Source: Candidatus Micrarchaeota archaeon (GTDB lineage: Archaea > Micrarchaeota > Micrarchaeia > Anstonellales > Bilamarchaeaceae). Taken from it: a DNA stretch of 25,758 bases. Numbering within the stretch: the first letter of the stretch is position 1; each line of letters starts with the position of its first letter. Below the pieces are notes generated by a model. It searched no databases. It was not told the DNA's origin and saw only the letters and a program-made list of their open reading frames with translations. This document shows, piece after piece, positions 1-25,758 of the stretch. Made by a program: the position numbers and the translations under genes. The DNA lies in contig JAGVWJ010000019.1 of the NCBI GenBank assembly GCA_018304385.1, forward strand, positions 1 to 25,758, written 5' to 3'.

Positions 1-1680
1 AAAGAAGCAAGGGAAAGATATGCTGCGCTTACAGAAAGAGTAGAACATATTGAAGGCGTTTATTTTGACATGGTTGAATGGGAAAAGAGTATAGGTGTTG
101 AGCATGAAAATCAAATGGGCTGGAATTTCACATGCAGGGAATCGTTTCTTTTACAGTTTCTGAGAGATGAAGAAAGATTAAAATTCCAGGCAGAAATTTT
201 CTTAACAGAAAGAAATCTTAGAATAGCAACAAAGGATGAAAGGATATTAAACGAAGATGAGAGGAGTCAGTATAAGACTCTGCGAAGTCTTTTGTGGATA
301 TTCACTGAAAAGATAGAAGAAGAGATTGCAGCAGGCAGGTTAAGACGCAATGATTTGCCAAAAGATACACTAGCTATATTAGATAAAGTAAAACAAACAC
401 AATTTTATAGGGAAAATTATGAGCTTGTGCATCGCGCACCGACTATATGGGATAAAAAATGGGTAGCTGGATCAGTAGAGGCTTATGATAAAATAGTTGA
501 TTTTCTTTTTCCAGCAACTTATAATTCAATGAAAAGTATTGCTAGTGGTGCAGAAACAGATTCTGCTGCAATGTTTCTAGGTAAGGTAGCATTAACAATG
601 GGCGGCAGCGTTGTTGATGCTGCTTCTTTAGTTTTGCTTAAAGGTGGTGGCCAGGCTGCTGTGCAAACTGGAAAAGTATTCGTAAAGGAGGCTGTAAAAG
701 AAGGTATAAAACAAGCAGCCAAGCAAATTCCAAAAAAGATTGCAGCAACCGTTGCTGAGCGTGGCTTAGCTAGGCTTGCAGTTGGCACTACAGTTAAAGC
801 TGGATTACTAGCATTTCCTTATTATCACAGCTATAAGGAAATGATGACTGTTTTAGATGATGAAAAAGTAAGCAGTACAGACAAGGCATTTGCTGTTGCA
901 AGATTTTTAAAAGAAATCATTATTTTTGAAAGATTGTTTGCAAAAGGACCTGTTGCATTGAAAGAAGCAATTAGAAGATTTAAAGGAGAATTTGCTTTAG
1001 CTAGAGTACTAGAATCGCGATTACTTGCATTAGTTGGCAAAACAAAGCATGCAGATGAGCTAGCAAATGCAGCATTAGAACTTACAAAGATGAAAGATGC
1101 AAAAGCAGCCACTAAATTTTTATCAGATCTTGGAAAACGATTAGGCATTCCTGCATTAGAGAATATTGCAGCTAAAACAGTTGCAAGAATGCTTGATCCA
1201 AGAACAAGAGCAGTTGTTGCGCATGCATCAACAATGGCATTTGCCATGGTATTAACAACTCGCAGTGTAGTTACTGAAACTGCAGTTAATAGAAAGAAAA
1301 AATCAGATGAAGAAATAGCATGGCAAAAGGAATACGGCAAGCTTGCACTGGATGATAAGCAGCAGGTATTGCTTAGTTCTAGCGATTATTTAGCACTGCG
1401 TATATTAGGAAGAGAAGAAAAAGAAGCAGATTTTAGCAAAGAGAATGTAAAGGAATTATTAGAAAAATATGGCAGGTATGTAAAATATTGTCAAGCGCAA
1501 TCAGTGCAAGCACTACCAGTTAGTGATTATTTATATGTTAGATTATATTACCCAGAAACTGAATCAGAACAACTCTTTGCTTATACTAAAGAATATGTAG
1601 AACTATCAGAAGATGCAAAAGGACAAGTAACATTTTCTAACTATGTAAAGTCAATGGAAGTTGCAAGGGCACTACTATAG
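1..1680 (+). CDS. C-terminal part (>559 aa, 5'-truncated by the window) of a large helical protein with Gly/Ala-rich hydrophobic segments; function unknown
   Basis: The frame is open from base 1 (KEARERYAALTERVEHIEGVYFD precedes the track ATG at 70) to TAG at 1678-1680. Hydrophobic stretch AAMFLGKVALTMGGSVVDAASLVLLKGGG at ~565-660 and a second one, VAHASTMAFAMVLTT. Confidence 0.85.
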   Translation, partial: KEARERYAALTERVEHIEGVYFDMVEWEKSIGVEHENQMGWNFTCRESFLLQFLRDEERLKFQAEIFLTERNLRIATKDERILNEDERSQYKTLRSLLWIFTEKIEEEIAAGRLRRNDLPKDTLAILDKVKQTQFYRENYELVHRAPTIWDKKWVAGSVEAYDKIVDFLFPATYNSMKSIASGAETDSAAMFLGKVALTMGGSVVDAASLVLLKGGGQAAVQTGKVFVKEAVKEGIKQAAKQIPKKIAATVAERGLARLAVGTTVKAGLLAFPYYHSYKEMMTVLDDEKVSSTDKAFAVARFLKEIIIFERLFAKGPVALKEAIRRFKGEFALARVLESRLLALVGKTKHADELANAALELTKMKDAKAATKFLSDLGKRLGIPALENIAAKTVARMLDPRTRAVVAHASTMAFAMVLTTRSVVTETAVNRKKKSDEEIAWQKEYGKLALDDKQQVLLSSSDYLALRILGREEKEADFSKENVKELLEKYGRYVKYCQAQSVQALPVSDYLYVRLYYPETESEQLFAYTKEYVELSEDAKGQVTFSNYVKSMEVARALL

Positions 1681-1700
1681 CAACCACGAAAATAATCAGA

Positions 1701-2582
1701 CTAAAAATTCATATCTGTTTTTTTAGGGACCTTTTCTTCGTCCTTTTTTAACAAGTAATAAACTGCACCTACTGCAGTCGCAATAACCGCAGCTATAATA
1801 CCTATTTTAACTGGTGTCCCTACTTTTGTAACCTTTTTAACCGGTGCACTTACTTCTCCTGGTGACGCGCCAGCTAAACCTCGTAATTCTTTTATTACTG
1901 CTTCTTCACCGCGTACTAATTCATCCATGCTAGTAGATATTCTTTCCCCAATTCCTTTATTTGCTGTTAATTCTGCTTCGCATTTAGTTATTTGACCTTT
2001 TAGCTGTTTTAATTTTGGATCAAATTCTAGATAATTGCGCACATAATAATAGTAATCTTGATGAGAAAGTCCTGTTACCCTTGTCTCTGCACGAAGTGCA
2101 TCACGTTCTTGCCCATACAAACTTTCTGGAGCGCGCCACACATTCAACATTCTTTCAACATACTCTAACCTGCGCAATTTTTTAACCACATCACCAGTGG
2201 TTCTTTTTTTATGAATATATGAATCATGTGCTTTTTTAGCAAGTTTATTTTCAATATTTTTAGCTGTATCCGTAAGAGTGGCTAACCTTCTTTCAAGTGT
2301 TGGTATTTGTTGTTCTACTTCAGTACGAATAGTTCCCAATGCATTTCTAAATGCTTCAACAGCCTCCTTTGCTCTTTGCCCACTTTTATCCCCTGAGATA
2401 TAACCTGCCATTAGTTGCTTTATTTGTTCTTCATTCGATTTCCCCGCTCTAATTAGATTCTTAATTTCTAGTGCTAATTCGGTTGATCTTCCACTTTTCG
2501 CAAGCTGCATTCCTATTGCAAAATGAGTCTTTGGTTTTTCAGCCTCTTGCGCTGCGAAAAGAAAACCTGGTCTATCTGCCAT
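1701..2582 (-). CDS. Tail-anchored coiled-coil protein, paralogue 1 (293 aa)
   Basis: GGAG SD upstream. Long amphipathic/heptad helices, one C-terminal hydrophobic helix (IGIIAAVIATAVGAVYYLL), basic tail ending KKTDMNF. Confidence 0.85.
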   Translation of the reverse strand: MADRPGFLFAAQEAEKPKTHFAIGMQLAKSGRSTELALEIKNLIRAGKSNEEQIKQLMAGYISGDKSGQRAKEAVEAFRNALGTIRTEVEQQIPTLERRLATLTDTAKNIENKLAKKAHDSYIHKKRTTGDVVKKLRRLEYVERMLNVWRAPESLYGQERDALRAETRVTGLSHQDYYYYVRNYLEFDPKLKQLKGQITKCEAELTANKGIGERISTSMDELVRGEEAVIKELRGLAGASPGEVSAPVKKVTKVGTPVKIGIIAAVIATAVGAVYYLLKKDEEKVPKKTDMNF

Positions 2583-2621
2583 TTAATCTCCGATATTTTG
2601 CGAAATGTGATATATCCAAAC

Positions 2622-3476
2622 TTAGAAATCCACTTCAGGTTTTTTTAGCGGGACTGGAACATTTTTCTTTTCTTCAAATTTATCTAAAAGCTCATTGGTT
2701 ACAAGTGCGCCAGCAGCAACTGCAAAAATTACGCCTGCTGCAACTGCAACTGGCCCCCCTTTAAATTTAAATCCTTTTGCCTCTGCCTCAACAGTTCTGC
2801 CAACTGCTGCTAGTAATGCACTTACTTCTTGAATTACTGGTTTTTCTGCTTTTGCCAATCTTTCTATATTGTTGCCTATCCTGGCGTTTACCTTTCTTAG
2901 TTCTGTGAGTGCCTCTTCACTACTTGCAATGTTCAATCTCAACTGCCCATATTTGGCATCTAAAGCCCTTTTAGCATCTAATCTCCTTGCTAACTCCGCA
3001 TCTAGCGCTTTCCCACTAAATTTTTCTTTTACAAGCTGGCCTTTGACCGCTCCTTCTATTGCTTCTGCCTCTCGCCTAAATTTACTTAAATCTGCTGCAA
3101 TTCTAGATGACCTTCCTTCTACGTTTCTGTTAACTGCCTGCAATGCTGCACCAAGTGCTTTAGCAACATCTATCGCTTTTTCTGGTTTACCCCCAGCATA
3201 TCCAGCAATAAGCTGACGAATTTTAGTTGCATTTGGCCCACCTACAATTTCTATTGTATCTTTTCTTGCTGTATCAAAAAATACCTGCGCACCAGAAGGC
3301 AATCCACCTAAGTGTTGTCTTCCTGTAGTAGTAACATGAATAGTTGCATTTCCAACTAACTTTGCAAGTTCATTTGCCAACCCAGCTACATTTCCATCTC
3401 TGCCAAGTTTCCTTCCTAGTTCAAATGCAGTTTGTGTAGCTTCCCTTCCAAGAAGTCCTAGCTCGAATACGATCAT
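2622..3476 (-). CDS. Tail-anchored coiled-coil protein, paralogue 2 (284 aa)
   Basis: ATG at 3476 is preceded by an AGGTGA SD (the track GTG at 3485 lies inside the SD). C-terminal hydrophobic helix VAVAAGVIFAVAAGALVT, tail ending KKPEVDF. Confidence 0.85.
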   Translation of the reverse strand: MIVFELGLLGREATQTAFELGRKLGRDGNVAGLANELAKLVGNATIHVTTTGRQHLGGLPSGAQVFFDTARKDTIEIVGGPNATKIRQLIAGYAGGKPEKAIDVAKALGAALQAVNRNVEGRSSRIAADLSKFRREAEAIEGAVKGQLVKEKFSGKALDAELARRLDAKRALDAKYGQLRLNIASSEEALTELRKVNARIGNNIERLAKAEKPVIQEVSALLAAVGRTVEAEAKGFKFKGGPVAVAAGVIFAVAAGALVTNELLDKFEEKKNVPVPLKKPEVDF

Positions 3477-3488
3477 TTTTATCACCTT

Positions 3489-4523
3489 TTAGAAATCCAT
3501 TTTTTTCGGGCGCTCTATTTTTTTCGGAACTTGTTTTTCCTCTTCAGGCTTTAGCATATAATAAGCTGCCGCGGCAACTGCAGCTGCTGCAACCGCACCA
3601 AGCATAACAGCAATAGGTTTTCTTCCATGCAATTCTTCTGCGACTGAACCTTTAAGCTGTCTAAGTAGATTTTCAGCACCTTCAAAAACTGGTTTTTTAA
3701 CGCTTTTCAATGCATCTATTCCACGTGATAGTTGTTCGGATACAGATTGGTACTGTATGAAAATCGTCCTTAAACGTTCTGCAGCACTAGAAAATTTTAT
3801 ATAATCTGTATTCGTTCTTAGCCCATCACCTACTAATTTATGATATTCCTTCATAAACGCATCAAAACTTGCAAAACCTTTTTTTCGCACGAGCGCATTC
3901 ATTTCTCTTGATTTTTGGTCGTGTCTTGCAAATGCCTCTCTACCCATTAATGTAAAATCCCTTTCTTCTTTCCATGCAAGAATTTCAGGGGTAATACCTA
4001 ATCTTTGTTGGACTTTCTTCTCAATTTCTTGCTCAACCTTTCTAGCAGCTTGATCAAAGCTCTCTCTTTCTAAGTTTACAAGGCTTAGTTTGTCCTTAAC
4101 ACTTCTTACAGCTGTTTCAAATGCAGTTTGCAATGCTTGTAATGCTTTTGGCCCATTTAATTTAGGATTAGCAGATACAAATCCTCTTACTAAATCTCTT
4201 ATAGCTTGTTCCTGTTCACCGCTGGATTTTTCAAGGAGTTTTATCAAATCCCTTCTTTTTGTATCATCAAATGTAGTACGCCATATATTAGTATCCTCAA
4301 TACGATTATTTGGAAACATCGCTTCCACTCCTAATGCCTTTCTTCCAGTAGTTTCTACTGCTACACTTGGCATTCTACCTTCTGTAACTAATTCTGTTAA
4401 TATTTTGGTAAGTGCTGCTGCTCCATTAGCTCTACGCGCAAGTTCTACGCCTCGCTCGAATGGCCTGATTACTTTGGTTAATTCTGTTTCCCTTCCTAAA
4501 AGACCTGGAACCTGTGCACCCAT
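3489..4523 (-). CDS. Tail-anchored coiled-coil protein, paralogue 3 (344 aa)
   Basis: GGTGA SD. C-terminal hydrophobic helix IAVMLGAVAAAAVAAAAYYML, tail ending PKKMDF. Shares GLLGRE, TTGRxxLG and IxxLxxG[YF] motifs with paralogues 1 and/or 2. Confidence 0.85.
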   Translation of the reverse strand: MGAQVPGLLGRETELTKVIRPFERGVELARRANGAAALTKILTELVTEGRMPSVAVETTGRKALGVEAMFPNNRIEDTNIWRTTFDDTKRRDLIKLLEKSSGEQEQAIRDLVRGFVSANPKLNGPKALQALQTAFETAVRSVKDKLSLVNLERESFDQAARKVEQEIEKKVQQRLGITPEILAWKEERDFTLMGREAFARHDQKSREMNALVRKKGFASFDAFMKEYHKLVGDGLRTNTDYIKFSSAAERLRTIFIQYQSVSEQLSRGIDALKSVKKPVFEGAENLLRQLKGSVAEELHGRKPIAVMLGAVAAAAVAAAAYYMLKPEEEKQVPKKIERPKKMDF

Positions 4524-4541
4524 AACATCACCAACTTCATT

Positions 4542-5093
4542 TTATTCTATTATCGGGTTGATATTTAAATCTATACCAGTTTTAGTTTTTATCTCTCCCT
4601 TTATGGCTTCTATTTTACTTTCTGTATCTAGTATCATAACGCCAATTACCCGAACTAATGCACTGGCGACATGTTCATCCACGCCTCGCAAAGGAGATAT
4701 TCTTAAGTCTAAAATTGTATGCTCTAGCCCTTCTAAAGCAATCACTAATGAATGTAATATTGCAAAAAGTTTTCTTTCAGAAAGAGATGAAATATTTTCA
4801 GGAATTGTTCCTAAAATAGAATTAAGCTGGCTGTATAATCTCTGAACACCTTCTGCATGTTCTAGTTCTGCGGAATTTTGTGCCCTACAATAAGATACTA
4901 TTCCTTGTTTTTTTATTGCTGCCCTAACCCCTTCTAAACATTCTCTATCTACTAAGGTTTTTACCTCTCTTAATGCATCGCTTCCAAAAATAAGCCTTGT
5001 TCTATTTCGCAACTGTTGTAGCTGTTCTCTTGTATGATCAGTTCTTTTTAAACCCAGTGCAGCTCCAATTCTTTGAAACGCCAAACCAGCCAT
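4542..5093 (-). CDS. Hypothetical helical protein (183 aa), possibly a degenerate ferritin-like four-helix bundle; first gene of the operon
   Basis: TTTTTAAA TATA-like box 23-30 nt upstream of ATG 5093 suggests a leaderless start. ExxH motif (AELEHAEGV) and a final helix ILDTESKIEAI. The fold call is weak. Confidence 0.7.
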   Translation of the reverse strand: MAGLAFQRIGAALGLKRTDHTREQLQQLRNRTRLIFGSDALREVKTLVDRECLEGVRAAIKKQGIVSYCRAQNSAELEHAEGVQRLYSQLNSILGTIPENISSLSERKLFAILHSLVIALEGLEHTILDLRISPLRGVDEHVASALVRVIGVMILDTESKIEAIKGEIKTKTGIDLNINPIIE

Positions 5094-5188
5094 TATTATA
5101 TTTAAAAACACACAGTTTAAAAAGGTTGGTAACTAGTTTCTGAAACCATGAAGCAAAACTTTAAAACATTACTTTGAATATTCCTTTT

Positions 5189-5533
5189 ATGTCTGAAGGT
5201 AAATCTAAAACAAAACTGTATGGTAATGAAGTAAAAGCACTTAACAAGAAAATAAAAAACAATCCAGAAGATCCAAATTTCTATTCTGATCGGGGCAAAG
5301 CTTATGCAAAATCTGGTTTCTACGCAGAAGCAATGGAAGATTTTACAAAAGCTGTAGAACTTGATCCTAAATATGTAGATGCTTATAACAACAGAGCACT
5401 GACATGTTACGAGCAAGAAAAGTATGATAAAGCGATAATGGATTTTACAAAGGCAATAGAACTAGATCCAAAAAATGAGAACGCACATAAATTCAGGGAC
5501 GTTTCATATGAGAGATTAAGAAAGAAGAAGTAA
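5189..5533 (+). CDS. TPR-repeat protein (~114 aa)
   Basis: Canonical TPR units: YSDRGKAYAKSGFYAEAMEDFTKAVELDP and YNNRALTCYEQEKYDKAIMDFTKAIELDP. ATG 5189 preferred over TTG 5174. Confidence 0.9.
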   Translation: MSEGKSKTKLYGNEVKALNKKIKNNPEDPNFYSDRGKAYAKSGFYAEAMEDFTKAVELDPKYVDAYNNRALTCYEQEKYDKAIMDFTKAIELDPKNENAHKFRDVSYERLRKKK

Positions 5534-5549
5534 ACCACCATAGTGGGTT

Positions 5550-5795
5550 ATGGACATGAACGCAGAAAAAGAAGCACTGAAAATTGTCAATAATACATTA
5601 TCCTCTATTGAAACAGTTATGAAGGATTGGAAGGCTGCAGACAAAAAAACAAAAAACAAATTTACTGAAAGAATTGAAAGATTGGAAAAATGGCACGCCA
5701 CACTAATGCAATGGAAAAAAGAATTTCTTGCAGCAAAATCTGATCAAAGATACAAACTACTTTTGCAACTACATGAAATAGGCAAGATGACATGA
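5550..5795 (+). CDS. Small helical protein (81 aa), translationally coupled to the giant gene
   Basis: Helix-turn(DWKAAD)-helix pattern. Its stop overlaps the next ATG (ATGA at 5792-5795). Confidence 0.75.
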   Translation: MDMNAEKEALKIVNNTLSSIETVMKDWKAADKKTKNKFTERIERLEKWHATLMQWKKEFLAAKSDQRYKLLLQLHEIGKMT

Positions 5796-8700
5796 GTCTT
5801 AAAGAAAAGCTTGATGAAACTGAACAAAAGGTTTCTGAAGCTAGAAAGATGCTAACTGAGATTAGCAGAACTATACCAACAAGAATGGAAGGCACAGAAA
5901 GAAGAATAGAGTCAGGAATGCAGCAAGCAGAACAACAGATTGAAAATCTTAAACAATTTGCAATCAATCTACCTGTGAATGTACCTGAGGTTTTTAAAAA
6001 AGCAGCAAAGGAAAAGGATATTTTTGAAACTGCATTGGAAGATGTAAGAGGCACTTATACTGATGAGCTAGCAGGTGAATTTGCAAAAACGCGCATACTC
6101 TTGCATGCAGGACAAACACTGTTTAAAGAAGGTCTGCGTCTCGAGAAAGAAGGCAAAACAGAGGAAGCAAGGAAAAAATTCGAACAAGCAGCAGAAAAAT
6201 TTGAAAAAGCAAATGCAATGGCATTTGCACTTAAAACATATGCTGATCTAAAAAGAACCGGTGCATCTCAGGAATTTCTTGATGCTGTAAAAAATGCAGC
6301 CAAGGCGCATATAGAAAACGTAGGTCAGAATAATGTTGAAGGAAAACGCTCCGCGCTTATGCTTCTTGCAGCTAATTCTTACATTGATCTGCATGCTAAC
6401 GGCATGTTTGAACAGGCTGCACTTGCAAAGGATTTTACTATATCGCTAAAAGATAAACCTGCTAAGGAATTCGAAATAGCAAGGGATCAGATTGCAATAT
6501 TGCAAGCAATGACAGGCACAGTTGTGCCAGATGAATTCAGGCAGGAATTTTTAAACAAGCTTGGCATTGCATTCTCATTATATAATACAGTGGATACCAG
6601 CAAGCCAAAAGAAGAGATACAAAAACAGCTTGATAAGGCTGCGTTATTTACTTCAGCTGTTTTGCAGCTAGCAACATATGCAAAAATGCCTCCTGAAATG
6701 CGAGAAAAATTAAAAGCATATGTAGCCTCGCTTTTGCAAGGATTTGAGAGCAATGAGATAACCGAGGCGCTAGTAGCAGAAATAGCATTTCGTTTTTCAC
6801 AAGAAATAGTTAATGATTTACTGACAAGAACAATTGATGGAATGAGATTTCCTAAAGAAATCCAAGAAAAAATAAACAGAATTAGAGAAAATATTAAAGA
6901 CCTCATAGAAAATGGGGAAATAGAACAGGCATTCCAGGCAATTGTTTATCTAAATACATATAGATACGGCGCATATATTGAAGCACCATTTAGGAATGAG
7001 CAGGTGCTCGAGTATGTGACCTTTTTATCCGGGCAGATTGATGAGGAGCACGGAAGAGAGATATTTGAAAGATGCATGCCTGAATTTGAAAAATTAAACA
7101 GATATGTACAAATTTATAAAGAAATAGAAAATACACGAGCACTATTCGCTGAAAGAAAGGCATCATTTGCTGCGCTTGAAAGAAGGGATAGGACTATTTT
7201 TGATTATAACAAACTTGAGCAGCAATTAAATGCAGCATTGGATTTAGCAAAGGCGGGAAATTTTGAACAAGCGATAAATGCTGTTGGTGCTGCGCATGCA
7301 GCATTTGTAGATATAGATAATGCTGCAGTCCAACAAGCAAGACAAATAGCAATTGATACGGATATTGAAGGCCTAGAACATTTTGAAGCACAGATTGCAA
7401 GATATAGAAGAGAGCTAAGTGATAAACATAAGGAATTTGCTCCAAAGATTGCTGGACCAAATCTCTATTCCACTTTAAGTAGTATATCAAACGGCCAACT
7501 GGTAGTGCTTGAGGCACAAATAAGCGTTAGGCTTGAAGAATTACGAAGAATAAGGGCAAATCCAAATGCGCACTATGAAGGAGGCGAAATAATTGCTGCA
7601 AAGGCAAGAATGCAAAAATTTGATGAAATCGTTAGATATACCTCAAGTTGCCTTGATATGTTAGCGCTTATAAATAATCTAGCATCAGACCCAGCGCTTA
7701 AAGAAAACGATCGCAGGAGATTAATTGTAATTGCCGGCTTAGTGCAAAACGCATTGGAAAAAATAGGTGCTGAGCCACCTAATTATGAAAGAACAAAAGA
7801 ACTTTTAGAACAGGCAATAACTGGAATATTTAGTATTGCAAAGGAGAAAACAGAATTAAGCGATGATCTTCTGGATCATATGAGAGACACAAAAATCAAT
7901 GTTCTTCGCAATACGCTGTCTGGTGCTTATTCAAATGAAGAGGCAGATCAGAAAGGAATAAACTACGGGCTCTATATTATAGATGCAAATATAAGTGAGG
8001 CATTAAGAGCAGCATTAACACTACCTGGCGAAGAAAGAAATAATGCAATATACCAGGCAGACTATCATGCTAATCTTTTATATGAGATGATAGAAAGCGC
8101 ACTTGCAAATGAGATTAATGCAAAATTATCTTCTCATGCATTTGAACAATGTATGGAAAGCTTTGAATTATTGCTGCAGGCACGCAGTGAAAGAAATGAG
8201 AGGGCTAAAGGCAGGGCATCGATGTCAATAGTAGAGCTATCAAAAATTCCGTCCTTGCCTATTGATGAACATGCAGGCAGCTTACGTGCTGCAATACAAA
8301 TCCAAACAGAGGCACTGCAGGCTTTAGTTGCGAAAAAAATGGGAGATCACAATGCAAGGCATAGATTGTTTATGCCAACAGAAACTGGTACTGCATTGCT
8401 AACTGATCATAAATTCCAAAGCATTATGGATGATATAGAAGGCAGATATTTTGCTAATGGGGAATTTATTCTGCATGTGCACGCACCATCTACATTCTTT
8501 GCAATGTCAATAAAAGATACTATTAGGGCTGTTCGCGGACTGCGATCGCGCTGGAATATTAGTGACGAAAGAGAGATGCAATATCAATTATTTGATATGC
8601 TTGCTAATAATCTGAATGCGCAGCGCGAATTAGTGGAGTATGCAATAACCGCGAATAGGCTGGGTAGAACCATAACAAGCGAAGAATACGGTACAAAAAT

Positions 8701-11326
8701 TGCAGAGATCATGAGGCCATGCCTAGAAGCAAGACACGCAGTATTAGTAAGAGATGGGGATAGTGAAAATGCTGAAAGATTTGCAAACTATTTAAGAGAT
8801 ATAGATCGAACAAAAGGGGACAAGCTTGCAAACCTTAGAATACAAACTGAGATCGGTGATGCGCTTAATGCATCCGAGCAGCAAGAAATTAGCGGGGAAA
8901 TGTGGCAGCTTGTTACTGATACATTTGGTGGATTAATTCCTGGTTATACTTCAATAACAGAATATGCTAGAACAGGGCGAGTAGGTGGATGGACTATTGT
9001 ACTTGATGCTGCTGCATTTATCCCATTTGCTGCATATGCAGAAGCATATAGCGGAAGAGCAAGGCTTACATTATCAGAACTTACTGGTGCCAGTGGCAGA
9101 TGGGGCACTGCATTAGATTTAAGCGAAAACATATCTGATATAAGTGGGATGGTACTTGGCGGATATTATACTGGATCTACAATATATGATGATGTAAGCA
9201 GAAGAAGACAACTTGGCTTAAGGGCAAACATTGAATTTCAGCAGGCAATGGAGGCATTACAGGCTGGACTACCTGTTTTTCTTTGGGGCGGCATGTATAT
9301 ATCAGATAGATACGCAGGCAGTGGCAGTGCATTAAACAGAGAACTAAATCCTGTTGTTTATATTAATCGATTTTCCAGCAGGGTTGCGCCATATGTTCGC
9401 AGGGCACGCGGCATGGAATGGACACAAGCAGATGCAGCGCTTAGATTTGCTAATGATGAATTTGTTGAGTCTATAAAAACACATGGACTAAAAGGTGATA
9501 ACCCAAATCGCGCGATTAGAAATCTCGCATCAGAGGCAACAGAAGAATCATATCATGCAATAAGAGAGCGTATTGATAGCGGATTAGAAAAACTTGGAGA
9601 GGATGCGCCCCAGGAATTTAGAAGATTGGCAGACGAGCGCATTGAACTTGAGATAGAATTAAGAGAAGCAGCTAAACGGGCAAATGATCTTAGTGGTACT
9701 GAGAAAGATGGTGCAATAGCTGAGGCCAGGGCATTAGTAAATAACTTAGATGAGAATCTAGATAAATGGAAACAAGAGATAAAAAAACTAAGAAACAATG
9801 TAGTATCTGAAGCAATAGCACTTGAAAATGTACCAACTGGTTTTCCAAGTGCAGCAAATGAACAATTCGGCACTGATATGCGTGTGATTGTTCGCGCTGC
9901 AATAGCTGAAGAGGATATGGGCAATGTAATAAACAGCGCGCATGCAAAAGGCGAAATATCCAATGAGGAATGGGCAGCATTTTTTTCTTTGCCAGAAGAC
10001 GTTCGCGCACAGCGCGTTGCAGATGTAATCAACAGACGTTATAGTGACAAGGCTGGATTTCAACCTACCATGGAGATGGATCCAACATTATCAAAACATG
10101 GGGAGAGAACTGCGAGCGCAAGAAGACAAATGGTTGAACGACTAAAACAATTGGAACAAGACATGCATGTACGGTTAGTCGATGAAAGCATGGTTGATCT
10201 TCATAAAATACAAACAATGCATTATGAAATCGGAGGTGCAGAACACACGCGTGCATTGGAGCGTATACGTGAGCAATCTTTTTATGAAAGAATGGATGTA
10301 AAATTAAAGCGATTAATAAATGATCCGCGAACAATTAATCCAGATGCCAAATATGTTGATTACAAACTGCTTGCGCTTTTATCTGACGAGCAAACATTCA
10401 TGCGAGCAGCATCTGATTTTGCAAAAACATACCATGGCGCGGACATTGCAAGCATTGATAAGATCTCGTATCTTGGCGCAGGATGTTTTAATGCTGCTGT
10501 GCGCGTAGATGTTACGCTAGCGAATGGGCAAAAAAAATCAATAGTAATACGCGGCCCTGGTGACGCAAGCCCTGATATTGCGGTGAATAAATTGCTAAGA
10601 GAAGCAGGGGTAAATACGTTTAACAGCAGCGATCGCAATTATGAGGGCGTTGATATGAGTGGTCATAGCACATACATATCTGTCCAAGATTTAATAGAGG
10701 GAAGAAGATTAGAGGATGTATTAGATAGTATACGAACAGGAGCATTAGGCCATCAAGAAATAGAACAACTAGTTAGAGGATATTTTGATAATCTGGCAGT
10801 TGCACATTTCTTTGGCTTAACAGATAATCATGAAGGAAATTTTATGATTATGCCAGATGGAAGCTTTATGCGTTTAGATTATGGGGTGCATATGAGCTAT
10901 GGAAATGGAAATATTGCAATAAACGACCTGGCCAACAGATTTATTGAAGAACAACTCTTGCCAGCAATGGGAAAAACAAAACTAGATGATAACCTAAAGC
11001 AAGCTGCAAGAGAGGCATTTACAAAAAGATGGGAGCAATTGCAGGCAGACAGAAACAAGGTAGAAAGTCTAATGACTGATATAGTAAGCAGAAGGGAATT
11101 ATATACTGGAAATGGGGATAATTCTGGTGCACAAACTTATGATTATAATGGAAATGTTACTGGAAGGAATGGGCTTAGATTAATTACTGATGTGGATATC
11201 CAACGTTTTAGAACAATCAACTCGCAATCAGCAAAAACAATGCTTGGTGACTTAAATGATATTGTTGGAGGGGGAACAAATAGCGGAGCAGTTAGTCCAG
11301 ACGCACCTACTGCACCTATGTTTTAA
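5792..11326 (+). CDS. Giant protein (1844 aa): helical N-terminal region, central hydrophobic pre-toxin-like segment, C-terminal atypical kinase domain; candidate toxin/effector
   Basis: Uninterrupted 5.5-kb ORF, no N-terminal signal peptide. Hydrophobic TDTFGGLIPGY...WTIVLDAAAFIPFAAYA at ~8910-9050. Kinase motifs near the C-terminus. Confidence 0.9.
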   Translation: MSLKEKLDETEQKVSEARKMLTEISRTIPTRMEGTERRIESGMQQAEQQIENLKQFAINLPVNVPEVFKKAAKEKDIFETALEDVRGTYTDELAGEFAKTRILLHAGQTLFKEGLRLEKEGKTEEARKKFEQAAEKFEKANAMAFALKTYADLKRTGASQEFLDAVKNAAKAHIENVGQNNVEGKRSALMLLAANSYIDLHANGMFEQAALAKDFTISLKDKPAKEFEIARDQIAILQAMTGTVVPDEFRQEFLNKLGIAFSLYNTVDTSKPKEEIQKQLDKAALFTSAVLQLATYAKMPPEMREKLKAYVASLLQGFESNEITEALVAEIAFRFSQEIVNDLLTRTIDGMRFPKEIQEKINRIRENIKDLIENGEIEQAFQAIVYLNTYRYGAYIEAPFRNEQVLEYVTFLSGQIDEEHGREIFERCMPEFEKLNRYVQIYKEIENTRALFAERKASFAALERRDRTIFDYNKLEQQLNAALDLAKAGNFEQAINAVGAAHAAFVDIDNAAVQQARQIAIDTDIEGLEHFEAQIARYRRELSDKHKEFAPKIAGPNLYSTLSSISNGQLVVLEAQISVRLEELRRIRANPNAHYEGGEIIAAKARMQKFDEIVRYTSSCLDMLALINNLASDPALKENDRRRLIVIAGLVQNALEKIGAEPPNYERTKELLEQAITGIFSIAKEKTELSDDLLDHMRDTKINVLRNTLSGAYSNEEADQKGINYGLYIIDANISEALRAALTLPGEERNNAIYQADYHANLLYEMIESALANEINAKLSSHAFEQCMESFELLLQARSERNERAKGRASMSIVELSKIPSLPIDEHAGSLRAAIQIQTEALQALVAKKMGDHNARHRLFMPTETGTALLTDHKFQSIMDDIEGRYFANGEFILHVHAPSTFFAMSIKDTIRAVRGLRSRWNISDEREMQYQLFDMLANNLNAQRELVEYAITANRLGRTITSEEYGTKIAEIMRPCLEARHAVLVRDGDSENAERFANYLRDIDRTKGDKLANLRIQTEIGDALNASEQQEISGEMWQLVTDTFGGLIPGYTSITEYARTGRVGGWTIVLDAAAFIPFAAYAEAYSGRARLTLSELTGASGRWGTALDLSENISDISGMVLGGYYTGSTIYDDVSRRRQLGLRANIEFQQAMEALQAGLPVFLWGGMYISDRYAGSGSALNRELNPVVYINRFSSRVAPYVRRARGMEWTQADAALRFANDEFVESIKTHGLKGDNPNRAIRNLASEATEESYHAIRERIDSGLEKLGEDAPQEFRRLADERIELEIELREAAKRANDLSGTEKDGAIAEARALVNNLDENLDKWKQEIKKLRNNVVSEAIALENVPTGFPSAANEQFGTDMRVIVRAAIAEEDMGNVINSAHAKGEISNEEWAAFFSLPEDVRAQRVADVINRRYSDKAGFQPTMEMDPTLSKHGERTASARRQMVERLKQLEQDMHVRLVDESMVDLHKIQTMHYEIGGAEHTRALERIREQSFYERMDVKLKRLINDPRTINPDAKYVDYKLLALLSDEQTFMRAASDFAKTYHGADIASIDKISYLGAGCFNAAVRVDVTLANGQKKSIVIRGPGDASPDIAVNKLLREAGVNTFNSSDRNYEGVDMSGHSTYISVQDLIEGRRLEDVLDSIRTGALGHQEIEQLVRGYFDNLAVAHFFGLTDNHEGNFMIMPDGSFMRLDYGVHMSYGNGNIAINDLANRFIEEQLLPAMGKTKLDDNLKQAAREAFTKRWEQLQADRNKVESLMTDIVSRRELYTGNGDNSGAQTYDYNGNVTGRNGLRLITDVDIQRFRTINSQSAKTMLGDLNDIVGGGTNSGAVSPDAPTAPMF
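10460..10890 (+). other. PI3/PI4-kinase / HipA-like kinase domain within the giant protein (about aa 1557-1700)
   Basis: Gly-rich loop LGAGCFNAAV (10472), beta3 IVIR, helix DIAVNKLLREAGV, catalytic loop AHFFGLTDNHEGNFMI (Asp at 10823; cf. PI3K xILGIGDRHxxNIMV), metal-binding RLDYG (Asp at 10877; cf. HIDFG). Confidence 0.75.
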
Positions 11327-11705
11327 TCGCATTAATTGCACCTTGCCAACTAGGCGGCTTTTTCATCGAACCTTCTAATTCGCTTGCCACGAGCACATTA
11401 ACTGAAATGTTTTTTCCATCTCTTTTATCTATAAATATAAAATAGGTTTGCATACCTGTTGATCTTATATTAACATACCAAGGATCAGATTTCAACCATG
11501 CAGGAATATTTTTCGCACTATAAAATGGATCGTTTTCCATGCCAATTTTTTCATCTGCCTTTTCCCCATACAATGTCAAATAAGGAGTATTACCAACATT
11601 CACCTTTTCTGGTATCTTTAATAACTTGATCAGCGCATCTGGCATTGGCTTTAATGGCAGTACATGCTTTAGCATTTCTATTGCCTGTGATCTAGTAATT
11701 TGCAT
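11316..11705 (-). CDS. Hypothetical protein (129 aa), convergent with and overlapping the giant gene by 11 bp
   Basis: Coding-like composition. TTTATA box ~27 nt upstream of the ATG on the minus strand (leaderless type). Confidence 0.7.
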   Translation of the reverse strand: MQITRSQAIEMLKHVLPLKPMPDALIKLLKIPEKVNVGNTPYLTLYGEKADEKIGMENDPFYSAKNIPAWLKSDPWYVNIRSTGMQTYFIFIDKRDGKNISVNVLVASELEGSMKKPPSWQGAINAIKT

Positions 11706-11713
11706 ATGGCATA

Positions 11714-11737
11714 TTTATAAACCATTTATGATATAAA
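11714..11737. promoter_or_regulatory. Back-to-back TATA boxes for tRNA-iMet (+) and the 129-aa gene (-)
   Basis: TTTATAAA at 11714-11721 (+), 31-38 nt before the tRNA 5' end. TATAAA at 11732-11737 reads TTTATA on the minus strand, ~27 nt before ATG 11705. Confidence 0.6.
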
Positions 11738-11783
11738 GTTTATCCTTAATTAGCGGGATAGGGGAGCCTGGAGTTCCCGCCGG

Positions 11784-11828
11784 AAGATGTATTTAATTTT
11801 TTTATAATTGTTAAATACTTCTGGCGAA
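11784..11828 (+). other. tRNA intron 1 (45 nt, position 30/31)
   Basis: BHB-type motif: central helix CGCC(25-28)/GGCG, bulges GG|A and AA|G, intron stem AGA.GTATTTAA/TTAAATAC.TCT. Confidence 0.88.
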
Positions 11829-11841
11829 GCTCATAACCCGG

Positions 11842-11880
11842 TGTGCTTTTAGAATATTTTTTTATCTAAAGCACGGGTAA
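11842..11880 (+). other. tRNA intron 2 (39 nt, position 43/44)
   Basis: Central helix ACCC(38-41)/GGGT, bulges GG|T and AA|A, intron stem GTGCTT..TAGA/TCTA.AAGCAC. Confidence 0.88.
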
Positions 11881-11896
11881 AGGTCGGTAGTTCAAA

Positions 11897-11975
11897 TCAG
11901 TTTTCGGTCTCGAGTGCCCAGTTTCCAGTAATACAAAACTGGGAACCGGAAACGGGAAACTGGAAACCGTGATTG
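11897..11975 (+). other. tRNA intron 3 (79 nt, position 59/60)
   Basis: Outer helix is the T-stem (GGTAG/CTACC). Central helix TTCA/TGAT (3 of 4 pairs), bulges AA|T and TG|T, intron helix CAGTTTTCGG/CTGGAAACCG. The junction is ambiguous by +/-1 nt from sequence alone; BHB geometry favours 59/60. Confidence 0.8.
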
Positions 11976-12058
11976 TCTACCTCCCGCTAATTTTTTTATT
12001 TTTGTGCATTATGTTTCGAGTTCTGGTTAAACTACATATGCAACTATAAGTAATGACA

Positions 12059-12066
12059 TTTATAAA
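12059..12066 (+). promoter_or_regulatory. TATA box of the beta-barrel-like gene
   Basis: TTTATAAA 23-30 nt upstream of ATG 12089 and downstream of the track ATG at 12053. Confidence 0.55.
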
Positions 12067-12088
12067 ATGTTACGAAAATATAATGATT

Positions 12089-13237
12089 ATGCAGAAGCTA
12101 GGCATTAGCAATATTGAACCACGCCAAAAAAGTAAACCTAATTTTCTAAAACGTGCAGTTGCAACTGGCATGCTACTTCTTGGAAGTGCAGCACACGCAG
12201 AGGAAAAAGCTGAAAAAATAGAACAAAAACCTCCTATTACCCTCAAAGTTTCATCAATAAGTATGGGCGAAGCAGCAATAAGAAATTATGGAACAGACGC
12301 TTATGCCAAACTTAATGTACGATGGACAACGCTAGGCGAAGGGTTTATGACAAATTGTATAGGCTTAATAAGATGCAACGAACTTTCATTATATGGTCTA
12401 GCTTTTACTTCAAATCTAAGGTGGCTTGGTATAGATTGGCTTAATGTAAAGTTAGGATATTATGAGATTTCAAGTGGTGGCGAGTCTAGGGCGCGTGATG
12501 TGTATCATAAAAGCAAAGTCGAAGAACAAAGGGCTGTTGCTGGCCTGGGCTTTTTACCAATAAATTCAGATGGAGTACTCCTATATTTAGAAGCAGGTGC
12601 TACTATTCCAACAACTTCTGAACGAAGCGCAAGAACCGCAGTAGCAGATGATGTAAAAACAGATACAACAATTGCAAATGAAAGAAGAAATGAACCTGGC
12701 GCAACATGGAGAGCCATGCTTAATTTAGATAAATATGTACATGTATTTCACGAAGGCTCAAGTGATATGTTATTGCCAATGACCGTCTTAATTAACATTG
12801 GTCTACCATGGTGGGCGCTTCCCTGGACTGATAGAGAAATTCCTCCGGCACTCCATCTGAGAGCATACACTTATGAAAGAGCACAAAACCCTCCAGAACA
12901 ACTTGAAAATCGAGTTTTAATAGGAAATGCTGCTATAGATTACCCATTTTTGACCCATGATAAGAAGATGGGTATGGCAATTTATGCTGGCGGCGGGTTA
13001 GACAACACCAATGTGAACGCTGTTCTTTCAGTGCCATTGGGAATTGCGCTAAGATCTTATATTGGAACCATGGTAGCGACTTTTGATCCTCTTTCTGAAG
13101 GTATCAGACTTGTTATTTCACTTGTTATCCCATCAGAACTGTTTGATGGCTTATTCTTTGGGGCTGATGATGTAGCATCTTTTTCTATACCTGGCTATGT
13201 AATAGGAGATATGGATATGTTTATTGGATATAGATAA
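12089..13237 (+). CDS. Secreted beta-rich protein (~382 aa), beta-barrel-like
   Basis: Extended Sec signal ending LLLGSAAHA|EE. Many alternating-hydrophobic strands (AYAKLNVRW, WLNVKLGYYE, AVAGLGFLP, LLYLEAGATI, LHLRAYTYE, MAIYAGGGL). C-terminus DMFIGYR. Coding status is confident; the fold is inferred. Confidence 0.7.
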   Translation: MQKLGISNIEPRQKSKPNFLKRAVATGMLLLGSAAHAEEKAEKIEQKPPITLKVSSISMGEAAIRNYGTDAYAKLNVRWTTLGEGFMTNCIGLIRCNELSLYGLAFTSNLRWLGIDWLNVKLGYYEISSGGESRARDVYHKSKVEEQRAVAGLGFLPINSDGVLLYLEAGATIPTTSERSARTAVADDVKTDTTIANERRNEPGATWRAMLNLDKYVHVFHEGSSDMLLPMTVLINIGLPWWALPWTDREIPPALHLRAYTYERAQNPPEQLENRVLIGNAAIDYPFLTHDKKMGMAIYAGGGLDNTNVNAVLSVPLGIALRSYIGTMVATFDPLSEGIRLVISLVIPSELFDGLFFGADDVASFSIPGYVIGDMDMFIGYR

Positions 13238-13420
13238 TACTAATGTTTTCTCATTATCACAAAACCGCGCGATTGTCGTTCGCGACAATGCGCATATTGT
13301 TGCGTTGCGCAACAATCATGTCGTACTACTTATATCCTCTGTAGTGACGTGGTCTATTGTTTCTCTCATGCCACGTCGTCCATTCTAGGTATTCCTTATG
13401 AATATAATCCAAAAGCTCAC
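13229..13420 (-). repeat. Dispersed structured element, copy A (orphan; carries a 53-nt double-hairpin insertion at 13267-13319)
   Basis: Minus strand: GTGAGC..CATAAG-N17-GACGTGG-N18-CCACGTC-ACTACAGAG..GTAGTACGAC..AATGAGAAAAC. The 58-nt core is 54/58 identical to copy C. Confidence 0.85.
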
Positions 13421-13702
13421 TTATTGTTGAATACTCACAGATTTAGTTTCCAATTTATTTCTTATTTCTTCAAACAATGTAGCAACCTGCATTCCTTTTT
13501 CAGTAAGTTTTGCAAATCTTTTTTTTCCTTTTGTTTCCATTGTTACAATTCCGGTTTTTTCTAATTTCGAAATAAAATGAGTAACAAAAACATAAGTAGT
13601 CCCAGTTGCCTTTGCAAGCTTTGATAGATACCAAACTGATTCTGGTTCTTTTAATGCTAGTAAAATACGCAAAGGTTTATCTTTAATTAATTGCAAAAGC
13701 AT
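13421..13702 (-). CDS. Winged helix-turn-helix (MarR-like) transcriptional regulator (93 aa)
   Basis: ILLAL...YLSKLAKATGTTYVFVTHFISKLEKTGIV...GKKRFAKLTEKG matches the wHTH pattern. Confidence 0.85.
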   Translation of the reverse strand: MLLQLIKDKPLRILLALKEPESVWYLSKLAKATGTTYVFVTHFISKLEKTGIVTMETKGKKRFAKLTEKGMQVATLFEEIRNKLETKSVSIQQ

Positions 13703-13861
13703 GATATTCTCCCTATAGAGATATTTTTAAATCCTCCTTTGTCGCCGTTCATTCGACGATAGGTTTATAAATTCTCTCTCGAATATAAGAACGTCACTGC
13801 CCGTTTATCGAGAGTGGGAGTGAATAAATAAGGCCATAATGGCCTCTTTTTAGGTGAAAAC

Positions 13862-14077
13862 ATGGGTTCAAAAGTCGGAACTGAAAAAATATCAAGAGAA
13901 GATGGATACCTATATTATATAGGTAAAGATGGATTTGTTTGGGCTTCCCCAATGAAGCATAATAAAAAAGGAAGAAAGAAGAAGGTCGGGGGAGAGAAAA
14001 TTTCCAAAGAAAAAGGCTTCATGTACTATATTGGAAAAGACGGCTTTGTTTACAAAGCAAAAATGAAGCATGCGTAA
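13862..14077 (+). CDS. Small basic DNA-binding protein, Cc1 (crenarchaeal chromatin protein 1)-like, two tandem units (71 aa)
   Basis: AGGTGA SD. Repeat KVGxEKISxExGxxYYIGKDGFVxxxxMKH twice. It resembles the Cc1-family pattern from memory, not from a search. Confidence 0.6.
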   Translation: MGSKVGTEKISREDGYLYYIGKDGFVWASPMKHNKKGRKKKVGGEKISKEKGFMYYIGKDGFVYKAKMKHA

Positions 14078-14091
14078 TTTTTTTGCATTGA

Positions 14092-14142
14092 GCCATTGGC
14101 TGGTGGCAAGTGGCCAAAAGCTAACAGCTACAAGCTAATGGC
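14092..14142. repeat. Heptamer-periodic hairpin
   Basis: GCCATTGGCT...AGCTAATGGC stem; AGCTAAC/AGCTACA/AGCTAAT units; AAGTGGCCAAAA at 14108-14119. Confidence 0.65.
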
Positions 14143-14233
14143 GTTTTCTCTTTTTTTACCTTATATTTTTAAACCGTTTTATTCATTGATATTCTGCTAT
14201 TTATCTGTTATTTATATTTAGCGAGGTGTATTT

Positions 14234-14623
14234 ATGCGATTAGTGATATCGGATCCGAAAACAGGAAAAAGCTATCAAACTGAGCTTGCAAAGGAGTTAG
14301 AAACAAATCTGGTTGGTAAAAAAATAGGCGAAGAAGTCGATGGAAATCTAATTGGTGCAGCAGGTTATACGCTACAGTTAACAGGTGGCAGCGACACTAG
14401 TGGGTTTCCAATGAGAAGAGATGTCGCCGGACAGCGCAAGGCACGTATTTTATTAAGCGACGGTGCTGGTTTTAACCCTACCCATCATGGGGAACGAAAA
14501 CGCAAACTAGTTAGAGGAAATGTGTTTTCTTCAGAAATAATGCAAATTAATGCAAAAGTAACTGGTGGACAAGGTCAACCATTAGAACAATTATTTCCAA
14601 AGAAAGAAGCAGCGAAGAAATAA
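14234..14623 (+). CDS. rps6e: 30S ribosomal protein S6e
   Basis: MRLVISDPKTGKSYQ...LVGKKIGEEVDG...LTGGSDTSGFPMR...GERKRKLVRGN, typical archaeal S6e; GAGGTG SD. Confidence 0.96.
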   Translation: MRLVISDPKTGKSYQTELAKELETNLVGKKIGEEVDGNLIGAAGYTLQLTGGSDTSGFPMRRDVAGQRKARILLSDGAGFNPTHHGERKRKLVRGNVFSSEIMQINAKVTGGQGQPLEQLFPKKEAAKK

Positions 14624-14634
14624 ATGATTGGTTT

Positions 14635-14660
14635 TGAGTTGTGGGTCCTGAGTTATGGGT
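14635..14660. repeat. 14-nt period (2x7) tandem repeat
   Basis: TGAGTTGTGGGT-CC-TGAGTTATGGGT. Confidence 0.55.
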
Positions 14661-14696
14661 TTTATACGACCTACGAGAAACATTTTCATAAGGCTT

Positions 14697-14820
14697 CATT
14701 TACATAAGTAAGGCACCAGATTGCCGACGCAGCTTTATAAAACATAAGACTGCGTCACTAAAGAGAACATAAAGAAACCGACGGCTTTGTTAGAAAGAGA
14801 AAACAGAGGTAATATGTAGC
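14697..14820 (+). repeat. Dispersed structured element, copy B, forming the leader of eif2g
   Basis: CATAAG(14703-08)-N17-GACGCAG(14726-32)-N17-CTGCGTC(14750-56)-ACTAAAGAG..CGAC(14782)-N38-ATG(14821). Confidence 0.8.
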
Positions 14821-16011
14821 ATGGTACAGGCTGAAATAAATATTGGAATTCTTGGACATGTTGATCACGGCAAGACAACGCTTACTGAAAAATTAACTGG
14901 TAAATGGACTGGCACGCACAGTGAAGAAATAAAGCGTGGTATTTCTATTCGCTTGGGTTATGCTGAGATGTCTGTTTACTTTTGTAATAAATGCAAACGC
15001 TATTCAGTAAAAGAAAAATGTGATTGTGGCGAAAAGGCTGAGTTTAAAAGAAAAATCTCATTTATCGATGCACCTGGCCATGAAACGCTTATGACAACAG
15101 TAATTGCAGCTAGTAGTATAATAGATGGTGCTTTATTTTTAATATCTGCAAATGAAGAATGCCCTCAACCGCAAACAACCGAACATTTGATGGTTCTAAA
15201 TTCTATTGGTATAAAAAATATAGTAGTAGTGCAAACGAAAGTAGATTTAGTTAGTAAAGAAAAGGCAATTGAAAATTATAAAAAAATTAAAGAATTTTTG
15301 AAAGGTACTGTTGCGGAAAATGCGCCGATAATTCCTATTTCAGCAACATATGACACAAATATTAACAAACTAGTAGAAGCAATTGAAACGACAATCCAAG
15401 TGCCAAAACGAGATGCGCACGCGAAACTAAAGATGTTTATCTCACGCTCTTTTGATGTTAACAAACCGGGTACAGAAATAAAAAATCTAAAAGGCGGAGT
15501 GATTGGCGGTAGCGTAGTACAGGGCGTGCTGCACGTTGGCGATGAAATAGAGATAAAACCTGGCATAACAAGAAAAGAAAATGAAAATCCTTCACCAATA
15601 GTTTGCAAAGTTGAATCTTTAAGGGAAGAAAGTGAACAACTAGATGAAGCGAAACCTGGTGGACTTATTGCTGTTGGTACGGCTATTGATCCTGCGCTTA
15701 CGAAATCTGATTCATTAGTGGGTGCAATCATTGGGTATAAAGGTGAATTGCCTGAGGTCGTAAGTACTATTAAAATAAAATACGAAATGATAAAGAGAAA
15801 GGATATTGAAAATCCGCCGTTAAAGGATAGTGAAATTCTTGCAATAAATTTGAACACTGCAACGACAGTTGGTGTTATTGTTGGATTGGCTAAAGGCATT
15901 GCAACTGTCAAATTAAAGAAACCGCTTGTTAATGATAAAAGTGCGCGGGTTGCATTGAGCAGAAAGGTTGGCCAACGCTGGCGCTTGGCTGGTTGGGGAC
16001 AGTTAGTTTAA
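14821..16011 (+). CDS. eif2g: Translation initiation factor 2 subunit gamma (aIF2-gamma)
   Basis: GHVDHGKTT, HSEEIKRGISIRLGY, Zn-knuckle CxxC..CxC, DAPGHE, PQPQTTEH, SFDVNKPG, C-terminal WRLAGWG. Confidence 0.97.
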   Translation: MVQAEINIGILGHVDHGKTTLTEKLTGKWTGTHSEEIKRGISIRLGYAEMSVYFCNKCKRYSVKEKCDCGEKAEFKRKISFIDAPGHETLMTTVIAASSIIDGALFLISANEECPQPQTTEHLMVLNSIGIKNIVVVQTKVDLVSKEKAIENYKKIKEFLKGTVAENAPIIPISATYDTNINKLVEAIETTIQVPKRDAHAKLKMFISRSFDVNKPGTEIKNLKGGVIGGSVVQGVLHVGDEIEIKPGITRKENENPSPIVCKVESLREESEQLDEAKPGGLIAVGTAIDPALTKSDSLVGAIIGYKGELPEVVSTIKIKYEMIKRKDIENPPLKDSEILAINLNTATTVGVIVGLAKGIATVKLKKPLVNDKSARVALSRKVGQRWRLAGWGQLV

Positions 16012-16017
16012 TAGAAA

Positions 16018-16101
16018 CGCCGGGACTGAGATTTGAACTCAGGAACGGTTACCCGCAACAGGTTAGCAACCTGCCGCCCTACCGGACTAGGCGATCCCGG
16101 C
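16018..16101 (-). tRNA. tRNA-Ser (GCT), intronless, long variable arm
   Basis: Minus strand: GCCGGGA-TC-GCCTAGTCCGGTAGGGC-G-GCAGG-TTGCTAA-CCTGT-TGCGGGTAACCGTTC-CTGAG-TTCAAAT-CTCAG-TCCCGGC-G. Confidence 0.95.
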
Positions 16102-16231
16102 AATTTTCTATTTCTATCCTGTATAAATCAGTCTCAGAATAAGAATTAGATAATAAATGAGAATCAAACTTTTTAAAAACCCACAATAAAACTTTTAATA
16201 CTTGTTGTTTAATAGATCAAAGGGGATGCAT

Positions 16232-16450
16232 ATGCCAAAAGCTAAAAAATCAAAAAAGAAGACAGCTAAAGTTGTGAAGAAGAAGGTAGCTAAGGCTAAA
16301 CCAAAAGCACTACCAAAAACTAGAGGAAATCCACATCTAGCAAAACTTAAAAGAAAGGCAGATGCTTTAAAACAGCACTTGGCAAAATCAAAGGAAGATA
16401 GACAAAGCCTAGTAAGATTAAAACAATTGGAAACACAGATAGGTGGCTAA
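16232..16450 (+). CDS. Small Lys-rich protein (72 aa) with an S15/S13e-like C-terminal helical hairpin
   Basis: Lys/Ala-rich N-terminal tail. LKRKADALKQHLAKSKEDRQSLVRLKQLETQI resembles the S15 RKHLxxNxKDxxSxRGLxxIESKI segment. The start could be 16226. Confidence 0.65.
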   Translation: MPKAKKSKKKTAKVVKKKVAKAKPKALPKTRGNPHLAKLKRKADALKQHLAKSKEDRQSLVRLKQLETQIGG

Positions 16451-17070
16451 ACTTTAAACTTCTTCAACCATTCTAATTCATTTTCAATAGTTGTTTCCTT
16501 AGAGTGTCCTGGGTAAATTTTTGTTCCGACAGGAAAATCAGCTAATCGAGCAAGTGTTTCTTTCATTTTATTTGGATCGCTACCAGGTAAATCAACCCTA
16601 CCATACGTCCCAGCAAATAATGTATCCCCAGTAAAAAGAATCGCTTCTTGGGTATGATACAGGCAAATGCTTCCTTCTGTATGGCCAGGTGTGTGTATAA
16701 CAATTAATTCTTCTTTACCAACTCTTATTATATCCGACTCTCTAAGTGCTGCATTAACCATTGTTTTCTCAACCTTTCCTTTATTCATTTTTTCTGACAT
16801 TTCGTCTTTTTCATAATAAGGAATATCCTTACTGTGCATCATTACAGATGCATTCGTCTTTTTTCTAAGATTCGCATTTTCAAAAACATGATCAAAATGA
16901 TAATGCGTATTTACAATTGCACGAATATTTAGATTATTTTCAATTGCAAAATCCAGTATCTTATCTGCTCCTTGCGCTGGATCAATAACTAATGCATCGT
17001 TTGTTTTCTCATCCCAGACTAAATATGCATTATTATGCAATGGTGGAACAATAAATTTTTCAAATTTCAT
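16447..17070 (-). CDS. Metallo-beta-lactamase-fold hydrolase (glyoxalase II/YcbL-like, 207 aa)
   Basis: THYHFDH, HTPGHTEG, FTGDTLF and PGH motifs. Confidence 0.92.
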   Translation of the reverse strand: MKFEKFIVPPLHNNAYLVWDEKTNDALVIDPAQGADKILDFAIENNLNIRAIVNTHYHFDHVFENANLRKKTNASVMMHSKDIPYYEKDEMSEKMNKGKVEKTMVNAALRESDIIRVGKEELIVIHTPGHTEGSICLYHTQEAILFTGDTLFAGTYGRVDLPGSDPNKMKETLARLADFPVGTKIYPGHSKETTIENELEWLKKFKV

Positions 17071-17678
17071 ATAGTTGCCTCCGCTCTTTCTATCGCACCT
17101 TGCAGCAAATCATAGATGCGCGCGTCAAATGATCGAGCCCAAGGAAGAAATATTCTTTTAGTCTCTTCAATGTAACTGGCACGCTTCTTCTTGGAAGGAG
17201 AAGTTGGCAGATCTCGCATATTATCTAATCTATCTGCGAATTTTATCTTTTGTGTATCCGAATCTGCTTCTTTTATCCTTCTATAATACGCCTCTTCAGA
17301 TGACGCAGTTGTTTTTGAAAGAATATTAACCATCCCTGCGACCCTTGGATTAAAATCCCTTGCTAATTGAGCGGATGTAGCATCTGACATCTCCATTGTA
17401 TCATGTAAGATCGCTGCTGCAAGCGCATTCTCATCTCTTACTTGAAATTCATTATATAATATAAGACAAACACGAAGAGGATGATGAATATATGGTGAAC
17501 CATCGTCTCTAGTATGTTTAGCATGAATCCTTTTAGCATAATCAAATGCAGCCTGAACAAGTTGGAAACGCGTTAACTCAGCAGGTAATTGGAGTGTCTG
17601 GGCCAAATTAGCCCCAGCTAATATATCTTTTCTTGCCGCCCTTGAGCCACCTGCATTTACTGCTAATTTATGTTTCAT
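17067..17678 (-). CDS. HD-domain protein of the RelA/SpoT hydrolase (small alarmone hydrolase/Mesh1-like) family (203 aa)
   Basis: HAKHTRDDGSPYIHHP, AAILHDTMEM, IKFADRLDNMRDL. ATGA overlap with the MBL gene. Confidence 0.88.
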   Translation of the reverse strand: MKHKLAVNAGGSRAARKDILAGANLAQTLQLPAELTRFQLVQAAFDYAKRIHAKHTRDDGSPYIHHPLRVCLILYNEFQVRDENALAAAILHDTMEMSDATSAQLARDFNPRVAGMVNILSKTTASSEEAYYRRIKEADSDTQKIKFADRLDNMRDLPTSPSKKKRASYIEETKRIFLPWARSFDARIYDLLQGAIERAEATI

Positions 17679-17679
17679 A

Positions 17680-19254
17680 TTATTCAAACTCAGTTACACT
17701 TTTTTCTTGTATATATAAATAAAGATAATTTGGACCGCCTGCCTTGCTATCTGTACCACTCATATTAAATCCACCAAATGGCTGCCTGCCGACCATTGCA
17801 CCAGTGCTCCCGCCAGTTTCTTTATTTATGTAGAAATTTCCTGCATGGAACCTTTGCATTGCAAGCTCTTTAATTTTTGGATCTTTTGTGAATATACCCC
17901 CTGTGAGACCATAATCGCTGCTTCGCTGTCTTGCTAATGCTTCTTCAAAGCTATTGAATGTGTCAACAACTAAGACTGGCCCAAAAATTTCTTCTCGAAC
18001 GATTCGTGCATCTGGCTTGGTATTTGTAACGATTGTTGGCACTATAAAATATCCTTTTTTATAGTTACCAATTAAGCGCTCGCCGCCAGTTATTATTTTT
18101 CCTTCTTTTTTTGCGATCTCTAAATAGCTTTGTACTTTCTCTAATTGCTCTTCGCTCGCTAATGGACCAGTAAAATTACTTGGATCTGTTCCCTCGCCTA
18201 TCTTTAGTTTTTCTGTTTCCTCCTTTAGCTTTTTAATAAATTGTTCGTATATTTTTTTATCAACCAATGCAACGCTGCATGCACTGCATTTTTGCCCGCT
18301 ATAGCCAAATGCTGCGCGCATTACGCCACGCACTGCTTTATCTAAATCAGCATCATCACAAACTATTACATGGTTTTTTCCACCAGTTTCAAGAATAACC
18401 CGCTTAAACCATTTCTGACCTTTTGCAAATTTTGCTGCGTTTTCATAAATTCTTTTGCCAACTGCAGTTGATCCAGTGAATGAAATAAATCTAATTTTTG
18501 GATGCTCGACTAAATAATCGCCAATATCGCTGCTCGATCCTGGTAAATAATTTGCAACACCTGCTTGAAAACCTGCTTGTTCTAATATTTCAAAAAAATG
18601 ATATGCAATAACTGGTGTAACAGTTGATGGTTTAACAACAGCGCAGTTGCCTGTTACTATCGCAGCAGTGGTCATACCTGCCAATATTGCAAATGGAAAA
18701 TTCCAAGGCGCAATCACCGATCCAACTCCAAGCGGAATATAAAGTAATTTATTTTTTTCTCCTGGTACGTGCACAAGCGCTGCAGGCTGCGAACCAATTT
18801 CATTCATTCTTCTTGCGTAATAATCCATGAAGTCAATACCTTCGGCAACATCAGCAACTGCCTCGCGAATGCTCTTTCCATTTTCTTTGCTTAACCAAAC
18901 ACTTAATTCAAGCTTGCGTTCGCGTGCTAATTGTGCTGCCCTAAGCAACTTCGCTGCACGTTCATGATAAGGAATAAATTGCCATGTTTCAAATGCGCTT
19001 TGCGCAGCATTTATCGCTTGCTCAGCATACTCTTTTGTTGCAAGATGCACCTCGCCAATTTTTTCATCAGTATTTGCAGGATTTTTTACAACATGCTTTT
19101 TTCCTTCAAATATTTTTTTCCCATTTATAATTAGTGGATATGTCTTGCCTAGCTGTTTATTTACCTGCTCGACTGCTTTGTGGAGTGATTCCTGTTTCTC
19201 AGCTAGCAAGAAATCAATATACGGTTCGTTTTTGAATTGAGAAAGCGTTTCCAT
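17680..19254 (-). CDS. pruA: L-glutamate gamma-semialdehyde (delta-1-pyrroline-5-carboxylate) dehydrogenase, RocA/PruA type (524 aa)
   Basis: FKNEP N-terminus, PWNFP, FTGST, LETGGKN, GYSGQKCSACS, EEIFGP, QPFGGFNMSGTDSKAGG. ATG 19254 follows an AGGTG SD. Confidence 0.92.
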   Translation of the reverse strand: METLSQFKNEPYIDFLLAEKQESLHKAVEQVNKQLGKTYPLIINGKKIFEGKKHVVKNPANTDEKIGEVHLATKEYAEQAINAAQSAFETWQFIPYHERAAKLLRAAQLARERKLELSVWLSKENGKSIREAVADVAEGIDFMDYYARRMNEIGSQPAALVHVPGEKNKLLYIPLGVGSVIAPWNFPFAILAGMTTAAIVTGNCAVVKPSTVTPVIAYHFFEILEQAGFQAGVANYLPGSSSDIGDYLVEHPKIRFISFTGSTAVGKRIYENAAKFAKGQKWFKRVILETGGKNHVIVCDDADLDKAVRGVMRAAFGYSGQKCSACSVALVDKKIYEQFIKKLKEETEKLKIGEGTDPSNFTGPLASEEQLEKVQSYLEIAKKEGKIITGGERLIGNYKKGYFIVPTIVTNTKPDARIVREEIFGPVLVVDTFNSFEEALARQRSSDYGLTGGIFTKDPKIKELAMQRFHAGNFYINKETGGSTGAMVGRQPFGGFNMSGTDSKAGGPNYLYLYIQEKSVTEFE

Positions 19255-19263
19255 AAAATACAC

Positions 19264-20598
19264 CTATAATGTTAAAGCACCAGTTTGCTGAGTATATCGC
19301 GCAATGGTTATTAGTCCCCCATTTCTAGTTTTATCCCTTATTATTGCACTTTCTTTTAACATTCTTTGTTTTATCTGTTCTGCAGCGCCAAGATCTGTAT
19401 TAACTATTACTATGTGCGGCGCATCCTTTACACCATTAACTTTGAGCAATGCATATTCTACGCTTGCAATTGCATCACTAGAAATCTCGCCATTAACAGC
19501 ACTCACAGCAAAAAGCTCATTTAATCTTGCATTAAAAACAATGCGCGGGTTGCTGAATCTTCCCAAATCAATCGGATCGCTTACAACTATTGCATGCGCA
19601 TATTGTGCTGGTAGATTATACCCATTATCTTTGGCATATTTTAAGCGAGAAATACCACTTGCACGCAAACTAGCAACAAGATCTGATTCAGGCCCTTCTC
19701 GCAAATTAACAAGTAATTTATCTTCTCCATTTGTAAAGTCAAATAAGCAAGGTGTAACATGTATTCGTTTTTTTACAACTTCTGGGTGTTCTGCAAGCTG
19801 CATTGCTTGATTTATTGTATTGGCTTGATAATCATCATGTGCATGTGATGTGATGTGTCTTCTGTCTACTAGCTCAACAAGCGTATCAACATGCTTGCTA
19901 ACTTTTCCAACATAATGGTCTGCATGCGCATTTGCATCAACTGCACCGCATTTTGCATGACCAATCACAAGCAGCTCTGCACCATCTTTTAGTTTTCTTA
20001 AAGCAGCATCAACCTTAGCTCGTGCAACTGGATTTTTTGGATCATACACATTTCCTGCAACCTGTAAAAATAAAATATTATTGTCAACAAAGTCCCGAAA
20101 TAGCGTTGGGTCGTCGCGTGCATCTGAGCAAATAAGCACTATTGCATCATACTGCTGCACTACCTCAAATGGTTCATGATGGCGTTCGTATTTTTGTCTT
20201 TCTAATCTAAATTCTTCATTACCAAGACGCAATTGCTCGCGAGATTCCTTTAATGTAAGTGGTTGTTGTGCTATTATTTTAGCAGGTAAAATATGTGTCA
20301 TAACCCCTCCCTCCATTAAATCTCTTTTTCCTAATCTTTGTTTATCTCCCCTTGGTCTTACTTCAAGACGAGCATGTCTAAGTGCACCAATAGATAAAAT
20401 CATTTTTTCTGCATCTTGTAGTGCCTTTTCTTCTTTTTTGTTTTTGTATTTGCGTTTTTTTATCTGTTTGTGCAGATCGTAAAGCGTTTTTTCAGGATCT
20501 AGTGTAACACCTGGAATATAATTAATTACGAGTTCGAGCTCAGACAAAAATTGTGGTTCAATTTTTTTTATCTTTATCTTTTTTAATATCTCTTCCAT
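19264..20598 (-). CDS. Beta-class carbonic anhydrase-like protein with one intact and one degenerate domain (444 aa)
   Basis: CSDAR (20116-20130), VAGN and GHAKCG give a complete Cys/His/Cys Zn site. The second domain (ELFAV...ASVEYAL...HIVIV) lacks ligands. ATG 20598 follows GGTGG. Confidence 0.8.
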   Translation of the reverse strand: MEEILKKIKIKKIEPQFLSELELVINYIPGVTLDPEKTLYDLHKQIKKRKYKNKKEEKALQDAEKMILSIGALRHARLEVRPRGDKQRLGKRDLMEGGVMTHILPAKIIAQQPLTLKESREQLRLGNEEFRLERQKYERHHEPFEVVQQYDAIVLICSDARDDPTLFRDFVDNNILFLQVAGNVYDPKNPVARAKVDAALRKLKDGAELLVIGHAKCGAVDANAHADHYVGKVSKHVDTLVELVDRRHITSHAHDDYQANTINQAMQLAEHPEVVKKRIHVTPCLFDFTNGEDKLLVNLREGPESDLVASLRASGISRLKYAKDNGYNLPAQYAHAIVVSDPIDLGRFSNPRIVFNARLNELFAVSAVNGEISSDAIASVEYALLKVNGVKDAPHIVIVNTDLGAAEQIKQRMLKESAIIRDKTRNGGLITIARYTQQTGALTL

Positions 20599-20752
20599 GC
20601 CACCCACCAAGAAAAACTACAAACTTCGTCGTTACAACGGTTTAAAAATGCTCTTAGCCTAAATTAAATTAATTGTGAACGTTCAGTTTAAAATAGGTAT
20701 TGAAATAGGTTTTTAAACACTTTGGGACACATATATAATACAATAAGAAATA

Positions 20753-20888
20753 CAGAGCGACTGAAGGAACATAAGAGATACATCGAACTGCAGACGTGGC
20801 ATGAGAGAAACAATATACCACGTCACTATAGAGAAAATAAGTAGTACGACGCTTTCATTATAATGATAAAACCGGAGGATGACATAGC
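20753..20888 (+). repeat. Dispersed structured element, copy C, forming the leader of the second beta-CA-like gene
   Basis: CATAAG(20770-75)-N17-GACGTGG(20793-99)-N18-CCACGTC(20818-24)-ACTATAGAG..GTAGTACGAC(20841-50)-N38-ATG(20889). Confidence 0.85.
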
Positions 20889-22061
20889 ATGGGTGCCTCA
20901 GCCTTAAGTGGATTGGATGTTAGAAGTCGGATAAGACAAGCAGAGACATTGACTATTCCTGAGTCTTGTAGTGTTCTTACTGAAGGTTTTATGGGGTTTC
21001 AAAGCAGGGATCGCCCGTCTTCTCTAAGCGGCGTGAGCTTTATTAGAATTGCTGGCCAGGCAGTTGGATTAGATAATGAAAATTCTAGAACAGAGATAAG
21101 AAGAATGCTAGATAAGATAAAACCTAATGGTGTTTTCTTAGTTCTTGGACACGGGGGCATTTTTCCATGTGGGGCAGTAGCAGCTAAGAAAGCTGCATTA
21201 GAGCTTGCAACTCGTGGTGAATTGCTTCAAGAACACCCGCTTGTATTAGAACTTGTTAAGCATGTATCTGAAGATGTTGCTGGAAGGGGATCACCCACAG
21301 CTGAATTTATGAATGCATGTTATCAGGCAAGAAAGATCTTACGTGATGATGAGTTTAACGAAATAATTAGGAGAAAAAACCTAACAGTTACGGCTGTGAT
21401 TATGGCAGATGATAAGCCACTAAGCTATGTTGTGCTAAATAAAGAGTGGGGATTTGATGAATTATTTAGAAATCACCCAAAATTAGTTAAATTAAGTGCA
21501 CAAATGGCAAAGGGTCTTAGAAAGATAATAAAAAAGGGTATTGACATTAGTTCTCATTATGCACATGCAATATTTGTTTATGACCCGTTCCGTATAAGAA
21601 CAATACTCGATCCAAGAGAAGAACTTCTGGATGTTGGAGGCATTTCTTGTGTTGACGCAAGGCTAAAACCAAACACACCAGACTGCCCAAAACATCTTTT
21701 TAAACTAGATCCAAATGAATCATTTGCAGTGACTGTTGAGCTTAATGGATCAGTAAACTTTTCATTTGATGATTTAGGTTCAATTATATACGCATTACAC
21801 CATGTTAAAGGAGTAAATAGTTTAAGCAGAAATGGAAATGCTGGAAATGGACATATTGTTTGCTTAGATACTTCTATTGATGCGGCTGTTGCAATTAAAT
21901 TAGCTTTATTAGGTGAGGACGCAATAAGAACTGGAACGATTGAAGGAAGAACAATAACTACTGCAGCATTTAATGGTAAACGCTTACTTATAGATAATAA
22001 AGAGCATGGAATTGAAATAAATTTAGAGTATTCACCAAGAGTAGATATACTAACAGCCTAA
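20889..22061 (+). CDS. Divergent two-domain beta-carbonic-anhydrase-like paralogue (390 aa)
   Basis: Shares IAG, GH..CGAV, YAHAI and SxxYAL with the neighbouring gene. The N-domain lacks CxDxR; CVDAR sits in an insertion of the C-domain (21648-21662). Confidence 0.7.
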   Translation: MGASALSGLDVRSRIRQAETLTIPESCSVLTEGFMGFQSRDRPSSLSGVSFIRIAGQAVGLDNENSRTEIRRMLDKIKPNGVFLVLGHGGIFPCGAVAAKKAALELATRGELLQEHPLVLELVKHVSEDVAGRGSPTAEFMNACYQARKILRDDEFNEIIRRKNLTVTAVIMADDKPLSYVVLNKEWGFDELFRNHPKLVKLSAQMAKGLRKIIKKGIDISSHYAHAIFVYDPFRIRTILDPREELLDVGGISCVDARLKPNTPDCPKHLFKLDPNESFAVTVELNGSVNFSFDDLGSIIYALHHVKGVNSLSRNGNAGNGHIVCLDTSIDAAVAIKLALLGEDAIRTGTIEGRTITTAAFNGKRLLIDNKEHGIEINLEYSPRVDILTA

Positions 22062-23225
22062 ATTCTTCCCAACAATTTCTAGTATGCCTTTTGCATCATG
22101 ACCTAATTTTATAAGGGTAGTATGACCACGAATGCCTTTGCTGCTCATTTTTGTGCTTATTAACCCGAGCATTTCTAAATCGCTTATATATTCATGATAC
22201 CAACGAACGCTTCTTGCGCGCTTATGCAATTTTTTGCACGTACGCTCGTATTCTTCGTAAATTTCTCCTGAGAATAGAAATCCGTCCTCTTCAACATCCA
22301 AACGCGCATAGCGCGATCCATTTAGCGAGATATTTGCTATAGAAAATAAAACCATCTGATGATTCTCTGGCAATGTAGCAACTGTTTCACTTGCAATATC
22401 TATATCAACTTTCTTTCTTGCTAACTCTACTTCTTCATCGCTAATTTTATTTTTACCATTGTGTTCAGCAAGCTCTGCTGCATTATATAAAAGCTTTAAT
22501 GCATAACGTGCATCCCCATTTTCTTGCGCAGTAATTGCTGCTGTTAGATTTATTGCAGATTGATCAATTACATTTTCGTTTAAACCGAGTTCGGCGCGTT
22601 GTTTAATTATTTCACGTAATTGCTCGCTCGTATAAGGCGGAAAGACCATTTCTGTTTCATACAAGCTGCTTTTGCTTCTTGGGTCCAATGCATCTTTAAA
22701 TGAAAGTTTATTTGATATGCCAATTATGCTTACCCCTCCACCTTTTATCTCATCATTCGCGCGCGTAAGCGTATAGATAAGCTCGTCTAGATCCTTAGTC
22801 ATATCTATCTCATCTAAAACTAGGATTAACTGCTTACCGCTGCTTGCTATTTCAATCATTTTCTCGTATAGAAATGGAAGGCCAAAACCTGATTTCTCTA
22901 GCTCGGGGATAAAGTTCTTAAGCGCTTTTTGCAAAACGCGATAACGCGAATTATATATTCTGCAGTTTATGTATTGGATACTTGCTACAACTCCATTCAA
23001 TGTTTCCATTACACGTTTTACTGAGACTGTTTTGCCTGTGCCTGTTTTCCCATACACAAATAGATTTCTTGGTTTTTTATTTTCAAGCGCTGGCGCAATA
23101 ACTGATCTTATTTCATTTATCTGCTGCTCGCGAAAAGGCAAAACTTCTGGTACAAAATGTGGCGAGAGTACATTAGTGTCTCTGAATACTCGGTTGGTAG
23201 ATAAACTTCCAGTAAAATTAGTCAT
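22050..23225 (-). CDS. cdc6: Orc1/Cdc6 replication initiation protein (391 aa)
   Basis: LSPHFVPEVLPFRE, Walker A GKTGTGKT, Walker B LDEID, FPPYTSEQL, GDARYAL, C-terminal winged helix (ISDLEMLGLI). Confidence 0.96.
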   Translation of the reverse strand: MTNFTGSLSTNRVFRDTNVLSPHFVPEVLPFREQQINEIRSVIAPALENKKPRNLFVYGKTGTGKTVSVKRVMETLNGVVASIQYINCRIYNSRYRVLQKALKNFIPELEKSGFGLPFLYEKMIEIASSGKQLILVLDEIDMTKDLDELIYTLTRANDEIKGGGVSIIGISNKLSFKDALDPRSKSSLYETEMVFPPYTSEQLREIIKQRAELGLNENVIDQSAINLTAAITAQENGDARYALKLLYNAAELAEHNGKNKISDEEVELARKKVDIDIASETVATLPENHQMVLFSIANISLNGSRYARLDVEEDGFLFSGEIYEEYERTCKKLHKRARSVRWYHEYISDLEMLGLISTKMSSKGIRGHTTLIKLGHDAKGILEIVGKNLGC

Positions 23226-23230
23226 GTGAT

Positions 23231-23287
23231 ACCTCAGGTGCCAGGAACCTACGGTTCCTAGCGCAACCTCCCTTTCTAATTGGAGGT
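23231..23287 (-). promoter_or_regulatory. Structured 5' leader of cdc6
   Basis: Minus strand: ACCTCC-N10-GGAGGT hairpin, AGGAACC-GTA-GGTTCCT hairpin, then ACCTGAGGT containing the SD. Confidence 0.45.
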
Positions 23288-23363
23288 AGATACATTCTTT
23301 AGTAAAATTTAAAAGACATTGGTTTTTAAATGTTATTAATTATAATTATGTGTGGGTGAATAT

Positions 23364-24155
23364 ATGAAATTGAGAATTACTGATGTTAGAACTAGGACTG
23401 AAAATAGATCAAATCCATTAGCTAGGGTAGGTAGGTTTGCCGCCTTAGGGTTTGCTGTATTAACTGCAGGCTGTTTTTCCGAGAAACCAAGAGCAGAAAA
23501 ACCTCCTGAACCTGTTGCTGCAGCACCAGCTCCAACGCCAAGAGAAATACCAACAAAACTTGTAGAAAACAGATGTACTGTTCCTGGAACTAAAGAAGAC
23601 GTGTTACCAGATAAACTAGCTACTCCTAGAGATGTAATTCGTGCATTTGCGAGATATAATGGTGCAAAGGTTGAAGTTACTGGAGAGGGAACTCCTAAAC
23701 CCGCCAAAGTATATAGTATAGAACCATTACCTGAACCAGCTTCAAATGGAATTTGTGTTGGAGGGGTTAATGTTCAAATAGTTAGAGTTGCTTATGTTGA
23801 TGGCAAAAAAACTGGATATTCAGATGGTGATAGTGTTAGCATGATGATAAGGTTAATTGTACCCGCAGAAGAAGCCTCACCAAGCATGGGTGCAGTATCT
23901 GAAGATTACTTGAATGGAAGATTAGGATTAGTTCCAGTAGCAGTAGGTAATGAGAAATTTTGGATGTTACAAGCTGATGTAGGTGAAAAAGGTAAACTTA
24001 CTCGCTGGAAGAATATATATCTGCCAGATTATCCTTTTGGGCAAATGCTTGCTCGAGTTACTGAGGATGATGCAGAAGCAGTTAGAGGCTTTGATGTCCT
24101 TTTACATGCAGCAAACGAGGTATTAAGGAAATTACCAACTGGTAAGAAATCTTAA
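23364..24155 (+). CDS. Putative lipoprotein, unknown function (263 aa)
   Basis: GGTGA SD. Long basic n-region, hydrophobic core, lipobox LTAG|C37, Pro/Ala-rich linker. Confidence 0.8.
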   Translation: MKLRITDVRTRTENRSNPLARVGRFAALGFAVLTAGCFSEKPRAEKPPEPVAAAPAPTPREIPTKLVENRCTVPGTKEDVLPDKLATPRDVIRAFARYNGAKVEVTGEGTPKPAKVYSIEPLPEPASNGICVGGVNVQIVRVAYVDGKKTGYSDGDSVSMMIRLIVPAEEASPSMGAVSEDYLNGRLGLVPVAVGNEKFWMLQADVGEKGKLTRWKNIYLPDYPFGQMLARVTEDDAEAVRGFDVLLHAANEVLRKLPTGKKS

Positions 24156-24220
24156 TTTCTTTTATTTTTTTTAGTTTTCTTTTTCTCGCATATATTTAAA
24201 ATAATAACTAATGATAGTAG

Positions 24221-24299
24221 TTTGTTGGTTATTGGTAATTGGTCGTTAGTAATTAGTAAGTGGCCAAAAACTAGTGACCAAGAACCAAAAACTAAGAAC
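24221..24299. repeat. Heptamer-periodic hairpin
   Basis: TTGGTTA TTGGTAA TTGGTCG TTAGTAA TTAGTAA ... ACTAGTG ACCAAGA ACCAAAA ACTAAGA; AAGTGGCCAAAA at 24258-24269. Confidence 0.7.
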
Positions 24300-24310
24300 A
24301 AGGTGAAAAC

Positions 24311-24565
24311 ATGAGCACTAAACTATCTAGGATGTACAATATGGATATATTTACCGATAGCGGTAAGTTTATAGGAAACGCACAAGATTTTATTGTAGAT
24401 GTTGAATCTGGCGAGGTTGCAAGAATATTAGTTGAAGCGCTTCCGCCAAGCAAAGAAGATGCTAAAAAGGCATTAAGAGAAAAGAGCATTCTATATAAGA
24501 ATGTAAAATCAGTTGAGGATGTTATTGTTGTAACAAGAGGCGCAGGAGTAGCACCACAAGAATAA
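24311..24565 (+). CDS. PRC-barrel domain protein (84 aa; archaeal CdpB-like cell-division family possible)
   Basis: AGGTGA SD. LSRMYNMDIFTDSGKFIGNAQDFIVDVESGEVARILV...ILYKNVKSVEDVIVV is a PRC-barrel signature. Confidence 0.85.
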   Translation: MSTKLSRMYNMDIFTDSGKFIGNAQDFIVDVESGEVARILVEALPPSKEDAKKALREKSILYKNVKSVEDVIVVTRGAGVAPQE

Positions 24566-24584
24566 TTGCAATGAGCAGTGGGCC

Positions 24585-24766
24585 GTGAGCGCCTTGGTTT
24601 TATTTACATAAGATAAACCTTGAATCCAGAGACCTGCAGTCTCTAGCTCTTCAGGAAACCTGAAGACGGCCGACGCAGCCAAAGGCTATATTGGTCTGCG
24701 TCCCTGTAGAAAATATAGGTAGTACGACGAATATGTAAGAATGAGAGAACAGGAGTATGACATAGC
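24585..24766 (+). repeat. Dispersed structured element, copy D (42-nt two-hairpin insertion), forming the leader of a small membrane protein gene
   Basis: GTGAGC(24585-90)..CATAAG(24607-12)-N59-GACGCAG(24672-78)-N17-CTGCGTC(24696-702)..GTAGTACGAC(24719-28)-N38-ATG(24767). Confidence 0.85.
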
Positions 24767-24955
24767 ATGGCTAAGGGATGGCTTAAGGTATTATTAGCAA
24801 TAGTTGCTATTGGTTTAGGTTATGGCGTAACACAAATATGGCCACAACTAAGACCAGAAGATCCACAAGAAACATTGTGGGCAGTTGGCGCTATTGTTGC
24901 TATCGCTTCTTTTGTTTCCTTGCACTTTTTGACAAAAGGCGGGGGCGGGGAGTAA
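24767..24955 (+). CDS. Small two-TM membrane protein (62 aa)
   Basis: AGGAG SD and two hydrophobic helices (WLKVLLAIVAIGLGYGV; LWAVGAIVAIASFVSLHFL). Confidence 0.7.
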   Translation: MAKGWLKVLLAIVAIGLGYGVTQIWPQLRPEDPQETLWAVGAIVAIASFVSLHFLTKGGGGE

Positions 24956-25430
24956 CTAATAAACTATCAACAAATTTCTTTATTTTCTTATCAGGCTTAA
25001 CAACAACTATCCCTTCATTTGGCTGTCCATAAACAATTATATCTTTTGGCGATGCGTTTTTTATAAAAACTAAAGCAGTTAAATCCTCCTCGCCATCAAC
25101 ATGAAGTGCGCCGCCTTTTTTTATTATTGTTTTAGCATCACTTAGCAACTTATCAGATACTGTTCCGTGTTTATTCTTTATTCCTATTATATTTTTGAAT
25201 TCTCTCTTTAATATTGCAGCCATTTGCTTTGGTAATGGCTTGCGCATATATTTAAGATCAAAAACAGCAAGATGCGGACGCACGCCAATGCACAAGAGTG
25301 CGAGCGTGCAGATATCACCAACGCTTATTATTCTATATTTTTTGCTTAATAGCTTCACCTTTTCAAGCGAATTGTAAACTTTACCTAATGGTTTTTTTAG
25401 TTTTTGCCTAGCCTGTTCTGAAATCTTCAT
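24900..25430 (-). CDS. DUF359 family protein (GTP-dependent dephospho-CoA kinase, COG1909; 176 aa)
   Basis: RQKLKKPLG, SVGDICT, AVFDLKYMR, NKHGTVS, VDGEEDLTAL, YGQPNEGIV. True start MKISEQ at 25430. Confidence 0.9.
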   Translation of the reverse strand: MKISEQARQKLKKPLGKVYNSLEKVKLLSKKYRIISVGDICTLALLCIGVRPHLAVFDLKYMRKPLPKQMAAILKREFKNIIGIKNKHGTVSDKLLSDAKTIIKKGGALHVDGEEDLTALVFIKNASPKDIIVYGQPNEGIVVVKPDKKIKKFVDSLLVTPRPRLLSKSARKQKKR

Positions 25431-25479
25431 AAAAGCTAATACTGCGCTAATTTTTAAAAGCACTCGCATAAATTTTCTC

Positions 25480-25758
25480 ATGCAGTCTTTAAGTAGAAAT
25501 ACAAAAATTTTCAGTCTAGCTAGTTTTCTAGTAGATATAAGCAGCGAGATGATTATTTGGATCTTACCATTCTTTCTTAGCACAGTGCTGGCTGCTCCTA
25601 TTTTTGTTATTGGATTAATAGATGCATTAAGGGAATCTATTGGCAAACTTGTAGGTATATTTGCTGGCGTTTATGCAGATAAAACAGGCAAGAGAAAAAA
25701 ACTAATAATATTTGGATATTCTTTATCCGCGGCAATTAAGGCATTTTTAATTATTGCA
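25480..25758 (+). CDS. MFS transporter, N-terminal 93 aa (runs off the window; absent from the ORF track)
   Basis: Manual translation: MQSLSRNTKIFSLASFLVDISSEMIIWILPFFLSTVLAAPIFVIGLIDALRESIGKLVGIFAGVYADKTGKRKKLIIFGYSLSAAIKAFLIIA, with MFS motif A (GVYADKTGKRK). Confidence 0.88.
   Translation, partial: MQSLSRNTKIFSLASFLVDISSEMIIWILPFFLSTVLAAPIFVIGLIDALRESIGKLVGIFAGVYADKTGKRKKLIIFGYSLSAAIKAFLIIA

Follow-up and report, generated by a model that had tools for sequence, protein, structure and literature searches.

What the three tandem genes at positions 1701 to 4523 of the DNA analyzed here (the window, 25,758 nucleotides from Candidatus Micrarchaeota archaeon) contribute to the life of a tiny, host-dependent DPANN archaeon is the question raised by this locus. 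The initial annotation compared their products with syntaxin-type SNAREs and translocon components and proposed a hetero-oligomer acting on membranes, for example at the host junction. The molecular basis of DPANN attachment to, injection into, and feeding on other cells is largely unknown, according to the part of one account that deals with it (PMC11329633).

Genes A (positions 1701 to 2582, 293 amino acids), B (2622 to 3476, 284 amino acids, with an ATG start behind a GGTGA site), and C (3489 to 4523, 344 amino acids) are open reading frames on the minus strand; a GTG at 3485 offers B an alternative start that would yield 287 amino acids. In pairwise BLASTP alignments, B and C were 27% identical (E, 2e-11), A and B 26% (E, 4e-10), and A and C 22% (E, 3e-4), and phmmer against 3,764 open reading frames of the whole genome placed A, B, C, and one more copy at the top ranks. 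The genes are therefore genuine, co-directional paralogues, as had been claimed, and their gaps on the one strand (39 nucleotides between A and B, 12 between B and C) bear out the proposed operon-like layout. Because most of the window recurs in an assembly of a second sample, with one differing letter within the listed pieces, the A-B-C stretch is not an assembly artifact. The sequence motifs that had been listed for all three proteins are present in the alignment, although the third is weaker in C. A is without the beta-hairpin insert present in B and C.

Each protein has a single hydrophobic 19-residue segment near the C terminus (KD, 2.0 to 2.3), and every other segment scores at most 0.93. 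The predicted membrane helix comprises residues 260 to 278 of A (positions 1749 to 1805, minus strand; KD19, 2.27; net charge of +4 in the preceding 15 residues), 241 to 259 of B (2700 to 2756, minus strand; KD19, 2.21; +2 before and -3 after), and 304 to 322 of C (3558 to 3614, minus strand; KD19, 1.99). The family set that was assembled has 17 members; P0016 and P0017 were excluded as low-complexity or generic coiled-coil matches, and partial matches of ~85 residues in genomes G120 and G027 (E, 2e-4 and 4e-4) were left out of the count. All 17 have one C-terminal hydrophobic helix; 15 carry a net positive charge ahead of it, and in 15 the charge behind it is zero or negative. Its alanine content (median, 37%, versus 10.5% for the genome's 957 other membrane segments) is in every member at or above the 95th percentile for the genome. 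Hydropathy and flanking charge thus support the prediction of a tail anchor and a cytoplasm-facing body with no signal peptide. Six of the 24 tail-anchored-like proteins of the genome belong to this family. Get3/ArsA was not found in the genome, which is 89% complete. A C-terminal tail motif considered as a general export signal was rejected, being carried by the four island copies only.

The models of C (mean pLDDT, 73.2; pTM, 0.58) and B (mean pLDDT, 73.5; pTM, 0.61) have the same layout, a compact base with an intrachain antiparallel hairpin; in both, pLDDT falls below 50 over the membrane helix and tail. In C, the predicted coiled-coil stalk (positions 3705 to 4166, minus strand) consists of model helices 120 to 175 and 239 to 273 with a variable tip between them, and these helices pair with two-helix hairpins in structural alignments. 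Between conserved anchors, the stalk measures from 32 to 171 residues across members, and at 32 residues the hairpin of P0011 is nearly missing. The N-terminal part, helical with an optional beta-hairpin in both models, was barely covered by the Foldseek searches against the PDB (C and B) and BFVD (B), which returned nothing at an E value of ≤0.001. The best match of the family profile in a PDB sequence search was a designed coiled coil (E, 0.0026), and the ESM Atlas gave a top feature score of 0.88, TM values of at most 0.39 for B, and no usable match for P0011, a blank that indicates neither novelty nor absence. Sequence and models together predict a short, unstructured N-terminal tag, a conserved helical base, an antiparallel coiled-coil arm whose length is free and whose tip varies, one alanine-rich membrane helix, and a short, charged tail.

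The SNARE link, which was the source of the initial appeal of these genes, does not hold. The proteins resemble syntaxin-type SNAREs in their tail anchor, cytoplasm-facing body, helical N-terminal domain, and size, and three tandem copies might suit fusogens zippering up in parallel beside their anchors. The prototypic SNAREs of Heimdallarchaeota have, in the part of the study by Neveu et al. that describes them, a motif of ~60 residues with a central Q/R and a short linker to the anchor (bioRxiv 10.1101/810531). In the present family, the long helices instead fold back within the chain as a hairpin, free in length, rather than running on as an extended helix; they stop 25 to 41 residues before the membrane helix, with a break in both models, and 16 of the 17 members have a proline within the 65 residues preceding that helix. 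No unbroken ~60-residue motif lies beside the anchor, the 17-row alignment has no invariant or near-invariant Q/R column (invariance is confined to M1 and one Gly), and none of the six copies in the genome matched the SNARE profile PF05739 at an E value of ≤1. No SNARE chain was among the 50 VIA rows listed for either model, and a viral syntaxin ranked no higher than 36th (TM, 0.16) in the BFVD search with B; absences of this kind, like those in the other fold searches, do not rule out a common fold. SNARE membership is already largely refuted, and a fusogen of this kind is an extremely unlikely explanation.

Nor do the copies look like a fixed set of three. The tandem trio is part of a total of six copies in the genome, the fourth lying in the same island beyond gene E and the other two (on contigs C39 and C23) standing alone amid unrelated genes, distant from E, which counts against the reading favored below. 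One family copy sits between two LemA genes (2etd match; E, 0.064); a relationship to LemA was rejected in profile comparison (probability, 0.2%). Island DNA was compared between two genomes, this one with four copies and G002 with two. The C clade (support, 98/98) is represented once in each island, alongside other members, and C is 64 to 65% identical to P0002 and P0022 from another lineage. The 263-amino-acid copy in G002 is the sister of the solitary C39 copy (96/91) and not of A, B, or C, which likewise counts against the favored reading. Since copy number and identity vary between species, the data do not support a fixed trio of the SNARE type, and the proposed three-subunit complex is weakened. 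A complex prediction for A, C, and B with alignments scored 0.00 in both runs against a mark of 0.32; controls were not folded, and the result speaks neither for nor against binding.

Clear matches in genomes were confined to this genus, in 2 of the 176 genomes of the order. Pfam, NCBIfam, and PHROG contained no fitting family, scans for related loci among contigs of genomes and metagenomes turned up none, and a search for longer fused forms found none among 7,999 candidates, which is weak evidence. On sequence and models, this is an unnamed, narrowly distributed, fast-changing family of tail-anchored rod proteins.

The gene with which the family travels is more constant. Gene E (positions 1 to 1680, plus strand), which converges on A, is the C-terminal 559 amino acids of a helical orphan of ~745 amino acids. 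This piece and the end of contig C20 are both 100% identical to protein P0023, so C20 joins the present contig, and the family copy on C20 and A lie on opposite sides of E. E is 69 to 82% identical to its homologues in two other lineages. It had no Pfam match at an E value of ≤0.05 and a best E value of 0.16 in a PDB sequence search. Its central helices are Gly/Ala rich and mildly hydrophobic, none exceeding a KD19 of 1.35, a limit that counts against the favored reading. The association of the family with E was observed in two genomes and is indicated in a third: the longest contig reported is 13,977 bp for an E homologue and for each of two family members, a shared value that suggests another linked locus.

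Gene D (positions 4542 to 5093, minus strand), a helical orphan of 183 amino acids outside the family, heads the D-C-B-A run 18 nucleotides before C and is 50% identical to its G002 counterpart. The idea that D or E is a remote paralogue of the family was rejected (profile comparison of D, probability of 0.3%). A sigma-70-type promoter scan, which is unsuited to archaea, gave results at chance level. Beyond D lie a small TPR protein gene (5174 to 5533, plus strand; TPR_1 E, 1e-20), without a counterpart at the corresponding point of G002, and the gene for a giant of 1,844 amino acids (5792 to 11326, plus strand) whose C-terminal region is kinase-like (ABC1; E, 1.6e-4, below Pfam's cutoff). Residues 1359 to 1821 of the giant match G012 (35%) and G011 (30%), residues 11 to 657 match G002 (34%), and the kinase-like region is joined to different N-terminal parts in other giants. 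An immunity-like gene for 129 amino acids (11316 to 11705, minus strand) converges on the giant, as its homologue does in G012 (28%; E, 1e-9), and a further homologue lies inside the G002 island (E, 9e-5). The layout of the giant with its convergent partner is toxin-like, in the manner of polymorphic toxins. The island, including E, D, and the giant, shows synteny with G002 and was not found in the congener G001 (92% complete); it is accessory.

This neighborhood invites another explanation, in which the family is a homogeneous immunity array whose copies sit in the cell's own inner membrane, each binding and neutralizing one version of a toxin that acts on membranes (E or relatives of it in competitors), with the solitary copies as orphan immunity genes. 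Polyimmunity loci, in the passages of Zhang et al. (2012; PMC3482391) that describe them, consist of distant tandem paralogues uninterrupted by toxin genes. The present genes are likewise distant paralogues in tandem, in one direction, 12 to 39 nucleotides apart, and variable in number, with a toxin-like giant and its convergent partner nearby; the run and E converge, as do the 129-amino-acid gene and the giant, and the genome encodes an insertase of the EMC3/TMCO1 type (PF01956). However, E, the candidate toxin, is far more conserved (69 to 73% identity to G002) than the family (at most 36% for pairs between the two genomes), the four island copies flank E on both sides, which would depart from the uninterrupted loci in those passages if E is a toxin, and neither Pfam nor NCBIfam linked the family to a named group of immunity proteins. 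We consider such an array unlikely, if worth keeping in mind.

A short N-terminal tag, G-[LI]-[AL]-[FG]-R, was recognized by alignment in C (positions 4491 to 4505), B (3444 to 3458), A (2553 to 2567), and D (5073 to 5087), all on the minus strand, within a low-confidence N terminus (pLDDT below 50 for residues 1 to 17 of C and 1 to 12 of B). The synonymous codons for the tag differ between genes; a shared upstream DNA cassette was rejected as its source, none being seen by eye at 14 gene starts. The tag also begins five unrelated Arg-rich orphans of this genome (5 of 265, versus 0.25 expected) and none of the other proteins (0 of 880, versus 0.62 expected). It is possible that the copies are independent exported effectors, delivered by this tag into a host cell and anchored in a host membrane from inside, where the arm of each would bind a host protein with no joint complex. 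Chlamydial Inc proteins and the coiled-coil effectors of Legionella provide a working analogy, and the solitary copies and fast turnover would fit. Yet the tag did not recur in G001 (1.17 Mb; none of 187 Arg-rich proteins), in G002 (none of 13 pattern matches opened an orphan gene), or across the order (47 of 150 in frame among the matches listed, versus 50 expected), and its profile and the Arg threshold were picked after the data had been seen. Independent effectors thus seem a rather unlikely explanation.

We favor, tentatively and at a probability of roughly 0.38, the reading that A, B, and C, associating by way of their Ala-rich helices, are exchangeable membrane components that join E in an apparatus of cell contact or attack, pore formation, or translocation. 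In its favor are the Ala-rich tail helix of all 17 members and its flanking charges, the layout common to both models, the synteny of the island in G002, its absence from the searched G001 genome, the probable third locus, the C-clade member in each island, and the toxin-like layout of the giant. The copies would substitute for one another rather than occupy fixed positions; each tail would insert in a membrane, with the body facing a cytoplasm, and the helices would pack side by side. The Gly/Ala-rich helices of E look like a conditional membrane-inserting unit, and the copies might form with it a contact structure resembling a pore or translocon, which would either aid the delivery of cargo encoded in the island, the giant kinase-tipped protein for example, or draw on the host. 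The variable arm may set reach or partner choice and would be renewed by duplication and loss. The site of action could be the archaeon's own membrane or, after export, that of the target. The membrane role in cell contact that was originally proposed is thereby retained, and the fixed trio is not.

A more specific and doubtful version is an undescribed DPANN injection or feeding apparatus, in which E and variable hairpin subunits, bearing an export tag like G-L-A-F-R shared with unrelated cargo, would form a translocon or nutrient pore in the host membrane, with arms renewed by duplication for changing hosts. If so, the family and E would be named molecular candidates for the unexplained junction between DPANN archaea and their hosts. 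A small, expressible, membrane-anchored family with quick turnover and a link to one conserved partner offers concrete, testable parts; the generality of any answer is limited because clear matches occur in so few genomes of the order.

Among known systems, PspA/Vipp1 and ESCRT-III share an antiparallel helical hairpin and a short hydrophobic N-terminal motif with the family, which raises the alternative that its members serve the archaeon's own envelope, as structural tethers or by shaping membranes. Snf7/Shrub hairpins were the top structural rows for C (5vo5, Z of 11.8, rmsd of 7.9, 103 aligned; 5fd9, Z of 11.1, rmsd of 5.8, 96 aligned), and the tag may resemble the membrane-inserting G-L-F with which PspA and Vipp1 start. 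However, rows for this fold (Z, 8.5 to 11.8) covered the hairpin only, tied with unrelated hairpins such as those of Rad50/SMC, and lie in the tool's range for common helical arrangements. The core hairpin of PspA/ESCRT-III is conserved in length, whereas here it is free and, in P0011, nearly absent; the family adds a domain of ~100 residues before the hairpin and a C-terminal membrane helix, and it is accessory and was not found when the genome of a close congener was searched. A membrane-shaping role is accordingly improbable.

A tripartite alpha-pore-forming toxin of the ClyA/Hbl/Nhe/Ahl type is very unlikely. Tandem paralogues of ~300 residues built on long helices are typical of the ClyA family (Ahl, Smh, and Mak, and the bipartite Xax/Yax), and the three tandem genes here, at 280 to 350 residues and with an Ala/Gly-rich hydrophobic helix, are similar; Mak, Smh, Ahl, and Xax chains recurred in weak, poorly superposed Foldseek rows (E, 0.11 to 0.9; TM by query, 0.12 to 0.29). 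ClyA-type pore formers carry a hydrophobic head, a beta-tongue or a helical hairpin, in midchain, whereas the sole hydrophobic segment here is the C-terminal tail, with none at the hairpin tip or in midchain (second-best KD19 of ≤1.05 in all 17 members), and the trio is not fixed across genomes.

For the favored apparatus of interchangeable subunits and E, the translocators of type III secretion systems offer a comparison. They differ in that no translocator family was among the Pfam and NCBIfam matches of the 17 members at an E value of ≤0.01, copy number in the present family is variable, and the TPR gene has no equivalent at the G002 locus; the N-terminal coiled coil of IpaB (3u0c; Z of 9.3, rmsd of 5.9, 100 aligned) was a generic hairpin among many ties. 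IpaB/IpaC and YopB/YopD are coiled-coil proteins with membrane helices rich in small residues, a larger partner, and a TPR protein nearby, and it is these features, as a functional analogy only, that recur in the family, gene E, and the TPR gene of the island.

The three genes A (window positions 1701-2582; 293 aa), B (2622-3476; 284 aa) and C (3489-4523; 344 aa) all lie on the minus strand, separated by gaps of 39 nt (A/B) and 12 nt (B/C), and each start is preceded by a ribosome-binding-like GGAG or GGTG. The initial annotation had described three tandem open reading frames with common motif blocks, and the coordinates, the strand and, in an alignment of the proteins, the quoted motifs were all recovered. 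Pairwise identities in BLASTP were 22-27% (E values, 4e-10, 3e-4, and 2e-11), and judged from their sequences, A, B, and C are true paralogues. Near its C-terminus each protein has a single hydrophobic helix, whereas the N-terminus lacks one, as expected from the claim of one transmembrane helix and no signal peptide. Most of the stretch was also covered by the assembly of a second sample, with one letter differing among the pieces listed.

The closest matches of the aIF2-gamma encoded in the window were from Candidatus Micrarchaeota (77% and 63%), with the remaining 37 of 39 loci at 43-54%, and thus the source is a DPANN archaeon. Its genome (1.53 Mb; 89% complete) contains six copies of the family. 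Besides A, B, and C, a fourth ends contig C20, and C39 and C23 carry one solitary copy each. When 1.84 billion representatives were searched with a profile, 17 hits were obtained at an E value of ≤0.001; 6 came from this genome and the same-genus genome G002, as copies or fragments, 9 were new members, and 2 were left out as spurious. Clear matches were found in 2 of the 176 genomes of the order, both from the same genus (two partial matches near an E value of 3e-4 were not counted), and a class-level sample of 401 genomes yielded no further matches. Comparison of the 17 aligned members with Pfam, NCBIfam, and PHROGs gave only scattered weak coiled-coil hits, and no database family was hit by more than 2 of the 17 members (E value, ≤0.01). 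Literature searches listed no description of the family, although unnamed Micrarchaeota families might be tabulated in supplements. The family is unnamed and its range is narrow, and its mechanism rests on context.

In AlphaFold2 models of C and B, built from 17-row alignments (mean pLDDT, 73; pTM, 0.58 and 0.61, respectively), which agree with each other, the predicted chain begins with 12 to 17 unstructured residues and a pair of short helices, with an optional beta-hairpin insert ahead of the conserved IRxLxAGY helix. Two long helices are predicted next, one outgoing and one returning, with a variable tip between them, and then a short strand at a conserved PV, another helix, and a low-confidence membrane helix. 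Structural alignments were nearly confined to the two long helices, which paired with two-helix hairpins. The top rows (5vo5 for C, Z of 11.8, rmsd of 7.9, 103 aligned; 8glv for B, Z of 10.7, rmsd of 2.7, 98 aligned) tied with Rad50, SMC, prefoldin, IpaB, and designed proteins at Z values within the tool's range for common helical arrangements. Measured from one conserved anchor column to the other, stalk length varies freely, from 32 to 171 residues, and the stalk is nearly absent in member P0011.

A single hydrophobic helix is present in each of the 17 members (19-residue hydropathy, 1.7 to 2.6; second best, ≤1.05). The charge before this helix is positive in 15 of 17 members and that after it is zero or negative in 15 of 17; the body is therefore predicted to face the cytoplasm. 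The helix is unusually rich in Ala (median, 37% versus 10.5% among the genome's 957 other membrane segments), and the six family copies account for 6 of 24 tail-anchored-like proteins in a rough census based on simple in-house gene calls.

A database protein whose sequence is identical to the end of C20, and also to the window's start, shows that the two contigs adjoin. The joined order is a DedA/VTT gene, a 355-aa paralogue (minus), the ∼745-aa orphan E (plus), A, B, C, and the 183-aa orphan D (minus). In G002 (75% complete), DedA is likewise followed by this island, in the order E, a family member of 348 aa, D, a second member of 263 aa, a small gene, and the gene for the giant protein. In G001 (same genus; 92% complete), DedA is present in a different setting; no family member, E, or giant was found in that genome, and D was not found in 1.17 Mb of it. 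The island is thus accessory. Identity between the window's genome and G002 is 63 to 92% for housekeeping genes, 69 to 73% for E, 50% for D, and ≤36% for the family. The family tree has good support on only 5 of 14 inner branches; C clusters (support, 98/98) with P0002, the solitary copy on C39, and the 263-aa copy of G002, and A and B have no orthologue among the G002 copies. The family is linked to E, and its genes turn over. For an E homologue (P0024) and members P0011 and P0022, the reported longest contig has the same length (13,977 bp), and for two others it is 3,819 bp, which suggests further linked loci.

Our preferred reading, to which we assign a probability of about 0.38, is that the copies would be interchangeable membrane subunits that pack together through their anchors and, with E, may form a contact apparatus resembling a pore or translocon. 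An array of immunity proteins against E-like toxins is a serious rival, although a rather less probable one. Envelope shaping is unlikely, and a ClyA-type toxin more so.

On C23 (45263-47399), the solitary member, which has no profile similarity to LemA, is flanked by two LemA genes (61% identical), upstream of a gene that we take to be HtpX-like. Also on this contig, at least six genes for orphan proteins (840 to 1,555 aa) are clustered (951-40660).

A 1,844-aa giant (5792-11326, plus) and a convergent 129-aa gene (11316-11705, minus) are a polymorphic-toxin-like pair with a swappable kinase-like C-terminal region. That region matched Pfam ABC1 under the cut-off, and its catalytic motif resembles those of HipA/PI3K-type kinases. 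Giants in genomes G011 and G012 match only in the kinase-like end; in G012 a homologue of the 129-aa gene comes next, in convergent orientation, and in G002 such a homologue lies upstream of the giant. The arrangement looks like a DPANN polymorphic toxin accompanied by immunity genes, both cognate and orphan. Elsewhere in the window, an orphan of 382 to 394 aa (12053-13237) with a signal-like N-terminus and an alternating beta-strand-like pattern is possibly an outer-membrane barrel, and two divergent genes (19264-22061; 448 and 390 aa), both longer than a single domain, are beta-carbonic-anhydrase-like (Pro_CA), one strongly (E value, 3e-13) and one weakly (E value, 0.009).

A G-[LI]-[AL]-[FG]-R-like pattern occurs within the first 16 residues of 14 of 17 family members. 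Its profile also matched five unrelated Arg-rich orphans starting M-(x)-G-[LT]-x-F-[RQ] (5 of 265 versus 0.25 expected), namely, D (4542-5093) and the products of C12:18529-19530, C21:6411-6773, C57:17595-17999, and C39:13440-13907, and none of 880 other proteins of the genome; synonymous codons in the tag varied. The pattern was not replicated in G001 (0 of 187) or G002 (13 pattern matches), and across the order 47 of 150 matches listed (44 more went unlisted) were in frame versus 50 expected. A tag common to the family and unrelated orphans remains a lead. That the copies are independent exported effectors is likewise a serious rival, with odds well below even. The genome encodes ∼265 proteins with R/(R+K) of >0.45 and no hydrophobic N-terminus, many of which look like orphans; compared with interiors, their first 20 residues are enriched in Arg and Gln (1.5-fold) and depleted in Asp/Glu, unlike the Lys-rich class. 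A diffuse export signal is possible.

The initial annotation had also likened the paralogues to syntaxin-type SNAREs. The DedA/VTT-domain gene (C20:94241-94762) precedes the island in both the window's genome and G002; the older name of that family refers to SNAREs, and this gives no support to the idea. PF05739 did not match the six family copies of the genome at an E value of ≤1. SNAREs have a ∼60-residue motif with a nearly invariant central Q/R and a short linker to the anchor (bioRxiv 10.1101/810531). In the family, however, the long helix stops 25 to 41 residues short of the anchor, a proline lies within 65 residues before it in 16 of 17 members, and the alignment has no conserved Q or R column. 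The SNARE-like proteins mentioned in PMC11329633 are those of the Metallosphaera host. The likeness goes no further than the tail anchor and the size, and SNARE-like fusion is the least credible of the roles considered. Conflict islands that contain variable arrays of paralogues are already a known kind of arrangement.

Follow-up and report, generated by a model that had tools for sequence, protein, structure and literature searches.

A predicted outer-membrane-type beta-barrel protein of a Micrarchaeota-specific family, a candidate pore at the cell surface or host interface

The window analysed here, a stretch of 25,758 nucleotides from the assembly of a Micrarchaeota archaeon (1.53 Mb, 65 contigs, 89.4% complete), carries on its forward strand an open reading frame of 394 amino acids (12053-13237) that contains the gene of the protein considered in this work, which we call P0001 (12089-13237, forward strand, 382 amino acids plus stop). 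The frame exists as a preliminary description of this DNA had stated, and at least 20 contigs (JGI/IMG, ENA, Logan and NCBI), with lengths of up to 80 kb, carry near-identical copies of it. The six members of its protein cluster have two variable positions, and the recurrence of the gene on so many contigs from several sources shows that it is no assembly accident. Two in-frame ATG codons, at 12053 and 12083, are present in addition to the one at 12089, and public collections accordingly list the same protein in forms of 394, 384 and 382 amino acids, of which the 382-amino-acid form (ATG at 12089) is the one used by the NCBI sources. An archaeal TATA-box-like element (TTTATAAAA; 12059-12067, forward strand) can be read about 26 nt upstream of the ATG at 12089, and its position would fit a short-leader or leaderless mRNA beginning near M13, i.e. 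the short start. A scan for bacterial-type promoters found nothing exceeding chance.

P0001 is very probably a native gene of the archaeal genome, given its ordinary codon usage, the archaeal genes on its contig and its recurrence. The fold class proposed below is otherwise bacterial and the left flank of the gene (1-11.7 kb) consists of orphan genes only, which would be in keeping with a bacterial outer-membrane protein gene that entered through contamination, a chimeric assembly or a very recent transfer. The contig, however, also encodes ribosomal protein S6e (14234-14623), aIF2-gamma (14821-16011) and a tRNA-Ser, its GC content is even along the window, and in codon usage P0001 ranks at the 30th percentile for distance to the genome mean (GC3 0.248, vs 0.269 +/- 0.039 for the genome). 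A phmmer search of 1.84 billion representative proteins gave three matches at E <=0.001, namely the protein's own cluster and two proteins of the length of its paralogs in a genome of another genus (G004), and whole-genome searches located relatives in Micrarchaeota genomes only, where they adjoin archaeal genes (by our reading of the sequence, a Nop56/58-like gene and RNase HII, for example). The left-flank island is moreover kept in a genome of the same genus. On codon usage, contig content and recurrence we rejected contamination or recent transfer from bacteria, which we regard as highly improbable.

To the right of P0001 lie a small wHTH regulator (13421-13702, reverse strand), a conserved 71-amino-acid protein, S6e and aIF2-gamma, and these genes are syntenic in one or other of two related genomes (G001 or G004) without any barrel gene. 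The wHTH was considered as a dedicated regulator of P0001 and rejected, because its homolog in G004 sits with the same cluster of 71-amino-acid protein, S6e and aIF2-gamma, apart from any barrel gene. The left flank is an 11.7-kb block of orphan genes (1-11.7 kb) with three tandem tail-anchored paralogs, a 1844-amino-acid protein whose end is ABC1-kinase-like at sub-threshold level, and a 129-amino-acid orphan. This block is kept in the same-genus genome G002 and missing from the corresponding place in G001, and the barrel gene could not be detected at the equivalent locus in a genome of the same genus. Comparison of the flanks in G001, G002 and G004 thus places the barrel gene at a synteny break that varies between close relatives. 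Among its neighbours we found no functional link, no cargo-gene candidate with a known family and neither a polysaccharide synthase nor another partner gene.

The N-terminus of P0001 reads as a Sec-type signal peptide (residues 1-37; 12089-12199, forward strand), with a long, basic n-region (K14, K16, K21 and R22), an h-region of 13 residues (AVATGMLLLGSAA) and a c-region ending in AHA and followed by EE, so that cleavage is predicted after residue 37. The cleavable AHA/EE signal that had been claimed from the preliminary reading is thus borne out at the level of sequence, and all 15 family members that have a complete N-terminus are built alike there, up to a cleavage site of the AxA type. 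The predicted mature protein has 345 residues and a net charge of -10, and is rich in Gly, Ala, Leu and aromatic residues. Its most hydrophobic 19-residue window (residues 341-359, Kyte-Doolittle 1.67) is borderline; it includes P, E and D, and the model shows a strand and a loop there, so that the mature part offers no convincing transmembrane helix, in agreement with the preliminary description. The C-terminus (...DMFIGYR) literally ends in GYR, as had been noted. No match to P0001 was obtained in Pfam (E up to 1), NCBIfam, PHROGs or PADLOC, and phmmer and family-profile searches of PDB sequences returned nothing meaningful.

Structure prediction with AlphaFold2 gave a mean pLDDT of 53.5 and a pTM of 0.54 when a 5-sequence alignment was used, and a mean pLDDT of 65.7 (70-86 in core blocks) and a pTM of 0.67 for the mature protein with an 18-sequence alignment of the family. 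The latter model contains 16 antiparallel strand elements between residues 72 and 381 (72-81, 92-110, 115-135, 138-155, 163-185, 189-195, 204-213, 217-224, 231-238, 254-264, 274-290, 294-307, 310-323, 326-333, 338-345 and 374-381), of which the first and the sixteenth have low pLDDT and the element at 189-195 is perhaps a hairpin within a loop. The predicted beta-barrel core spans residues 72-345 (12302-13123, forward strand), with about 15 strands, core pLDDT of 70-86 and a conserved alternating apolar/polar pattern. Ahead of it lies an N-terminal acidic/basic segment of the mature protein (residues 38-71; 12200-12301, forward strand), with pLDDT below 50 in both models, which could serve as a linker or a plug. 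The core is followed by a C-terminal tail (residues 346-382; 13124-13234, forward strand; pLDDT about 33) that includes the last predicted strand (residues 374-381; 13208-13231) and ends in FIGYR. This last strand has the alternating pattern and can be aligned only with the closest relatives, which end in GWR, GTGF and GWQQ.

Both models were compared with 48,161 representative PDB chains using VIA-align, in which a Z score of 7-8 is the usual background, and the best 50 structural matches were without exception outer-membrane barrels of bacteria, mitochondria or plastids. For the model built on 18 sequences the top match was CdiB (6wil; Z 14.4, 256 residues, 4.7 Å), followed by TamA (4n74; 13.7), BamA (13.6), FhaC (13.3) and PelB (9h80; 13.2) and, lower down, by BcsC (6tzk; 12.5), FadL (1t16; 12.5) and PgaA (11.6); 82 chains reached a Z of 8 or more. 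Foldseek matches were likewise barrels only, with weak statistics (best E 6e-4, TM-scores <=0.39, large rmsd), and the modelled P0001 is barrel-like and resembles neither a sandwich nor a propeller. In a feature search of the ESM Atlas, which does not depend on structure prediction, the nearest entries were unnamed clusters of bacterial 'outer membrane protein' (0.93, 170 shared features), as were all 30 matches listed. The viral structure library BFVD gave no significant match.

The sequences of the family show the periodicity expected from such strands. Hydrophobicity with period 2 reached 0.76 in the family alignment, vs 0.51 +/- 0.05 in 1000 column shuffles (z 4.8), and a z of 2.5 was obtained for the P0001 sequence alone. 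Across the 18 aligned sequences, columns without a polar residue in any member alternate with columns in which 30-80% of the residues are polar, the strictly apolar runs extend over 4-6 alternate positions per strand, which is the length of a membrane span, and aromatic residues lie mostly at strand ends. A large soluble beta-sheet protein could show such a conserved dyad pattern as well. A count of more than a dozen amphipathic strands had been proposed before any model was available, and both the 16 modelled elements and the family periodicity uphold that count. The accompanying beta-barrel interpretation stands as regards the predicted fold class, an outer-membrane-type barrel of about 16 strands; closure of the barrel and the outward apolar belt are features that we infer from the list of structural matches and from the consideration that a 16-strand meander is unable to bury a core. 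P0001 is very probably an exported, beta-rich protein of a family specific to Micrarchaeota and, judging from the models, probably a membrane-type beta-barrel of about 16 strands.

The family itself is divergent and rich in paralogs. When 60 related genomes were searched directly, four paralogs came to light in G004 (22-35% identity). At that stage P0001 could have passed for a sporadic gene present in 2 of 176 genomes of the order, an idea that was dropped once iterated profiles revealed the divergent family. These profiles recovered three further members in the genome of P0001 itself, two on contig C20 and one on C34, so that paralogues of the kind that it had been proposed to look for do exist, and added one member in the genome G005, adjoining a Nop56/58-like gene (sequence reading), and a large group of members of 500-535 amino acids in a separate genus (g19). 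With an 18-sequence profile the family was detected in 19 of the 75 sampled genomes of its GTDB family and in none of 326 genomes from the phylum's other families. Searches by other means were more restricted in what they returned: a word-indexed protein search, with the sequence alone and with a profile, recovered P0001 itself only, and a 2-sequence alignment recovered the G004 contig only among genome contigs and nothing among metagenome and viral contigs. A Pfam scan of the 18 members produced one stray match, to OMP_b-brl (E 0.034).

The link between the subfamily of P0001 and that of the g19 type is moderate (hhalign probability 81%, E 1.2e-5, 111 columns) and is centred on the pattern G-S-[ST]-[DN]-x3-P ... 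LPW. In P0001 this corresponds to the most conserved motif of the family, HEGSSDMLLPM (12749-12781, forward strand), as seen both in the alignments and in the core of the hhalign match, and to the GLPW downstream of it, which contains the invariant P240; the region lies between strands 8, 9 and 10. In the family alignment P230, P240 and P286 show little or no variation. The g19 members stop one strand before the C-terminus of P0001 (...LRLGYSR), and because they end earlier in the alignment the likeness between the GYR end of P0001 and their GYSR end is probably not one of homology. Most members add something to the beta domain. Helical extensions are found in the G004 paralogs and in a 1025-amino-acid paralog on C20, the latter also matching PG_binding_1 (29.3 bits, cut-off 23), the 579-amino-acid paralog on the same contig has a C-terminal helical domain, and the g19 members have a separate N-domain plus a Pro-rich linker. 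P0001 is the shortest member, a bare beta domain without any added module.

Transmembrane beta-barrels are taken to mark the bacterial outer membrane and its organellar descendants, and their assembly is thought to require an insertase of the Omp85 type. To our knowledge, outer-membrane-type barrel proteins are not an established class in archaea. P0001 agrees with this class in its signal peptide and its predicted fold, and departs from it in that neither an Omp85-type insertase nor the chaperones were found in its genome. Searches with PF01103, PF07244 and PF04357, which cover Omp85, POTRA and TamB, gave no match in the 89.4%-complete genome, and PF03938, the search for Skp, gave 11.5 bits only, which is noise; the same searches were positive in diderm control genomes. 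A BamA-like protein, whose presence had been raised as a point to check, was thus not found in the assembled part of the genome. The C-terminal beta-signal with its terminal aromatic, usually Phe, is also not found in P0001, which ends in Y-R, and its relatives end in GWR, GWQQ or LGYSR, with GTGF in one only.

Several known groups of barrels resemble the model closely enough to warrant comparison. The Omp85 barrels (CdiB 6wil, FhaC 4ql0, TamA 4n74/8us1, BamA 9ccg/8xnb) align with it at Z 12.7-14.4 over 224-257 residues and 4.3-5.2 Å, and resemble it in predicted barrel size, strand number and Sec export with a cleaved signal peptide. Unlike them, P0001 has no POTRA domain, no match to PF01103, no VRG[YF] loop-6 motif and no detectable sequence relation to the superfamily, and so it is not an Omp85 superfamily member, the likeness being one of general barrel shape. 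The 16-strand barrels of PelB (9h80), BcsC (6tzk, 9b8h) and PgaA (4y25) cover nearly the whole model (Z 11.6-13.2), and several of the G004 and C20 paralogs, with a helical extension before the barrel, have the same order of parts as these proteins. P0001 differs from the TPR-porin secretins in having only about 35 residues before the barrel, no scaffold and no synthase operon nearby, and the helical extensions of its paralogs gave no TPR match in Pfam. P0001 is therefore not a TPR-porin exopolysaccharide secretin, and what it shares with them is barrel-fold similarity alone. General and substrate-specific porins and FadL (FadL 1t16, OprB 4gf4, OmpG 2f1c, PorB 3a2s; Z 10-12.5) are like it in overall design, being barrels of 280-420 residues that carry a signal peptide and lack any further domain, and are unlike it in that there is no sequence similarity, the protein ends in Y-R and no BAM was found in the genome. 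Among archaeal outer membranes, that of Ignicoccus is the only one for which we know of a characterised pore-forming protein, Ihomp1/Imp1227. It is a small alpha-helical oligomer and not a beta-barrel, and it comes from a phylum other than Micrarchaeota. Our literature search found no report linking Micrarchaeota or DPANN to beta-barrel outer-membrane proteins, the nearest remark being on a possible distant PopA relative in Altiarchaeales (PMC12228718).

How P0001 should be interpreted depends on whether it is a membrane protein and, if so, of which membrane. It could be a secreted or S-layer-associated beta-rich protein that never enters a membrane, the barrel having been over-read from a shallow alignment. 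The modest mean pLDDT of both models and the poor Foldseek TM-scores and rmsd values would be in line with this, as would the dyad periodicity, which is common to all beta-sheet proteins, the lack of a sequence match to any outer-membrane protein family and the lack of known archaeal machinery for such barrels. Against it, all 50 of the best matches, from two models, are membrane barrels with no soluble fold among them, the top Z of 14.4 is well over background, and a meander of about 16 strands in about 275 residues is unable to enclose a hydrophobic core; by the protein language model its nearest neighbours are clusters of bacterial outer-membrane proteins, and the apolar runs have the length of a membrane span. 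We therefore hold a non-membrane protein to be unlikely. A barrel that serves as an anchor or translocator in the manner of OmpA, an autotransporter or two-partner secretion, with P0001 as a stripped-down or decaying paralog, would account for the presence of CdiB, FhaC, TamA, BamA and the autotransporter EspP among the best structural matches, and for the passenger-like module before or after the barrel in most family members. P0001 itself has no passenger and no POTRA domain, only the short segment of about 35 residues precedes its barrel, none of its neighbours is a cargo-gene candidate with a known family, and its frame is intact and near-identical across assemblies. This explanation seems to us improbable.

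If P0001 is a pore, it may be a porin of the archaeon's own second, outer membrane that passes small solutes across the boundary of a periplasm-like space. The evidence for the fold (the model, the structural matches, the ESM Atlas neighbours and the dyad pattern) is shared by this explanation, several paralogs occur per genome, and the helical N-terminal extensions of the G004 and C20 paralogs recall PgaA, PelB and BcsC. Cryo-tomography of ARMAN cells moreover described 'conspicuous inner and outer membranes and no S-layer' (PMC4110969). The premise of a diderm envelope is nevertheless weak for this lineage, since two cultured relatives have S-layers and an S-layer-like gene is present here. 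For Ca. Micrarchaeum harzensis an S-layer was shown, and homologs of S-layer proteins were reported from 38 of 49 Micrarchaeota genomes (bioRxiv 10.1101/2021.04.28.441871), while tomography of Microcaldus ARM-1 identified its outer layer as an S-layer (PMC11329633). In the present genome a gene on contig C26 that encodes at least 906 amino acids has sub-threshold S-layer matches (TIGR01564, 20.8 bits; PF05123, 15.7 bits). P0001 itself does not fit the class of archaeal S-layer proteins, having no S-layer domain match and a mature length of 345 residues, set against a class defined by a match to PF05123 or TIGR01564/TIGR01567 and by large glycoproteins of 40-200 kDa. Omp85, POTRA, Skp and TamB were, as described above, not found in the genome, and members of the family were detected in only about one in four of the sampled genomes of its GTDB family, with none at the corresponding position in a congener, which is unlike a housekeeping porin. 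A porin of the cell's own outer membrane is a serious alternative that we nevertheless consider rather unlikely.

Outer-membrane biogenesis genes were not found, the family is patchily distributed, it diverges fast, and it includes fusions to binding modules, of which one is for peptidoglycan. These four features favour a family that acts at the host interface over a housekeeping porin, and lead us to lean towards a pore in the membrane of a partner cell or of a contact zone. We accordingly propose, with a probability of roughly 40%, that P0001 is a passive pore of the cell surface or the host interface, and that the membrane in which it sits is not the cytoplasmic membrane of the archaeon itself. 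P0001 would be exported by the Sec system and cut by signal peptidase after AHA (residue 37), and the mature protein would fold, as a monomer, into a barrel of about 16 strands whose outside faces lipid and whose polar interior is filled with water, making it a channel comparable to the porins of bacterial and organellar outer membranes. Its most likely membrane would be that of a partner cell or of a contact-zone structure, into which insertion would proceed independently of BAM. We know of no mechanism by which a monomeric barrel of 16 strands could enter a foreign membrane or one made of archaeal ether lipids. Supposing that P0001 is a membrane barrel, we tentatively place it in a partner or contact membrane; an outer lipid layer of the archaeon itself is a somewhat less likely location, and other places taken together are about as likely as that layer. 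A further and quite doubtful suggestion is that members of this Micrarchaeota family build an outer layer of lipid, or a contact membrane in common with the partner, and furnish it with lineage-specific barrels that need no Omp85 insertase and are unrelated in sequence to bacterial ones; such barrels would have arisen independently in archaea. Within its fast-evolving family of paralogs P0001 would be the minimal, barrel-only form, to which the other members add binding or scaffold modules.

If such barrels are indeed native to archaea and free of an insertase, they would reopen the disputed question of the second membrane in Micrarchaeota (ARMAN-type cells), and the family would become a candidate pore for metabolite uptake by host-dependent cells. 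It would also offer a natural test case for BAM-independent folding of barrels, possibly into ether lipids. As the smallest member of the family, consisting of the barrel only, P0001 would be the easiest to express, refold and record in bilayers.

Two larger paralogs of the predicted beta-barrel gene lie on another contig of the same 65-contig assembly (contig C20, L053:3444-6518 and L053:8617-10353), separated by 2 kb that hold a fragment resembling RnfD/NqrB and a membrane protein of the DUF4337 type. In the 1025-aa paralog of this pair, PG_binding_1 is matched at 29.3 bits, and such a domain is an odd feature in an archaeon that has no peptidoglycan. Two further paralogs are arranged in tandem on the minus strand in a genome of another genus (G004, contig C55, L009 2544-6647), where a few masked bases, translated as X, interrupt the downstream copy and cut off the N-terminal part that carries its signal peptide. 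Because only this short masked stretch separates the two parts, they probably belong to a single gene of ~680 aa.

Other candidate surface proteins are also encoded in the assembly that contains the window. The N-terminus of a frame of >906 aa (contig C26, L035:682-3399) matches S-layer models slightly under their cut-offs (TIGR01564, 20.8 bits; PF05123, 15.7 bits), and this protein is likely homologous to the S-layer protein of Micrarchaeum harzensis. Immediately downstream of the fourth barrel paralog (contig C34) is the gene for a secreted Cys-rich repeat protein of 487 aa with a C-terminal membrane anchor (L054:2022-3485, minus strand), which may be another surface protein.

To the left of the barrel gene, an orphan protein of 1844 aa (5792-11326, plus strand) has a long, helical N-terminal part with weak TPR matches, hydrophobic segments around residues 1050-1150 and an ABC1 atypical-kinase-like stretch at its C-terminus (PF03109, 19.7 bits, under cut-off). 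Its residues 1-650 share 34% identity with a protein encoded at the end of a contig of the same-genus genome G002. Between a 129-aa orphan and the barrel gene, tRNA-like ends occur at 11741-11995 on the plus strand, the 5' end reading GCGGGAT AGGGGAGCCTGG... and the 3' end ...CTCCCGCTA, at a spacing of ~200 nt; a long imperfect hairpin (11898-11962) lies inside this gap. Neither ARAGORN nor Rfam called a tRNA at 11741-11995, and this stretch may represent a heavily interrupted tRNA gene.

Near the S6e gene, a 71-aa protein (13862-14077, plus strand) consists of two copies of a ~30-residue motif, EKISxExGxxYYIGKDGFV...MKH. The protein matched no known family. It is 75-85% identical in G004 and in the same-genus genome G001, and in the window and both genomes its gene always adjoins those for S6e and aIF2-gamma.

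Three tandem paralogs of 293, 287 and 344 aa (1701-4523, minus strand) are coiled-coil-like, each with a C-terminal transmembrane helix followed by a Lys-rich tail ending in DF or NF. No match was obtained for them in Pfam or PHROG, the sole exception being one weak LmuB-like match (PADLOC). Homologs are present in G002, where the order is kept.
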